Virus record (IMG/VR): IMGVR_UViG_3300020188_000808
Span: 62,001 to 126,000 of that record
DNA length: 64,000 bases
Direction: 5' to 3' (one strand)
This document shows, piece after piece, positions 1 through 64,000 of this stretch. How positions within the stretch are numbered: the stretch's first letter is position 1; every line of letters begins with the position of its first letter. The position numbers and the translations under genes were made by a program. Below the pieces are notes generated by a model. The model saw only the letters and a program-made list of their open reading frames with translations. It was not told the DNA's origin and did no database searches.

Positions 1-1889
1 CCAACTGATGCATCTGTTACAACTGATGATACTTGTGTATCAGTACCTGGTACTTCGTAAATACTTGGATATCCTCTTTGCATAGCAATCGCTTGCCATT
101 TAGTGGGCTGTAACCCGTATTCAAAGTCAGCATCAAGCATAGATACTGAGTTACTAACACGCATACGTTCAATAGCATCTGTACCAAAGTCATGTGGTCT
201 AGTAATAACATCACCTTGATCAATAAAGATTTGAATATCATCTGTATCGTAAAATTGTTTAACTTCTTCTTTGATTGGTAATACATTTAATCCGTTTTCA
301 ATAACGTTTGTAATAACACCAAATAGTTCTGTTACTCTTTGACTAACATTTAATTCACTAATTTGTAAAATAGTATTTTGTGAAATTGCACCTGCACCAA
401 CTTGTTCTGTTGGGTATAGTGTATTTGAAAAAATGTAATTGTTAATTACATCTCTAGCAAAATGTTTTGCTAAAATTTCTGGCATTCTATCGCCGTCAAT
501 TTGTGGCGTAGTTTGTACCCAATACTTACTAGCATTGTAATGTGTTTTTGTATTTCCAGAATATTTAATATCGTGTGTAATTCCTTCAATATTAAATCCC
601 ATATCTCTTTCACACTTAGCAGTATTGTATGTATAGTTGTACCATACATCTGAAATTGCATTAGCTGTTGCTGATACAAATATGTGATCTGAAGTATCAG
701 ATGAAATACCAACATTAATTGTAACTGTGTCTGTAGTAGAACTTTCAATTAAAATTGGTTTATTATAAGTTGGATCTGTTCCTGTATCATTAGGCACACC
801 ACTTGCTCTTGGATATGCATGTTCAGTAGCATGATTATCTTTAGCACAAGTAAATGTTAAACCACCAGGAGCAATTCTAATATAATCTCCTCTATAAAAC
901 GTATGACTAGGAATTGTTAAAACCATTTGGCCACTTGCTGGACTAAATGTTGCCGCAGTTGGAGTAAATCTTGTACTTGCCGCAACTTTACCTGCAATCC
1001 AAGCAACAGTTTCTTTCTTTAAAAACTCTAAGTTTGCTTCTAATAGTGCTACTGCTTTTGGAGAATAAACTCTATTATCTGTATCTTTCTTTAGGTATAC
1101 TGTAGTAACTGTACCAGTTCTTTCAAGGAACTTTGGAAAGTCTTCTTCAATACCTTTAGTTAACTGTGAAGTATCATCTGTTTGGAATGCAGTTGACGCA
1201 CCTAAATCAGGGTCACTAAAGTTATATAAAATTTCGTTGTTTGTTGAATCTGTAATCAACAATAAATCGTTTGCAGGAACACGAGTTTGAATTTTAACAC
1301 TTGAAATTTGTGATCTCTGTAGTGGAGGAATAACATCTAAGCCGCCTGCAATAACAGTTGTAATGATTCCCATTAGTTCTGTTATTCTTGCATCAGTACC
1401 TGTTTCATAGTTACTGCCGTTGTCATAAACTTGCACTTGTGCTGGTGGTTCTGATTGTAAACTTGTGTAAGGAACTTGTGGTAGAATGTAGTTATTAATT
1501 AAACTAACAACAAAGTTCTTAGCCGCAATTTCAGGAGCTCTATCACCATCAATCTGCGGAGTTGAATTAATCCAATACTTACTTGCTAAGAAACGTGCTT
1601 GATAATTTCCGCCATAACGCAAATCCCAAAGTACGCCGGTTGCTCCGTCTGTACCTTCTAAATTGTATCGTGTATCTCGTCTACATAGTACATCATTGTA
1701 TGTGTAGTTGTACCATATTGATCCTGGATTACCTGTATTTGCCGCAACTTGTGCAGTAAGCCATGCTGACAGTTCTTCAACAATAAAGTTAATGTTTGAT
1801 TTTATTAGACTGTATGCATACGGAAATCTATTTTCACTAATAGGAATTCCTGGTTGAAATATATACGAGTCAATTTTTTTCTTTGCCAT
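1..1889 (-). CDS. Large virion structural/fibre protein, N-terminal part (runs off window start)
   Basis: ATG at 1889 (MAKKKIDSYIFQPG...). Read by hand as open to the window edge. Two YNYTYN..C.RD modules like those in 13609..19731. Absent from the ORF track, presumably because no stop lies in the window. Confidence 0.75.
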   Translation of the reverse strand, partial: MAKKKIDSYIFQPGIPISENRFPYAYSLIKSNINFIVEELSAWLTAQVAANTGNPGSIWYNYTYNDVLCRRDTRYNLEGTDGATGVLWDLRYGGNYQARFLASKYWINSTPQIDGDRAPEIAAKNFVVSLINNYILPQVPYTSLQSEPPAQVQVYDNGSNYETGTDARITELMGIITTVIAGGLDVIPPLQRSQISSVKIQTRVPANDLLLITDSTNNEILYNFSDPDLGASTAFQTDDTSQLTKGIEEDFPKFLERTGTVTTVYLKKDTDNRVYSPKAVALLEANLEFLKKETVAWIAGKVAASTRFTPTAATFSPASGQMVLTIPSHTFYRGDYIRIAPGGLTFTCAKDNHATEHAYPRASGVPNDTGTDPTYNKPILIESSTTDTVTINVGISSDTSDHIFVSATANAISDVWYNYTYNTAKCERDMGFNIEGITHDIKYSGNTKTHYNASKYWVQTTPQIDGDRMPEILAKHFARDVINNYIFSNTLYPTEQVGAGAISQNTILQISELNVSQRVTELFGVITNVIENGLNVLPIKEEVKQFYDTDDIQIFIDQGDVITRPHDFGTDAIERMRVSNSVSMLDADFEYGLQPTKWQAIAMQRGYPSIYEVPGTDTQVSSVVTDASV

Positions 1890-1897
1890 CTGTTTTC

Positions 1898-2926
1898 CTA
1901 CATTCCGAAAGCAACAGCCATTGCTGATGCCCTACTGTCTACATATTTTTTGTTAGTAACTGTTGTAGCTGTTGTTGGGTTTGCTTGTACTTGTGCCGAA
2001 GCAAACGTTGCATTAGCCGGAGTTACTGCTCCAATTGTAGTGTTATTTATTGTTCCTGCGGTTGCTGTTAGGTTGTTAGTGATAACTGACCCTGGCTTAG
2101 TCGAACCAATACTTACACCATCTATATTGCCGCCACCTGCTGGTGCAATAGTTAATCTACCACTACCTGTTGGGCTTACATTTACATTCGCATTTAAACC
2201 TGTAAAGTTTGCAGTATCTGTTACTGTTAATAAGTTAGCAGTAATATCCATGTTATTAAGTGTTCCACCGTTTGATGGATTTATTACTACTGTTCCTGAA
2301 CTTCCAGTTGGAGATAGTGTAATAACTGCATTCTCACCCTGGGCTGTTAAGTTACCGGTTGTTGTAATTCTACTAAAATTACCAATACCACTAACTAGTG
2401 GATCAATAACTGTAATTTCTACTAAAGGTATTTGGTCACCGTCACCATACCATAATGTTGCTGGTGCATTATCTGGAACTGCAAAGGTTATTTTACCTTC
2501 AAATTTACTTTGTGCATCATTGCCTGTAAGTGTTGTAAGACCGTCTTTAGAAGTATGTGTTAGCCCTGTATTAAAGTTAGAATATACACTACCATCAAAG
2601 CTGAATATATTCATTGTGATGTCACCAGTTATATCACCAGCTTCATTTAATTCTCTTAAAAATAAGTTAAAAACATAACTACTTCCTCGAACAAGCTCAA
2701 TTGGTGGATTTAGTAATAACTCATCTGGTTCGTCTGGATTATATACTTCGTCAATAGTAAATCCGTTACCTGCTTGTCTAAATAAGAAATCGCCAGCTGT
2801 ATCAACAACCTCGTCGACAACGGTATATGTTAATGTGCGTACACTAACATTACCAACTTCGTCAACTTCAAACCCTGGACTAGTAAATCCATACTGTGCT
2901 TGAAAGGGTGATTTAATTACTGCCAT
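1898..2926 (-). CDS. Virion structural/fibre protein with degenerate cupredoxin-like module
   Basis: 342 aa. LVRGSSYVFN...FAVPDNAPATLWY module without Cys/His ligands. Thr-rich beta repeats. C-terminal NKKYVDSRASAMAVAFG. Confidence 0.65.
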   Translation of the reverse strand: MAVIKSPFQAQYGFTSPGFEVDEVGNVSVRTLTYTVVDEVVDTAGDFLFRQAGNGFTIDEVYNPDEPDELLLNPPIELVRGSSYVFNLFLRELNEAGDITGDITMNIFSFDGSVYSNFNTGLTHTSKDGLTTLTGNDAQSKFEGKITFAVPDNAPATLWYGDGDQIPLVEITVIDPLVSGIGNFSRITTTGNLTAQGENAVITLSPTGSSGTVVINPSNGGTLNNMDITANLLTVTDTANFTGLNANVNVSPTGSGRLTIAPAGGGNIDGVSIGSTKPGSVITNNLTATAGTINNTTIGAVTPANATFASAQVQANPTTATTVTNKKYVDSRASAMAVAFGM

Positions 2927-2951
2927 TTATGTTCTCCAATAGTATTTATCA

Positions 2952-4646
2952 CTAGTTTTGTACTACTATTAATCCATGCATTGCACCATGGAATTGACAA
3001 TTATAATGATATGTTCCTGCCGCAGTAGGTTCCCAAACTACATTTCCTGATGTTGAACCTTGGCCTGTAGCCGCTGGTGAAACAACATTGCCAGTACCTG
3101 TTGAGTTTACTGTCTTAATGTAGAACGGATGTCCTGGAGCATTAACAGCAAATGTAAGTGTATCGCCAACACTAACTGTAACTGTTTGATTATTTCCGGA
3201 AACTGCTCCTAATGCGTCTGTGCCTGATAATACATATGCACCTGACCCGTCATTAGTTGTATTAATTGTATAGCTATCTCCTGGTGTTGTACTTGTGTCG
3301 ACAATAGCTAAGTTAAATGTTGATTCGCCATTATCTAATGAAATTACAAATCCTTCATCGCCTTCTGTTGTTGCATCAGCAGTTGCAGTAAATGTTAATG
3401 AGTCTGTTGTACCAACAACAAAGTTACCTGTTAAAGAAGCTCCTGCTAAATCTGCACTAGTAACACCTGTAATTGTATAAGGTAGTACTGTACCATTGTC
3501 AACATTTGAAGTGCTAAGTGTAATTGTAAATGCGTTTCCTTCGTTAACTGTTGTCTGTGTTGATCCTAAAGTATAACTTGGAATTAAAGGACTTAAACTT
3601 GTGTCGCCAAACGCAACTTCAACTGTTGTAGCAGTACCGTCAATTGACATTACAAAAGTTTCGTCGCCGTCAGTATTTAAATCTTCAGCCGCAGTAAACA
3701 CAATAGATTCTGTAGTTCCTACTTCAAAGTTTCCAGATAGATCAGCGCCGCCTATGTCTGAACTGTCAACGCCAGTAATTGTATATCCAACTAAAGTTCC
3801 TTCTTCAACATTTTCTGCTGTTAGAGTAATTGTAAATGATTCACCTTCGTTAACACTTGCCGCTGTTGATGTAAGTCCGTAACTAACAGATGGTGTTGTA
3901 CTTGTATCTTGAATAACAATACTTGTAGTAGCTTGGTTGTTGTCAAGTTTAATTTGCAGTACTTCTTGTCCTTCTGAAGTTGAATCAACAGTAATTGGAA
4001 AACTAAGAATATCAGTAGTACCAACAATAAATGATCCTGTAAGATTAAATCCGCCTATGTCTGCACTTTGTATTCCTGAAATTGTATAAGGTAATACTGT
4101 ACCTGCAAGTACATTTGATGTAACTAATGTTATTGTAACTGTTTGTCCAAGTTCGCCTGTGTTTGTAGTACTTGGGTTAAGTGTATAAACTGGTGCGTCG
4201 GCCGCTCTGCTTGATCCTAACAATGTTGCTGTAGGTTCGTTTTGTGTCGCATAATAATTTGCTGAATAAATTACTTTTGCACCTTGGATAGCTGTTGAGT
4301 CATCTTGTACTCTTGGATATGCTACTAATTTAAAGAATGAATCTGTAACTTCAACTTCTAATTGTATTAGATCGTTTCCTAAATTACTACGTCCATATAC
4401 AACAATATTTGCTTCACTAGTACTAGCAGTTGCTAAACACTTAAGAACTTCTTTGCGTTCACTGTTTACATCACACGCAACAGTATATTCAACACCGAAA
4501 TAACTTCCTACATACCAGCGATCTAATTCTGTTCCTGATTCTACTAGTGTATAACTTGGACCTGCGTAAGACAAGTTGGTTCCGTTACGAAACTCAATTG
4601 TACTGTTTTGTCCACGTCTAAAATATTTGGTGATATCGAAGCTCAT
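2952..4646 (-). CDS. Virion protein with 3 Calx-beta/Ig-like repeats and C-terminal cupredoxin (plastocyanin-like) domain
   Basis: 564 aa. Three ~100-aa repeats (VNEG.SFTITL...GT.LPYTITG). C-terminal GHPF...YNCQFHGAM copper-ligand pattern. Confidence 0.7.
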   Translation of the reverse strand: MSFDITKYFRRGQNSTIEFRNGTNLSYAGPSYTLVESGTELDRWYVGSYFGVEYTVACDVNSERKEVLKCLATASTSEANIVVYGRSNLGNDLIQLEVEVTDSFFKLVAYPRVQDDSTAIQGAKVIYSANYYATQNEPTATLLGSSRAADAPVYTLNPSTTNTGELGQTVTITLVTSNVLAGTVLPYTISGIQSADIGGFNLTGSFIVGTTDILSFPITVDSTSEGQEVLQIKLDNNQATTSIVIQDTSTTPSVSYGLTSTAASVNEGESFTITLTAENVEEGTLVGYTITGVDSSDIGGADLSGNFEVGTTESIVFTAAEDLNTDGDETFVMSIDGTATTVEVAFGDTSLSPLIPSYTLGSTQTTVNEGNAFTITLSTSNVDNGTVLPYTITGVTSADLAGASLTGNFVVGTTDSLTFTATADATTEGDEGFVISLDNGESTFNLAIVDTSTTPGDSYTINTTNDGSGAYVLSGTDALGAVSGNNQTVTVSVGDTLTFAVNAPGHPFYIKTVNSTGTGNVVSPAATGQGSTSGNVVWEPTAAGTYHYNCQFHGAMHGLIVVQN

Positions 4647-4746
4647 TTTACCTTTTACATTCCTCTTTAGTATATTTACCTAATTTGCAGACTGTTACGA
4701 GTTATGAGAAATACCTAAATATCGCAGGTCTAATGGGTGTAATTTA

Positions 4747-6558
4747 CTAATTTTTTAATGTTACTAGCTTTTGATATTCAGGTAGATAAAGATATTCGAT
4801 GTCACTATTAGCAAGTGTACGTACTGCATCATCAAGTGTTTCAACTAAAGGCTCGCCACCTAAATTAAAACTTGTATTAAAGATAATACTAATACCTGTG
4901 CGTTCTTTAAATGCTTTAATTACATCATAGTAGTGTTTATTTTGATCTCTATTAACAGTTTGAATACGACATGTTCCGTCAACATGAATAATACTTGGAA
5001 TCTTATCTGCAATGCCGTCTTGGCAGTTTACAGCATACATCATTGTTGGTGAACTTTTCATTCCACGTAGGTCAAACCATTCATGTACATCTTCTTCTAA
5101 AATAGATCCTGCAAACGGACGAAAGTATTCACGTCTTTTAACTTTGTTTACATAATCTTTACCATTAGGATCTGTTGGATCGTACATAATAGTTCTATTA
5201 CCTAATGCACGTGGTCCGTTTTCTGAACGTCCTTGGAATAATGTAACGATTTTTCTATCTACTAATAATTCTACTGCTTTTGCGTTGTCGCAATCTTCAA
5301 CAGTTGCTTCGTATTTTTCTACTACTTTGTTAATATCATCTTCAGAATAACAGTAAGCCGGTCCTTCATATAATGTTTCTTGTTGTTTTTGAACTTTGTT
5401 ACTTTTAGTTAAACGTCTGTGCATTAACATTGCACCGCCCATGGCTGTACCTGCATCGTTACTTACTGGCTCAACATAGATTTCAATTCCGTCATCTTTT
5501 AATGCTTCTAAATAATGATAGTTAGCAACACAGTTAAGTCCATATCCTCCACTAATAACTACTTTATTTTTTCCTGACATTTGAACTGCTTTACGAATTA
5601 ATTTAACAACTTCTTCTTGGCTTTCAGTTTGAATATTATATGCCATGTTGCGTCTATTTTCTAAATAGGTTACGTCTTGCGTTTCTGGATTGTCGCCGTG
5701 GTCAGTTAAGTAAGGGTGCATATTGTAATTAACATGAGCTCCATTAGGATATGTTGGAACAATAACATGTCTATCTGCTTGTGAAGTTAATGTATCATGT
5801 CTAAAGATTTTTGGTGCAGTATCAGCTTTTCCATATGGAAATAGTCCCATAGTCTTGCCTGCTTCAATAAAACTAAATCCACAGTATTCTGTTACTGCCT
5901 CATATGCTTTAACAATTCCAGCATTTTCTGAAATAACTAACTCATGTGTAGCTTCTTTATCTTCGTCATACATTTCACTTGAAAACTCAGGTATCCAAGC
6001 ACCCATTAAAGGACCGTTAGCACCAATGTGCTTGTATAATGTTTTAAAATTGTCAGGATAATTACAATCGTAAATACTTTCAGTTTCCCAAACAGTAGTA
6101 GGTTGCCCGCCAATATCTAATGTAATAAAAGTTCCTGCACCATCTACAATAAGTGCTACTGCATCTTCAAATCCTGAACGATAAAATGCACAAGCCGCAT
6201 GTAACTTGTGATGAATATTTGACATGTCAATTACTTGTGGATGAGATGTACCAGTGTAAGGTAATCTTTTAATTAATCCTAACTTACGTGCAAGACCTGT
6301 ATAAACATCGTCTCCACTAAAGTCTACTTTACCAGCAGTTTGATCTAAATTTTGTGTATGTGCAACAACTAAAAAATCTAATGTATCAGTGTATTCAAGT
6401 ATTTTAACCATACTTGCATATGGCCCGCCATCATACTTTTGTCTAGTTAATCGTTCTTCTTCAATTGAAAAAACAATTTCACCATCTTTTAATAAACATA
6501 CTCCGCCGTTGTGTCCTCTAGCGATTCCTGCAATCCATACTGGCTTTTTAGTTGGCAT
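4747..6558 (-). CDS. O-carbamoyltransferase, NodU/CmcH/TobZ family
   Basis: 603 aa. Motifs EEERLTRQK, HHKLHA, DGAG, GKTMGL, GG..LNCVAN, GPRALGNR, KRREYFRPFA, HVDGTCRIQTV, NTSFN..GEP. Confidence 0.92.
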   Translation of the reverse strand: MPTKKPVWIAGIARGHNGGVCLLKDGEIVFSIEEERLTRQKYDGGPYASMVKILEYTDTLDFLVVAHTQNLDQTAGKVDFSGDDVYTGLARKLGLIKRLPYTGTSHPQVIDMSNIHHKLHAACAFYRSGFEDAVALIVDGAGTFITLDIGGQPTTVWETESIYDCNYPDNFKTLYKHIGANGPLMGAWIPEFSSEMYDEDKEATHELVISENAGIVKAYEAVTEYCGFSFIEAGKTMGLFPYGKADTAPKIFRHDTLTSQADRHVIVPTYPNGAHVNYNMHPYLTDHGDNPETQDVTYLENRRNMAYNIQTESQEEVVKLIRKAVQMSGKNKVVISGGYGLNCVANYHYLEALKDDGIEIYVEPVSNDAGTAMGGAMLMHRRLTKSNKVQKQQETLYEGPAYCYSEDDINKVVEKYEATVEDCDNAKAVELLVDRKIVTLFQGRSENGPRALGNRTIMYDPTDPNGKDYVNKVKRREYFRPFAGSILEEDVHEWFDLRGMKSSPTMMYAVNCQDGIADKIPSIIHVDGTCRIQTVNRDQNKHYYDVIKAFKERTGISIIFNTSFNLGGEPLVETLDDAVRTLANSDIEYLYLPEYQKLVTLKN

Positions 6559-7378
6559 CTTTTATTCCTCTGTAACTTCTATCCCAATTTACTAACTTAG
6601 TAATATTTTTAATAGTTTGTTTATAGTCATTAGTTTTACACTCTATAACAGTATCTATCATTTTTTTCGTTGTATCATCTAAGTTCTGGTTTAAATATGA
6701 CTGCACAAAACTTAAATGTTGTGTTGGACTAGGGTGTAACTCTACCCATTTTTCACCGTTTTCTTCAAACCACCAACTGTGTTCTGGACTATTCCAAGCA
6801 TGTAACCCTAAAGGTTCTAACCATTCAGGTCCTTCTAACACATATCTATATTGTTCTAAATTAAATTCTTTAAATGCATCAGCAAGTTCGGGAGTATTTC
6901 TTAAATTTTCTCCATGTCCTTTTTGATGCGGTATATCAGTACCTAACGTTTCTAAGTTACTAATACTTGTAAAATAAAACTTGCAATTAGTATCTTTTAA
7001 TAATCCTTTAGTAAGTATGATGTTATTCATTGTATGTAAAAACAATGCTTTCTCATCATAAAAAGTTTCTATCCATTTATCATCAAATACTTCTTTATTC
7101 TGATAACTGAATATACTACCTTTAGTTTGCCAAGGTTCTTTGTGCTTAAAGTTAAGATAGTCGTAACGTAAATGACTTGACCATTGTACGATTACTGTAT
7201 CGTCTTTGTCAATTTCATTTGTAGCATGGCATTCTGCAACACGTTCAGCAATGGCTCTGTTACCTAAACCTGCGTGTCCCCAGTTTTGATATTCATCGAA
7301 ATCTTGTGCATATATGTCTGCATATGTAGGCCAATTCCATGATGTATAGGAACATCCAAACACAAATAAACGTTTCAT
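6548..7378 (-). CDS. SGNH/GDSL-like hydrolase-fold protein
   Basis: 276 aa. N-terminal FVFGCSYT, G.GN, IVQWS, C-terminal ELHPS. Confidence 0.6.
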   Translation of the reverse strand: MKRLFVFGCSYTSWNWPTYADIYAQDFDEYQNWGHAGLGNRAIAERVAECHATNEIDKDDTVIVQWSSHLRYDYLNFKHKEPWQTKGSIFSYQNKEVFDDKWIETFYDEKALFLHTMNNIILTKGLLKDTNCKFYFTSISNLETLGTDIPHQKGHGENLRNTPELADAFKEFNLEQYRYVLEGPEWLEPLGLHAWNSPEHSWWFEENGEKWVELHPSPTQHLSFVQSYLNQNLDDTTKKMIDTVIECKTNDYKQTIKNITKLVNWDRSYRGIKDAN

Positions 7379-7380
7379 TA

Positions 7381-8376
7381 TTAAGCAGTTACAGTTGTTT
7401 CTTCAGTAGCTTGGTACTTTTCACCAACTTTTTTCTTATTTCTAATTCCTGCTGTTACTGATTCACAAATGACACTTTCAACTTTTTCGTTCATTGCCAT
7501 AATACCGTCGTTGGTTCTGTCTGCATATTCGTCTGTTGTAACTCTAATAGGTGAATATACTCTAGCACCTTCGCCCATATCTAAAATATCAAAGTTTTTA
7601 TCTTCTGGATATGAAACATTAATTGGAAAAGTTGATCCTATTACTACTGTACACTTCTTATCTAGTGCATGAGCAATATGCTGTCCTACACTATCACACC
7701 CTAAAAAGTAATCTGCGTTTGCAATAATGCCTGCCCAATGTCTTAGGTCTGCACCCATTGGACTTGCTACAGGTTCTTTACAACCGTGTTTTGAAAAATC
7801 AATACCAAATTCTGCCATATGTACTACAGCATATTTCTTTGAAAGTGACTTAACAATGTTGACCGAGTTTTCAGCTTCAAAACTTCTGCCACTCCAGTCA
7901 GTAATAACACCGTTGTCGTGTTGAACTGCTCTTCCAAATGGTTGGAACACAACTACTTTATCTTTTTTAGTTTTTTCTCTAACTTCATCAACTAACTTTT
8001 TACCAAATAGCATTTCTTCTCTTGATAATTTTAAGATAGGTCTTTGTAGTTTACGTAATCCTTTATTATTAATTTGAATATCGTATGCTTCTGCAATACT
8101 ACATTGTTGATTATAGTACTCAAACACCCTGTATGGTTCAGGTGTTAATAAATTCATGTCTTTAAGTTTATCTTGGAAGAGATTCTTGTGCCAGTGATCA
8201 TATGCCTTTGCATGTAGTACTGGATGACCTTTATAAAAGTCAGTACCGCCTTCGCATACAATGATAAAGTTGTCTTCTGGATTTTCTTCTGCAAACTTTT
8301 CAAGTGCTGGAATACTAGCAAGAACTCTGCCAGCACCACCATTGATAAAAATAGCCGTATTTCTTTTATCTGTCAT
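7381..8376 (-). CDS. GT-B glycosyltransferase-like protein (GT9 heptosyltransferase-like)
   Basis: 331 aa. C-terminal IIANADYFLGCDSVGQHIAHALDKKCTVVIG matches the GT9 pattern. N-terminal GGAGRV lacks the usual Asp. Confidence 0.65.
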   Translation of the reverse strand: MTDKRNTAIFINGGAGRVLASIPALEKFAEENPEDNFIIVCEGGTDFYKGHPVLHAKAYDHWHKNLFQDKLKDMNLLTPEPYRVFEYYNQQCSIAEAYDIQINNKGLRKLQRPILKLSREEMLFGKKLVDEVREKTKKDKVVVFQPFGRAVQHDNGVITDWSGRSFEAENSVNIVKSLSKKYAVVHMAEFGIDFSKHGCKEPVASPMGADLRHWAGIIANADYFLGCDSVGQHIAHALDKKCTVVIGSTFPINVSYPEDKNFDILDMGEGARVYSPIRVTTDEYADRTNDGIMAMNEKVESVICESVTAGIRNKKKVGEKYQATEETTVTA

Positions 8377-8433
8377 TTTATATCCTTCTACAATTCGTGT
8401 AATTGCTTGTATAGATATTTAATGTAGATCAGT

Positions 8434-9804
8434 TTAGCTTGTTTGTTTTCTGGCTGTAATAGTTCCAGCAATACGTGTATTGCCTCTTGAATCTGTAGGA
8501 GGTGTTGGAAGCCCATCTGCAATGCCATCATCATATGGTGTACCGTCTGTGCTTAGACCTAATCTAGCCAGATCATTTGCCATATAGTTGCCGCCTGATT
8601 CAGGTGGAATAAAGTGTCCAGTTGCAGGATGATATGTATGATCCATTAACCAGCCATCTGCAGGGTTGTTACGATCTTCTTCACTTGTGTAACGTCCTAT
8701 TGCACCCGGGAATTGGTCTCTTTCACCATATACACCTGGTCTAGCCGCGTTTGGACTTTGTGGAAATCTTACCTTCCAAGGATCAATTCTAGCTACTTTA
8801 CTTAGATTAAATGTAGCACCTGAACCAGCATCTGTTGTTGGTGTAGTTGCTACTGCGTCAAGTGTTCTTGCTTCTTTAATATGTCTTGCGTTAAATGCAT
8901 TACGTGTTCTAACACCTGTAATTGCACCATCTGAATCAACTGATGTAACAATAATGTTTACATCTAATGAATCGTTTTCGTTAACAATAGCAGTATCGTC
9001 TTGACCACTAGTTGCCGCTTCAAAATCAAATCCTGGTCTTTTTCCCATTGGTTGACATAAATCGTCTAATGTACCCACGTCTGCATTTGAAAAACCAAAT
9101 ACACTTGCGTCAACATTAAAGTTATCGCCTACTGCGTATCCTGTTCCTGCTGTTGCAATAGTTACTGTCCAAGCCGCACCGTATGTAGCTGGTAAATTTC
9201 TTAAAGTTGTTCTGTAATCTTGCCAAGCAGTTAGTAATGATGCTGGCATATCTTCTGATACATGACCATCAGCCGCCGCTAATTTACCCCAACGTACTCT
9301 TTTAATTGCTTCCCAATCTGTGTGCGGTTTAATAAACGGATATGGTGTATTCCATTGTTGTGCAACCGGATCATAAGTAATTTCATCTCTATCGTATGTA
9401 TGGTCTGGTGTTGGAACTTCAGGCTCAATGTGTACAAATGGATTACCTTCCCAATCATTAATTGGAAGTGTTTCACTTACTTTTGCTCTACCTTCTAAAA
9501 ATAGTGTGTCTTGATCAGTTTCCATTAATTCACATAACAAAGGATTTTCTTCACAGTTAACTTTAACCATGTATTCACCAACGTTTGGCACATAATCATC
9601 TTCAACTTCGTAGCTAAATTTAACTTCGCCTGTACGCTTGTTGTCACGTTTACGTAGGAATACCCACATTTCTCTTGGACCTTGATACGTCCACTGCCCT
9701 ACTTTACCTAATGTTGTAGTCTGATAAAGATATGCATCTGGCATATCATAAGAGAAATCTACATCAATTTCAATAACTCTATTTTGTGCATTTGGATCTA
9801 TCAT
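8434..9804 (-). CDS. Tail-fibre assembly chaperone-like protein with inserted domain
   Basis: 456 aa. WEAIKRVR...AWQDYRTTLRNLP chaperone motif. Paralog of 11429..12121. Confidence 0.65.
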   Translation of the reverse strand: MIDPNAQNRVIEIDVDFSYDMPDAYLYQTTTLGKVGQWTYQGPREMWVFLRKRDNKRTGEVKFSYEVEDDYVPNVGEYMVKVNCEENPLLCELMETDQDTLFLEGRAKVSETLPINDWEGNPFVHIEPEVPTPDHTYDRDEITYDPVAQQWNTPYPFIKPHTDWEAIKRVRWGKLAAADGHVSEDMPASLLTAWQDYRTTLRNLPATYGAAWTVTIATAGTGYAVGDNFNVDASVFGFSNADVGTLDDLCQPMGKRPGFDFEAATSGQDDTAIVNENDSLDVNIIVTSVDSDGAITGVRTRNAFNARHIKEARTLDAVATTPTTDAGSGATFNLSKVARIDPWKVRFPQSPNAARPGVYGERDQFPGAIGRYTSEEDRNNPADGWLMDHTYHPATGHFIPPESGGNYMANDLARLGLSTDGTPYDDGIADGLPTPPTDSRGNTRIAGTITARKQTS

Positions 9805-9826
9805 ATTCTTTTCCTAATTGTTACCT

Positions 9827-10633
9827 TTAATAATATACCACATATACTGCGCCTTCAGCACCTGGTGAACCACAACAGCATCCGCCGCCCATAGTTTGAC
9901 CTGCTTCGCCTGCGCCGCCTGGCCATGCACCAAATCCTTGACACTCACCGCCTCTTGCACAACAACCATTTGGTCCAATCTTTGGTCCTGCTTGTGCCAT
10001 TGGAGCAGTAGGAACAAATTGTAGTCCTCTATCGCCACAATGCTGTGATCTTTGTGCAGATCCAGTCATACTTGCAATACCAAAGTCAACGTTATTAGGT
10101 TGAATTTGACAGTTATAACAGTTCATACAACATCCGTAACAGTTAAAAAATCCATGACAATGTGTACAGTTACTACAGTAACCGCCACAAGCTACAGCAC
10201 AAAAACATGAGCCGCCTGTTGGTGTTCCAAATACAAAACTATTATGTCCTGCGTAGTTATTACCTGCATATAAACAACAGCCCGAACGTCCTGCACAAAT
10301 TGTGAATTGATCACCACCTGCTACGTTAGCTGATTTAATTGCATATCCTCCTGAATCCGATGGATATCCCTGCATACAGCAACATCCGCCTGTTCCTGAG
10401 CCACCACCGCCCCACATTTCCCATACAGCAAATGTAGCACCTTGTGGTACTGTCCAACGACAACATTTACCACCATTGTTGTTACAATAATATCTTGATT
10501 CTGGTGGAACTCCGTAAGCTGTTGCTGGCCACGCTTCGTTGTGATCTGCGTTCCAAGCATAACTTACAGTAAACGACTTTGGAGCAATAACTCCTACATC
10601 GTAACCTGGTAAATAATCTCTTAAACTTGACAT
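9827..10633 (-). CDS. Cys/Gly-rich fibre-tip (gp38-adhesin-like) protein
   Basis: 268 aa, 27 Cys by hand count. WTVP...WGGGGSG.GGCCC and terminal G.V.V.Y glycine-rich-domain pattern. Confidence 0.65.
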   Translation of the reverse strand: MSSLRDYLPGYDVGVIAPKSFTVSYAWNADHNEAWPATAYGVPPESRYYCNNNGGKCCRWTVPQGATFAVWEMWGGGGSGTGGCCCMQGYPSDSGGYAIKSANVAGGDQFTICAGRSGCCLYAGNNYAGHNSFVFGTPTGGSCFCAVACGGYCSNCTHCHGFFNCYGCCMNCYNCQIQPNNVDFGIASMTGSAQRSQHCGDRGLQFVPTAPMAQAGPKIGPNGCCARGGECQGFGAWPGGAGEAGQTMGGGCCCGSPGAEGAVYVVYY

Positions 10634-10645
10634 ATTCTATACTCC

Positions 10646-11416
10646 CTACGCTATATCCGATTGATAATAAACTACTACTAATCCGCCAGCGCCTGGTCCA
10701 CCGCAGTAACAAGTACCATTGTGAGTATGTAGCGTACCACCGCCTCCGCCTGGGAAGTCAGCTGGTCCGTCTGCATCTCTACCGTGTGTTTTATAACAGT
10801 TATCTCTTGACATTCTAGCTTGTTGTCCACCGTATGGTGCTGACGTCATGTTTTCCCATGATGAACTAGCACACATTGCTGTACCTGCTCCACCACCGTT
10901 AAATCCGCACATACTAAAGTCTGCGCCTTTTACACAACCGCACATTCTATTTGGACATCCGCAATGTCCGCCCCATGCACTACCAAATCCGCAAGTTGCA
11001 CAGCCATATCCGCCGCCACTTGAGCATAAGCACATGTAACCGCCTGAACAACAGCCGTTGCTTGAACACGCATAACTACCACATCCTGGACAGCCCATAA
11101 CTGGTCTACAGCAACCTGCCGCTCCTGCACATAATGTAAATGATGCCGCATTATTAATTTCTACAATTTTTCTACCGTATGATCCACTTCCACCAGGAAA
11201 GCCAGCCATACAACAACAGCCACCGCCGCCGTCACCGCCTGCACCCCACGTTTCAAAAGCGGCCCATGTTACATCGTCACTTGGGTTCCAATTACAACAG
11301 CATCCTGGGTTACTATTTCTAGTATTATCAAAAGAACTATGATAAACATAAATTGTTCTTAATGCTGGAGTACCTGTTGCAGTTCCAAGTTGTAGTAATG
11401 ATCTTAATGCAGACAT
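10646..11416 (-). CDS. Cys/Gly-rich fibre-tip (gp38-adhesin-like) protein
   Basis: 256 aa, 27 Cys by hand count. WGAGGDGGGGCCC and PGGGGG...GAGGLVVVYY. Confidence 0.65.
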   Translation of the reverse strand: MSALRSLLQLGTATGTPALRTIYVYHSSFDNTRNSNPGCCCNWNPSDDVTWAAFETWGAGGDGGGGCCCMAGFPGGSGSYGRKIVEINNAASFTLCAGAAGCCRPVMGCPGCGSYACSSNGCCSGGYMCLCSSGGGYGCATCGFGSAWGGHCGCPNRMCGCVKGADFSMCGFNGGGAGTAMCASSSWENMTSAPYGGQQARMSRDNCYKTHGRDADGPADFPGGGGGTLHTHNGTCYCGGPGAGGLVVVYYQSDIA

Positions 11417-11428
11417 TTATATTTCTCC

Positions 11429-12121
11429 TTAACCTATTCCTACGCCATCAGTTGACGGTGGTTCAGCATATCCGCCTACAGTTGGTTCTTCTGGGAACTT
11501 AACCATATGTGCTGGATATTCATCACTCTCGCCACGTTTGAACGTAACCGGTAATTCTCTTAATTTTGTTCTGAAATCAATCCATGGTTGCTTAACACTA
11601 TCAGGCATATCTGCCGCAACTCTGTGATCTGTTGCATCTAATCTATCATTTCTTAGTTGAGTTAGTGTTTCCCAAGTTTGCCAAGGTTGTTTCCAAGTTA
11701 GTGTCCAATTATTACTATCTTCATCATGTACACATAAATCTCTTTCGTAAGCATGATCTGGCATTGGAGGCCATTGAGTTGAGTAATTTCCATAACCTTC
11801 TGGTAATGCTGTTACTACTTCTGATTGTGATAGTGTTACTGTATGTGGTAGGAAGATAGAACACATTAATGTGTCTTCTCCAGCACAATCTAAAGTAACT
11901 AATCTTTCACCTTCTGGTGTAGTATCAGTTGTTGGATTGTAAATAAAATCTTCATCTGGTGCGTTTTGACTCAGTGTGTTTTTTCCTGTAGTAGCATCAA
12001 CAAATACGTATAGTCTGTCTGGACCTGTATAACTTGCTGTTGCTGTGTCCCCATCCGAGTTTGATTGACTCAAATATTCATTGGGGATATCATATGTAAA
12101 GTTTTTTGTAATTTCAGCCAT
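11429..12121 (-). CDS. Tail-fibre assembly chaperone-like protein
   Basis: 230 aa. WETLTQLRNDRLDATD...PWIDFRTKLRELP motif. Confidence 0.7.
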   Translation of the reverse strand: MAEITKNFTYDIPNEYLSQSNSDGDTATASYTGPDRLYVFVDATTGKNTLSQNAPDEDFIYNPTTDTTPEGERLVTLDCAGEDTLMCSIFLPHTVTLSQSEVVTALPEGYGNYSTQWPPMPDHAYERDLCVHDEDSNNWTLTWKQPWQTWETLTQLRNDRLDATDHRVAADMPDSVKQPWIDFRTKLRELPVTFKRGESDEYPAHMVKFPEEPTVGGYAEPPSTDGVGIG

Positions 12122-12150
12122 TTTGTTTCCTTCGTTTGTATTTAGTCATA

Positions 12151-12891
12151 TTAACTGTACGATACTTTAACCATTCCGCCTGAGCCCCAATGGCCCCAAC
12201 AGCATGGTCCGCCACATGCAGTACCATTATATCCAGCGTCCCCTGGGTAAGGTTGAGCACAACCCCATCCGCAACCTGAACAAGTCATTGGATTACCGCA
12301 ATAATCTCGACCTTTTCTAGTATTTGCACCTTTTGGTGGTCCACTTACGTAGTCCCACATTTGATTGTGACAATATTGTGTAGCCATAGGATTATTTCTA
12401 CTATGACCTAATCTTAAATCGCCCTGCGTACCGCCCGAAATTTGTGAACATCCAAAGCAACAGTTATATGCATAATGTGCATGACAGTTTGTTCTACCTG
12501 TACATCCACCTCTAGCACACGTAGTTGCAATACCAGATCCTGATACAAAACTAGTTGAACCATCAATGCCTAAGCAATCTCTTTCACAACATGCTCCGTT
12601 ACCAGCCGCACAAATTGTGTATTGGCAACCAGCTATTGTGTTTACTGATCTAATTGCGTATGATCCGCCGCCTGCGTTCTGTGAACTAAACTGACAGCAA
12701 CATCCTCCTGCTCCTGCGGCTCCTGCACCCCATAGCTCAAATGTTACGTTAACAATGTCTGCTGGTACTGTCCAAAGACAACAGCAACCGCCATTATTAA
12801 TACCCCTATTATTGTTGTACACATAGAAGAACTTTGTAGGAGCCGAAGTTCCCGAAGTAGTATCTCCTAAAAGTGTTCTCAGGTCTGCCAT
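12151..12891 (-). CDS. Cys/Gly-rich fibre-tip (gp38-adhesin-like) protein
   Basis: 246 aa, 25 Cys by hand count. GGCCCLWTVP...WGAGAAGAGGCCC...GSGGMVKVSY. Confidence 0.65.
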   Translation of the reverse strand: MADLRTLLGDTTSGTSAPTKFFYVYNNNRGINNGGCCCLWTVPADIVNVTFELWGAGAAGAGGCCCQFSSQNAGGGSYAIRSVNTIAGCQYTICAAGNGACCERDCLGIDGSTSFVSGSGIATTCARGGCTGRTNCHAHYAYNCCFGCSQISGGTQGDLRLGHSRNNPMATQYCHNQMWDYVSGPPKGANTRKGRDYCGNPMTCSGCGWGCAQPYPGDAGYNGTACGGPCCWGHWGSGGMVKVSYS

Positions 12892-12909
12892 AGTTAGTAT
12901 CCTCTCTTC

Positions 12910-13242
12910 TTACGTTCCTGACATAATCCAGCCGTATGTGGACCCGGAATAAATCAATGTAATAGCTACGTTATTAATGTCTAAAGTTAAGTCTTCTGAT
13001 AAATTCTGGATTTTTGAACCGTTTCTACCAAGTGTTACATTGTTAGTATTAAAACTACCTGTAACATCAATGATTGAAATAGTATCGTTTACAATTAAAC
13101 TAGCGTTAGCTGGTAAAGTAATTGTGAATCCACCACCATTTGAATTAGCTAAAATACGATCGTTAACTACAGCTTGATACGTGCTACTAACTTCACGAAT
13201 GACGCTACTTGCAGTTCCTGTTGTTGATATATATCTTCCCAT
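12910..13242 (-). CDS. Small fibre-associated beta protein
   Basis: 110 aa. GGFTITLPA...IIDVTGSFNTNNVTLGRNGSKI...LIYSGSTYGW, a pattern typical of phage fibre domains. Confidence 0.6.
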   Translation of the reverse strand: MGRYISTTGTASSVIREVSSTYQAVVNDRILANSNGGGFTITLPANASLIVNDTISIIDVTGSFNTNNVTLGRNGSKIQNLSEDLTLDINNVAITLIYSGSTYGWIMSGT

Positions 13243-13275
13243 TTTAGTGTTTCCTTTTTATTACTATATTTATCA

Positions 13276-13596
13276 TTATGCTGTAGATGTCTCAATACCC
13301 ATTGCTACTGCACTGACATTTGCGGCACTACTATAAACTACCAGAATTTGCCCTGCCGCCATTGCAATACCTGATCTTTCTAACACACCTTTAGCTAAAA
13401 TTTCAACATCATATTCAATGTATTCACTTGCTAGTGGTGTACCAGCTGATGCGACAGCAACTCTTACCGAAATTGCACTATTTCCTCTATTACAAATCGA
13501 TAGCGTTACAATCCCGAAGGTGTTTGCAGGTACCGTGTAAAGAGAAGTGTTAGTGCCAGCGGCTAAGTCTGCGTGTCCTAATCTTCCTGTGGCCAT
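13276..13596 (-). CDS. Small beta-sandwich virion protein (paralog of 25495..25824 and 29440..29772)
   Basis: 106 aa. LYTVPA...LSICN motif. Confidence 0.6.
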   Translation of the reverse strand: MATGRLGHADLAAGTNTSLYTVPANTFGIVTLSICNRGNSAISVRVAVASAGTPLASEYIEYDVEILAKGVLERSGIAMAAGQILVVYSSAANVSAVAMGIETSTA

Positions 13597-13608
13597 ATTG
13601 TTTCTCCT

Positions 13609-16600
13609 TTAACTCAATATAAATTGTTGCATTGCAACTGGTGATCCGCTTACGCCACCTGTGAAATGCATCTGTGCTGTTGTATTTATTAATACTCCGG
13701 TAGTTGTTGTAATTGTATTACCTTGAATATTAATTACTCCAGCTGTTACACTATTTACGTTCAATTCTGACGCTCCTCCACCAATTTGGCTAGTAATATA
13801 TGTCTTAATAGCTTTTTGTGTAGGAACAATACTGTCACTATTTGCTGTAAATGTTCCGTCTGTACTAAACTCATTAACTGTTGCACCAGCACCGCCAAGT
13901 GCTACTGCTCCAAGTTGTAGTTCTTGTAGTCCTGATATACTAAATGCATCAGCATTTAGGGTTGCAATACCAGTTGCTTGTTCAACACTAAACAAGTCGC
14001 CAACTCTAAAGTTACCGTCTTGGTCTGTACTTGTGAAGAACACTCTTCCTCCACCGCCTTCAACAGCTTCATCATTTGGATCAGCTGGTGTAGTTGGTGT
14101 GCCTGGATAGTTAGTAGTAGTAAATCCACCAGTACCAATATCCAAATAATCGTGACCTGTAAGTCTACATTGTGAGTATCTAATTCTCATCTCTATGTTA
14201 TCACCATGTATTGGAGCATCATCTAATGCCATATTTGGTGATATTTGTAACAATGCTGAGTAAGGTGAACTACCTGTTAACTGTGTAACACTAACTAGTT
14301 TAAAGAATGTTCCTGGTAAACTAGCAAACTCAACGTTTGCGCCAGCTTGTGGAATACTTTCCATTCCTTCGACTTGGATATACTTGCCATCTTGTTTAGC
14401 ATCTCTATATCCTGCTCCGTAAGCAATAGTACCGTTAACAATGTATGGACTACCAAGTGTAAGTACTGCTGGAAATAGTCTATAAACATCTAAGTAAAGT
14501 TGTAATGTGTCGCCATCAATAACTTTTACATAATAACTATTACCATTAAGTTGAGTAGTACCACCTACACCATTAATTAATACTTTATCTCCGTCTACTA
14601 ATCCGTGTGTAGCAACAGTAATATTTAAAATACCTGTTCCGCCATCTTTTGGTAAACTGTCAAGACCGTTAATTAATCCTTCGTTGATAATGTCAATTAA
14701 CTCGCCAGCTAATGTAATAGCACCTGCTTCTGCATTATTAGCATTTGTAGTTTGTGTAGTTACTACTGGACTTTGTAGAGTTGTATATGTTGTATTAATT
14801 AAAATATAACTGTTTAATAACGTTCTCATAAACTCATAAGCCGCAAGTTTTTGACTTTGTCTTCCTGGTAGTGTAGTGTTAACACCAATCCAATAACTTC
14901 TTGCCGCTTTAATTGATTCTTTAGTTCCACCAAACTTAATGTCATGTGCTAATGCGTCAACATATTCGCCAACATTTGATTCCCATGATGATTTGTCATA
15001 TGTAAATGCATTCCATAATGTAGAACTACCTGCGTTTGCAATTTGGTTATCAATCCAAGCAATAACTTCGTCTTTAATAAATTCTTTGTTGTCAGTAAGC
15101 AATGTATAAGCAAACGGATTAGCAGTAAATGTTACTCCTGTAATATCTTTACTAAACCCTGCATCTGAAACTGTTGCTGTTGCCGCTGTCCAACCTGTTC
15201 CTCTTGAAGCAAATGTTGGTTGTGCAAGTACACCATCAGCAACAAATACTTCTAATGGAGCATCTAATGTATTGTTTGGATCTGTAAATGTTACAGTTGG
15301 AGGTGTTGTATAAGAAGCACCTGGATGGATAATTCTTACTTCACTAATTTTACCATCTGCAACTTTTGCTCTTGCAACTGCTTGAGCCGTTGCTGTTGAT
15401 CCATCATTGCCAGGAGCACTAATGTTAACTCTTGGTTCAATGCTATATTGTGTTGTATTATCTAATTCAGCTTCAACGGCTTGTCCTGGCACAGTAACGT
15501 CCCAACCAGCTGTGTCATCTGAATACTTTTTAATATTAGCAATCTTTGTACCTGCATTATAAGTGTCAATATACCCATACTGTCCAGCACCTGTTCCGCC
15601 TACAAGGAATACTGCCATACCTGTGTATGCCGCACTCAACGAAGCGTCAGTGTTTGAAATTGTAATACTTGTAGTATCACCTGTCTGTGGAGTATTTGTT
15701 GCAGTTTTATAATCTGCACCACCAAATGTATCATCGTCACCTGTTAAACGAATTTGCATAACACCACCAGTTACAACTGTTGGAGTTAATCCTGTAATAC
15801 CAAATCCATCTCCAGAATAACTAAGTGTTGTGTTTGCCGGTACATAATCTCTACCTGCATGAATGTATTCATGGTGTATAATTCCTGCGTTGTCTGTTAC
15901 AACTGCACCAATTACAGCATCAAAACTTCTATTATCTACTGTTGCTTTAATAGCTGTTTCAGTTAAGTCAACACCTTCTGCTACAGTACCAAAGTCACCG
16001 TATGAACTGTTACCGTTAGTAGCACGTATTTTACCACCTGCTTCTGCAAGATAACCAATGTGTCCATAATATGAGAACACGGAAACAAGTTCTGCTCTTC
16101 CTAAGTTAGTTACCCATGCACCAATACCTTCATCAAGTACTTGTGTAAAGTCGTTAGCAACAATTGAATCGTTACCACCGTTGTGAATATCTCCGTCAAC
16201 TTTCATACCAACACATCTTGTACCAAATGTTGTTACGTTTTGTACATATGGTGAACGTGTGTTAATCCACGCATCTTCATCATCTGGTCCCCAACTTGGG
16301 TTAAGTGAACAAAATGCTCCTGCTGTTGGACGTTTAGTTCCGTATGCGTTTGGTGCACTTAATGTACCTGTTAGTCCTTTAACAGTACAGTTTCTTAATC
16401 CTGTGCCGTTTTCTAAATAGAACATGTCTTCTAGTAAACTTCCGTTAACTGCATTACTAAACCATCTAGCTACTAGGGTTGAATAATAATTGCCAAAGTT
16501 TTCTAAATCCCAAAGGACTGCTTTCATGTATTCTTTTAAATCTCTTTTACATTTTGATTGCATACTTGCACTAGCCATTGCTTCTTGGAAGTCTTTTGTG

Positions 16601-19600
16601 TTGTTTGCTTGAATATATTCAAATCCTTCATCAACTAAGAAATCTAAGTTAGCATAAATTTTGCCTCTAGTATCTGTGTATGCCGCATCAACTCTTCTAC
16701 CAACTTGTCCTACAACTGTTGGCTTAGTTCCTGCGCCGTTAACTTCATAATCAATCCAATCATGGATGTCTTGTACTAATAATTCTGCTGTTTCTACAGC
16801 CGCCGCAGTACCTGCTGGAACATTTGTATCTTGTGTACGTGTGTTTCCTGTAGCGATTGTTGCAACATCCATTGTAAATGCCGCTCCGCCGCCGCTACCT
16901 AATGCACTATCTGCAATAGTAATTGTGTCATTAACTGCATGTCCAGAACCTGCTGTAACTACTAGTACGCTTGTTACTGCTCCTGTTCCGTCAACTGCAA
17001 TATCAAAAGTTCCTACTACTCCTGTGCCACTAGATGATCCAGTTACACCTGTGTAGGTTCCTGTTGCTCTACTTGCGTCTGCGGCTCCAAATGTATCCAT
17101 TGTTAAGTGGCCACCTGCTGGTGTTTTAGTAACAGAATTATTTAAAATTGTATCACTAAGTATTGCCTTCATTCTTAAAATAGCAATTTTACTTAAATTT
17201 GCATCGTTAGTATCAGTTGGTCCAGCTGTTGCCGCACTAATTTCAGTACTACGTAATTCATCGCCAACAACTGCTGTATCTGCTGGAACAATAATCGGAA
17301 GTACTTCGTTGTATTGTCCTGTTTTAACAAAAATTGACACGTTTGGTTTAATCTTTTTAGCTAAACTATTTGTATTACCTGCTGTAATTGTATCTGTAAT
17401 TAATATTGTTAGTGCGTTAGCTGTTGTTTCAATGTTTGGTTCAGCAGTTTTAGTAGAATCAGTAATTTGTAAAACTGGTGTTGCTACGCTGTTTAATGTT
17501 GCGTAGTTTACTGCTGGCGCTAAGTTAGTAATAATGCTTGGTATTAAACTCATTGCATAATTAATTGCCGCATTGGTTTCGTCTTCTTGTCCTGATACAT
17601 AGTTTGCACCTGCAGGTGAAATATAAGATAACGCCGCTTCACGCATTCTTACGTTTCCGCCGTGTCTTAAATCCCATAGTAATGCATCTAAAATAATTCC
17701 AATGTCTCTACGACACTTAACTGCATCGTATGTAAATCCACTTGTAAACGGAGCAGTATTATTTGCAATACTGTGTGTAATAAACTCCATTGTTTGTTCT
17801 TGAATAAACTGTTTATTTCTTTCAATTAGATATGTTGCTTCAGGATTACGCGGACCTCTACGTACTTGTTCAGCCGCCCATCTTGTTGAAAAGAAAGGCT
17901 TATCAATTGTTACACCGTATGCTGGTGCAAATCCGTCTGTTCCGTTTGTACCAACATAATAAACTTGATCTAGTTGTCCAAAGTATGCCCATTCTGGAGC
18001 ATTTTCAGCTTCATTAACTTTTAATACTTGTCCTGCTTTACCAATTGGTAATCTAGTTGGACCTGCTCCACCATAGTAAACCAAATCACCAAGTGTTGTT
18101 AAGTTTCCTGATTCAACTCCACCGGATAATAAGTTCCAATATGCTCCAGCTACATCTTGATCTGGTCTGTTTTGTACTGATACTTCATCTGATGTGTGTG
18201 CTTGTACACAAATATAAGAGTTAACATTATTAATACCTCTAACAGTATCACCTAAATCATAGTATGTTGCGTCAGCCCATGCATCTTTCCAAGACATACC
18301 TTCATTAAGTCTATCCCAGTAAGTTACATTTGGTGGTCTATTTCCTGTTGTATCTTGAATACTAATATATGTGTAGCCACCTACACGTACAACATCACCT
18401 ACTTTATAAGCAGTTGCGTTGTTATAGTCGCCTTTTAAACTAAATCCTGTTGTAAATAAATCCCACGTTGCCGCATTGCCAAATGGAACAACGTTAGTGT
18501 TATTTGCTGTTGCAATATATGAGTAACCACCATAAGTTACAAAGTCACCAATTTGGTATGCAGTTGCATTTGACCAACTGTCTTCAAATTCTAATCCTGG
18601 TACAAATGTTTGCCACTGTGTTACTGTTTCAATAGTAGCAACATTAAATGTAAATCCTGTTCCTGCGCCGCCAATTGATCCTGGACCAACTGTGATTGTA
18701 TCGCCTGGAGCATGTCCTGCGCCACCTTTAACTACTACAAGTGTTACTGCACCTGTTCCGTCAACTGTTGCGTTAACTCTGTGTCCAGTACCAGTACCAC
18801 TAGTGGTACCTGTAATGTCATTGTATGTTCCTGCTATTCTGTCTGGATCAGCGGCACTAATTGTATCAACTGTTACAATATGTCCTGCGGCTGATACGTC
18901 ATCAGTTAAACTTGTTGCACTTGATGTATGTTCGTGTGTGTTAATCCAAAGACCGCCACCATACTTAACAACATCATTAAGTTTATATCTTGTATTAATT
19001 GCGTGTACTGATTTATATTCAATACCATTGTGTACAATATCCCATTTAGTTTGGTCTGACTCTAAACCATTAGAGGCTGTTGCCGCACTTTGGTGTCCTT
19101 CGTTACAAATATATAATTTGCCGCCATACTTAACAGTATCAGAAACTTTATACCTAGTTGCTACAGACCAATCTGTTTTCCAGTCCATACCTTTTGAGAA
19201 AATATCCCATTTCTCTATATCGGCTTCTAATCCGTCAGTGTCTGAATTTTGTGAGCTTGCCCCTGTATGTGCAGTATTACAAAGATATAAGTTGCCACCG
19301 TACTTAACAATATCGTTAACTTTATAAACTGTAGAAATAGTCCATACATTTTTCCAATTAAATCCTTCTGCGAATAAATCCCATTTAGCTTGATCAGTTT
19401 CTAAAATTCCAGCTAGACCAATTTCTATAGACCCGTCTGCAGATGAAGTATGTGCTGTATTACAAATATAGATATAACCGCCGTACTTGACAATATCATT
19501 CTGTTTATAATTATATCCAGAATTCCAATCACCTTGCCATTGAACGCCGTCAGTAAATAAGTTCCACTTTGTTGATTCGTCAGTAGTAAAATCAGCTGAG

Positions 19601-19731
19601 GCAGTATGCCCAACATTACAGAAGTAAGTTCTTCCGCCTTGTCTTACAATATCGTCTTTATAGTATAAAGCACCAGTTGTCCAAGTGCCTTTCCATACAA
19701 ATCTAATTCTACCTAGTTTAAATTCAGCCAT
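13609..19731 (-). CDS. Giant tail-fibre/virion structural protein
   Basis: 2040 aa. Many W....Y..GD.V.YGG..Y.C...H.S repeats, a predicted beta-helix region and C-terminal GGRVFFTSTDQDGNFRVG. Confidence 0.8.
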   Translation of the reverse strand: MAEFKLGRIRFVWKGTWTTGALYYKDDIVRQGGRTYFCNVGHTASADFTTDESTKWNLFTDGVQWQGDWNSGYNYKQNDIVKYGGYIYICNTAHTSSADGSIEIGLAGILETDQAKWDLFAEGFNWKNVWTISTVYKVNDIVKYGGNLYLCNTAHTGASSQNSDTDGLEADIEKWDIFSKGMDWKTDWSVATRYKVSDTVKYGGKLYICNEGHQSAATASNGLESDQTKWDIVHNGIEYKSVHAINTRYKLNDVVKYGGGLWINTHEHTSSATSLTDDVSAAGHIVTVDTISAADPDRIAGTYNDITGTTSGTGTGHRVNATVDGTGAVTLVVVKGGAGHAPGDTITVGPGSIGGAGTGFTFNVATIETVTQWQTFVPGLEFEDSWSNATAYQIGDFVTYGGYSYIATANNTNVVPFGNAATWDLFTTGFSLKGDYNNATAYKVGDVVRVGGYTYISIQDTTGNRPPNVTYWDRLNEGMSWKDAWADATYYDLGDTVRGINNVNSYICVQAHTSDEVSVQNRPDQDVAGAYWNLLSGGVESGNLTTLGDLVYYGGAGPTRLPIGKAGQVLKVNEAENAPEWAYFGQLDQVYYVGTNGTDGFAPAYGVTIDKPFFSTRWAAEQVRRGPRNPEATYLIERNKQFIQEQTMEFITHSIANNTAPFTSGFTYDAVKCRRDIGIILDALLWDLRHGGNVRMREAALSYISPAGANYVSGQEDETNAAINYAMSLIPSIITNLAPAVNYATLNSVATPVLQITDSTKTAEPNIETTANALTILITDTITAGNTNSLAKKIKPNVSIFVKTGQYNEVLPIIVPADTAVVGDELRSTEISAATAGPTDTNDANLSKIAILRMKAILSDTILNNSVTKTPAGGHLTMDTFGAADASRATGTYTGVTGSSSGTGVVGTFDIAVDGTGAVTSVLVVTAGSGHAVNDTITIADSALGSGGGAAFTMDVATIATGNTRTQDTNVPAGTAAAVETAELLVQDIHDWIDYEVNGAGTKPTVVGQVGRRVDAAYTDTRGKIYANLDFLVDEGFEYIQANNTKDFQEAMASASMQSKCKRDLKEYMKAVLWDLENFGNYYSTLVARWFSNAVNGSLLEDMFYLENGTGLRNCTVKGLTGTLSAPNAYGTKRPTAGAFCSLNPSWGPDDEDAWINTRSPYVQNVTTFGTRCVGMKVDGDIHNGGNDSIVANDFTQVLDEGIGAWVTNLGRAELVSVFSYYGHIGYLAEAGGKIRATNGNSSYGDFGTVAEGVDLTETAIKATVDNRSFDAVIGAVVTDNAGIIHHEYIHAGRDYVPANTTLSYSGDGFGITGLTPTVVTGGVMQIRLTGDDDTFGGADYKTATNTPQTGDTTSITISNTDASLSAAYTGMAVFLVGGTGAGQYGYIDTYNAGTKIANIKKYSDDTAGWDVTVPGQAVEAELDNTTQYSIEPRVNISAPGNDGSTATAQAVARAKVADGKISEVRIIHPGASYTTPPTVTFTDPNNTLDAPLEVFVADGVLAQPTFASRGTGWTAATATVSDAGFSKDITGVTFTANPFAYTLLTDNKEFIKDEVIAWIDNQIANAGSSTLWNAFTYDKSSWESNVGEYVDALAHDIKFGGTKESIKAARSYWIGVNTTLPGRQSQKLAAYEFMRTLLNSYILINTTYTTLQSPVVTTQTTNANNAEAGAITLAGELIDIINEGLINGLDSLPKDGGTGILNITVATHGLVDGDKVLINGVGGTTQLNGNSYYVKVIDGDTLQLYLDVYRLFPAVLTLGSPYIVNGTIAYGAGYRDAKQDGKYIQVEGMESIPQAGANVEFASLPGTFFKLVSVTQLTGSSPYSALLQISPNMALDDAPIHGDNIEMRIRYSQCRLTGHDYLDIGTGGFTTTNYPGTPTTPADPNDEAVEGGGGRVFFTSTDQDGNFRVGDLFSVEQATGIATLNADAFSISGLQELQLGAVALGGAGATVNEFSTDGTFTANSDSIVPTQKAIKTYITSQIGGGASELNVNSVTAGVINIQGNTITTTTGVLINTTAQMHFTGGVSGSPVAMQQFILS

Positions 19732-19772
19732 TTTTTCTTCCTACATGCATGTTATATGTATTTATCATTTGT

Positions 19773-22700
19773 TTATATTCCCCCCGGACCGTAGCCATTT
19801 TCGCCACCATCATAGAAGCCATCACTTCCTTCAAAGTCGTCTTGACTTTCAGTTAGCATCATTGTATCCATATTGCCGTTAAAGTATGCTTGTGCCATCA
19901 TCATACCACTTGGTATCTTAGTAAAGTGCATAGGTACCGGAATATTAATAGCTAATCCACCTGTATTTGATATGTGATTTAAATCACTAAATTTACAAGT
20001 ACCTGCTGTAACTGCGTTTGCCGCTACGTTTGAACCACCACCACTAATTCTACTCTGTAAATAAGCCGCAATAGCCTTCTGTGTTGGTACAATGTTATTA
20101 CTATTAGCAACAAATGTTTGTTCTTTTGAGAATTCTCTAATTACAGCATTTGTTCCACCTAATATAAACGCACCAAGTCTAAGTTCGTCTAGTCCTTCTA
20201 GGTTAAACTGTGAAGCATTAATAGTAACAATACCTGTACTTTGCTCAACTTTAAATAATTCGCCAACTCTAAAGTTACCATCTTGGTCTGTAGAAGCGTA
20301 GAATACTCTACCACCGTTGTACTCTTGAGCTTCATATGATTGCTCTGGTGGATTAATATTACCATACCCGTCTGTATATAACAATGGATATGCAGTATCT
20401 GCAAAGTTACCTGTACCAATGTCTAAGAAATCATGGAATGTTAATCGTACCTGACTATAGTTCTGTCTAATATTTGCCGGAGTAGCATGTTCTGGTGATT
20501 CTTGCACTCCCATATTAGGACTAATTGTAAGTTTTGCAACTGCATTAGGAGCCGCACCTGACAATATTGTAGCAGTACCAACTTTATAAATTACATCATT
20601 AATACCATCAACTCTAAAGTTATCACCCGGACTTGGAATTAGTGTTAAATCACTAACAATAATTTCTCCGCCAATTTGGAATAAATCTGCATAGCCGTCA
20701 CCGGTAATTGTTACTTGGTTAAATTTAGTATACAATGCACCTCTGTTTGTAAAGTTAGGTTGTCCTAACACTCTATTTTTAATTCTAACTTGATACGTTA
20801 CTTCTGTAGTTTTTTGTGTATCATGAATATGCAATGAGGGTGGTACCCCTACATTATAACCACTACCTGGATCAGTCATTGTAAATGATTCAATGCGTCC
20901 TGTTGTTACAGGGAACGCTCTCATTTTTGCTTTAGCACCATATTTAATTGCCGCTAAGTTTGCTGTTGCCGTTGCAGGACTAATCATAAATCTTGGTCCA
21001 CTTGTTAGTGTCATTGGACTAATCTTTGGTCTATAGTTTTGTGCATTTAATAAAGGTATAGCAGGTTTACTATTCCAAACATGACCACCATCACCGTATA
21101 AAATATCTCCTTGCACACTGATTGCCATAAACAATCCATCACTATATGCAAGACCAAATACTCGTGTTCCAATAAAGTTTGGATCTGAAACAATTAACCA
21201 TTCTGAGTTTAATGCTCCAGTGTCTTTGGCTGTAAAGCTAATGTAGAATGTACTGTTTAATCCAAACGAAGCACTAGTAGTACCTGCTACGGAATTAATC
21301 ATTGTAGTTGAAGGATCAAATACAAATGTAGCAGTTCCGTTTGGTTGACATGCCGCTACAAATCTTCCATTACCAAATGCAAACCCTGTTACGTTATATG
21401 TTGTTGGACAAACTCTAGTTGCAGTAGTCCAACTTTGGCCATCGTTAATACTTTCAATAGCGGTTCCGTCTTCTTTGACAATCATCCATTTACCATTTCC
21501 GTAAGCTAAGAATTTTTGTCCTGTTCCAAATCCTGTATTAGTATAAGTCCAAGCAGTTCCGTCTGTTGTAGTAATTGCAATTTCATCACTATCGTCTGCT
21601 ATTGCTATAACTGTGTGCGAAGTTGTTGAATATGATCCTTCAACTATACTTACATAGTTGTGTGCATTAATAGAGTATGCTGTTGAACCCCATGCTGTAC
21701 CAGCAGTTGACAAGTTAGCTTTGCTACCATTGCCTAGTGCAATAAAGTATTTTAATTTACCTTTACATTTGACAATACAATTTGGTCTTACAAAGTCAGC
21801 ATCAATGATCGCCGCTGTCCATTGATCGCCTGCTTCGTTACTGTAAATAGCTTTGTCATCTCCTGTTGAAGGAAATGCAACCATTGTTGTTCCTGTTGCT
21901 GAGAAACAATCCTGCCAAGCAGTTGCTCCGTATCCTGTAGCAAAACCTTCTTCTGCATATGGAGGAGCTTCAACTTCCATTCTTGATTCAATTCTATAAG
22001 TTGTTGATCCGTCTAGTGTTGTTGTAATTGGCCAACCTGGAACTAAATGGTCCCAACCACGTTTGCCATCTGACTCGCGTAGTACATTAATCTTTTTAGT
22101 TGTAGTAAAGTATTCGTCAATTATTCCAAACTGTCCAACGCCTTCACCTTCTTCAATGATAATCTTCATTGATTCGCTAATTGCGTTTACTTGAAAAGTT
22201 AAGTTTCCGCCGCCAAAATTACCAATGTCACTATCAAGTATAGTAATAGTGTCGCCAACTCTATGACTGTGGCCACCGTTTGTAATTGTAACAGTTGGAG
22301 TTCCTGTACCGTCAATAGTAATTGTAAACGTACCTACAGTATCTTTTGCAAACGGGTTATCTGATGTTGCAGTAACTCCTGTATATGTGTACGGAGCATC
22401 AAGAACGTTACCAACCCAACCTGGATTTGCACCCGGTAATCCTGTAATCGCTGTTATTGCTCTACCAACATAATATTCTGGTCCGTTGTTATCTGACTGT
22501 GCAATAGTAATTGAAATACTATCACCGCCTTGTGCAGAGTTTCTTATACCTGTAATATGTCCTCTACCACCTGGTGTACTTGAATCACCTGGATCAAGTA
22601 ATCTAACTTCACTAATTGCACCGTTTCTTACATCTGTTGATGTATTATCAACTCCAACACCACTACCTGAACCTGTAATTGCAAAGTTTGCATTAGTATA

Positions 22701-25097
22701 TTCTTCACCTGCGTGTGTAAATCCTAGTGCAAAAATTTGGTTAGCGTTACTGTAAACTGTTGGTGCTTTTGCATTATAATATCTGTTGTTAATAGTTGCT
22801 GTAATTGGAGTTTCACTTACTAATTCTCCTTCAGCAAACGATCCATATTTTCCGTATGAGTTGTTACCATTAGTAGCACGTAGCTTTCCACCTGCTGTAC
22901 AATAATAACCAATATGACAATAATATGTAAACACAGATACAAGCTCTGCTCTACCGTCTTTGTTAGCCCATACACCAATACCATCACTAATAACTTGTGT
23001 AAAGTCGTTAGCAACAATTGATTTGTTTCCGCTGTTGTGCAAAGCACCGTCAATTTTTAATCCAACACAAGCAGTACCAATAGTTGTTACGTTTTGTACA
23101 TATGTTGATTTAGATGTAATCCACACACTTGAGTCGCCTGGTCCTGAACCTGGATCAAGTGCAACAAATGCTCCACTTGCTGGAACTTGTGCTCCATAAG
23201 TATCTGGAGTTCCTAGTGTACCTGTTAGTCCTTCAAGAGTCATATTTCTAATTCCACAACCATTTCTAACTTGGAACATATCTTGACTTTCAGAACCTTC
23301 TTTTGGTCTAACTGTAGTACTTCTTAATTCGTCGCCAACAACAGCAACGCCTGCTGGAACTTTAATAGGAAGAACTTCTTCGTAAATCCCTGTGCTAACA
23401 AAAATTGTTGCTGGTGCTCTATTAGCTTGATCTGCTAAAATATATTGTGTGGCATATTTAATTGTTCTAAACGGACTTGTTGGTGCTAATCCAGCACCAG
23501 ACACATCATGGCCCGAAGTTGCAACATAGAATACTTTAGCTACTTGTCCTAATGCTTCCCATTGTGCGGAATCGTCAATAACTTTTATTGCATCTCCACT
23601 ATTACCAATAGCAAGTCTTTCGTGAGTAGTTCCGTTGTGTGTTCTAAGATCACCTCTGTATTCCATTACGTTGCCAGGAGCACCTTGAATATGTTTAACC
23701 CAGTAACTATTTGTAGAATCTAGTGCTGGTTCAACCAATGATGAATCGTCAGCTTCGTGTGCTTGAATACATTTCCAAGTAGTACCTGCTTGAACTACAA
23801 TATCACCTAATACATAATCAGCTGTTTCAATCCATTCACCTCTGTATGCTACTCCAGTTATTACTAACTGCCAATACATTGAAACACTACCGTTTAAACT
23901 TCTAGTCTCACCTGGATCGTAGTATCCTTCGCTTTCAGGATCTAATGCATCTGGTTTTTGGTTAAGACTGTCTTGTACAGCAATATAAACAAAGCCACCG
24001 TTTCTAACTACTTCACCTGTTTTGTATGCTGTTGAAGCTGACCATTCGCCCTTCATTGCATAACCGGTAATTACTAATTCCCAATCATATAATCCTTGTA
24101 AACTTTCACCTTCGTAGAAAACACCAGTTACACTTGGAGGACTACCTAAGTTGTTTGTCATTGATGTATAGGTATATCCACCATAACGTACAATGTCACC
24201 TGGTTGGTAACTTGTAGAATTACTCCACTCTGCTTCAAATCCTAATCCTGGTAACCAAAGATCAAATTTACTTTCGTCAAATGTTGCTAATGATGCATGA
24301 AATTCTTTACATCTCCACATTGATGGTCCGTATCTAACTAAATCACCAACTTTATATCTTGTTCCTGAAGAGTCGCCGTTGTCTTGCCAAAACCCTGTGT
24401 ACTCAATTCCGTGTAGTACAACGTCCCATTTAGTAAGATCGTCTTCTAATCCTAAAAGTGCAGTTTCTGCAGAGGTATGTCCTTCATTACATCTATAAAC
24501 AATAGCACCATATTTTACAACATCGTCATCTTTGTATCTTGTATTAGGAGCCCAGTCAATTCTATAATTATTACCTTGAAATACAGTTTCCCATTTGTCT
24601 TGGTCTTGTTCAAGTCCAGCAATAGTAGAACTAGAAGTATGTTCTTGAATAGCTTTGTAAACAATTCCACCGTAACGTACAACGTCACCAATTCTATATC
24701 TTGTTAATGCTGACCATTGTGCGGACCAATTAGGCGTTGATGCATATGCTAAAAGTTTATCAACATCATCTGTAATACCATCTGTAGCACTACTTCCTGA
24801 AACGTGTTCGTCAGTTACACGATAAATTACACCATTATATTTGACTAAATCGTTAATTCTATATCTAGTTTCAATTTGCCAATTGCCTCTCCATTGGCGA
24901 CCGTCTGCCATCAGCAACCATTTAGGTGTTGCCGCAGTTAAATCTGTTTCAAAACTAGTTTGATCTGATAAGTGACCAACCATACAAACATAAACGTTAC
25001 CGCCATGTCTAATAATATCATCTTTGATATATGTTGCGCCTGCAAGCCAAACGTTTTTCCAAGTATATCTTATTCGTGCTAGATTAAATTCAGCCAT
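19773..25097 (-). CDS. Giant tail-fibre/virion structural protein, paralog of 13609..19731
   Basis: 1774 aa. Collinear N-terminus (MAEFNLARIRYTWK), repeats and C-terminal GGRVFYASTDQDGNFRVG. Confidence 0.8.
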   Translation of the reverse strand: MAEFNLARIRYTWKNVWLAGATYIKDDIIRHGGNVYVCMVGHLSDQTSFETDLTAATPKWLLMADGRQWRGNWQIETRYRINDLVKYNGVIYRVTDEHVSGSSATDGITDDVDKLLAYASTPNWSAQWSALTRYRIGDVVRYGGIVYKAIQEHTSSSTIAGLEQDQDKWETVFQGNNYRIDWAPNTRYKDDDVVKYGAIVYRCNEGHTSAETALLGLEDDLTKWDVVLHGIEYTGFWQDNGDSSGTRYKVGDLVRYGPSMWRCKEFHASLATFDESKFDLWLPGLGFEAEWSNSTSYQPGDIVRYGGYTYTSMTNNLGSPPSVTGVFYEGESLQGLYDWELVITGYAMKGEWSASTAYKTGEVVRNGGFVYIAVQDSLNQKPDALDPESEGYYDPGETRSLNGSVSMYWQLVITGVAYRGEWIETADYVLGDIVVQAGTTWKCIQAHEADDSSLVEPALDSTNSYWVKHIQGAPGNVMEYRGDLRTHNGTTHERLAIGNSGDAIKVIDDSAQWEALGQVAKVFYVATSGHDVSGAGLAPTSPFRTIKYATQYILADQANRAPATIFVSTGIYEEVLPIKVPAGVAVVGDELRSTTVRPKEGSESQDMFQVRNGCGIRNMTLEGLTGTLGTPDTYGAQVPASGAFVALDPGSGPGDSSVWITSKSTYVQNVTTIGTACVGLKIDGALHNSGNKSIVANDFTQVISDGIGVWANKDGRAELVSVFTYYCHIGYYCTAGGKLRATNGNNSYGKYGSFAEGELVSETPITATINNRYYNAKAPTVYSNANQIFALGFTHAGEEYTNANFAITGSGSGVGVDNTSTDVRNGAISEVRLLDPGDSSTPGGRGHITGIRNSAQGGDSISITIAQSDNNGPEYYVGRAITAITGLPGANPGWVGNVLDAPYTYTGVTATSDNPFAKDTVGTFTITIDGTGTPTVTITNGGHSHRVGDTITILDSDIGNFGGGNLTFQVNAISESMKIIIEEGEGVGQFGIIDEYFTTTKKINVLRESDGKRGWDHLVPGWPITTTLDGSTTYRIESRMEVEAPPYAEEGFATGYGATAWQDCFSATGTTMVAFPSTGDDKAIYSNEAGDQWTAAIIDADFVRPNCIVKCKGKLKYFIALGNGSKANLSTAGTAWGSTAYSINAHNYVSIVEGSYSTTSHTVIAIADDSDEIAITTTDGTAWTYTNTGFGTGQKFLAYGNGKWMIVKEDGTAIESINDGQSWTTATRVCPTTYNVTGFAFGNGRFVAACQPNGTATFVFDPSTTMINSVAGTTSASFGLNSTFYISFTAKDTGALNSEWLIVSDPNFIGTRVFGLAYSDGLFMAISVQGDILYGDGGHVWNSKPAIPLLNAQNYRPKISPMTLTSGPRFMISPATATANLAAIKYGAKAKMRAFPVTTGRIESFTMTDPGSGYNVGVPPSLHIHDTQKTTEVTYQVRIKNRVLGQPNFTNRGALYTKFNQVTITGDGYADLFQIGGEIIVSDLTLIPSPGDNFRVDGINDVIYKVGTATILSGAAPNAVAKLTISPNMGVQESPEHATPANIRQNYSQVRLTFHDFLDIGTGNFADTAYPLLYTDGYGNINPPEQSYEAQEYNGGRVFYASTDQDGNFRVGELFKVEQSTGIVTINASQFNLEGLDELRLGAFILGGTNAVIREFSKEQTFVANSNNIVPTQKAIAAYLQSRISGGGSNVAANAVTAGTCKFSDLNHISNTGGLAINIPVPMHFTKIPSGMMMAQAYFNGNMDTMMLTESQDDFEGSDGFYDGGENGYGPGGI

Positions 25098-25495
25098 TAT
25101 CCTGAGTATCCTGTCGGGTTAGTTCCAAACGGTAAATGATCAGCTGATGCATTTTCATCGTATGTATATTTTGTATTAATTCTTAGGACTAATTCACCTT
25201 CTTCATTAACATAATAATAAATGTTTTTTTCGTCCCATCTCATTTGCTCATATACTAAGTTATCAAAAACTAGTACATGATTAGGATTTCTTCCTTCAAA
25301 GAAATCTTCGCCAGTTTGGAAGTCAGCAAAGTTACCGTCTGGTCCACCTGGTCTGTTCATTTGGATTGAATCTGATGGACTAGCAACGTCAACCTTAGCA
25401 ACAAACAATGCACCATCGTCATCTCTACGAAGTGCGTAAAAATATCTATCTCCTGTTTGTCCTTCTAAAGGTGCTTGACCTACATACTGTACCAT
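25097..25495 (-). CDS. Hypothetical virion-associated protein
   Basis: 132 aa. Overlapping stop/start coupling within the fibre operon. Confidence 0.6.
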   Translation of the reverse strand: MVQYVGQAPLEGQTGDRYFYALRRDDDGALFVAKVDVASPSDSIQMNRPGGPDGNFADFQTGEDFFEGRNPNHVLVFDNLVYEQMRWDEKNIYYYVNEEGELVLRINTKYTYDENASADHLPFGTNPTGYSG

Positions 25496-25824
25496 TATAC
25501 AATCTCCACGTAACTTAAAATTACATCAACAGCATCATCTTGATCTGCTGTTATTACAACTTCGTTATTTCCTGGCAGTACTAATTTTTCACCGCCGTTA
25601 ATTGCACGTAATGATGCGTTTGGTGCAATCATTACATCTTTAATATAATATCCTAATACACTAGTATCATCTTTTACTTGAATACTAATTCTAGTGTTAC
25701 CGTCTAGCAAGTTTGCAATACTCAGTCCAATAGCAGTAACTTTACTTGCCGGTGGAACTGTTAGTATTGTGATAGGTTGTGTTCCTACACTTTTTTCTAC
25801 TTTATTTTTAAAAAACGTTGCCAT
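25495..25824 (-). CDS. Small beta-sandwich virion protein
   Basis: 109 aa. ILTVPP...LSIAN motif. Confidence 0.6.
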   Translation of the reverse strand: MATFFKNKVEKSVGTQPITILTVPPASKVTAIGLSIANLLDGNTRISIQVKDDTSVLGYYIKDVMIAPNASLRAINGGEKLVLPGNNEVVITADQDDAVDVILSYVEIV

Positions 25825-25835
25825 AACTTATATCT

Positions 25836-27311
25836 TTATCCCATACTCAAAACTAATTCTAATGCAATATTTTGTGCGTCTGTTTGCGAAACTGATCCTG
25901 AACTACCTGCTACTGAATCCCACTGAGTGCCATCGTATATTTCTAAACGTCCATCAGTTGTATTCCATCTCATCATACCAATTACTGGACTAGGGTGTCT
26001 TTGTGATCCTGTTCCAACTGGTACAACAAATCCGTCTGTGCCTGCAATTTCAAAGTAGCCAGTTCCTGTGCTACTAAACGTTGTTACTGCATCTGTACTA
26101 GTGTTATTTATTGTACTTCCACTGATATTAATATTGTCTATTTGTACACCACCAGTGCCGTTTGGTGCTAAAATAAGGTCAGTATCAGGTGTTGTTGTAC
26201 TAATTGTTTGTCCGTCAATGCTAATACTATCAATTTGTAGTTTAGCAACATTAAATTCTGTTTGTGTAATACTAGCAATTTCTGTTCCACCAGCATAAAA
26301 ACGTATAGTATCGTCATTTGCTCCTGGAGTTAATTCAGCTGTAATATATGTATCTGCGTCTAAGTCATATACACCAGTTAACACTACCCAGTTACCATCG
26401 TAACCTTCAAACTTTGAAGTAGTTGTATTATAGCGTATCATACCTACAGCCGGTACGCTTGGTCTTTGTGCAGTTGTACCTGCTGGTATTCTAATAGATC
26501 CTGTGCCGTCAATGTCAACAACACCTGTTGATGGTGCAAGTGTGATATCATTTATTGAACTAATTCTGCTACCTTTAAGTACAAAATCGTCAATAATAAC
26601 ACTACCGTTACCAGCATATCTTAATTCTAAATCAGCATTTGAAACTGTGTTTTGAATAACACCAGTATCAATTTGTATATCATCTATGTATGCACTTGTA
26701 GCGTGTATACTGTTCCATGTTTCAGCTGTGGTTCCTAAATTGTATGTTGCTGTCTGTGATGGTAATAAATCACTTGTAATACCTGCAACAATATTAATAG
26801 TATCATTTTCGTCATCACCAATAGTAACATTACCGCCAATGGTAATATCACCTGTTGCTGAAACATTGCCTGTAACATCTAAATTACCTGTAACTAATGC
26901 ATCGCCTGTAACGTTTACTTTACCAGTTCCGTCTGGAATGATATCTATATCTGCGTTTGAAACTGTTGTGCTGATTACATTGGTGTCAAAGCGTAAATCA
27001 TCAACATCAAATGTTTTTAATGCTGTTACCTTGTCAGATCCAACTGTAGTAAGATTAAGTGTATTTGCAATAGTACTGATTGTATTGCCATTAATTCTAA
27101 CATCACCTACATATGCTGTACCTGATGAAATTAAATCTATTGATCTTGCTGTTCCGTTAATATCTAAATCGTATTGAGGAGATGCAGTCTTAATGCCGAC
27201 TCGACTGTTGTTAACATCCAAATAAAGTAAATCCGTTTCAAAAGCTAAGTCTACTCCATTACGAAGAAGATTTGACTTCAAAAGCGGACCAGTAATACGA
27301 CCTACAGCCAC
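25836..27311 (-). CDS. Tail-fibre-like protein (GTG start)
   Basis: 491 aa. IP.GTT.QRP....GMIRYNT modules. RBS AGGAG upstream. N-terminus paralogous to 27454..28905. Confidence 0.75.
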   Translation of the reverse strand: MAVGRITGPLLKSNLLRNGVDLAFETDLLYLDVNNSRVGIKTASPQYDLDINGTARSIDLISSGTAYVGDVRINGNTISTIANTLNLTTVGSDKVTALKTFDVDDLRFDTNVISTTVSNADIDIIPDGTGKVNVTGDALVTGNLDVTGNVSATGDITIGGNVTIGDDENDTINIVAGITSDLLPSQTATYNLGTTAETWNSIHATSAYIDDIQIDTGVIQNTVSNADLELRYAGNGSVIIDDFVLKGSRISSINDITLAPSTGVVDIDGTGSIRIPAGTTAQRPSVPAVGMIRYNTTTSKFEGYDGNWVVLTGVYDLDADTYITAELTPGANDDTIRFYAGGTEIASITQTEFNVAKLQIDSISIDGQTISTTTPDTDLILAPNGTGGVQIDNINISGSTINNTSTDAVTTFSSTGTGYFEIAGTDGFVVPVGTGSQRHPSPVIGMMRWNTTDGRLEIYDGTQWDSVAGSSGSVSQTDAQNIALELVLSMG

Positions 27312-27453
27312 CTTTTTCTCCTAATACGGGGATCCTGTCCCTCCAACCACCTTACTTTGCGGGTTGACCACAGTAATGTCCCACAGCACGGTGATCGGTA
27401 TCTCTCCTCTCACTGGTCTTGTACTATGTTATATGTATTTATCGATTTTGGAA

Positions 27454-28905
27454 TTAACCGAGTGCTAACGTATAGATAAACCCTAATTCTTCCATAAAGT
27501 CTGTAGTAATTGCATCACCTGCTCCTGACACGTTAGCCCATTGTGTTCCGTCCCAAGTTTCTAAATATGACAGTCCAGTATTGAATCGTGTGGTACCTAA
27601 TGCTTGTCCAGCAGGTCTAGCGGCTGTTGATCCATATGGTATTCTTAGTCCATATGTGTCATCAAACTCAATATATCCGTATATTCCTGTCTTACTAAGT
27701 ATTAAGTTGTTAGTTGGGTGTGTATTAGTAATAGTATTACCGGTTAGTTTAAAGTTTCCTGCAATAACACTACCTGTACCATTTGCTGTTAAGTTGATTG
27801 CATCATTAGTTCCTGCTGAACTAATTGTTCCATTGTCAATTGTAATGCTGTCTTGTGATACAAGTTTATGTGCAGTTAATCCATCAACGCCCATGTTAAC
27901 ATTTGTTACACCATTAGTATAAAAATCAAATCTATTACTGCTGTCTGCTAATACATAAGTTTGTCTATCTTCACTCCATATACCTTTTAGTGGAGTATAT
28001 GCATTTGAAAATAACTCAAAGAAATTAGTTGTTGTATTATATCTAACATCTCTATAAGTGTTTGGGCGTTCTGCCTCTGTACCATGAGGAACATTTAACG
28101 CTCCAGCGGCACTAATTCCAATACTTGTATCTGGATCAATTACTAAATCGCCCGATGTTGTTGAAAGAACGCCACCGGAAACTCTTATATTATCAATAAC
28201 AACTGCGCCTGTACCACTAGCACGAATAATCAAATTGTTACCTGAGCTTCTAGTTGTAATTACGCCTGTATCAATTTCAATATCGCCAAATACTGCTTTA
28301 CCAGCAGTAACATTGTTCCACATTTTAGTAGGACTACCTAAGTTTAATAAGTCCTCAGTTCTTCTAGGATTTATATCTTGACTAAAGTCTACACTACCAA
28401 AATTAAGGGTATCACTTGCTTCATCACCAAAGTTAAAAGTTCCACCTGTGCTAACATTGCCACTAATAGTAATATTGCCATTGGCATGCATATTACCTAG
28501 TTGTACAACACTTTTTAAAAAATGTGTGCGGCCTGAACCATTAGGGTCAAACGTAATATCGCTGTTTGACAAACTAGTAATTAGATTGTCGTTGAATCTT
28601 AAATTTTCAGTTCTAAGTTCTTCAGCACGAATGTTTGCTTGTGAGTCTAAATTAATATCACCTACAACTGCTCTAGCACCTAATGTATTAATTTCAATAT
28701 TGCCGCCAGTTATGCGTGTTGCATATGGATCAATAATTTTTATTTGTCCGTTAATTTGTAATAAATCTGTAGGGGAATCTGTTCTAACACCAATACGATT
28801 GTTACTAGAACCAATAGATAATAGGTCAGTTTCAAATTTAAGATCGGATTGTGTACGTACTAAGTTTGATGCTAGTAACGGACCGGATATTCTCGCAATG
28901 GCCAT
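27454..28905 (-). CDS. Tail-fibre-like protein
   Basis: 483 aa. VPHGTEAERP...RYNTT and IPYGSTAARP...RFNT modules. Confidence 0.75.
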   Translation of the reverse strand: MAIARISGPLLASNLVRTQSDLKFETDLLSIGSSNNRIGVRTDSPTDLLQINGQIKIIDPYATRITGGNIEINTLGARAVVGDINLDSQANIRAEELRTENLRFNDNLITSLSNSDITFDPNGSGRTHFLKSVVQLGNMHANGNITISGNVSTGGTFNFGDEASDTLNFGSVDFSQDINPRRTEDLLNLGSPTKMWNNVTAGKAVFGDIEIDTGVITTRSSGNNLIIRASGTGAVVIDNIRVSGGVLSTTSGDLVIDPDTSIGISAAGALNVPHGTEAERPNTYRDVRYNTTTNFFELFSNAYTPLKGIWSEDRQTYVLADSSNRFDFYTNGVTNVNMGVDGLTAHKLVSQDSITIDNGTISSAGTNDAINLTANGTGSVIAGNFKLTGNTITNTHPTNNLILSKTGIYGYIEFDDTYGLRIPYGSTAARPAGQALGTTRFNTGLSYLETWDGTQWANVSGAGDAITTDFMEELGFIYTLALG

Positions 28906-28934
28906 TATGCCCTCCTATACTATATTTATAGGAT

Positions 28935-29438
28935 TTACTTGTCGAAGTTGTGGAAGATTGTTACTGGTTTTCCTGTTGGTACTGGTGTGCCAAATACTAC
29001 ATACCATCCTGCGGCATAACCACTTGGATTTTGTTCTAATGTATAGTTAGTTGTAGGTATTTGTAAAACGTTTTCTACCATTACAAGAATGTTTTGTGCG
29101 GCCGCTGGCGCTGGATTATAACTGTCGCCGTTGTTTAGTGGACCAAATTTTGTTTCTACATCGTTGCCATTACCTGCGGATTGTACGACAATATTAGCTG
29201 GAGCAAATCTTCTTACAGGTGCCCAAGACCCTGCTTCATAATTTTCAAACACATTAGTTGTAGTGTTGTAACGCATCATTCCATTAGTTGGATTTAAAGG
29301 TTGTTGAGCTGTAGTACCAACTGGTATCATTACAGCATTGTTACTATCTAAAGTAACTAATCCGTTGATGTCTCTACGAATATCTTTATTACCGTAGATT
29401 CCTCTAGCATTTGTACTTTGTGCTTTTAAAAAACGCAT
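28935..29438 (-). CDS. Fibre-associated structural protein
   Basis: 167 aa. IPVGTTAQQP...GMMRYNTT module. Confidence 0.65.
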   Translation of the reverse strand: MRFLKAQSTNARGIYGNKDIRRDINGLVTLDSNNAVMIPVGTTAQQPLNPTNGMMRYNTTTNVFENYEAGSWAPVRRFAPANIVVQSAGNGNDVETKFGPLNNGDSYNPAPAAAQNILVMVENVLQIPTTNYTLEQNPSGYAAGWYVVFGTPVPTGKPVTIFHNFDK

Positions 29439-29439
29439 A

Positions 29440-29772
29440 TTAAACTTCCAAATAACTAACTGTTACACTTAAATTTAAAGGTGCTTGACTTAGTACAGTT
29501 ACTGAATCTCCTGCTGATAAAATAACTTTTTCACTATCAAATGTAAAAGTTTCTCCACCTGGTACAGGCATCTCTTTAACAACCATATTAGTATTACTCT
29601 TAGGTTGTGATTGCTGTACAAAATGTAAATCAAAAGAAGTATCATTAGTGCCTGCCGCATCATATGCCGCTGTATTACACACCATAATAGTTGTAATAGC
29701 ATATGATTTATTCGCTGGTACTGTTAGTACTACTGTGTCTGTTGCGCCTATTGTTGTTTGTGCTATTGCCAT
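29440..29772 (-). CDS. Small beta-sandwich virion protein
   Basis: 110 aa. VLTVPA...IMVCN motif. Confidence 0.6.
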   Translation of the reverse strand: MAIAQTTIGATDTVVLTVPANKSYAITTIMVCNTAAYDAAGTNDTSFDLHFVQQSQPKSNTNMVVKEMPVPGGETFTFDSEKVILSAGDSVTVLSQAPLNLSVTVSYLEV

Positions 29773-29784
29773 ATTGTTGCTTCC

Positions 29785-30753
29785 TTAAAAAATCATACTT
29801 AAAAGTAATGATCTATTTTTACTTACTAATTCGTCGTTTACATTACTACTATTTACATAATATATTCCTGTTTTTCCCACTCCTGGTGCTTTAACATAAA
29901 TCTTTGCTCCATCTGTTGGTGCTGTAGGATCAACATTTGCATCGTCTGGACTAGGTGTTGCTAGTATATGTAATTGATCATCAACTACTACTGAACCTGC
30001 TCCTGGCGCTGATAAAACAAGATCTGCTCCACTTACTGTAGTACTAATTGTTGACTCTTGTATTCTTAAATCGTGTAACTCTGATCTATTTTTAAAAAAT
30101 GTATTATTAGTTGTACCATCAACCGTAATTATAAACTTACTAGTTGTTCCAGTTTCTTCAAAATCTTCAACTATAATTTCTGTAGGACTAGAAGTTCCAG
30201 ATTTTAGTTTTTTAAAGTTTGCCGCGGCAACCTGTGTTGCAACTGCACCGTCAACGTATGCTTTGTTTGGAATATGATCATCATCTGTAATTTGATCTTC
30301 ATAATTGTTAGTACCACTAACACTAATGACGCCTGTGCCTGCATTGATTAAGTATAAATCGCCGCCGCCTGTTGAAATACTTCTAACATTTAAGCCAATG
30401 TTGCCACCACTTTCATCAATTAGTGTAAATGCACCTGTCTTAATTGTTTGCGTAACTGGATCATTCCAAGTAATAGTTTCGTCGAATAAAATTTGTGTAT
30501 CAGGTAAACTACCTCTTTCAATTCTAACACCAGATTGATTAAGAGTTACTCCTGCACCTTGCTCGCCTGCATTGAGTACAATAATGTTATCATTAATGTT
30601 TAAATCTGTACTTGTGACATTAGTTTGTTGGCCATTAACAACTAAATCTCCTGTGAGATATAATTGACCAATTTGATTACCGGTATCAATAGTAACGGTT
30701 CCGCCACTTTGTACCTTTACTGTATAATCACCATCTGTTACTAATTGTCTCAT
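29785..30753 (-). CDS. Short tail-fibre-like protein
   Basis: 322 aa. DNIIVLNAGE...IERG, NKAYVD, C-terminal SKNRSLLLSMIF. Confidence 0.65.
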   Translation of the reverse strand: MRQLVTDGDYTVKVQSGGTVTIDTGNQIGQLYLTGDLVVNGQQTNVTSTDLNINDNIIVLNAGEQGAGVTLNQSGVRIERGSLPDTQILFDETITWNDPVTQTIKTGAFTLIDESGGNIGLNVRSISTGGGDLYLINAGTGVISVSGTNNYEDQITDDDHIPNKAYVDGAVATQVAAANFKKLKSGTSSPTEIIVEDFEETGTTSKFIITVDGTTNNTFFKNRSELHDLRIQESTISTTVSGADLVLSAPGAGSVVVDDQLHILATPSPDDANVDPTAPTDGAKIYVKAPGVGKTGIYYVNSSNVNDELVSKNRSLLLSMIF

Positions 30754-30804
30754 TTATTGTTCCTTAATAAAGTGGGGGATTGCTCCCCCACATAATTACC
30801 TACT

Positions 30805-31230
30805 TTAGTCTGCTGGATCGTCTGACTCAAAGTCATCAGCATCTGGTGCGCCATCAACGTTGTCGATAACAGCATCATCACCTGCTTCTTCCATTTCAAC
30901 AGTAGCACCTGTACCAGTGAAGTCCCATTTGATCTTATCGCCTGCTCCTTCAAGTTGTACCAAGTGTGCAGTAATCTTAGTTACTTGCTTTGGAGTTGCT
31001 CCGTCTAAGACTGTAATAGTCATTTCGCCTGCCGCAACTGCCGCACTTGCTTTATTAACTAAGAAACAATCTTTTGTAGCTGTACCGTCTGTGCAACGGA
31101 ATTTTTTACTTCCAAGTTGCTTAACAATCCAGCCGTTTACTGATCCAGTTCCATTGTGAAACTGTACTTTAATTTCGTCACCGCCTGCTGTAGGTGGGCC
31201 AAAATATCTTTTGTTTAGTGGTCTTCCCAT
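30805..31230 (-). CDS. Hypothetical late protein (MGRPLNKRYFG...)
   Basis: 141 aa. Strong RBS, late promoter at 31318-31324, acidic tail. Confidence 0.7.
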   Translation of the reverse strand: MGRPLNKRYFGPPTAGGDEIKVQFHNGTGSVNGWIVKQLGSKKFRCTDGTATKDCFLVNKASAAVAAGEMTITVLDGATPKQVTKITAHLVQLEGAGDKIKWDFTGTGATVEMEEAGDDAVIDNVDGAPDADDFESDDPAD

Positions 31231-31328
31231 TTGTTTTCTCCTTTAAAACGTTCTAGGTTTACGCAGTGGGTCAGTTCTGCATAAGTCCGCAACATGCGGC
31301 ACGATTATTGACACAAGTATTTATCTGA

Positions 31329-31736
31329 TTAATCAATTCGTACGGTTAATGAAATAAAATCCCTTACAAAATCAAATTGTGTTTCTAATACTTCAAACAG
31401 ATGGCCGTTTAAACTTGTTTTAACTAGGCTGTAGCTGTTCTTTCCTATGTTGCTATAGTAATGCTTGTCTAAGCCGTATCGACGTCCGTAAGACGGAAAT
31501 ACGCTTGTTACAAATAGGCATGTGTCACCTAATTCTTTAGCTGTTAATCTATAAGGTTGTTTTAGTGCAAGGTAAGATTGTGCAAAACTTTCAACGGGAA
31601 GGAAATTTGGTTTATCTATTTTAGATGCAAGAAGCATTACTACATATGCTTCAACTTCTACCGGAAGTTCGTATCCTGTAGTCGACTGTGTCTCTTGGAC
31701 AAGGTCGTAAAAGACTGTGGTGTACTCGTCCTTCAT
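31329..31736 (-). CDS. Hypothetical protein resembling a bacterial conserved family (LGDTCLF...YY..IG..SY)
   Basis: 135 aa, with its own CTAAATA promoter motif at 31742-31748. Confidence 0.6.
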   Translation of the reverse strand: MKDEYTTVFYDLVQETQSTTGYELPVEVEAYVVMLLASKIDKPNFLPVESFAQSYLALKQPYRLTAKELGDTCLFVTSVFPSYGRRYGLDKHYYSNIGKNSYSLVKTSLNGHLFEVLETQFDFVRDFISLTVRID

Positions 31737-31752
31737 ACAAGTATTTAGTCAT

Positions 31753-31780
31753 AAAAATAGGCCCAATTATTGGGCCTATT
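31753..31780 (-). terminator. Intrinsic terminator after the transporter gene
   Basis: ATAGGCCCAA/TTGGGCCTAT stem followed by a T-tract on the minus strand. Confidence 0.8.
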
Positions 31781-31786
31781 CTGGTT

Positions 31787-32752
31787 TTACATTCCTATTT
31801 GATTAGGAACAATGATGTAGTGAATAGCAAGTACCACTCCAACTGATGCGCCTAAGCCAATCATCATCTTAAAGAAGTCTTTGGTCACCAACGGAAATAC
31901 TGTCTTAAACTTTTCCTTGCCTGTCATAGTTGCCATAGCAAGTTCACGTCCACATAGTAGTCCTACAAACACCCACGTTGTTGACATAGGTATATCGTTT
32001 AGTTCTTTAAAGAAGAATAAGATCAACCAGTACACACCATCAATGATAGTTGCTGAACGCACATATCTTGTGTTGTGTTTTTCTAGTACAATCTTTTGGA
32101 TCTTACCACCACCCTCTCTAAACATAAATGCTAGTCCTACAACAAACACAACGCTCACTAGGATCATTAGGTCCCATGGAACTTGTCTGGGAAGGAACAC
32201 AGCAATATTTGCCATGTCATGACTTAGCCAAGTAAACCACAGGAAGCCTGTTGTTACCCATTGTGCTATTCGCCACGCTTTCTTATGTTGTTCTTTGACA
32301 GGCTTTGCTTCGTCTAGTAGTTTAGTAACTCCTATCCAAATAATGTATGCCGCGACTGCCGCGACAGCATAGCCCATCATGCTTTTCATAAGCATCTTCT
32401 CTAGTACAAAGGTACTTGCGAAGGCACTTAATACTAAAAAAGAAGTACTAACTGGTACTCCTATTCGTGTAAGTATTAATAATAGTCCTGGTGCCATTGC
32501 GTGATACCATTGTATCTCTTGGAACGGTATTTTGTTTAGTCGTCCATAACTAATATCTCCACCGTTGGTATACCAACCATACCAAAGTGTATACAGTAGA
32601 ACAGCCGAAGCCGCTCCCCACATCGCTTTCCAATTAAATTTTTCGTTATTACTTGCGATCCATGTACCGAGAGTCTGTACACTATCATTTGCGATAACTG
32701 CGTAACCTGCGAACAGGAAACCTACAGCCATCCATAGGGTGAGTGCGTCCAT
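31787..32752 (-). CDS. PiT-like (phosphate transporter-related) membrane protein
   Basis: Start moved to ATG 32752 (RBS GGAG at 32761-32764), 321 aa. Multiple TM segments. IANDSVQTLGT and LSHDMANIAV resemble the two PiT signature repeats. Confidence 0.65.
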   Translation of the reverse strand: MDALTLWMAVGFLFAGYAVIANDSVQTLGTWIASNNEKFNWKAMWGAASAVLLYTLWYGWYTNGGDISYGRLNKIPFQEIQWYHAMAPGLLLILTRIGVPVSTSFLVLSAFASTFVLEKMLMKSMMGYAVAAVAAYIIWIGVTKLLDEAKPVKEQHKKAWRIAQWVTTGFLWFTWLSHDMANIAVFLPRQVPWDLMILVSVVFVVGLAFMFREGGGKIQKIVLEKHNTRYVRSATIIDGVYWLILFFFKELNDIPMSTTWVFVGLLCGRELAMATMTGKEKFKTVFPLVTKDFFKMMIGLGASVGVVLAIHYIIVPNQIGM

Positions 32753-32862
32753 TATTATTTCTCCTCTGCTTGCCGCTTTTACCACGGCGCTCACATACTA
32801 AGACAAGGCTCAACGTTGCCCTGCTGGAACATTATTGTTCGCAATTATTTAGTGAATAGAAG

Positions 32863-32880
32863 ATTACAGTTTTGTTACAG
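32863..32880 (-). promoter_or_regulatory. Pho-box-like direct repeat
   Basis: Minus strand CTGTAAC-AAAA-CTGTAAT, 11-bp period, upstream of the PiT-like gene. Resembles the PhoB consensus CTGTCAT-A(A/T)A(T/A)-CTGT(C/A)A(C/T). Confidence 0.55.
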
Positions 32881-32884
32881 TGAC

Positions 32885-32912
32885 AAAAAAAGCACCCGAA
32901 GGTGCTTTTTTT
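32885..32912. terminator. Bidirectional intrinsic terminator
   Basis: AAAAAAAGCACC-TTCG-GGTGCTTTTTTT on the minus strand (UUCG loop). Confidence 0.85.
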
Positions 32913-32914
32913 GG

Positions 32915-33226
32915 TTACTTCTCTTGTGCTGGGAAGTCTAATGGATTCCTTGGTTTAAACTGAATGTTCATATCGGTTAGATATGGATCGCAACCTTTGT
33001 CTTCTAAACGCATTGCGAGCCACATCTCAAATGACTCCTTGTCTTCAAACGTACGAGTAAACTCGTAACTCTTGAACGGTAATTCCCTATTGAACGTTAC
33101 TACTACTTCGTTCGCGTTTGCGTCTGTAACAAATCCAAACATCACTGTTACAAACATTACAAGTCCTATAAGCATTACACTCAATGCTCCGGGACAATTC
33201 TTTTCATTACAACTTGTACCTATCAT
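32915..33226 (-). CDS. Hypothetical protein with N-terminal membrane anchor
   Basis: Best RBS spacing gives ATG 33226 (track start 33238). Hydrophobic segment LSVMLIGLVMFVTVMFGFV. Confidence 0.55.
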   Translation of the reverse strand: MIGTSCNEKNCPGALSVMLIGLVMFVTVMFGFVTDANANEVVVTFNRELPFKSYEFTRTFEDKESFEMWLAMRLEDKGCDPYLTDMNIQFKPRNPLDFPAQEK

Positions 33227-33249
33227 CATAGTCTCCAAATTTTAGTCAT

Positions 33250-33332
33250 AAAAAAAGGCGACTTGCTGTAGCCTTTAAGCATCGCTACTTGGGTCGCCTT
33301 CCGATTGTGTGTTTACTCTATTAGTAAACAAT
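33250..33332 (-). ncRNA. Candidate ~83-nt small RNA or attenuator leader
   Basis: Follows TTGACA-N16-TATAAT. 8-bp 5' hairpin (33310-33330) and a long terminator hairpin (33255-33300) plus U-tract. No evident ORF. Confidence 0.5.
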
Positions 33333-33338
33333 AATATT

Positions 33339-33366
33339 ATTATACAAGTATTTAGTAATTTGTCAA
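33339..33366 (-). promoter_or_regulatory. Sigma70-type promoter with nested late motif
   Basis: TTGACA (33366-33361), 16-nt spacer containing CTAAATA, TATAAT (33344-33339). Confidence 0.75.
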
Positions 33367-33479
33367 CCTAGTTTCGCACTTTTTGACAGAATCTAGCACT
33401 GAATATTTTTATGGGTATATAAAAATAACTAATGACACTATTACTAAAGTAATAAGCCATTTGTGTCCATCGTGGAGTT

Positions 33480-33776
33480 TCACACGCAACCAGTCGGCTT
33501 GGGGAGCCCACCATACTTGGCAATCTGTTTCATTGGACCGGTCTTCCAAGCATCATACAGGCCTTTTGCTTTGCGATCCATGCCCAATGCTTTACCAAAG
33601 TCCTTTACTCGTGGCACCATTGATGTTTCTTCATACATAGAACGTGCTAACATAATGTGGCTTACCTGTTCTTCGGTAAGCGTCTTGTCATCTTCACGAG
33701 CCATAGAGTGCATTACTTCCTCACTCCAATCACTCATTGACACGAGGAATCCGTCACCGTCTCTTTCAATACTCAT
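33480..33776 (-). CDS. tusE: TusE/DsrC-family sulfur relay protein
   Basis: 98 aa. N-terminal DGDGFL...DWSEE and C-terminal GLPKPTGCV with penultimate Cys. Confidence 0.9.
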   Translation of the reverse strand: MSIERDGDGFLVSMSDWSEEVMHSMAREDDKTLTEEQVSHIMLARSMYEETSMVPRVKDFGKALGMDRKAKGLYDAWKTGPMKQIAKYGGLPKPTGCV

Positions 33777-33955
33777 ACTTCATTTCTCCATAAGTTGTTT
33801 TTTGCAATGTAATCAAAGTTCCAACGCCCTGCGTCAGGTCTCTTGATTATGTCCTCTTTCTTAAACGTGTTGCGAGGGTTAACAACATTATCCTTGTTAC
33901 CGCCAATGGTGTGGTCTAACATCATCTGCTTTCCATACTTGATCCTCTTGATCAT
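33773..33955 (-). CDS. Small hypothetical protein (60 aa)
   Basis: ATG 33955 preceded by a doubled RBS (AAGGAG-AAAGGAG). Stop overlaps the tusE start. Confidence 0.55.
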   Translation of the reverse strand: MIKRIKYGKQMMLDHTIGGNKDNVVNPRNTFKKEDIIKRPDAGRWNFDYIAKNNLWRNEV

Positions 33956-34097
33956 CTCCTTTCTCCTTGTTATTTGCAGGGTCACCTGCTTCCAAATTAT
34001 CCAAGTCAGGATTCTTTTTTCCGTGTGGATAACGCTTGCCATCCTTATGGTTACCTGACTCGGTTCCTACTCCACTTATTCTTATCTTTTTCTTCAT
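33897..34097 (-). CDS. Possible leaderless small protein (66 aa)
   Basis: ATG 9 nt after TATAAT (34112-34107). Overlaps the next ORF by 59 nt, so may be non-coding. Confidence 0.35.
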   Translation of the reverse strand: MKKKIRISGVGTESGNHKDGKRYPHGKKNPDLDNLEAGDPANNKEKGDDQEDQVWKADDVRPHHWR

Positions 34098-34106
34098 AGT
34101 AATACT

Positions 34107-34134
34107 ATTATACTATCGTAGCAGATAATAACAA
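34107..34134 (-). promoter_or_regulatory. Sigma70-type promoter of the tusE unit
   Basis: TTGTTA (34134-34129), N16, TATAAT (34112-34107). Confidence 0.6.
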
Positions 34135-34172
34135 CCAGGTAATTTTTATGGGTATATAAGAAAAATTTAGTC

Positions 34173-34206
34173 AAAAAAATAGGCCCAATGCGAACAGAGG
34201 GCCTAT
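34173..34206 (-). terminator. Intrinsic terminator after csp
   Basis: ATAGGCCC/GGGCCTAT stem plus T7. Confidence 0.8.
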
Positions 34207-34219
34207 AGTTGTAGTTCTA

Positions 34220-34420
34220 CTACTTGACTGATAAGTTTATAGCAGAAGGGCCTTTTGGACCATCCTGTGTTTCAAACTCTACAGTATCGCCTTCATTCAA
34301 CGAGTGTAAGCCTGCGGCTTCTACTGCTGAAATGTGTACGAAGATATCTTTGTCTTCGGTAGCGATAAATCCAAAACCTTTAGTGGCATTGAACCATTTT
34401 ACTTTTCCTTGATTACTCAT
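34220..34420 (-). CDS. cspA: Cold-shock domain protein
   Basis: 66 aa. [15 protein letters not shown] (RNP1) and DIFVHISA (RNP2). Confidence 0.95.
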
Positions 34421-34538
34421 GTTTTTCCTTGTTAGTGTTTATTTTGAGGAAGTTTGTATCTAATATTAGGGCGGGAGGGTTGTTATTTCTACTGCGTCTT
34501 GTTCTTATTACTGTCTTGTCTCAATTGTATTTAGTCAC

Positions 34539-34563
34539 AAAAAAAACTGCATAAAGCAGTTTG
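34539..34563 (-). terminator. Intrinsic terminator
   Basis: AAACTGC-TTTAT-GCAGTTT followed by a T-tract. Confidence 0.75.
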
Positions 34564-34646
34564 GTTTTGTTTAGTTGTTATATGTATTTAGCTGGTCGAC
34601 AAAAAAGGTGCTTATAATAGGTCTTTTTGCGAGTCTAAATTTAAGT

Positions 34647-34861
34647 ATAGCAAAATAGGGAGGACTTGGGTACACCTCCAAGTACGGACCGGAATACCAT
34701 TCCTAAACCGTACAACCTATCCCCGCGGGTTAGTGCGATGTGACTCAGCGTATTTCTACTACCAAGCCTGGGTACCACCCCTGGACAGTCAAGTTCGACC
34801 CTTCTGGTAAAGGCCTCTTCCTTGCACTACAAACAAAAGCTAATTACTCTTTTGTTGCTAT
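34647..34861 (-). ncRNA. Candidate ~215-nt structured non-coding RNA
   Basis: Own sigma70-type promoter. 7-bp 5'/3' closing stem, nested stems with G-U pairs and a GAAA loop. GC-rich, no ORF. Confidence 0.6.
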
Positions 34862-34867
34862 GTAATT

Positions 34868-34896
34868 AATATAACATTGTTATTAACAAAGAGCAA
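34868..34896 (-). promoter_or_regulatory. Sigma70-type promoter for the candidate ncRNA
   Basis: TTGCTC (34896-34891), N17, TATATT (34873-34868). Confidence 0.55.
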
Positions 34897-34936
34897 TCAC
34901 TTTGTTTACCAAAATATATAAAATGGAATTTTAGTC

Positions 34937-34967
34937 ATAAAAAAGCACTCCGGAGAATGCTTTTTAT
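34937..34967. terminator. Intrinsic terminator after pqqA
   Basis: Minus strand AAAAAGCATTC-TCCG-GAGTGCTTTTTT (UNCG loop). Confidence 0.85.
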
Positions 34968-34988
34968 GTTTCAATGTATAAACAAGTA

Positions 34989-35063
34989 TTACTTGTTCAT
35001 TACATACATCGTCACTTCAAATCCAAAACGCATTTCTGTTGCTTGAGGTTTAGTCCATTTCAT
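34989..35063 (-). CDS. pqqA: PQQ precursor peptide PqqA (24 aa)
   Basis: Hand translation MKWTKPQATEMRFGFEVTMYVMNK*. W.KP...R.GFEVTMY with the E-x3-Y motif. RBS AGGAG 6 nt upstream. Confidence 0.9.
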   Translation of the reverse strand: MKWTKPQATEMRFGFEVTMYVMNK

Positions 35064-35153
35064 AATAATCTCCTAATAATATGTGCAACTTGCACACTAT
35101 TATTTAAACATATTACAAAGTAAAAGTCATGCAGATAATCATTAAAAGGTCAT

Positions 35154-35185
35154 AAAAAAAGGGCGACAAATAAATGCCGCCCTTT
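35154..35185 (-). terminator. Major capsid gene terminator
   Basis: AAAGGGCGGC-ATTTATTT-GTCGCCCTTTTTTT. Confidence 0.85.
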
Positions 35186-35210
35186 AATCTTATTCCGTTA
35201 AGACTATGTC

Positions 35211-36380
35211 TTAAGAGAAAGTAGGTGTAGATGTAAAGCTAACTGTACCTAAGTAGTCTGCCGCATTACCTAGAGACGATGCTGTGTTTGACAACTCAAC
35301 ATATCCGTATCTAGTCATAAAGCTAACTACTGGCTCAAAGCTATCTGGATCTAACACTACGCCACTGCTCATTAATGGAATGTATGGGCAGTAGAACGCT
35401 GGTGCGTCTGATTCAGAAGAACCTTTGTAACCAACTAGTACCGCTGTGTCATCTGCCGCGTAACTATCAACATAAACTTTCATAGCTGAATTTAATGTTC
35501 CAACCATTTTAGTGTTTGTTGGTGCTTCGAATGAACCTTCAGTTGTTCTTGCGAACGCTGAAGTAGTTGCACTCTGAAGTACAGTTAACGCTTGTGGAGA
35601 TACCACTGCGTAGTTACCAGCACCACGACGTGTACGCTGAGCAATAACGTTAGCAACACGGTTGATCATTACAGCTAAAGCCGCATGTTCGTCACCAACG
35701 AATGTTGCAGTACCGCTAACAGCAGTCTGATCGTAGTTTTGGTTGTTAGTTGATCCAGCTAATGCACGTAAAGAAGCTAATACTTCTTGGTCGATCTCAG
35801 CAGTAATCTCTTGGGCTAGTGCCGCCATGATTTCTGCTTCGATGTCAATGCCTTGCTGTGCTTGAGCATCTTGAGCCGCTTCAAAAGTCCATCTAGCTGA
35901 TAGCTTTCTGGTTTTTGCTTCGACTGTTTGCTTTAAGATCTGAATTGACAATCTCTTGCCTGCCGCACCTTCAAGAGCCGCTGTTGCAGATCCTTTTGGT
36001 GATGCATCAGTAGCGTTACCTGAGTAAGCCGCCGCGATCTTAAATGGTGATAGTGCTTCTTCACCAACTTCGTTACCATCAGATGTATCTGAGTAACGTA
36101 CTCTTAATGTGTGGATTTGACCCACTGGACCTGTCATAGGCTGTACACCGACCAATTCGTTGGCGATAACAGTTGGCATGACACGTCTGATTACTGGTAG
36201 GATAACTCTATTTAGAGTTGCAACATTACCGGCGCTTGTGCTTCCGGCTGTAGCAGTCTCATTCAACCACTTGCGTGTGTTTTCAAGAGTGCTTGCCATG
36301 ATTGCTTTCTTATTGCCTTGAAGGCCTTCTAAAAGTGCAACCTTGGTATCCTGCCAGCGACTTTCTAGTAGTTCTGACAT
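35211..36380 (-). CDS. gp23: Major capsid protein, T4 gp23-like
   Basis: 389 aa. VIRRVMPTVIANELVGVQPMTGPVGQIHTLR, KTRKLSARWTFEAAQD, FYCPYIPL, FMTRYG. Confidence 0.95.
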   Translation of the reverse strand: MSELLESRWQDTKVALLEGLQGNKKAIMASTLENTRKWLNETATAGSTSAGNVATLNRVILPVIRRVMPTVIANELVGVQPMTGPVGQIHTLRVRYSDTSDGNEVGEEALSPFKIAAAYSGNATDASPKGSATAALEGAAGKRLSIQILKQTVEAKTRKLSARWTFEAAQDAQAQQGIDIEAEIMAALAQEITAEIDQEVLASLRALAGSTNNQNYDQTAVSGTATFVGDEHAALAVMINRVANVIAQRTRRGAGNYAVVSPQALTVLQSATTSAFARTTEGSFEAPTNTKMVGTLNSAMKVYVDSYAADDTAVLVGYKGSSESDAPAFYCPYIPLMSSGVVLDPDSFEPVVSFMTRYGYVELSNTASSLGNAADYLGTVSFTSTPTFS

Positions 36381-36390
36381 TATTTTCTCC

Positions 36391-37494
36391 TTATTTCAAT
36401 CCTGCAAGTCGTCTAATGTCAACAATATTATTTGTTGATTCGACGCTTACACTACTAACGTTAGTTTCTTTGTTGCCTGTGATTTCTTTTGCCTCTGACT
36501 CAGTCAATTTAGCCTTTTTCTTTTCCGGAGTCTTCCCGTCAATAACGGCAGTAATATACTTGTCAAACGAACTTTTCAATTTGTCTGTCTGTACACTTTC
36601 CAGTAAGTCATTCATAATCTCACGTTGATCCTTGCTCAAAGGACCAGTTAATTCGTGCATTACTTCTTTTCTCTTAGTCGCTTCTACAAGTTTTGCAATC
36701 TCTGCATCTCTTGTAGCAATGACTTTCTTCGCTTGTTCAGCTACACTTTTTGCTTCTTCAACTGTTTTGTCTTTCAACGCAACAACTTTCATTAGCTTAG
36801 ATGTTTCTGATTTTTCATTTAAGTAACTATTAGTATACTCATTTGCAAACGTTTCGAAAATCTTACGACCAAAATCGTTTTTACGTGCTGAATCAATATC
36901 TTCTTTCAGTGCTGTAATTTCCTTTTTAAGGCCTTTACTTACTGTTTCAGTTACTAACTCTGCACTTCTTTTAACAAAAGTAGTTTTAACTTTTGCTAAG
37001 TGTTCTTTAGCTTCACGTACTAAACGTACTTTCGTTTCAGCTAAATCACGTTTATCTTGATGGAACTCTGCAATTTCTTTTGCTAAAGCTTCTACTACAA
37101 ATTCTTCAAGTTTTCCAAATTTCTCTGATACAACTTTTTGATCTTCATGTAGTTCTCCAACTTCCTTCTTTAGCTGATCAAATACAAAACCTTTTAGCAT
37201 ACCTGCGTTTTCACGCATCGCAACAGCGTATTTTGCTCTTGCTTCTGCTAATGCTTTTCTATCTTCAGCAAATTCAGAAATTTCTTCGCTTAGTTTGTCG
37301 TTAACTAGTGAGTCAACAGCTTCAATCATCTGAGCCTTATCATGCTCATACTTTGAAGCAAACTCTTCGCGAAGTTCAGCGGTTACAGCAAGTTTATTTT
37401 CGTTAACTTGCTTGTCCCATGCCTCTTGGATGTCAGCTTTAATCTCTTCAGAAAGTACATTGTTTTCAAAAAGTGATTTCAGTGCTTCCAACAT
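36391..37494 (-). CDS. gp22: Prohead core scaffold protein, gp22-like
   Basis: 367 aa coiled coil between protease and MCP. C-terminal RRLAGLK. Confidence 0.85.
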   Translation of the reverse strand: MLEALKSLFENNVLSEEIKADIQEAWDKQVNENKLAVTAELREEFASKYEHDKAQMIEAVDSLVNDKLSEEISEFAEDRKALAEARAKYAVAMRENAGMLKGFVFDQLKKEVGELHEDQKVVSEKFGKLEEFVVEALAKEIAEFHQDKRDLAETKVRLVREAKEHLAKVKTTFVKRSAELVTETVSKGLKKEITALKEDIDSARKNDFGRKIFETFANEYTNSYLNEKSETSKLMKVVALKDKTVEEAKSVAEQAKKVIATRDAEIAKLVEATKRKEVMHELTGPLSKDQREIMNDLLESVQTDKLKSSFDKYITAVIDGKTPEKKKAKLTESEAKEITGNKETNVSSVSVESTNNIVDIRRLAGLK

Positions 37495-37507
37495 TATGGT
37501 CTCCTTA

Positions 37508-38140
37508 TTACCTTAGACCCTTGATGATATTCACCAAAGATTCTTTTAAATATTTTTGTGCCTTCGCGTCGCCTTGGACTTCTCGTGCTACATTAAGTGC
37601 CTGATACCCCCCACGGGCGTTTAGTAAATGCTCATATATTGGGGTTGGGTATGCACCCGGAGCACTTGGTTGTGCTACAACATCAACTGTGATGATTTCG
37701 TAGTCACTTACTTCACCGGAACCGTCTTCACTTACGTTTCCGCTACCTCTTGATGAAACACCTAGTTTAACTCCGCTTTCCAGCATTGTTTTAACTAAGG
37801 TGCCCATCGGTGTTGGTAAAACTTTCATTTTGCCATAACCGTTTGGTCCATCCATCCACATATCTGTGATCATATGGCTTACACGGTCTAAGTTTATGTT
37901 AAGTCCTTCTGGGTGATCAACTTCTCCAAGAACACTATATCCTCCTGTGATTTGATCGTTGAGAGTTTTGACAGCTCTACCTATCTCAGTAACAGGGTAA
38001 ACTCGCTGGTTAGCATTTTTTACACCGCCCTGGATACAAATACCTTTAAGATAAAGATCTTTGCCTCCATTCTTGTTTTCAGTAGTCTCGACGACCATAC
38101 CTGCTTGGTCGAATGTCAATGTCTCAGTTAAATTAAACAC
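37508..38140 (-). CDS. gp21: Prohead protease, gp21-like
   Basis: 210 aa. GICIQGGVKNANQRVYP, GEVDHP, LGVSSRGSG, DVVAQPSAPGAY. Confidence 0.95.
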   Translation of the reverse strand: MFNLTETLTFDQAGMVVETTENKNGGKDLYLKGICIQGGVKNANQRVYPVTEIGRAVKTLNDQITGGYSVLGEVDHPEGLNINLDRVSHMITDMWMDGPNGYGKMKVLPTPMGTLVKTMLESGVKLGVSSRGSGNVSEDGSGEVSDYEIITVDVVAQPSAPGAYPTPIYEHLLNARGGYQALNVAREVQGDAKAQKYLKESLVNIIKGLR

Positions 38141-38158
38141 CTATAAGTTCCTTAACTA

Positions 38159-39118
38159 TTAAGATCCAATAGTACTTTTACTATCAGTTCCTGTTTCGCC
38201 TGCGCCTTTTTTCTCAGCGCCGTGGCCTTTTGAGTTAGCACTCATTGACTTTGAAGCTTTTCCGCCTGGTACGTTAACGTTCCCTGCGTTATCTTCTTTA
38301 GCCGAGTCAGCTTTCCCGCCTTTTTCATCACCACCTTGTGCAATGTTACTAGCAGTTCCACCCATGTCGTTAGCGCCAGCTACTGGAGATTTGGTGTTTG
38401 CACCATTGTCGCCCATATTAGCTGTTACTTTTTCAACATACTCACGCATTTCAGTGTTGGCATCTTTTTTGCCTTCAAATGCTGGTGCTACTTCAAGATC
38501 GGCTTCAGGAGCAAATGCTTCTTCTGCCTCTTCGTCATCACCTTCGTCGTCTCCAGCGTCCATATCCATTTCTGGTTCTGCATCGCCTTCATCTTCGTCA
38601 CCGTCTTTATCAGCCATCATAGCATCAAATTCAGCTTTTAGGTCATCGAATGTGTCTTCTAAATCAGTAACTCTGTCTTCAATTTCTTCTTCGTCGCTAT
38701 CTGATTCATCACCTTCTTCGCTGTCTGCGGCAATATCTGCCATCATGTCATCAGCGGCATCGCCACCCATGTCATCTTCTGCTTCTGGTGTAATTTCGTC
38801 TACAAAGTTTTCGTCAACTTCTTCATCTGAAGATTCATCAACTTCTTCGTCAGTTGCTTCGTTAGTTTCTTCGTCGTCTGAAGATTCATCAACTTCTTCG
38901 TCAGTTGCTTCATTAGTCTCTTCATCATCTGAAGATTCATCAACTTCTTCGTCAGTTGCTTCTTCTACTTCAACTTCTTCTACATCATCTTTTAAAAGAT
39001 TTTCGTAAATATCACGTGATTTTTCAACCACAATTTCGTGAAACAGTTCTTCTGCTCCCGCTTTGTCTTCAGCAATTAGCTTTTCAAGCATTGCTTCAAA
39101 TTTGTTTTGATTAGCCAT
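38159..39118 (-). CDS. Very acidic prohead core/internal protein
   Basis: 319 aa, E/D-rich, upstream of the protease, with late promoter. Confidence 0.75.
   Translation of the reverse strand: MANQNKFEAMLEKLIAEDKAGAEELFHEIVVEKSRDIYENLLKDDVEEVEVEEATDEEVDESSDDEETNEATDEEVDESSDDEETNEATDEEVDESSDEEVDENFVDEITPEAEDDMGGDAADDMMADIAADSEEGDESDSDEEEIEDRVTDLEDTFDDLKAEFDAMMADKDGDEDEGDAEPEMDMDAGDDEGDDEEAEEAFAPEADLEVAPAFEGKKDANTEMREYVEKVTANMGDNGANTKSPVAGANDMGGTASNIAQGGDEKGGKADSAKEDNAGNVNVPGGKASKSMSANSKGHGAEKKGAGETGTDSKSTIGS
38826..38962. repeat. 51-bp tandem repeat (~2.7 copies) encoding EATDEEVDESSDDEETN
   Basis: TCTGAAGATTCATCAACTTCTTCGTCAGTTGCTTC starts at 38826, 38877 and 38928. Confidence 0.9.
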
Positions 39119-39219
39119 TTTTCTCTCCTCCTGTTGTTTAGATACGATAAGCTGTCAATTGTATTTATGGTTTTTCATTAAAAGGGTGGTTAAACCGGGC
39201 AAAACGAGCCGATTTTACA

Positions 39220-39822
39220 TTAAGATTGTAAATTCACGAATTTTTCAATGAATTCACTTACTGTGATGTGTGATAAGTTGCCCAATGGTCTTAAATTATC
39301 AGGGCAATAATCATCTTTGTTCTCTACTACTCTTATATATCTTTTTTGTATATTTTTTTGAATTATGATACCAGTCTGTCGACTCCAATTTCCGTGGTAT
39401 GTAGCACTATCTGTACTTCTTTTATAATTTTGTGTATCTGCAAACAAATTATTAATTTTGCCTTCTAGTCCTTCATAGTCAAAGCCTAGTATGTATATTT
39501 CGTTGTGATCGTGTGCTTTACCATAAGTTGCTAACCATAATGCTGTAGGCCCACTTGACCACCCTTTAGGATCGTCAAAGTAATTAAACTTATGAAATTT
39601 TTCAAATAATTTGTTTGGGTTAGTCCACACTTCGTGTTCTAATTGATATTTTGAATTGTTAATTTCTGTAACCATCTTAGTATCTACAGCAACAAGATAA
39701 TCAGGATTTAATCCTGTTCTATAAACTGCATTACATGCATATAGAGTTCCGTGTGCTTTAAGTGGTTCTAGTTGTATAGGTTTTCTTGAGGTACCATTTC
39801 CAATAACAAATGCTATTGACAT
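39220..39822 (-). CDS. DUF115/MptE-like (Maf-type) fold protein
   Basis: 200 aa. AFVIGNGTSR, YACNAVYR...PDYLVAVD, SSG...IYILGFD. Confidence 0.65.
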   Translation of the reverse strand: MSIAFVIGNGTSRKPIQLEPLKAHGTLYACNAVYRTGLNPDYLVAVDTKMVTEINNSKYQLEHEVWTNPNKLFEKFHKFNYFDDPKGWSSGPTALWLATYGKAHDHNEIYILGFDYEGLEGKINNLFADTQNYKRSTDSATYHGNWSRQTGIIIQKNIQKRYIRVVENKDDYCPDNLRPLGNLSHITVSEFIEKFVNLQS

Positions 39823-39824
39823 GA

Positions 39825-40070
39825 CTAAACAGCCTGTTCTGCGTTAGCGGCAAGTCCGTACATTTGTCTTACGAAATGTAATTCCTTGTCCTGCTCCTCT
39901 TTGTGTAAATCAGATGCTAATCTCATTTTGTTTATCTGACGTAGGGTTAAACGTGTTTTACGTGTATCGTCTTTTTTCATAATTGAATCGTCTGATTTGG
40001 GATCATAAGAGTTATTCTCAACTGGCTCTAATGTTTCTTTGTCAAAATAAAATAATTCACGTAGTATCAT
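39825..40070 (-). CDS. Small head-module protein
   Basis: 81 aa directly after portal. TRKTRLTLRQINKMR...VRQMYG. Confidence 0.7.
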   Translation of the reverse strand: MILRELFYFDKETLEPVENNSYDPKSDDSIMKKDDTRKTRLTLRQINKMRLASDLHKEEQDKELHFVRQMYGLAANAEQAV

Positions 40071-40078
40071 GCTAGTAT

Positions 40079-41815
40079 TTATACCTCTCCGCCTGGAACA
40101 GGAGCTTCTCCGCCTGTTACGGTTTCTGGTGGTGTTCCATCGCCGCCATCTTCTGGTGCCGGTGCATCTGGATCAACCGTTTCATCTTCCATTCCGCCTA
40201 GGTCTGCTTCCATACCTGCGGCACTAACTCCAGCGCCACGCATTTCGCCTGCGGCGTCTGTTGGTACTGGTGTAATATTTTCATCATTTTCTTGACGCCA
40301 TAACTTTTCGTTATCTGCAACTTCTTCTGCACTTAGTCCTAAGAAACGTTTAAGTGCAAATCTATTTGAAACATAAGGTATAGCCGCCATCTGTGTAAAC
40401 GTTCCAACTCTTGCATTGTCAAGTTCTGACTGTCTGTAACTTGCAAAGTTTTGTGGTGGTTGCATTCTTAGATCAAACATTGCTGTGTCAATGTTAATAC
40501 CTTTTTCTAATAGGTAGCGTTTAAAGTCTTGGTTAAATTGTTCTGTTAAAAGTCCTTGTAGTCTTTCGCAATAGGTGTTGAAGCGTAACTCTTGAATGTA
40601 TGCAGTACCCACTCGCCCATCTTGGAATGCACTAGAGCCATCGTCAGGCCCTGTAGGAAGATAAGAACTAGGAATACGCAAACCGCGTACCAACTTATTA
40701 GTAAAATATCTAAGATCATCAATCTCTCCTAGGTTAGTTCCACCTGGTAATGTTTCAACTTTAGATCCACGTCCTTCTGCTGTTTGCGGAAAGAAGTAAT
40801 CTTCGTTGATACTTAATGGGTTATAGCTAGAGTCAATAACATTATTTCCTCCACCTGTGCTACTTGGAATACGTCTTTGGTGTATGTCTGTTTTTACACG
40901 TTCAACAAATTGCATTGCCAAGTGTGATGGCATATTACCTACGTCAACGTAGAATACTCTACGTTCTGGTGCTCTTTGCACTCTGTAAATAATAATAGCA
41001 TCTTCTAATAATTCTTTTTGTTTGTATACTTTAAATATACTTTCTAATAAACTGTTACCAAATGGAAAGTTGTTATCTAATCCTTCTGATAAACTTAGGT
41101 GTACAATATGTTCTGCATCAACTGCAAACTCTGATTCGCCTTTTGCAAAACGCCCACCTTGTAATGCTTGGTTAGGTGCACCTGTCATTCCACGTGAACC
41201 GCCAGTCATATAACCGTCACCACCACCTGTAACATTACCATTTGTTTGTAATGGTGTAGTTGCTACATTGGAAACAAAGTTTAAGTTTACATTTTTAATA
41301 ACATACTGCTCAGGTTTTTTACCTTCTGATTCGTTAACAATAATCTTTGTAACGTTTGCAGGATCAATGTAGTGCCATTTTTTAGTTTCTGGATCTCTAA
41401 TAAAAAATGCATCGCCATACTTAAAAGTATTACGCAAAATACGGAACATTTTTGTTTCAAAGTTTTGTACTTTACACCACTGTTGTAAGTATAGTTTAAG
41501 TGTTTGTACTTCTGTGTTAGTTGCGTCTGATTTGAAATCCATAATAAATGGACTTCTATTTGAAGTATTTTTTTGTGTTGTAAATTCTGCTAAGATATCT
41601 AATGCGGCATTTACTTCACTATCGTTGTCCATAGTGTTATATTGCCCGTATCTTTCAACACGATTTGGAGAACCTACATATACATCTGGCAAGTAACTTG
41701 AATAATTTGCTTGAGCAGGACCCATACCTTGATTAGAACTTCCGCCTAATGGACTATAACTGCCGTCTCGATTAGACCCCGTTGGTACTGGTGTGAAATA
41801 GCGTTTCCAGCTCAT
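40079..41815 (-). CDS. gp20: Portal protein, gp20-like
   Basis: 578 aa. LLEDAIIIYRVQRAPERRVFYVDVGNMP, EDYFFP...GRGSKVETLPGG. Confidence 0.96.
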   Translation of the reverse strand: MSWKRYFTPVPTGSNRDGSYSPLGGSSNQGMGPAQANYSSYLPDVYVGSPNRVERYGQYNTMDNDSEVNAALDILAEFTTQKNTSNRSPFIMDFKSDATNTEVQTLKLYLQQWCKVQNFETKMFRILRNTFKYGDAFFIRDPETKKWHYIDPANVTKIIVNESEGKKPEQYVIKNVNLNFVSNVATTPLQTNGNVTGGGDGYMTGGSRGMTGAPNQALQGGRFAKGESEFAVDAEHIVHLSLSEGLDNNFPFGNSLLESIFKVYKQKELLEDAIIIYRVQRAPERRVFYVDVGNMPSHLAMQFVERVKTDIHQRRIPSSTGGGNNVIDSSYNPLSINEDYFFPQTAEGRGSKVETLPGGTNLGEIDDLRYFTNKLVRGLRIPSSYLPTGPDDGSSAFQDGRVGTAYIQELRFNTYCERLQGLLTEQFNQDFKRYLLEKGINIDTAMFDLRMQPPQNFASYRQSELDNARVGTFTQMAAIPYVSNRFALKRFLGLSAEEVADNEKLWRQENDENITPVPTDAAGEMRGAGVSAAGMEADLGGMEDETVDPDAPAPEDGGDGTPPETVTGGEAPVPGGEV

Positions 41816-41816
41816 A

Positions 41817-44462
41817 TTATGCCGCTCCTCCTAATGCATCATTCATCTGTTTTCCACCTCTAGTTTGTTTTTTAAGTTCTTCTAACATAAGTGCGTTAGT
41901 ACTATTTAACGAAACTAGCATAGAAGCACTTTTATCTTGGCTTTCATTTGATACATTTAATACTTTGGTAAATGATGCTTTGGTTTCTGCGTCCATGTTT
42001 TTGTATTCTTCGTTATATTCGGCTATTTGTTTAATTAATTCTTTAATATTTTTGGTAACTTGTTTTAAATTGGCATCGTCCATAGCTTCAACATATGCCG
42101 CAATACCTTGTAATCCATCTCCAATATTTTTAAGTCCAGCGGCATCAACATCAGCAAAAGCCTCAAGTTTTTTAGCCATAACATCTAAATTGCCATCATT
42201 ACCAAAAAAGCTACTAAAGAATTTACCGGCGCTGTCTAAAAATCCGTTACCTGTAAATGCACTAACACCTTTTTGTAAAGATTGTAATGCTGGGCCTAGG
42301 TCGCTCATAGTTTTTGGATTAATTCCTTCAAACGATTTAACACCATCTGATAATCCTTCTAATGCTCCGTCACTAATAAACGATGCAACAAGTCCGCCTT
42401 TGGCAAGTCCCATCATATTATCAGTTAATGGCCCTAATGATTTACCAACATCAAGTAATTTCTTAGCATCCATGCCTTCAAACTTTTTAACGCCGTCTGC
42501 AAGTGTGCCTACTCCGCTAGTAATCGAATCTATCAATGCGGCAATTCCGTATCCAGCTACTCCAATTCCAGCAAACGCTAGACCAATTGCAAGTACACCT
42601 GGTACTGCTAGGTTAATTGGACCTGCTAGTGCGCCAATAGCCGCCGCAACGCCAAGTAATACAGCCGCGGCACCAATGCCGCCCCACATTAATGCTTTGC
42701 CCCACTCTTCAAATTTTGTAATTATTGGGCCTAATGATTCAAACATTGATCCCATAAGTGTTCCACCTGAGCCACCTGCATCGTCGCCTGCTTCGGCGCC
42801 TGGTGAGCCTGGTGATGCTTTAGTCTTAGGCTTACCTCCAAACAAAAATCTAATTGGATCAATTAAGTATTTTGTTACTAGTTCTCCAATACTAAGTTTG
42901 CCCCAATCATCTTTGAAATTTTGAAACATATTTCCAAGGTTGTCAATTAGTATTCCTAATCGATCTGTAAATCCTTGAATTGATGTTTGTACCTTGTCAC
43001 TCTCAAACCACGTTGTTAGTTTTGACATTGCTGATTGTACTTTAGTAAATACTCCAGAATCAAGTAACGCAACCATAATTTTACTACGTACTTTCTCTAT
43101 TGCACTATCAAAGTTTGTTAGTGTTTTATTTTTAGCTGTGGTTGCATCTAGTTGTTTCTGCTGTGCATCGCTTAGTTTACCACCTACTGTACCAGCTTTT
43201 GCTAAACTAAGTGCGGCGTCATATGCAGTTACACCCATTGCGGCATATGTACCTATATTTTCTTTTTCTTGTTTAACTAACGCCTGTGCTTGAGCTATTT
43301 GCTCGTTTGTTTGTGCGGCAAACTCATCGGCTGTTATTGATCCAGATCGTAATCCTCTAGCCATTTCAGCAAACTGTGGATTTGTACGCAACAAACCTTC
43401 TGTAAATGGAGTAAGAGCTACACCGTTAGTTGCAACTAATTCAGTCATTGCATCTTTCATTTCTGGACTCATATTTTTCATCATTGCCAAAGAATTTTGT
43501 AAATTCGTTTTGACTCCTTCATCCATATTTGAAATTAATGCCTGTAATCTTTTATCAGTTGCTTGTGATTGTAATTCTTCTGCGGCTTGCTTTCTTGTCA
43601 TACCTGTAACTTTAGCAAGTTGATCAAGTTGCATAATATAATTCTGTGTGCCTTTAGCTAACTGTCTGTCAGTCATTGTGCCTAAACGGCCTTGAACTTT
43701 TTGTAATTCAATATAGTCAGCTGTAAATTCAGTTACATCTTCCATTGTCATACCCAATGCTGAAAACTGTGCTTGTGATTGCTGTACATATTTTGAAATT
43801 TTAGAAAATCTATCAGCACCTGTAGTTGCACCGCCAAACGCTAGTGCTAACATTGATGAATTTTCTTGGATTGATCCAGCTAGTGTAGCCATACTTAATC
43901 CTGCTTCAGCGGCACGTCTTTGCATAGAGAATAAATCGTCTCCAAAATCAATACCACCATTTGACAGTGATCTGTACATGTCAATTTGATTGTCAAGGAC
44001 ATTTAACATAGTTTGTCCAAATTGTCCTAAAACACCACCAACTATTGGAAACTGACTTACTAGTCCTGTAACATGCTGTCCAAAATCACTAATTCTGTTG
44101 CCACCGGCTACTAATTCTTTTCCTAGCCCGCCTACCGCTGATATAGTGTTTCCAACACCACTTAATAATCCACCACTATACCTATCTAATGTTTTAGCAA
44201 AGTTTTTAGTTTTTTGGGTAAGACTAGTAGTAGCTTTGGTTTGTTTTTGGGTAGCTTCGGTACCTTCTTGTGTGGCTTTGTTGTCTTTTTGTGCTATTCC
44301 AATACCTTTGGTCTTAACAGCATTGGCCATTTTTTCAGTAGCTGACCCACCGCCAGTACTGCCTTTTTCCATTAGTTGGACTAGTCGTTGGAGAGTAGCT
44401 TCACTAGCCGCATTGCTAGTAACTCCGTCCATTTGACCGCCTCTGTATGTGATTTCTGCCAT
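41817..44462 (-). CDS. Tape measure protein
   Basis: 881 aa, Ala/Gly/Leu-rich helical with hydrophobic stretches. Adjacent to the gp26-like gene. Confidence 0.8.
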   Translation of the reverse strand: MAEITYRGGQMDGVTSNAASEATLQRLVQLMEKGSTGGGSATEKMANAVKTKGIGIAQKDNKATQEGTEATQKQTKATTSLTQKTKNFAKTLDRYSGGLLSGVGNTISAVGGLGKELVAGGNRISDFGQHVTGLVSQFPIVGGVLGQFGQTMLNVLDNQIDMYRSLSNGGIDFGDDLFSMQRRAAEAGLSMATLAGSIQENSSMLALAFGGATTGADRFSKISKYVQQSQAQFSALGMTMEDVTEFTADYIELQKVQGRLGTMTDRQLAKGTQNYIMQLDQLAKVTGMTRKQAAEELQSQATDKRLQALISNMDEGVKTNLQNSLAMMKNMSPEMKDAMTELVATNGVALTPFTEGLLRTNPQFAEMARGLRSGSITADEFAAQTNEQIAQAQALVKQEKENIGTYAAMGVTAYDAALSLAKAGTVGGKLSDAQQKQLDATTAKNKTLTNFDSAIEKVRSKIMVALLDSGVFTKVQSAMSKLTTWFESDKVQTSIQGFTDRLGILIDNLGNMFQNFKDDWGKLSIGELVTKYLIDPIRFLFGGKPKTKASPGSPGAEAGDDAGGSGGTLMGSMFESLGPIITKFEEWGKALMWGGIGAAAVLLGVAAAIGALAGPINLAVPGVLAIGLAFAGIGVAGYGIAALIDSITSGVGTLADGVKKFEGMDAKKLLDVGKSLGPLTDNMMGLAKGGLVASFISDGALEGLSDGVKSFEGINPKTMSDLGPALQSLQKGVSAFTGNGFLDSAGKFFSSFFGNDGNLDVMAKKLEAFADVDAAGLKNIGDGLQGIAAYVEAMDDANLKQVTKNIKELIKQIAEYNEEYKNMDAETKASFTKVLNVSNESQDKSASMLVSLNSTNALMLEELKKQTRGGKQMNDALGGAA

Positions 44463-44538
44463 TTATTAAGTACCTATATAATGGAAGTTCATAAATATAC
44501 TATATGAACAACACTTATTATTTATCCGGAGAAAAACC

Positions 44539-45405
44539 ATGCCAGAAATAGAAAGAAGTGGAGCGAATCCACTACAAAAATATTTTAGGCAACCTAAAAT
44601 ATATATCAAATTACCCAGTGGTGGACAATTTTACCCTGAGGGAGCATTAGAACTAACAGAAAACGGTGAGTTGCCTGTTTATGCAATGACAGCAAGAGAT
44701 GAATTATCATTCAAAACTCCTGATGCATTACTTAACGGACAATCAACTGTTGATGTAATTCAAAGTTGCATTCCTAACATTAAGAATGCCTGGGCAATGC
44801 CTACTGTTGATATTGATACAGTACTGGTTGCTATTAGAATTGCTACCTACGGTGAAAAATTAGACCTAACAACTAGAGTTCCAAACACACAAGGGTTAGA
44901 AAGATCATTTGGTCTTGACCTAAGAATGGTGTTAGACAAATTTGCGGCTGTAGAGTTTAATGACACTATCACTATTGACGAGTTTACAATTAAATTGCGT
45001 CCTCAAACTTATAAAGAGTTTACTAGAGTTGCAACAAAAACATTTGAAGAACAACGTATTGCACAAGTAATCCAAGAAGACGATATGGATGAACAAAAGA
45101 AACTAGAAATCTTTAATACTGCATTTGAACGTTTAACTGCTATTACTATTGATATGGTTATTGATGGAGTAGTGTCTGTTCAAGTTGGTGACGATGTAGT
45201 AACTGATAGAAATCATATTGTTCAGTTTATTCAAAACGCAGATAAAAAGTTTTATGCTGGCGTTGTTGAAAATATGGAAACACAAAAAAATAAGTTTAGT
45301 TTAAAACCTATTGAAATTGAATCCACTGAAGAAGAAATTGCGGCAGGTGCTCCTAAAAAATGGGACATGCCTGTAACATTTGATCAATCAAATTTTTTCG
45401 CATAA
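44539..45405 (+). CDS. gp26: Baseplate hub assembly protein / tail chaperone, gp26-like
   Basis: 288 aa. MTARDELSFKTPDALLNG...DIDTVLVAIRIATYGE. Ends NFFA. Confidence 0.8.
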   Translation: MPEIERSGANPLQKYFRQPKIYIKLPSGGQFYPEGALELTENGELPVYAMTARDELSFKTPDALLNGQSTVDVIQSCIPNIKNAWAMPTVDIDTVLVAIRIATYGEKLDLTTRVPNTQGLERSFGLDLRMVLDKFAAVEFNDTITIDEFTIKLRPQTYKEFTRVATKTFEEQRIAQVIQEDDMDEQKKLEIFNTAFERLTAITIDMVIDGVVSVQVGDDVVTDRNHIVQFIQNADKKFYAGVVENMETQKNKFSLKPIEIESTEEEIAAGAPKKWDMPVTFDQSNFFA

Positions 45406-45435
45406 GGATAGCTTCTCAGTCTCTGGAGGATATCC
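45393..45435 (+). other. Predicted -1 ribosomal frameshift signal
   Basis: In-frame T TTT TTC heptamer (45393-45399), 6-nt spacer, ~12-bp hairpin GGATA...TATCC (45406-45435). Confidence 0.65.
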
Positions 45436-45629
45436 TAAAAGAAGTTGACAACTTAGAAAACGAGACCAAAAATTTCAAGATGGAACTATCTCGTATAGTT
45501 TGGTATATGAGAGGTAGCGTTAGTCTTGAGGAGATCTATCAGGTTGGTCCCGAAGATAGAGAAATATTTTCTAAACTTATTAAAGAGAATCTTGAAACTG
45601 CTAAGAAAACTGGTCAACCTTTTTGGTAG
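45399..45629 (+). CDS. gp51-like ORF in the -1 frame (frameshift extension of gp26-like gene)
   Basis: Open 45384-45629 with no ATG until 45480. RIRIASQSLEDILKEVD...WYMRGSVSLEEIY...PFW*. Confidence 0.6.
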   Translation, partial: RIRIASQSLEDILKEVDNLENETKNFKMELSRIVWYMRGSVSLEEIYQVGPEDREIFSKLIKENLETAKKTGQPFW

Positions 45630-45635
45630 GATCTA

Positions 45636-47792
45636 TTACTTTGCTATTAACATTTGACGTACTTGTTTTTGTACGCCTGCTTTACTAATTCTATCTACTA
45701 GATCTGGTAAGTTAACTCCGCTACTCTGTTGTGCAGTTCCTCCACCTAAACTTTGTTTAACACTATCAACATTTACACCAGACTTTTTAATTTTTTGTGC
45801 TAGTGTTGCAACATTGCTTTGTGTTGGTGTAGCTTGTGCTGATCCTTGTTTAGCTTGTGCTTTAGCTTGTGCTGAAGCTGGAACTTTTGGTTTCTTTGCA
45901 TAATCTCCGCCTGTTGCTTTTGCTGGTTTATCTGGAGTACCTGTAGGATAACTTAGGGGAGTTTTGCCCGGAGTAGGTGAGCTAGATGGCTCTTGTTTGT
46001 CATTTTTAGTTGATGCTTGTGCTTGTGTAGCTGTAGCTTTATCACCGCTTGTTGACGCTGTATCTGCGTCTGTGGCACCATCTGTAGGTGCTTTAGTTAC
46101 TTCATCTGGACTAATTGGTGCTTGTGTTGATCCTGCAATACTGCTTATCTGATCATTAGTTAACCCTGCACCTGATAATATATTTACAATGCTACCAGAA
46201 TCAGTTGGTTCGCCCATCTTCTTCCAATCTTTATTAAGTTTGTTAGCAGTAACTTTATTACCTACATCTTTGGCACCTTGCTTAACTGCACCAACTGCAC
46301 TTTTAGCACCTTGAGCAACTGCACCTGCGGCTCTACTTGCAACTTTGCCTACACCACGTTTTAGTTTAGCACCAAGTGTGTTAGGATTGTTTAATGGTAG
46401 TTCACCTTGTGCAGGTTCTGCTTCTTGTAAGTATTCGTTAAATGCAGTTTCATAATCAATTGATTCTGCTTTGTCGCCTACTGCTCCAAAGTCTGAAAGT
46501 TTTTGACTCTTGTCAAAGTTTTTATCTACAGGTGTTGCATCACTTCCGCCTTTAAGATCTAATTCAAGTTGTTTCTTTTCTTCTGGATCAATTGGTTTGA
46601 CTTTGTGCATTTCTTTGTTGTTGTCGTCAACAGTTTGTAGAGCACCTTGTGCCGCCGCACCAATTGCGCCACCGGCGCCACTTAATGTTTCAATTGCTTT
46701 GTCAGCATTGTCAAGCACAGCAATAGCCGCATCCAGTTGATCACCTGTTAGTGCATCTTTAGGAATGTCTGCTATAGTTTTTGCAAGTGCAGTTAGGTCT
46801 GCGTTTGCTTGTTGTGTTGTTGACATAAATCCGTGCAACTTACCTGCCGCTTCGTAATATTCAGGACTAAAAACTTTTGCATTTGATGCCGCATCTGATA
46901 GTGCTTTATATTGTGCAACTTGATCAGCAGTCATAGTTAAATCATAATTGTAAAAGAAGCCGTTGATGTTACCAGACATTTTTAAATTACGTGCACCGTC
47001 AAGTACACCTGCATCAAAACCTGCATCTGCTACTGCACCATCTACTGCCGCAGTAAAGTTGGCTTTTTCAAAAGCATCCATCATAGCGTCTGCTTCTGCT
47101 TCACTGCCCGTTGCAATGTTATCGACCATATTATCAGTTAGCCCTTGAATTGCCAAACCAGCAAGAGCACCATATGCCGCTGTTTTAACTGACTTACCAA
47201 CTGCTGTTGAAAGTTTTTCACCTTGTAATAGATCTTTTGTTGAACGCAGTACTAAACCTGCGGCCGCACCACCTAATGGTCCGCCTGCAAAGGCCGCAAC
47301 AGTTGTTAAAATACCAACTGCTAATGAAGCCTTACCTGGATTTGCTTTTGCCCAATCACTGACAGCTTTTACACCTGCAACAATTTTACCGTCACTTGAT
47401 CCAATTTTCTTTTTAAGTTCTTCAAACTTTGCATCAGCATTTTTAATTGGGCCTGCGTTTTGTGCTAGTTTGCCCAGCTCATTAATCTTTGCATCAACTT
47501 TTTTAGCTAGGTCAACGGGTAATTTAGCCGCCGCTCCAACTGCTGAACCTGCTTTACCAAGTGCAGTTTTGTTATCTCCACTGGCCATTGCTGTTTCTTC
47601 AGCGCCTTTGAAGATTGCTTGTATTTGATCTGATGTTAATTCTGCTTCTGCTAGTTTTGCATAAGACTCAACTAGTGGCCAAAGCTCTAATTCAAAGCGT
47701 GTTAGATAATTTTGTTGTGCTTCGTTTAGATCTTGCCAACCCTCGTTTAAAATTGTTTGGGTTTTGCTTGTAATTACTTCGTTGAGTTTCAT
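45636..47792 (-). CDS. Putative internal head/ejection protein
   Basis: 718 aa. N-terminal MKLNEVIT...LNE, Ala/Gly-rich, one hydrophobic hairpin. Confidence 0.55.
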   Translation of the reverse strand: MKLNEVITSKTQTILNEGWQDLNEAQQNYLTRFELELWPLVESYAKLAEAELTSDQIQAIFKGAEETAMASGDNKTALGKAGSAVGAAAKLPVDLAKKVDAKINELGKLAQNAGPIKNADAKFEELKKKIGSSDGKIVAGVKAVSDWAKANPGKASLAVGILTTVAAFAGGPLGGAAAGLVLRSTKDLLQGEKLSTAVGKSVKTAAYGALAGLAIQGLTDNMVDNIATGSEAEADAMMDAFEKANFTAAVDGAVADAGFDAGVLDGARNLKMSGNINGFFYNYDLTMTADQVAQYKALSDAASNAKVFSPEYYEAAGKLHGFMSTTQQANADLTALAKTIADIPKDALTGDQLDAAIAVLDNADKAIETLSGAGGAIGAAAQGALQTVDDNNKEMHKVKPIDPEEKKQLELDLKGGSDATPVDKNFDKSQKLSDFGAVGDKAESIDYETAFNEYLQEAEPAQGELPLNNPNTLGAKLKRGVGKVASRAAGAVAQGAKSAVGAVKQGAKDVGNKVTANKLNKDWKKMGEPTDSGSIVNILSGAGLTNDQISSIAGSTQAPISPDEVTKAPTDGATDADTASTSGDKATATQAQASTKNDKQEPSSSPTPGKTPLSYPTGTPDKPAKATGGDYAKKPKVPASAQAKAQAKQGSAQATPTQSNVATLAQKIKKSGVNVDSVKQSLGGGTAQQSSGVNLPDLVDRISKAGVQKQVRQMLIAK

Positions 47793-47802
47793 CAGTCAGT
47801 CC

Positions 47803-48318
47803 TTAGAGTAGTTTTGCTAATTCTGCTTTGTCCTGAGGACTAAGTGCATCAATTTCTTTTTGTAAATCTGCAGGAATTCCTCCTTGGGCACTTGCTGATC
47901 CAAATTTATCACCTAAACTAGCTGGACTACTTGCAGTTGCCGCTTGTCCTGCCGCACCTTTGAAAGAATCTTGTGCAATTCCTTGTAACAAATCGTCTAC
48001 TTGTTTAGGAGTCATTTGTCCTTGTACACCTTGCATACGCTTTGTTGGAAGTTTTTGTTTTTGTAAAAAGTCCATAACTTGATCTGCTGTTGGTTGTTTA
48101 GCATTACCACCAGTTTGACCCATATAGCCTCTATATTGTGTGAATATCTCTTTTGCTCTGGCGTTTTGATCTACTTTACCTGACATGCCAGCCGCTGTGC
48201 CTTTAGCGCCAACGGCGCCCGCTACTTTTGCGCCAGCTTTTCTTGCTAGGTTACCTAGGGCACTTCCGCCAGGAGCCTCAGAGACTGTTGTTTCTGTAAC
48301 TATTTGATTGATTTTCAT
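47803..48318 (-). CDS. Putative internal head protein
   Basis: 171 aa. N-terminal MKINQIVTE. Shares modules with 45636..47792. Late promoter at 48340-48346. Confidence 0.55.
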   Translation of the reverse strand: MKINQIVTETTVSEAPGGSALGNLARKAGAKVAGAVGAKGTAAGMSGKVDQNARAKEIFTQYRGYMGQTGGNAKQPTADQVMDFLQKQKLPTKRMQGVQGQMTPKQVDDLLQGIAQDSFKGAAGQAATASSPASLGDKFGSASAQGGIPADLQKEIDALSPQDKAELAKLL

Positions 48319-48382
48319 AGCAAACTCCTTTGTATAATATATTTATACTTAATTAGTTCTAAATCCTCATTAAATAAACAAT

Positions 48383-48565
48383 ATGGTTATACGTTATGTT
48401 ATATCGTCTAACGGCGAAGTAGTTGCAACACTTAATAGTATGGATGAAGCAACACAAGCCGTTGAGATGTTTAAACTTCAATCTCCTCATAATACATTCG
48501 AAATCGATACTATCAATGTTAGTCTTGTAAAGTCTGGTTTTGGAAGAGATCCTGATCTACACTAA
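48383..48565 (+). CDS. Small hypothetical protein
   Basis: 60 aa, with TTAAATA at 48370-48376 upstream. Confidence 0.5.
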   Translation: MVIRYVISSNGEVVATLNSMDEATQAVEMFKLQSPHNTFEIDTINVSLVKSGFGRDPDLH

Positions 48566-48574
48566 ATAATCCAC

Positions 48575-48646
48575 ATGTGTTCGCCTATATTTTACTTTGT
48601 GATTTTGACTATTGTGTTATTATGGATACTCTATAAACATAATTAG
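48575..48646 (+). CDS. Possible 23-aa membrane peptide
   Basis: MCSPIFYFVILTIVLLWILYKHN*. CTAAATA at 48562-48568, hairpin plus T-tract at 48648-48675. Confidence 0.3.
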   Translation: MCSPIFYFVILTIVLLWILYKHN

Positions 48647-48734
48647 GAACAAGTACTGCGTACTTGTTGTTTTTCGCTATCGCTCAAACACTTATATCTT
48701 TTAATCTTAATAAGGAATAATTATACTTAATAAT

Positions 48735-49100
48735 AAGTGCGAAGCACTTTAGCATTATCTAGATAGTTGAGCCACAATTCGCCCGTTGCCGGACGAATTA
48801 AAAAAAATGACTACTCCTACATTATCTGAGTGAGCATCGCCACAATCTATTAAAGAAGATTGTAATATAATTACACGGAGGCGGCGTACCGCATACCCCC
48901 TACTTCAGCATTCGCATAATACGCGGAAAGCAGTTAATCCCTAATAGTCGAAATTACTTACTTTGTGGTTGTATCTTTTTCACAGAGCCACGATCTTTTA
49001 TACCTAAGTTAGTATTGTCCTTGCAACGCACTAGTCCACCGGTGTATTTCTCACAAGTTCAAAGTGAGTCGAGCTACCTCGACCAAACAATGTTGCTATG
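48735..49100 (-). ncRNA. Candidate ~370-nt multi-hairpin structured RNA downstream of GIY-YIG gene
   Basis: At least 7 stems, including a 10-bp stem with GCAA loop and a G-U pair (48776-48799) and GCGG-UACG-CCGC (48881-48892). No ORF of 60 aa or more. Confidence 0.6.
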
Positions 49101-49105
49101 TTTGC

Positions 49106-49528
49106 CTATAATTTGCGTAATTCTTCTTTAAGAATCTTTGATCCGCCAACTCTAACATTAATGATTCCGTTGTAGTAATCATCTGTTTCAAGTACTCTGC
49201 GTTCAAACTGCTCTCGTGCCTCTAAGTAACTTGCTAAGCCTCTGCTTTTACAATAATATAATATTTCTCTGGTGAAATTTTTCTGGCCTAATTCTTCAAC
49301 GTCTCTTAATAAGTTATCACTGGAGCCCCAATAGTCTCTCCAATCTGATTCTTTAGTTCCACGTCTTTTGTTTTTTCTGCCTTTGAGCGGTGGCTTAGTT
49401 GTCTTAAACTTAGCTAATTTTTTGCCTATGTACTTACGATTGTTAGTTTTATTAGTGATTAAGTAAACAAATGCTTCGCAATCTGTTGGAAGTTCGTCTA
49501 TTTTTTTACTTTTGTAAGTCCACTGCAT
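49106..49528 (-). CDS. GIY-YIG family nuclease (stand-alone catalytic domain)
   Basis: 140 aa. AFVYLITNKTNNRKYIG, YWGSS, LEAREQ, YYNG. Confidence 0.85.
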   Translation of the reverse strand: MQWTYKSKKIDELPTDCEAFVYLITNKTNNRKYIGKKLAKFKTTKPPLKGRKNKRRGTKESDWRDYWGSSDNLLRDVEELGQKNFTREILYYCKSRGLASYLEAREQFERRVLETDDYYNGIINVRVGGSKILKEELRKL

Positions 49529-49556
49529 GAACTTACTTACATTGTGTCTAGGGGTA

Positions 49557-49760
49557 TTACTCTTGATTGTGGTTCTTCTTGTTAGATGTAAAGTCGTCCA
49601 TGATTTCTACTCTGCGTGTAGAGCACAAACGACGAATTTCGCTTAACCACCTACGTGCTTCACGTTTAGTACGTTCGCTTTTGCGAATTTCAAACGCTTC
49701 ATTGGCTTTATAGTATTGCATATAAGCCTTAGTAAGTAAATCATGCGTATCGTCAGTCAT
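49557..49760 (-). CDS. Small hypothetical helical protein
   Basis: 67 aa, translationally coupled to gp46. Confidence 0.65.
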   Translation of the reverse strand: MTDDTHDLLTKAYMQYYKANEAFEIRKSERTKREARRWLSEIRRLCSTRRVEIMDDFTSNKKNHNQE

Positions 49761-51529
49761 TATCGTATTTCTATATCGTTATCATAACTAGTAAAGCCAT
49801 TTTCCTTAACAACTCTAAGTACATTTGTAACTCTACCAATTAGTTCATCTTTGTGTGAGATTAGATAAACGTTTTTACTACGCTCTCTAGCCATTTTCTT
49901 AAGAATACTAATAGAGCTTTCAACACCTGCGGTATCCATACCACTATCAATAAGCTCATCAATGAATAGTAAGTTAATGTTTTGATATAAACTTTCCCAC
50001 ACATCACGGAATGACCAACTCATACCAAGTATAAGTCTGTTACGTTCACCTCTACTCAAGTTATCAAAGTCTAAGTCCTGTCCTAGTTGTTGTATTTCAA
50101 CTGTTAGGTCATTTTTAAACACTACAGTATGTGGTAACCCTATTTTGTCTAAGTAATATGTAAGTCTGTTGTTTAAGTATGCTAAGTTTTGTTCAATAAT
50201 CTTCTTACGAATAAAACTATCTTTGTTTGTTAGTAACTTATATAAAAAGTCTTGATGTTCTTTAGTACTAGTCAATTCATTTACTGTTTCCCAGTTAAGT
50301 TCTTGAATAGCAGTTTCTTTTAAATCATCAATTTGTTCTTGGTAAGGGTCAACTTCATCTTGTTTTGCCTGCAACGTAAGTTTCAAATTTTCAACATTAT
50401 GTTGATGCTCATATGCTTCTTTGGCATTTTCGTAAAATGTGTTAGGCTTACTTTCAACGTCACCAAGGTCTTCAATCTTTTTAACTACCTTTTCAAACTT
50501 TTCAGCAATCTCAATTAGGTATGTGTGTGCATCGCCATAATCGGTTTGCAGTTTATCTTTAAGTTCTTCTAATTTTTCATCATGTAAGTCTTGTCCACAA
50601 GCATAACACTTTGCATGTTCTAAGTCATCTAGTTCTTTACCAGACTTTTTCATGTTCTTGTCAGCTTGTTCTAAAGCACGTTCAATAGTAGCTCGTTCTT
50701 TGATCAAGTTATTGTGTTTAGTTGTTTTCTCTGACCAAGAACTTAACAAGTCATGTGCTTCTAGTTCAGCATCAATATCTAACTTTTCTAATTCTTTAAT
50801 TGCTTTGGCAAGTTTATCACAGTCTTGTTTGTTTTGAGAGATCCATGCTTTACGTCTAGTGTGCAATCTATCAATATTTTCTGTAATTTTTTCGTTACTT
50901 GCTGTTACTGCCGTGAGTCTAGCAGTTTCTTCTGTGAGTTGGTCCTTAACAATCTTAGATTGCTCTCTAAGTTTATCAGCCTTCTCACTTAATATAGTAA
51001 TACCTAATAGTTGTTCAATGATTGCACGTTGATCGTTGCTTTTTAAAGATAAAAACGGTTCAGTATATGTGTTAAGTGCAAGAATATGTTTGAACATCTC
51101 ATGACTCATACCAAGTAGTGTGTTAATATCTTCTTGTGTCTTGCGACTATCACCTTGACTTTCGTCTGTAATCTCTTGATCAGTACCATCAATGCTAAAT
51201 TTTAACAAATTAGGCTTACGTCCACGTTCAATATGATAATTTCTACCATCTTTTTCAAACGTGAGTGTTACTAACATCGCTTTGTTATTAGTTTTGTTAA
51301 CTAAATTATCTTTGCGTATGTTAGTTAGTGCTTGGCCGTACAGGGCGTAGGATAATGCGTTGATTATCGTAGTTTTACCTGTACCGTTACGGGAACCAGA
51401 ATCGTCACCTCCTTGATCTAAGTTTTCACCAAGCACTAACGTTAGTTGTTCTCTATCAAAGTCAACTCCTTGTGTAGAATTACCTACACTCATGAAATTT
51501 TTGACTGTTAATTCTTTAATTTTAATCAT
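49760..51529 (-). CDS. gp46: Recombination endonuclease ATPase subunit, gp46/SbcC/Rad50-like
   Basis: 589 aa. Walker A NGTGKTT, zinc hook CYAC, signature LSRGE, Walker B LFIDE. Confidence 0.95.
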   Translation of the reverse strand: MIKIKELTVKNFMSVGNSTQGVDFDREQLTLVLGENLDQGGDDSGSRNGTGKTTIINALSYALYGQALTNIRKDNLVNKTNNKAMLVTLTFEKDGRNYHIERGRKPNLLKFSIDGTDQEITDESQGDSRKTQEDINTLLGMSHEMFKHILALNTYTEPFLSLKSNDQRAIIEQLLGITILSEKADKLREQSKIVKDQLTEETARLTAVTASNEKITENIDRLHTRRKAWISQNKQDCDKLAKAIKELEKLDIDAELEAHDLLSSWSEKTTKHNNLIKERATIERALEQADKNMKKSGKELDDLEHAKCYACGQDLHDEKLEELKDKLQTDYGDAHTYLIEIAEKFEKVVKKIEDLGDVESKPNTFYENAKEAYEHQHNVENLKLTLQAKQDEVDPYQEQIDDLKETAIQELNWETVNELTSTKEHQDFLYKLLTNKDSFIRKKIIEQNLAYLNNRLTYYLDKIGLPHTVVFKNDLTVEIQQLGQDLDFDNLSRGERNRLILGMSWSFRDVWESLYQNINLLFIDELIDSGMDTAGVESSISILKKMARERSKNVYLISHKDELIGRVTNVLRVVKENGFTSYDNDIEIR

Positions 51530-52538
51530 CTCTACCTAGATCCCTGTATATGTCTAACAGTTTTTTCCTATCAAAATTGTCTGAGTCAATTGCTTCAATC
51601 TCTTTAGCTACAATTTCATCAACACTTTCAAACTGTGCGATGTCAATTTCACTATTCATCTCGTCATCTTTGGTACTAGGAATTAATGTAATTTCTCTAC
51701 ATTCGTATTCTTTAATAAATGTTTCTTTAATAAAACTTGCTTCTTCGTAACTAATAGGTAAGTCTAGTGTAACTCTCAAATACATCTTGGGTTTAATAAG
51801 TGTATCTTTCTCATCTAGTAGTTGGCTAAGTTTAACTGTGCGATACTTAGGACAGTTCCACCAGTTAATATACTGTGGTTCACCGCCATGTTCTAAAATC
51901 ATCATACCACGCTCGTCATCCCATGCATCTGCATAGTTGTGTGGTAAAGCATTTCCAATATAGTGTACAGGCCCTTTTACTTGTCGCTTGTGAAAGTGTC
52001 CACTAAACACATATTCTTGGTGTTGGAAATGTTCTGCTCTAAGTTCTCCGTGGTCTGGCATCTGTACCATAGCATTCATATAGAAACTAGGCAGTTCAAA
52101 GTGTCCAAATATATACTTGCTTTTAATTTTACTAATCTTTTTCCATTCGTCGCCTACTAACCAAGGAACAAGTGTACTATCACCAATGGTCATTATTTCA
52201 TTAACCATTGTAATGCCTTCAATATGCTTACCAAAAGCAACTGAATTTAAATCTCTTTTATCTTTATAATATAAATCGTGGTTACCAGGAAAGAAATAAA
52301 ACTTTTCAAATGCCTTACCAAGTTTTTCCAATGCTCGAAGCGTAGCATCAAGGGTGGTAATATTCAAACTGTTTCTATTATGATGCCAGTCACCCATAAA
52401 GATGCCAGTCTCACAGCCGTTAGCCTGAGCCTGTTCAATGTACCAATCTACAAATTCTTCGCAGTCGTCATTGTGTGTTTTAGAATTGGACTTGAGTCCA
52501 AAGTGTATGTCTGTAAAGACAGCCGCTTTTTTAAACAA
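51522..52538 (-). CDS. gp47: Recombination endonuclease nuclease subunit, gp47/SbcD/Mre11-like
   Basis: 338 aa. DIHFG, GDWHH, GNHD, GHFE, SGHFH metallophosphoesterase motifs. Confidence 0.95.
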   Translation of the reverse strand: MFKKAAVFTDIHFGLKSNSKTHNDDCEEFVDWYIEQAQANGCETGIFMGDWHHNRNSLNITTLDATLRALEKLGKAFEKFYFFPGNHDLYYKDKRDLNSVAFGKHIEGITMVNEIMTIGDSTLVPWLVGDEWKKISKIKSKYIFGHFELPSFYMNAMVQMPDHGELRAEHFQHQEYVFSGHFHKRQVKGPVHYIGNALPHNYADAWDDERGMMILEHGGEPQYINWWNCPKYRTVKLSQLLDEKDTLIKPKMYLRVTLDLPISYEEASFIKETFIKEYECREITLIPSTKDDEMNSEIDIAQFESVDEIVAKEIEAIDSDNFDRKKLLDIYRDLGRDD

Positions 52539-52563
52539 AATTATACCTCACGATTCATACTTT

Positions 52564-52592
52564 ATTGTACAACATATAGTTTTTACTGTCAA
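52564..52592 (-). promoter_or_regulatory. Sigma70-type promoter for gp47-46
   Basis: TTGACA (52592-52587), N17, TACAAT (52569-52564). Confidence 0.8.
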
Positions 52593-52593
52593 C

Positions 52594-53454
52594 CTATTTT
52601 TTAACGGGTATAGTAGTAACTGTCGAAGACGATGCATACTTTTTATTATGTGCGTCTAATTCGGCTTCCCATTGTCCTTGATTCTGTCTTGTAAAAGATG
52701 GCGTCATGTCGTTCATCTCAAGGATGTCATCTCTTATATTTTGATTACGTTTTTCAATATTAATAATTCTAACAAATGAGTTTGTAACCGCCGCAGTATA
52801 ATAAGCAAATGGATTATTTGATTTTGACTCGTCAAACTGTAAACCAATCTGTGTTAATTGTAGGATTGCCTGTCCTCGCATTTCGTCATTATATGTATAA
52901 CCTCTTACATTACCACGTGTAGCATAACGCTCACATAGCTTCATCCACATCATAGCAAGTTTTCTAGTTGCTTGTCCGCCAGATAAACTAAAATGTCCAT
53001 TCTCCATTCCACCTTCCCAATGACTTTTACCTACAAGCTCTAATTCGTCGTTGTCGTTAAACTTGTAGTGTACAAATGGGGGAAAGTTTAATTTTACCTT
53101 AGTATCTGCTACTGTTTTAGGATTTTTCTTCCTACCTTTTTCTTCTGGAATGTGATCATATGTCATAACACGGAAAATTAGGTCTGTTTTAGCTATTTTT
53201 CGGTAGTCTATTTCAGTATCAGCTTGTTTGACCTTTTCACCAGCCAGCTTTCTTCGAGTATATTCGTCATAACTGATTCGTTTTGCTTGGTTTCTTTTAG
53301 CTTCTGCTATAGTTCTAATATTAATTTTTGCAACATCAGGTAAAATGATGTCAAATTGTGCATAAGCGTCATCTGTAAAACTGCTAAATGTACTTTTAGA
53401 TTTGTGTATTTCTAATAACAAATCTCTGTTGTTTAAATAATTTACTTTTCTCAT
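52594..53454 (-). CDS. gp55: Late-transcription sigma factor, gp55-like
   Basis: 286 aa. YLNNRDLL, NVRGYTYNDEMRGQAIL, FDESKSNNPFAYYT...NSFVRIINIEKRNQ. Confidence 0.88.
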   Translation of the reverse strand: MRKVNYLNNRDLLLEIHKSKSTFSSFTDDAYAQFDIILPDVAKINIRTIAEAKRNQAKRISYDEYTRRKLAGEKVKQADTEIDYRKIAKTDLIFRVMTYDHIPEEKGRKKNPKTVADTKVKLNFPPFVHYKFNDNDELELVGKSHWEGGMENGHFSLSGGQATRKLAMMWMKLCERYATRGNVRGYTYNDEMRGQAILQLTQIGLQFDESKSNNPFAYYTAAVTNSFVRIINIEKRNQNIRDDILEMNDMTPSFTRQNQGQWEAELDAHNKKYASSSTVTTIPVKK

Positions 53455-53480
53455 GTATGAATTCTCCAGGTTATAGTTCT

Positions 53481-53516
53481 ATTATAAACTACTAACTTAA
53501 TAAAGTCAACTAAATA
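53481..53516. promoter_or_regulatory. Abutting divergent promoters: sigma70-type for gp55 (minus) and late motif for baseplate operon (plus)
   Basis: Minus TTGACT (53509-53504)-N17-TATAAT (53486-53481). Plus CTAAATA 53510-53516. Confidence 0.7.
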
Positions 53517-53535
53517 CTTGTAGGAGATTGCCAAT

Positions 53536-54408
53536 ATGTCAATAGATTTTGCGAAAATAGGAAACAACATCAAAAGTGGTGTCCAAGATGCTACCGCTGA
53601 TTTCACTAAGGGAGTAGCCGACGCGGCAAATGCTATTTCAGAATTTGTCAACGTTGACGGCTTTGCAAAAGCTCTTCGTGGTAAAAATTTACCAGGAAAA
53701 GACAAAGGCCCATTAGGAAATATGGACGGCAACGTTTCGTTTGCCAAACCAACCAACCGTGATTGGCGTGTTAAATTAAGTATGCCTAATCTTGAGTCTT
53801 TCAATAAATCTCCGTTATTGCAACCACTTGCTAAAACAAATGGTTTAGTTTTTCCGTATACGCCTACAATTATTGTAGCACACTCGGCAAACTATAGTGC
53901 AATTACTCCTACACATACTAATTATCCGTATTATGCGTATCAAAACTCACAAGTGGATCAGTTGGTTATCACAGGTGACTTTTTTGTACAAAACGGAATT
54001 GAAGCAAAATATTGGGTTGCGGCATTACACTATCTACGTTCAGTGACTAAAATGTTTTATGGCGGCGAAGGAGATACACTAGGTGCTCCACCTCCAGTTA
54101 TTAAATTAAACGGATACGGAGATTTTATTTTTAACAATGTCCCTTGTGTTGTTACTAACTTCACAGTTGATTTACCACAAGACGTTGATTATATTGCAAC
54201 AGGATTGAATACACCAATTACAACAAAGTCAGATCAAGAAACTGATAAAACTCCAGAGAGTACTAGAGACGGAGTAAGTTGGGCACCAACACAAAGTTTA
54301 ATAACAGTTACAGTACAACCAATTTACAGTAGGCGCGAGATTGAACAGTTTAGTTTACAAAAATATGTCAATGGCGACTATGTTAAAAGTGGTGGAGGAT
54401 TTATTTAA
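53536..54408 (+). CDS. Tail tube initiator/cap-like protein (gp48/gp54 class)
   Basis: 290 aa. FPYTPTI...GAPPPVIKLNGYG...NVPCVVTNFTVDLP. Confidence 0.65.
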   Translation: MSIDFAKIGNNIKSGVQDATADFTKGVADAANAISEFVNVDGFAKALRGKNLPGKDKGPLGNMDGNVSFAKPTNRDWRVKLSMPNLESFNKSPLLQPLAKTNGLVFPYTPTIIVAHSANYSAITPTHTNYPYYAYQNSQVDQLVITGDFFVQNGIEAKYWVAALHYLRSVTKMFYGGEGDTLGAPPPVIKLNGYGDFIFNNVPCVVTNFTVDLPQDVDYIATGLNTPITTKSDQETDKTPESTRDGVSWAPTQSLITVTVQPIYSRREIEQFSLQKYVNGDYVKSGGGFI

Positions 54409-54713
54409 TGGCAGACTATTCCCAATCTAGTCCATGGTTTGCTACTCCGGAAAACGAAAGCGGTGAGTATATGGACTTACTTAGAGTTCGTACTGTACCG
54501 GCATCATCAGATGACGCCTTATACGAAATTGAACCTCAGTATAATTATAGACCAGATCTACTAGCATATGACTTATATGGAAGTCCAAAGTTATGGTGGG
54601 TGTTTGCCCAACGTAATATGGATACTATTAAAGATCCTGTCTATGACATAAAAGTTGGAACTAAAATTTATCTACCTAACGCTTCTGCACTTTCTGATAG
54701 ACTAGGAGTTTAA
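54408..54713 (+). CDS. gp53: Baseplate wedge protein, gp53-like (LysM-like)
   Basis: 101 aa. RPDLLAYDLYGSPKLWWVFAQRN. Confidence 0.85.
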   Translation: MADYSQSSPWFATPENESGEYMDLLRVRTVPASSDDALYEIEPQYNYRPDLLAYDLYGSPKLWWVFAQRNMDTIKDPVYDIKVGTKIYLPNASALSDRLGV

Positions 54714-54714
54714 T

Positions 54715-57045
54715 ATGGCGGACTATCGTGACAAGATATTTAAAGACGCAGAAGCCTTGGAAAAGAAACGAGTTTCCGAAAAAGAAGTTCTTGGCGGCAA
54801 AGTAAGTTCAACAGATAATAAAAAAGAAAAAGAAAAAGAAGAAACCAAAGCACAAAACAATAGTAAAAAACCAAAAAAAGTCCTTACACAAAAAGATCTA
54901 GTACCAAACGAACTTCATGAGTTTAACTCAATGAATTATATGTTTGGACTATATTGTTTAACCACAGATGAAATATTAGATCCAGATAACACATATATGA
55001 AAACTGGCAAAGAGCCTGAAGTTGTTGTTATTAAAAGTGGCGGTGGAACACGAAACGTTGGCAATCGAAAAGCAATGACGTCTTTAGAAAAAGCTGGAGG
55101 TAGAGTTGAATACTTTATTGACAACTTTACTATGAAATCTCTAATAGGATTTAATGCTCAGACTCGTGCAACACAAATGCACAAAGGACAATTTGAAGTT
55201 ACTGAACCTTATAGCATGGGACAATTCTTTGAAACACTTCAAGTTGCGGCACAAATGGCCGGACATATGTCTTATACCTTTGCAACATTTTTAATGACAA
55301 TTGATTTTGTAGGATATACTGCTGACAATCAAATGAAGCGTGTTGCAAAACGTCAAATACCAATAAAGATAACACAATCTACTATGAACGTTACAGCGTC
55401 TGGTACAGTATACGAAGTTACTTGGCTTTCTTCTAATGGAAGTGCTAACACTGATTCAGTACAAAAAATTCCAACAGACATGCAACTTATTGGCGGCAAT
55501 GTACAAGAAATGTTACAAAGCGGCGCACAAAGTTTAACATCGATTATGAATGGTCATTTGCTAAAACGAGAAGAAGGCAATGAAAGCACTTTTGCTGATC
55601 AGTATATTATATTATTTCCACCAGCTAATGCATTAGAAAGTGCAAAGTTAGCAAGATCTAAAGAAACAAATTCAGCAACAGACGATATGACAGCTCAACA
55701 AAAAGTTGAATCTGCAACAGGAAAAAGTCAAAGTTCACAACAAATTGATTATGATGACTTCCTAAAAAGAATTACAGGTGTAACAGTAAAAAGATCTGAT
55801 CTTGGAGAAGCTATCGTATCTCAAAGTTTAGCAGAAGGAAATATTAACCCTATTGGTAAATCAATACTAGTTAAAGATAAATTACAATCCGGATCAACAG
55901 CAAGTGCCGGATTAAATCAAGTTTATTTTCCAGAAAAAAAGGTATGGGAGCAGAGTGCAAACTTTATACCCGAAGACAAACGTGCTTTTAAATTTGAAAA
56001 AGGTACTAAAATTAATAATATTATTGAAGAAGTAGTATTATCAAGTGAGTACGGCAAAGGGTTATTAGATACAAAATTAAAAGACGGATATCGTCCTTGG
56101 TTCAGTATACTACCAATGGTATTTCAAGTTCCTATAAAAGATATAGAACAAAAGAAAGGCCGCCCGCCATTTATATACGTTTTTAAAGTAATACCGTATG
56201 AGGTACATGCTAGTACTTGGATGTCTCCAGGAGACATTGCACCTGAGGTTGCCATAAATGATATTCGAAAAGAATACCATTATTTGTATACAGGTAAAAA
56301 CAAAGATGTATTAGAGTTTGATCTTACATTCAATACACGTTTCTTAACACCTATTCCACGAGATGGCGGAGCAGATACTAGCACCGCACAAAACGATGGA
56401 GACGCGGCAACAGCTAATCAAAAAGATAACACTAAGCCTATAACAGAAGGAGAAGGTAAAAAAGAAAAACCACTTGTTCCTTTAAAGTCAATTGTTGATT
56501 CTGATATTGAAATTATTACTTCAGGAATGAGAGCAGTTCCTACAGACACTAAAGAAGTAATTGCACGAACATTCCATAAAGCACTAGTTTACAGTTCGGT
56601 AGATTTAGCTAAAGTAGAATTAACTATTATGGGAGACCCATATTTTTTAAGTGATAGTGGAACAGGTAATTATATGTCGGCGGCAGGGTCAACTTGGTAT
56701 GCAGACGAAAACGGTCATATTGACCATGTACGATCTCAACAGTTTATACAACTATTTTTTAAAACTCCATATGATTATTCTGCTAACAGCTCAACTATTG
56801 AATTTCCAACAGTTTCAAATGAAAAAAATGGAATTGTAATTAGACAGTTTAGTGGGGTGTATAAAGTTACTCAATGCGACCACAGTTTTCAAAGTGGACA
56901 GTTTAAACAAACACTGACATTGTTAAGATTAAATGCTCAAGCTGAATTAGATTTTAAAAACAAAGACGCAGAAAACAAACCTCCGGTAGAAGCCAGCGAA
57001 ACCAATTCAAAGAATGATCAACCTGGAAATAGTAGGACAGCATGA
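54715..57045 (+). CDS. Large baseplate hub protein (gp27-like position)
   Basis: 776 aa between gp53 and gp5. C-terminal LTIMGDPYF...SGVYKVTQCDHSFQSGQFKQTLTL. Confidence 0.65.
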   Translation: MADYRDKIFKDAEALEKKRVSEKEVLGGKVSSTDNKKEKEKEETKAQNNSKKPKKVLTQKDLVPNELHEFNSMNYMFGLYCLTTDEILDPDNTYMKTGKEPEVVVIKSGGGTRNVGNRKAMTSLEKAGGRVEYFIDNFTMKSLIGFNAQTRATQMHKGQFEVTEPYSMGQFFETLQVAAQMAGHMSYTFATFLMTIDFVGYTADNQMKRVAKRQIPIKITQSTMNVTASGTVYEVTWLSSNGSANTDSVQKIPTDMQLIGGNVQEMLQSGAQSLTSIMNGHLLKREEGNESTFADQYIILFPPANALESAKLARSKETNSATDDMTAQQKVESATGKSQSSQQIDYDDFLKRITGVTVKRSDLGEAIVSQSLAEGNINPIGKSILVKDKLQSGSTASAGLNQVYFPEKKVWEQSANFIPEDKRAFKFEKGTKINNIIEEVVLSSEYGKGLLDTKLKDGYRPWFSILPMVFQVPIKDIEQKKGRPPFIYVFKVIPYEVHASTWMSPGDIAPEVAINDIRKEYHYLYTGKNKDVLEFDLTFNTRFLTPIPRDGGADTSTAQNDGDAATANQKDNTKPITEGEGKKEKPLVPLKSIVDSDIEIITSGMRAVPTDTKEVIARTFHKALVYSSVDLAKVELTIMGDPYFLSDSGTGNYMSAAGSTWYADENGHIDHVRSQQFIQLFFKTPYDYSANSSTIEFPTVSNEKNGIVIRQFSGVYKVTQCDHSFQSGQFKQTLTLLRLNAQAELDFKNKDAENKPPVEASETNSKNDQPGNSRTA

Positions 57046-58604
57046 TAAACAAAAATCCAAATTTAGATCAAGTTTCAAAAGACAACGCTCCGGTAATGTT
57101 TCCAGGGCCTTATCTAGCTAAGGTTGTTAGCTTTGTTGATGCTCACTATATGGGCGGGTTGCAAGTACAATTACTTAAAACAACTACAACAGGTAACCCT
57201 AACTTTTCAGAAGGATCAATGTACCAAGCAAGATACTTGTCACCCTTTTCAGGACAAACTCCAAGAAACGGAGTAACCAAAAATGACAGTTATAAAGATA
57301 CACAACAGTCATATGGTTTTTGGATGATTCCGCCTGATATTGGAACACAAGTTCTTGTAATATTTGCAGAAGGAAATCCTAACCAATGCTTTTGGCTAGG
57401 GTGTGTGCATGACAGCTATATGAACTTTGCTGTTCCAGGAAATGCCGCAACATCATTTACTACTAAAACTGAACCTGAAAAAATGCAGGGAGCAAAGTTA
57501 CCTGTATCTGAATATAACAAAGAAAATGAACCAGGAGTAGGCCAAGACCCAACTAGATTTTTAAAACCGTTCCAAGAAGAAATGACCAACGGGTTAATTA
57601 ACCAAGGATTAATCTTTGACGAATTCCGCGGGATCACATCTTCAAGTGCAAGGAGAGAAATACCAAGTGCAGTATTTGGATTTAACACACCCGGACCAAT
57701 AGATAAAAGACCAGGTGCACCAAAATCAAGAGTTGGCACAAACGAATCGTTTGTTGAAGTTCATAAATCACGACTAGGCGGAACGTCATTAGTAGCAGAC
57801 GACGGTGACGATAAATTTTTAAGAAGAACAGAAGCAAAAGATGGTCCACCAGATTATGCAGACGTAATGCAACACGAGTTAGATGGCAAACCAACAATTC
57901 CACATAACGAATTATTTCGTGTGCGTACAAGAACAGGACATCAAATACTTTTACATAATTCAGAAGATTTAATTTACATAGCTAATGCTAGAGGAACTGC
58001 TTGGGTAGAATTAACTAGTGATGGCAAAATTGACATTTATGCTGAAGATAGTATTAGTATGCATAGTAAAAATGATTTCAACTTTACAGCAAATCGTAAC
58101 ATTACTATTGAAGCAGGTGCAAATCTATACTTAAAAGCAAGTGGCGATCATGATCAAACTTCTAAATCAGCAGTTGGCAAAATACAAATAGAATCTTCTG
58201 CAGATACTAATATTTTAATCGGAGCCAATGGTAAAATTACAACATCAACTAACTTTGATCTAAACACAGGTAGTGCAAACAAATTTACAGCAGGTACAAC
58301 TACTGATATACTCAGTGGAGGAAATCATACAGAAACAGCGGCAATAATCCATATGAATGGTCCAGCCGCCGGAGAAGCCGCTAAAGTTAGTGCGTTGAAT
58401 ACCCACATAGTTCCGGGCGAAACGTTTGGAGTATTAACTCAAAGAGTTCCGCAACACGAACCATGGCCGTGGCACGAAAACTTAAATCCGGTAGCACACC
58501 GACCGTTTGCTACAGATAGAGACAATAATTTTACAACTAAAAATGATGAACCAACCCCAAGATTACCAGATGCCTTTACAAAAGCAAGTAAAGCTGGCGA
58601 TTAA
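57042..58604 (+). CDS. gp5: Baseplate central spike, gp5-like (OB fold plus beta-helix)
   Basis: 520 aa. YGFWMIPPDIGTQVLVIFAEGN, RTRTGHQILLH, beta-helix repeats. No lysozyme domain recognised. Confidence 0.85.
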   Translation: MINKNPNLDQVSKDNAPVMFPGPYLAKVVSFVDAHYMGGLQVQLLKTTTTGNPNFSEGSMYQARYLSPFSGQTPRNGVTKNDSYKDTQQSYGFWMIPPDIGTQVLVIFAEGNPNQCFWLGCVHDSYMNFAVPGNAATSFTTKTEPEKMQGAKLPVSEYNKENEPGVGQDPTRFLKPFQEEMTNGLINQGLIFDEFRGITSSSARREIPSAVFGFNTPGPIDKRPGAPKSRVGTNESFVEVHKSRLGGTSLVADDGDDKFLRRTEAKDGPPDYADVMQHELDGKPTIPHNELFRVRTRTGHQILLHNSEDLIYIANARGTAWVELTSDGKIDIYAEDSISMHSKNDFNFTANRNITIEAGANLYLKASGDHDQTSKSAVGKIQIESSADTNILIGANGKITTSTNFDLNTGSANKFTAGTTTDILSGGNHTETAAIIHMNGPAAGEAAKVSALNTHIVPGETFGVLTQRVPQHEPWPWHENLNPVAHRPFATDRDNNFTTKNDEPTPRLPDAFTKASKAGD

Positions 58605-58624
58605 AACTTAAGGTAAATAGTGTT

Positions 58625-59062
58625 ATGGCAAGTGAATTATATAAAAATGTAACAGTTAATACAGTAAAAAGTCCTGCAAATCCTACAACCACTAATCGTG
58701 CTTATAGAGGCCTTAGTACTGTTAATCCAGAGAACAACAGTAAAACGTTGTATGACATTGGACTGATTAAACAAGATTTACTTAATCACTTCCATATACG
58801 CCAAGGCGAAAAATTAGAAAATCCCGAGTTTGGAACAATCATTTGGGACGCATTGTTTGAACCGCTAACACCATCAATGGAAGAAGCAATAGCTGAAAAC
58901 GTTAAAAGGATAGTAAATTCGGACCCAAGAGTCATTGTAAATCAAATTGTCATTGACACATACGAAAGTGGTATTATTATAGACTGCGAATTGACATATT
59001 TGCCTTATAATATCAGTGAAAAAATGCGTTTGACATTTGACGAAAACGCGGGAGTGAATTAA
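58625..59062 (+). CDS. gp25: Baseplate wedge protein, gp25-like
   Basis: 145 aa. DLLNHFHIRQGEKLENPEFGTIIWDALFEPL. Confidence 0.9.
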   Translation: MASELYKNVTVNTVKSPANPTTTNRAYRGLSTVNPENNSKTLYDIGLIKQDLLNHFHIRQGEKLENPEFGTIIWDALFEPLTPSMEEAIAENVKRIVNSDPRVIVNQIVIDTYESGIIIDCELTYLPYNISEKMRLTFDENAGVN

Positions 59063-59115
59063 GTACATACTTAACACAATACAATAAATACTACTATACT
59101 AAGGAAAGCAAATAA

Positions 59116-62100
59116 ATGGCGGCAACAGATAGACAAAATAGGTTATTAATAGCAGAAGATTGGGCCAAGGTGTATCAGTCTTTCCGTAATGCTGAGTTCA
59201 AATCATATGATTTTGACAACTTACGCAGAACAATGATTAACTACCTTAGAGAAAATTATCCTGAGGACTTTAATGATTACATTGAATCAAGCGAATACCT
59301 AGCACTAATTGACCTAATTGCTTTCTTAGGACAAAACCTTGCTTTTAGAGTAGACTTAAATTCAAGAGAAAACTTTTTAGAACTTGCATCACGTAGAGAA
59401 AGTATTCTACGTTTAGCACGTTTACTTTCTTACAATCCTAAACGTAACAAAGCGGCCAACGGATTGCTTAAATTAGAAACTGTATCAACATCAGAAGACA
59501 TTGTTGATAGTAACGGATCAAATTTAGCTAACCAATCAATTATTTGGAACGACCCTAGTAACTCTAATTGGAGAGAACAGTTTGAAAGAGTGTTAAACGC
59601 CGCTCTACCAATAAATTCGCAGATTGGCAAACCAATTAAAAAAGATAGTGTTGAAGGCGTTCCAACAGATCAATACAGATTTAATGCATCAAACACTGAT
59701 GTACCGGTTTATACTTTTAGTAAAAATGTTGATGGTAGAAGTCTACAGTTTCAACTTGTTAGTACAGATGTTAATAACGGAGTTATTTCTGAAGAAGCAC
59801 CGTTTCCAGGAAACAGTTTAGGATTTCTTTATAGAGATGACGGCAGAGGTCCAGGATCAACTAACTCAGGATTTTTTGCACACTTCCGTCAAGGTACACT
59901 TGATAGCGGAACGTTTAATATTGATACTCCAAGTACTAACCAAACAGTAAGTATTGAAGCAACAAATGTTAACAATGACGATGTTTGGTTGTACAAGTTA
60001 AACTCAATTGGAGCAGAGGACGTATTGTGGACAAAAGTTGATGCTGTTGAAGGTAACAATATTGTTTATAATAGTACAAGAAAAGATCAAAGAAACATTT
60101 ATGCTGTGTTAACAAAAACACAAGACTCAATTGACATGATCTTTAGTGACGGAACATTTGGTAACCTTCCTAAAGGCTCGTTTAAAGCCTTTTACAGAAC
60201 TAGTGCAAATGACAGTTTTAATATTGTTCCAAAAGACTTAACAAATATTTCTGTAACAGTTCCTTATATTGCAAAATCAGGAAATGATGCAACATTGAAT
60301 TTAGTATTTTCTTTAAAATACACAGTTGACAACTCAAGCATAAGTGAGTCAAATGCAAGTATTAGAGCAAATGCTCCTTCTACATATTATACACAGAATC
60401 GTATGGTAACAGGAGAAGACTATCAAGTAGCACCATTAGGAATTAGCCAAGAAATTATTAAAGTGAAAACTGTTAATAGATCTGCAAGTGGTATTAGTAG
60501 ATATTACGATCTTTTAGATTCTACAGGAAAATATTCAAATACTAGTTTGTTTGGAACAGATGGATTATTATATAAAGAATTAATTAACAGTAAAGAAGTG
60601 TTTACGTTTAGTACTAGAACTGACGTTGAAGGAACTATTGAAAATGTAGTTACTCCAATACTATCAAAAAATTCAGTTATTAATTATTATCTAGATAATT
60701 TTCCAAAGGTTTTAGTTGCTGATTTACAAGCAAGTTGGTCGCAAGTTTCAAATGCAACAAATTACAGTACAGGCCAGTTTTTAGATTCAGTTGGCTCTAC
60801 ATATCAAGTTGGATCATTTACAGGTAGTGGATTACGTTTTATTGAATCAGGAAGTTTAGTTAAATTTGTTGCACCAACAGGACAGTATTTTGCTAAAGAT
60901 GGAACATTAGGAACCGGCAATGTTTTACCGGCAGGGACAAAGCGTTACATATGGACTAAGGTAGTGAGTGTGTTTGGTGATGGAAGATCTAATCAAACTG
61001 ACGGTAGCGGCCCTATTGTGTTTAATGATGTTATTCCAACAGGAGCAATACTTAACGAAATTAGACCAAAGTTTAGTAAAGCACTTGTTGCTGATGTAAA
61101 AACTCAATTAATTGACCAAGTATTTGCATACAAAACATTTGGTTTAAGATACGATACTAATCTAAGACAATGGCGTTTAATTACAGAAAATAACTTAGAC
61201 ATTACAAGTAACTTTAGTACAGGTAAAACTGGTGATATTACTAACCAACAGTTAGATGCAAGTTGGTTACTATTATTTGAAACAGACGGATCGCAGTATA
61301 CTATTAGTTATAGAGGGCTAAGATATATTTTTGAAAGCAACGAAGAAATTAAATTCTTCTATGACAGCGAACAAAAAATTTACGATAACAAGACAGGACA
61401 AATTGTTAAAGATAAAATTTCAGTGTTATCAATTAATACCACACCAGATGGCGTAACACCATTTACTATTGATTATCCTTGGCAAATTACAAAAGAATAC
61501 AGAGACCCTGAAGGATATATTGACAGTAAAAAAGTTGAAGTAGGATTTTACGACACAGATGATGATTCAGTAGTTGATGATCCTGATACATTTAATGAAT
61601 TAATTGCACCAACTGTTAATGTTAATTCAAAGTTTGTTTTCTTAAAGAAATACGTTACATCAGACAACATTGAAGATTTTAAATATGTTGACAATGACAT
61701 TGAAAATATTAGCGTAGTAACTAATGATAGTTTTATTCAAACTTCAGGAATGCCAAACGGTAAAGTATTTTATGTTGCAAACACAGACGTATTTAAAGTG
61801 TACAACAATGTTACAGGACTATTAACACAAACTACTGATTATAAAGCATTTACAGGTCGTGATAAATTAAAATTCCATTACGTTCATACAGCAGATGATG
61901 ACGCTCGTATTGATCCAAGTAGTACTAATATCAACGATTGCTATTTGTTAACAAAAACATATGACACAGCATTTAGGCAGTATTTAAATGGCGTAACAGC
62001 AACTTTACCACTGCCTCCAAGTAGTGATAACTTGTTTAACAGCTATGGTGGAGAAATTAATAAAATCAAGTCAATTAGTGACGAAGTGATTTATCATCCG

Positions 62101-62556
62101 GTTAAGTACAAAGTACTGTTTGGAACAAAAGCAGAATCAAATATGCAGGCTACATTTAAGATTGTAAAAAACCCAGAACAAGTTGTTAATGACAACGATA
62201 TTAAATCAAAAGTTATTACTGCAATCAATCAATTTTTTGCATTAGAAAATTGGGACTTTGGTGATACATTTTACTTTACAGAATTAAGCACATACGTGAT
62301 GAATCAAGTGTCTCCAGACTTAGTAAGTTTAATTATTGTTCCTAAACAATCGTCACAGACATTTGGTAGTTTGTTTGAAATACGCGGTGAAGCAAATGAA
62401 ATTTTTATTAGTGGAGCAACAGTTGACGATGTACAAGTTATTGACGCAATCACTGCCAGTAGAATACAAGCGACAGGAAATGTTGTAACAGCAACAAATT
62501 CTAACACTACTAACGGAATTACAAGTGGCACTACGTATAGTAGTACATCTTATTAA
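59116..62556 (+). CDS. gp6: Baseplate wedge protein, gp6-like (extended)
   Basis: 1146 aa. SYDFDNLR, FNDYIESSE, ENFLELASRRESILRLARLLSYNPKR, TQNRMVTGEDY. Confidence 0.9.
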   Translation: MAATDRQNRLLIAEDWAKVYQSFRNAEFKSYDFDNLRRTMINYLRENYPEDFNDYIESSEYLALIDLIAFLGQNLAFRVDLNSRENFLELASRRESILRLARLLSYNPKRNKAANGLLKLETVSTSEDIVDSNGSNLANQSIIWNDPSNSNWREQFERVLNAALPINSQIGKPIKKDSVEGVPTDQYRFNASNTDVPVYTFSKNVDGRSLQFQLVSTDVNNGVISEEAPFPGNSLGFLYRDDGRGPGSTNSGFFAHFRQGTLDSGTFNIDTPSTNQTVSIEATNVNNDDVWLYKLNSIGAEDVLWTKVDAVEGNNIVYNSTRKDQRNIYAVLTKTQDSIDMIFSDGTFGNLPKGSFKAFYRTSANDSFNIVPKDLTNISVTVPYIAKSGNDATLNLVFSLKYTVDNSSISESNASIRANAPSTYYTQNRMVTGEDYQVAPLGISQEIIKVKTVNRSASGISRYYDLLDSTGKYSNTSLFGTDGLLYKELINSKEVFTFSTRTDVEGTIENVVTPILSKNSVINYYLDNFPKVLVADLQASWSQVSNATNYSTGQFLDSVGSTYQVGSFTGSGLRFIESGSLVKFVAPTGQYFAKDGTLGTGNVLPAGTKRYIWTKVVSVFGDGRSNQTDGSGPIVFNDVIPTGAILNEIRPKFSKALVADVKTQLIDQVFAYKTFGLRYDTNLRQWRLITENNLDITSNFSTGKTGDITNQQLDASWLLLFETDGSQYTISYRGLRYIFESNEEIKFFYDSEQKIYDNKTGQIVKDKISVLSINTTPDGVTPFTIDYPWQITKEYRDPEGYIDSKKVEVGFYDTDDDSVVDDPDTFNELIAPTVNVNSKFVFLKKYVTSDNIEDFKYVDNDIENISVVTNDSFIQTSGMPNGKVFYVANTDVFKVYNNVTGLLTQTTDYKAFTGRDKLKFHYVHTADDDARIDPSSTNINDCYLLTKTYDTAFRQYLNGVTATLPLPPSSDNLFNSYGGEINKIKSISDEVIYHPVKYKVLFGTKAESNMQATFKIVKNPEQVVNDNDIKSKVITAINQFFALENWDFGDTFYFTELSTYVMNQVSPDLVSLIIVPKQSSQTFGSLFEIRGEANEIFISGATVDDVQVIDAITASRIQATGNVVTATNSNTTNGITSGTTYSSTSY

Positions 62557-62569
62557 GGGGATAAGCTAA

Positions 62570-64000
62570 ATGGCTTTTAACGACAATCAATCTGATAATG
62601 CTCTTCCAGTAGGAGCCAATCAGAATAAGAGAGCTAGTGTTGACCACTTACCTAAGTATTTTAGAACCGAATCAAATAAAAAGTTTCTTAGTGCTACACT
62701 TGATCAACTTTTAAATCCAGGAGTTGCTGAAAAGATTTCAGCATACTATGGAAGACGTATTGCAAAAGCTAGAATTGCTTCTGATAATTATGTATCAGAT
62801 ACATCAACTGATAGAGAAAATTATCAATTTGAACCTGCAACACTTATTCAAGACGAATTAGGTAATGTTAATTTTTACAAAGATTATAACGATTTTAAAA
62901 ATCAAATTAAAGCATTTAACGGCACAGTTGATAATGATAGTGTTTTAAATAAACAAGAATATTATGCTTGGAACCCACACATTAATTGGGACAAGTTTAC
63001 TAACTACAGAGAATACTATTGGTTACCAAACGGACCAATCGGCATTGGCATCGTTGGCCAAGTTAAAGATATTACTAGTACGTTTACTGTTACTAGCCAA
63101 GATAATATTGATAACACAGCATATGTATTTTCGCCAGACGGTAAGACACAAAATCCTTCATTAAAATTATATAGAGGACAAACTTACACGTTCGAAATTA
63201 ATACTCCTGGAATGCCTTTAACATTTAGAACTGCAAGAAGTTTAGATGCTGAAGTATTGTATACTACAGGTATTGATGATAGTACACAAACAACTGACGT
63301 TGGTACTGTTACTTTTGAAGTAGACATAAATGCTCCAGACACGCTGTATTATATTAATGGTAACGATATTAATACTAGTGGATTAATTAAGATTTATGAT
63401 ATTGAAGATAACAGTTCAATAGACGTTGAATCCGAAATACTTGGTAAAAAAGAATATGTAATGTCTAATGGGTATTCGTTATCCAATGGAATGAAAGTAT
63501 ACTTCCAAGGCGAAGTAACACCTGCAAAATATGCACAAGGCGAGTGGTATGTTGAAGGTGTTGGAGACAAAATTAAATTAGTTTCAGAAGCGAATGTACA
63601 AATTCCTGGAACATATGCTACAGATAAACCAGTACCATTTGATTCAGAAAATTTTGATAGAGTTCCTTTTAGTAATGCAAACAGTTATGCAGGAACAAAA
63701 GATTACGTTTGTATGAATAGATCAAGTCGTGATTTAAATCCGTGGGCAAGATACAATAGATGGACACATAAAACTGTAATAGAAACTACAGCAACTATCA
63801 ATGGCATTGTTCCAGAAATTGATCAAACAAATAGAGCCAAACGTCCTATTATTGAATTTAATGAAAATATTAAATTACATGAATTTGGTACAGAAGCAAA
63901 AGAAAATGTAGATTTAATTGATACATTTACAACTGACGTCTTTAGTACTATTGAAGGTTCGTTAGGTTATAACATTGACGGTGTTGAAATTGCAGACGGA
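62570..64000 (+). CDS. Large baseplate wedge-associated protein (gp7-like position), runs off window end
   Basis: ATG 62570 (MAFNDNQSDNALPVG...WDKFTNYREYYWLPNGP). Appears open to the edge. Not in the ORF track. Confidence 0.75.
   Translation, partial: MAFNDNQSDNALPVGANQNKRASVDHLPKYFRTESNKKFLSATLDQLLNPGVAEKISAYYGRRIAKARIASDNYVSDTSTDRENYQFEPATLIQDELGNVNFYKDYNDFKNQIKAFNGTVDNDSVLNKQEYYAWNPHINWDKFTNYREYYWLPNGPIGIGIVGQVKDITSTFTVTSQDNIDNTAYVFSPDGKTQNPSLKLYRGQTYTFEINTPGMPLTFRTARSLDAEVLYTTGIDDSTQTTDVGTVTFEVDINAPDTLYYINGNDINTSGLIKIYDIEDNSSIDVESEILGKKEYVMSNGYSLSNGMKVYFQGEVTPAKYAQGEWYVEGVGDKIKLVSEANVQIPGTYATDKPVPFDSENFDRVPFSNANSYAGTKDYVCMNRSSRDLNPWARYNRWTHKTVIETTATINGIVPEIDQTNRAKRPIIEFNENIKLHEFGTEAKENVDLIDTFTTDVFSTIEGSLGYNIDGVEIADG

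What the first reader, a model, noticed from the sequence alone, without database searches (positions are those of the whole stretch)
48735..49528. Stand-alone GIY-YIG nuclease followed immediately by a ~370-nt ornate RNA-like element
Seen: right after the stop, the minus strand is non-coding but densely paired: GUCGAG-GUAG-CUCGAC (49068-49083), CUCAC/GUGAG, GUGG/CCAC (48965-48991), GGGG…GCGG-UACG-CCGC…CUCC (48877-48900), ACAAUCU/AGAUUGU (48842-48863), a 10-bp stem with GCAA tetraloop and G-U pair (48776-48799), AAGUGC/GCACUU (48735-48749), and a duplicated motif AUUGUG…GCUCA…AGAUAAUG. The nuclease (140 aa) has no recognisable C-terminal DNA-binding domain. Known: HEARO/omega RNAs partner HNH (IscB) nucleases, and large ornate RNAs (ROOL, GOLLD) occur in phages. 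Inference: a nuclease-RNA pair, possibly a ribonucleoprotein in which RNA supplies specificity, at the end of the gp47-gp46 recombination operon. Alternatives are an independent large ncRNA or a replication origin.
Basis: partly seen in the sequence, partly recalled or inferred. Interest (0 to 1): 0.82.

Follow-up and report, generated by a model that had tools for sequence, protein, structure and literature searches.

The report
New structured RNA after phage nuclease gene
Right after a small nuclease gene, this uncultured marine T4-like phage and several hundred related phage contigs carry a large, intricately folded RNA that matches no known RNA family, but the evidence does not show that the RNA guides that nuclease.

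Summary
Window 49106-49528 (-) encodes a 140-aa SegE-type GIY-YIG nuclease that is only a catalytic domain. The ~370 nt after its stop (49105-48735, -) are non-coding and form a conserved multi-helix RNA.

- **Spread:** more than 250 loci from uncultured marine T4-like phages carry it.
- **Covariation:** 12 helices (68 pairs) are 92% paired, with 39 compensatory pairs against 7-14 in slid controls.
- **Strand:** the G-U bias picks the nuclease-sense strand.
- **No match** in Rfam 15, ARAGORN or 50,697 deposited phage genomes.
two (CUCAC/GUGAG, ACAAUCU/AGAUUGU) are not conserved.
- **Duplicated motif:** real. Two ~25-nt units change in concert at seven positions.

The proposed GIY-YIG/RNA ribonucleoprotein is not supported as stated. 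Homologues 76-78% identical occur without the RNA in at least four lineages, typically after nrdB. The same RNA follows an unrelated PD-(D/E)XK nuclease in at least 21 loci. Yet the RNA was never seen without a small nuclease gene directly upstream.

Best reading: a new large structured ncRNA that forms the 3' end of the gp47-gp46-(orf67)-nuclease operon. Its twin units bind a partner that is still unidentified.

The parts
51522..52538 (-). gp47-like (SbcD/Mre11-type) subunit, first gene of the operon as read here
   Evidence: 338-aa ORF. In the best tblastn hits the neighbouring feature is annotated as SbcD-like or metallophos.
49760..51529 (-). gp46-like (SbcC/Rad50-type) recombination endonuclease subunit
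   Evidence: 589-aa ORF. It is 49.5% identical over 99% of its length to 'recombination endonuclease subunit' of PA5oct-like phages. It lies upstream of the nuclease in most related loci.
49557..49760 (-). orf67, a small Arg-rich protein conserved with type A and B loci
   Evidence: ORF. tblastn hits at 40-99% identity in the same position. No Pfam or PHROG family. ESM-Atlas look-alike clusters partly carry PF07432 HC1, which is a lead only.
49514..49536 (-). 10-bp hairpin that encloses the nuclease start codon
   Evidence: MFE -10.6 kcal/mol, z -3.72, 0 of 200 shuffles. The GUAAGU...ACUUAC/U arms recur in relatives (printed rows).
49106..49528 (-). Stand-alone SegE-type GIY-YIG nuclease, 140 aa
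   Evidence: PF19835 E 6e-34 over residues 3-123. PHROG 447, E 4e-37. 165 distinct homologues are all 140-151 aa, with invariant GIY, YIG and downstream blocks.
48735..49105 (-).
   Evidence: Non-coding. Conserved in relatives. Covariation. Strand bias. No Rfam hit.
49023..49096 (-). H0 GCAAC/GUUGC (49096-92 / 49027-23). It closes the 5' domain that holds H1, H2 and H3.
   Evidence: 99% paired, 2 of 5 pairs compensatory. Also present in the MFE fold.
49068..49083 (-). H1 hairpin GUCGAG-GUAG-CUCGAC
   Evidence: 100% paired, 2 of 6 pairs compensatory.
49029..49066 (-). H2 CACU/AGUG (49066-63 / 49032-29) around H3 ACUUGUG/CACCGGU (49058-52 / 49044-38)
   Evidence: H2: 92% paired, 4 of 4 compensatory. 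H3: 90% paired, 7 of 7 compensatory.
49000..49015 (-). H4 AUAC/GUAU with the conserved CUAAC loop
   Evidence: 3 of 4 pairs compensatory. Only 78% paired because MAFFT shifts some rows.
48964..48992 (-). H5 GUGG/CCAC with the conserved loop CUCUGUGAAAAAGAUACAA
   Evidence: 92% paired, 4 of 5 compensatory.
48928..48963 (-). H6, an 11-position helix with an internal mismatch
   Evidence: 83% paired, 9 of 11 compensatory.
48855..48906 (-). H8 GAAG/CUUC (48906-03 / 48858-55). It encloses H9 GGGGG/CCUCC (48900-896 / 48881-77), H10 GCGG-UACG-CCGC and the variable hairpin H11.
   Evidence: H8: 100% paired, 4 of 4 compensatory. H9: 100% paired, 2 of 5 compensatory. H10 is conserved but invariant. The type-B equivalent is GUAGGU/ACCUAC, which becomes GCAGGU/ACCUGC in some loci.
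48820..48845 (-). Twin unit M1 (UUGUGGCG...CUCAGAUAAUG)
48776..48799 (-). H13, a strong hairpin with a GCAA loop between the twin units
   Evidence: 99% paired in type A. The stem is fully different but still paired in types B and C (GGAACC/GGUUCC, UUCUCCU/AGGAGAA).
48753..48777 (-). Twin unit M2 (UUGUGGCU...UCUAGAUAAUG)
48735..48749 (-). H14, a UUCG-capped hairpin followed by a weak U-rich tail. Probable 3' end or terminator of the RNA.
   Evidence: 90% paired, 2 of 6 compensatory. Not scored as a terminator by the consensus scan.
48668..48690 (-). Further conserved hairpin: stem UGUUU/AAACA with the 12-nt loop GAGCGAUAGCGA. Possibly still part of the transcript.
   Evidence: 329 occurrences in the fetched loci. 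The stem covaries (UGCUU/AAGCA, AGUUU/AAACU, GUGUU/AACAC).
48648..48668 (.). Hairpin that scores as an intrinsic terminator for the plus-strand small ORF. It may also stop minus-strand transcripts.
48383..48565 (+). Convergent 60-aa ORF with a conserved C-terminus ...GRDPDLH. It marks the far border of the non-coding stretch.
   Evidence: ORF. tblastn homologues in the same place and orientation at 31-100% identity.

Best explanation
The element is a member of an undescribed family of large (about 320-520 nt) structured non-coding RNAs. They are found in a big clade of uncultured marine T4-like phages.

**How it is made (inferred).** It is transcribed on the same strand as the recombination operon gp47-gp46-(orf67)-small nuclease, as the operon's 3' end. 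In the window the first helix starts 10 nt after the nuclease stop codon, and no sigma-70-like promoter lies in between. It ends at a UUCG-capped hairpin, or at the bidirectional terminator about 70-90 nt further on.

**How it folds.**
- A closed 5' domain (H0 to H3).
- Three hairpins with conserved loops (H4 to H6).
- A nested central domain (H8 to H11).
- A 3' module in which two ~25-nt, largely unpaired units (M1 and M2) flank a strong hairpin (H13).

**How it works (inferred).** M1 and M2 stay alike within each genome while they drift between genomes. The most economical reading is that both contact the same phage-encoded partner. The RNA would then act as a stable scaffold or regulator in its own right. 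It is not a guide tailored to the GIY-YIG enzyme, because the upstream nuclease can be GIY-YIG or an unrelated PD-(D/E)XK protein.

**Shown versus inferred.**
- Shown: the RNA-level fold, the functional strand, the family, the linkage pattern and the concerted evolution of the units.
- Inferred: co-transcription, stability as a separate RNA species, and the existence and identity of the partner.
For: - **Family and conservation.** The non-coding stretch is conserved at 70-84% in relatives whose flanking genes differ. It comes in three sequence types, A, B and C, with one architecture.
- **Covariation.** 68 pairs in 12 helices are 92% paired, with 39 pairs carrying double changes. The covariation score is 0.44, against 0.20 in shuffles (0 of 500 reach it) and 0.06-0.11 with slid partners.
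- **Strand.** 151 G-U cells against 30 A-C cells. The window folds at z -2.0 to -2.3 on the minus strand and 0.04 on the plus strand.
- **RNA-type loops.** UUCG, UACG and GNRA tetraloops.
- **Co-transcription.**
  - In the window the first helix (H0) starts 10 nt after the stop, and in the type A relatives within roughly 5-15 nt of it.
  - There is no minus-strand promoter-like site between 48517 and 49900.
  - A few relatives carry an inserted near-consensus promoter (TTGACA-17-TATACT) between the stop and the RNA. This argues that the RNA itself is what must be expressed (rows L057 and L067).
- **Twin units.** The same substitution appears in both copies at seven positions across lineages. 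One motif position shows AA 71, TT 65 and mixed 7.
- **Independence from the nuclease fold.** A PD-(D/E)XK nuclease (PF24608, E 3e-25) precedes type A RNA in L368 and type B RNA in L417. The covariance model hits at least 21 such loci.
- **Nuclease without RNA.**
- **Novelty.** No Rfam hit, no tRNA or tmRNA, no blastn match in 50,697 phage records, and nothing found in the paper library.
Against: - No transcript data exist. The 5' and 3' ends, processing and stability are all inferred.
- The partner of the twin units was not found.
  - No consistent complementary site lies inside the RNA.
  - There is no complementarity to the start regions of neighbouring genes.
- The RNA was never seen without a small nuclease gene directly upstream, in about 260 informative loci. 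This leaves room for a real functional tie to 'a nuclease', which this explanation does not use.
- In type C loci such as L037, gp46 is on the opposite strand, yet the RNA still follows the nuclease. The unit that is kept together is therefore nuclease+RNA rather than gp46+RNA.
- The covariance model R1 has only 9 base pairs and roughly calibrated E-values.
Confidence: 0.5

Rival explanations
1. Nuclease-RNA module. The RNA works physically with whichever small nuclease is encoded just upstream. It could be a targeting or scaffolding RNA, or an inhibitor or immunity RNA that restrains a dangerous enzyme.
For: - The RNA was never found without a small nuclease gene directly upstream: 112 of 112, 116 of 116, and 34 of 34 in the hairpin-anchored set.
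- Adjacency survives insertions elsewhere in the operon (L121, L160, L134, L151). It also survives the inverted-gp46 arrangement of L037.
- Both nucleases are bare catalytic domains.
- The GIY-YIG protein has a conserved Lys/Arg-rich insert between the YIG block and the next block.
- The nuclease tree tracks RNA type: 14 changes against 51-60 when labels are shuffled.
Against: - The GIY-YIG protein occurs at 76-78% identity without the RNA in four or more lineages. More distant relatives, up to 43% identical, are RNA-free in cyanophages and Felix-O1-like phages.
- Two unrelated folds would both need to recognise one RNA, and the twin units look the same behind either nuclease.
- No guide-like variable terminal segment is present.
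- Type C nucleases are as close to the window's enzyme (80-82%) as type A ones (median 76%), although the RNAs differ strongly.
Confidence: 0.2
2. Homing-endonuclease neighbourhood. The RNA gene is a conserved resident gene. The small nucleases are free-standing homing endonuclease genes of two families that sit beside it and cut nuclease-less or differently typed alleles, as T4 SegB does in the tRNA region.
For: - Two unrelated nuclease families occupy the same slot.
- The GIY-YIG gene also occurs at another classic HEG-rich site, after nrdA-nrdB.
- Its start codon is buried in a hairpin. From my own knowledge of the T4 literature, I-TevI and seg genes show the same feature.
- RNA types are mosaic relative to the nuclease tree.
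Against: - No empty site was found. No locus has the RNA or the flanking hairpin without a nuclease gene, among about 260 informative loci.
- The nuclease is among the best conserved proteins of the locus: 72-83% identity where gp46 is 53-80%. All catalytic blocks are intact in 165 distinct proteins.
- It lacks the DNA-binding domain that known Seg enzymes use.
- PD-(D/E)XK homologues sit next to gp46 even in distant phages whose gp46 is 41-68% identical. That looks like a fixed operon member, not a sporadic invader.
Confidence: 0.15
3. Purely cis-acting 3' UTR. The structure acts as terminator, 3' stabiliser or retro-regulator (lambda sib-like) of the operon mRNA, with no function as a separate RNA.
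For: - It starts right after the stop codon and ends in hairpins.
- It sits at a convergent gene junction.
Against: - Twelve or more covarying helices, conserved loops and 320-520 nt are far more than known terminators or sib-type sites need.
- Some relatives give it a promoter of its own.
- The twin units evolve in concert, which points to a trans partner.
Confidence: 0.1
4. DNA-level element. This could be a replication origin with iterons (the twin units), or a single-stranded DNA structure used in replication or packaging.
For: - Two direct repeats that co-evolve resemble iterons.
- An AT-rich 45-nt stretch follows H14.
- The locus belongs to a recombination operon.
Against: - There is no GC-skew inflection here. 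The only switch, near 53.5 kb, follows gene orientation.
- UUCG, UACG and GNRA loops and a 5:1 G-U bias fit RNA.
- Only two repeats are present, with variable spacing.
Confidence: 0.05

Closest known systems
HEARO / omega RNA with IscB, and TnpB omega RNAs (OMEGA systems)
   Same: A large structured RNA lies directly 3' of a nuclease gene on the same strand and is probably cut from the same transcript.
   Different: - The nuclease is GIY-YIG or PD-(D/E)XK, not RuvC/HNH.
- There is no Rfam HEARO match.
- No variable guide segment and no transposon ends are present.
- The nuclease exists without the RNA.
Orphan large ornate bacterial and phage RNAs (GOLLD, ROOL, OLE, raiA)
   Same: - Several hundred nucleotides, many covarying helices, conserved loops and unknown biochemical function.
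- Found in phages and in metagenomes.
   Different: - No sequence or structure match to any of them (Rfam scans).
- Fixed position after a nuclease gene at the end of the gp47-gp46 operon.
- Twin units that evolve in concert.
T4 Seg-type free-standing GIY-YIG homing endonucleases (SegE; SegB in the tRNA cluster)
   Same: - The catalytic domain belongs to the SegE Pfam family.
- T4-like phage context, next to a stable-RNA gene as for SegB, with a start codon buried in a hairpin. The SegB and hairpin parallels are from my own knowledge of T4.
   Different: - No C-terminal DNA-binding domain.
- Not sporadic, and strongly conserved.
- Interchangeable with a PD-(D/E)XK protein.
Group I introns carrying homing endonuclease ORFs (T4 td, nrdB, nrdD)
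   Same: A GIY-YIG ORF lies beside a ribozyme-sized structured RNA in a T4-like phage, and different nuclease families can take the ORF slot.
   Different: - No flanking exons. Stops in all frames and a terminator follow the RNA.
- Only about 28 nt lie between orf67 and the nuclease ORF.
- No Intron_gpI hit.
- No ORF-less form was seen.
Lambdoid nut sites with N protein, and HK022 put RNAs
   Same: Two similar RNA sites in one phage stay alike while they diverge between phages.
   Different: - The units here lie 70 nt apart inside one large fold at the 3' end of an operon, not after promoters.
- No antitermination role has been shown.
- The resemblance is by analogy only.

Membership tests
SegE-type GIY-YIG nuclease domain (Pfam PF19835; PHROG 447) | Profile match over the whole catalytic domain, with GIY and YIG motifs and the downstream conserved blocks | tested here: met
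   PF19835 E 6e-34, residues 3-123 matching profile positions 1-123. PHROG 447 E 4e-37. The blocks are invariant in 165 homologues.
Seg-type homing endonuclease (functional class) | C-terminal DNA-binding domain joined to the catalytic domain | tested here: not met
   140 aa in total, with the domain covering residues 3-123. All homologues are 140-151 aa.
Seg-type homing endonuclease (functional class) | Sporadic presence among related genomes, with empty target sites | tested here: not met
   No RNA-bearing or hairpin-anchored locus lacks a nuclease gene in the slot.
Seg-type homing endonuclease (functional class) | Site-specific cleavage of nuclease-less alleles and co-conversion of flanks | not testable with these tools
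   Needs enzyme assays or mixed infections.
OMEGA-type RNA-guided nuclease (IscB-HEARO, TnpB-omega RNA) | RuvC and/or HNH effector with a cognate omega RNA family | tested here: not met
   The protein is GIY-YIG only. No HEARO or other Rfam hit up to E 10.
OMEGA-type RNA-guided nuclease (IscB-HEARO, TnpB-omega RNA) | Conserved scaffold plus a hypervariable single-stranded guide at one end | tested here: not met
   The variable parts are hairpins (H3, H11, H14, the type-B insert) or the M1-H13 linker. No terminal guide is seen.
OMEGA-type RNA-guided nuclease (IscB-HEARO, TnpB-omega RNA) | Protein and RNA always occur together | tested here: not met
   RNA to nuclease holds always. Nuclease to RNA does not.
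Group I intron with an endonuclease ORF | Conserved P3-P9 core detectable by the Rfam model, and exons that join into a gene | tested here: not met
   No Intron_gpI match. No downstream exon.
tmRNA (including two-piece forms, as in phage Melnitz) | tRNA-like domain plus a tag reading frame | tested here: not met
   ARAGORN finds none in the window or in 24 loci, but does find the Melnitz tmRNA. No Rfam tmRNA hit. No HMM similarity to the first 50 kb of Melnitz, which includes its tmRNA.
Any Rfam 15 family | Covariance-model match at or near the gathering score | tested here: not met
   Window region: nothing inside 48640-49105 up to E 10. Ten relatives: none at E 0.1. Short inputs of type B and type C: only one chance-level hit of 18 bits against a gathering score of 58.
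Type III toxin-antitoxin (ToxIN-like) | Tandem array of antitoxin RNA repeats upstream of an endoribonuclease toxin | tested here: not met
   Only two units, embedded in a larger fold, lie downstream of a DNase-family gene.
Structured non-coding RNA (generic) | Helices kept by compensatory changes beyond phylogeny-preserving controls, with strand-specific G-U pairs | tested here: met

The most novel reading that the evidence does not exclude
The RNA is the constant core of a nuclease-RNA system in which the protein part is exchangeable. It would recruit, aim or restrain whichever bare nuclease domain (GIY-YIG or PD-(D/E)XK) is translated from the same transcript. The twin units would act as paired recognition elements for a nucleic-acid target or a dimeric partner. 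That would be an RNA-centred nuclease system unrelated to CRISPR or OMEGA, in abundant ocean phages. Alternatively, the RNA could itself be a new large ribozyme.
Probability: 0.2. Interest if true: 0.92.

Novelty: new variant of a known kind. Interest (0 to 1): 0.74.

Why it matters
**A rare kind of RNA.** Bacterial and phage RNAs longer than about 300 nt with many covarying helices are rare. From general knowledge of the field, nearly all of those whose function is known are ribozymes or cores of ribonucleoproteins.

**This one is well sampled.**
- It is present in several hundred contigs of uncultured marine T4-like phages.
- It has no relative in Rfam 15 or in 50,697 deposited phage genomes.
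- It shows two unusual regularities:
  - It always follows a small nuclease gene, of either of two unrelated folds.
  - It contains two units that evolve in concert.

**What follows.** The alignment is already deep enough for structure probing, cryo-EM and partner hunting. If the RNA acts with the nucleases, it would be a new way of coupling RNA to DNA cleavage. If it does not, it is a new orphan large RNA tied to phage recombination.

**Annotation.** The work also shows that PHROG 447 proteins annotated as 'NAD synthetase' in many phage records match GIY-YIG nuclease profiles.

Tried and rejected
- **Decayed C-terminal half of a longer Seg protein.** Rejected. Homologues all stop at 140-151 aa, and the downstream region is full of stops in all frames.
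- **tRNA or tmRNA.** None found.
- **Known RNA family.** None.
- **Group I intron.** No exons and no model hit (see the membership test).
- **Phage-wide promoter motif.** The twin motif occurs only here in the 64-kb window.
- **Partner of the twin-unit tails inside the RNA.**
  - Only the window shows a 9-nt complement, with two G-U pairs, in the 5' leader.
  - It is not kept in relatives with other tails, nor in L054, which has the same tail.
- **Antisense control of neighbouring genes.** Own tails pair no better than foreign tails with the start regions of the nuclease, orf67, gp46 or the 171-aa gene.
- **Start-codon or small-ORF reading of the tails.** The triplet at the aligned position is AUG, GUG, UUG or AUA, but the downstream frames are not conserved. 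The window's frame is M-stop.
- **Mutual-information scan of the 3' domain.** It was dominated by alignment shifts. The only clean long-range signal is the identity coupling of M1 and M2.
- **T4 endonuclease II (DenA) orthology.** No PDB sequence hit at E 1. Only the genomic position after nrdB in other phages is similar.
- **RNAalifold on the whole type-B alignment.** It gave a poor consensus, because the core is invariant and the inserts are gappy. I used hand-defined helices checked by counts instead.
- **My regex for type-B cores** was too strict and found only 9 distinct cores.
- **Not used:**
  - the metagenome scan
  - structure prediction of the nuclease
  - The count of structure pairs, whose long dot-bracket input I replaced with equivalent counts and controls in scripts
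Full report
**1. What is at the coordinates**

The minus strand of 49106-49528 is a 140-aa ORF. It matches the Pfam family SegE_GIY-YIG from end to end (E 6e-34, residues 3-123) and PHROG 447. It is therefore a GIY-YIG catalytic domain with nothing attached.

Upstream on the same strand lie an Arg-rich 67-aa ORF, a gp46-like SbcC/Rad50 protein and a gp47-like SbcD/Mre11 protein.

Downstream, 787 nt (49105-48319) have stops in every minus-strand frame. The only ORF inside is a convergent plus-strand 60-aa gene (48383-48565), with its own terminator at 48648-48668.

The minus strand of 48730-49105 folds better than shuffles (z -1.97). The plus strand does not (z 0.04).

**2. The RNA is real**

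*Relatives.*
- Searching IMG/VR with the nuclease gave more than 597 relatives. The 171-aa downstream protein gave 18 syntenic loci.
- The window's non-coding stretch aligns at 70-84% to many of them over exactly the ~375 nt after the stop.
- Alignments show three sequence types with one architecture: A (the window's type), B (the commonest) and C.

*Covariation.*
- I worked with 24 non-redundant type-A sequences (A3). I defined 12 helices in window coordinates and counted pairs.
- Across 68 pairs, 92% of cells pair and 39 pairs show changes on both sides.
- The covariation score is 0.44.
  - Shuffling the partners gives 0.20, and 0 of 500 shuffles reach the observed value.
  - Sliding the partners by 1-3 columns, which keeps phylogeny, gives 0.06-0.11 and only 7-14 double-change pairs.

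*Strand and loops.*
- G-U cells outnumber A-C cells 151 to 30. The strand that matters is therefore the nuclease-sense one.
- Loops are of RNA type: C(UUCG)G, UACG and GNRA.

*Helices that link or extend the types.*
- H13 changes completely between types yet stays paired: UUCGUCCG/CGGGCGAA, GGAACC/GGUUCC, UUCUCCU/AGGAGAA.
- The central helix of type B, GUAGGU/ACCUAC, becomes GCAGGU/ACCUGC in some loci.

CUCAC/GUGAG is 49% paired. ACAAUCU/AGAUUGU is 53% paired and conflicts with H8.

**3. Anatomy in the window (all on the minus strand)**

| Element | Coordinates | Note |
|---|---|---|
| H0 | 49096-92 / 49027-23 | closes the 5' domain |
| H1 | 49083-68 | hairpin |
| H2 | 49066-63 / 49032-29 | encloses H3 |
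| H3 | 49058-52 / 49044-38 | |
| H4 | 49015-00 | CUAAC loop |
| H5 | 48992-64 | 19-nt conserved loop |
| H6 | 48963-28 | internal mismatch |
| H8 | 48906-03 / 48858-55 | encloses H9, H10 and H11 |
| H9, H10 | 48900-48877 | |
| H11 | within H8 | variable hairpin |
| M1 | 48845-20 | twin unit |
| U-rich linker | between M1 and H13 | |
| H13 | 48799-76 | GCAA loop |
| M2 | 48777-53 | twin unit |
| H14 | 48749-35 | UUCG loop |

An AT-rich 45 nt follows H14. Then comes another conserved hairpin whose stem covaries and whose 12-nt loop reads GAGCGNNAGCGA (48690-68). After it lies the hairpin that scores as the plus-strand terminator.

Family members measure 318-518 nt (type B) and 355-449 nt (type A) from the stop codon to about 40 nt past unit M2, a span that includes H14.

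**4. Twin units**

M1 and M2 are about 25 nt each and share their sequence along the whole unit. Between genomes they differ at many positions. Within a genome they carry the same change.

| M1 tail | M2 tail |
|---|---|
| CUCACAUGAUG | UCUACAUGAUG |
| CUCGCAUGAUG | UCUGCAUGAUG |
| CUCAGAUAAUG | UCUAGAUAAUG |
| CUCACGUGAAG | UCUACGUGAAA |
| CUCACAUAAUG | UCUACAUAAUA |
| CUCACAGGAAA | UCUACAGGAAU |

Type C shows AUAUGAU, ACAUGAU, UCGUGAU or ACUUGAU in both copies.

The only clean long-range signal in a mutual-information scan is this identity coupling: AA 71, TT 65, mixed 7.

The window's variant, AGAUAAUG, also arose in the distant locus L054, again in both copies.

I could not find what they pair with or bind:
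- There is no consistent complement inside the RNA.
- There is none in the start regions of neighbouring genes.

**5. Linkage**

*RNA to nuclease.* Three searches that did not use the nuclease were run:
- the type-B core motif
- the type-A M2 pattern
- the downstream GAGCG hairpin

Results:
- A GIY-YIG ORF lay directly upstream in 112 of 112, 116 of 116 and 33 of 34 informative loci.
- The exception, L368, has a PD-(D/E)XK endonuclease in that slot (PF24608, E 3e-25).
- Following that protein, the covariance model R1 finds the RNA module 200-700 nt downstream on the same strand in at least 21 loci. R1 was built from A4 and gives a single hit in the window at 102 bits.
- L368 carries type-A RNA and L417 carries type-B RNA.
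- Nearly all PD-(D/E)XK homologues lie beside gp46, even in distant phages.

*Nuclease to RNA.*
- GIY-YIG homologues 76-78% identical sit after nrdA-nrdB, or in other contexts, with no RNA by R1. These are L047/48/53/73/81, L058, L059 and phage Melnitz.
- More distant members are RNA-free in cyanophage S-ShM2 and in a Felix-O1-like phage.
- The RNA-less nucleases are nested at four or more places in the nuclease tree.

*Rearrangement.* In type-C loci such as L037 the order is baseplate gene, nuclease, RNA, then a 267-aa gene and gp46 on the other strand. The nuclease-RNA adjacency therefore survives a rearrangement of gp46.

**6. What it is not**

- No Rfam 15 family.
- No tRNA or tmRNA, although ARAGORN does find Melnitz's two-piece tmRNA.
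- No similarity in 50,697 deposited phage genomes.
- No description found in the paper library.
- Not an intron: no exons and no model hit.
- No skew inflection that would mark an origin.

**7. Interpretation**

*Shown:* a new RNA family, its fold, its strand, its position and the concerted units.

*Inferred:* it is made by read-through of the operon.
- The first helix starts 10 nt after the stop in the window, and within roughly 5-15 nt in the type A relatives. There is no promoter-like site in between.
- It then acts as a stable RNA whose twin units bind one phage-encoded partner.
- A few relatives have inserted a near-consensus promoter just before it. This suggests that the RNA itself is the product that matters.

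- The RNA is indifferent to the nuclease fold.
- The nuclease lives without the RNA.
- No guide-like segment is present.

*What keeps a functional tie open:* the absolute rule 'RNA only after a small nuclease gene'. I give that reading 0.2.

*Other readings:*
- The homing-endonuclease reading explains the two families in one slot. It does not fit the lack of empty sites or the strong conservation.
- A purely cis-acting 3' UTR and a DNA-level element are the least likely.

**8. Verdict**

The RNA is novel and widespread. Its function is unknown but now directly testable.

Noticed in passing
window 49514-49536 (-): The nuclease start codon sits inside a 10-bp hairpin (GUAAGUUCAU/GUGGACUUAC; -10.6 kcal/mol, z -3.7). 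From my own knowledge of T4, intron and seg endonuclease genes use the same device to delay translation. The weak Rfam 'Lacto-rpoB' hit (E 0.69) is this hairpin.
   Followed up: partly
window 49557-49760 (-); L368:9315-9566 and the ORF after it: orf67 is a small Arg-rich protein (…RKSERTKREARRWLSEIRRLCSTRRVE…) with no Pfam or PHROG family. ESM-Atlas look-alike clusters partly carry the histone-like HC1 domain. It is present in type A and B loci, duplicated in tandem in L368, and not detected in type C loci. It is a candidate nucleic-acid-binding partner.
   Followed up: partly
It abuts the terminator hairpin. The motif served as an independent anchor and occurs once (L351) in an unrelated context.
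   Followed up: partly
window 48383-48565 (+): A lone plus-strand 60-aa ORF sits in a long run of minus-strand genes. It is conserved in relatives in the same place and orientation, with the C-terminus (F/Y)GRDP(D/E)LH. No family was found.
   Followed up: no
L057:3430-3500 and L067:3249-3320; L221, L227, L244, L291 (first ~70 nt after the nuclease stop): Some relatives carry an insertion between the nuclease stop and the RNA. In L057 and L067 it contains a near-consensus sigma-70 promoter (TTGACA-17 nt-TATACT). The L221 group has a different 70-nt insert with a weaker promoter-like sequence.
   Followed up: partly
L342 (Melnitz MZ577097.1) 44781-46436: The cultured relative Melnitz has the GIY-YIG homologue after nrdB with no RNA. 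It also carries a two-piece tmRNA gene two small ORFs downstream of a PDDEXK-superfamily nuclease gene. This is another nuclease gene near a large structured RNA gene.
   Followed up: no
L008, L011, L057, L064 (between gp46 and orf67); L121, L160 (between orf67 and nuclease); L134, L151: Insertions of 0.75-1.9 kb occur at several junctions of the operon in different relatives. I never saw more than about 100 nt between the nuclease stop and the RNA.
   Followed up: partly
L343, L344 (PBPT01000016.1, PBPT01000082.1): The only hits in 185,579 species genomes are two long contigs (335 and 153 kb) of one Candidatus Neomarinimicrobiota MAG from the Red Sea. Both show the phage synteny gp46-orf67-nuclease-RNA-171aa-718aa. 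They are probably phage contigs binned with the MAG, and at best a weak host hint.
   Followed up: partly
GenBank phage records hit (e.g. GU071096.1 163368-163817; NC_042076.1 60031-60531): Members of PHROG 447 are widely annotated as 'NAD synthetase', although they match GIY-YIG nuclease profiles. In cyanophages the gene (T4-GC 213) lies after nrdA-nrdB. From my own knowledge, that is the position of denA in T4.
   Followed up: partly
window 45636-48318 (-): The two genes after the locus (171 and 718 aa) begin with similar N-termini (MKINQIVTE / MKLNEVITS). They are Ala/Gly/Gln-rich, low-complexity and fast-evolving (25-60% identity in relatives). No family was found.
   Followed up: no
window ~53500: GC and AT skew change sign where transcription switches from minus-strand to plus-strand genes (the divergent pair 52594-53454 and 53536-54408). 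This is the only skew inflection in the window.
   Followed up: no
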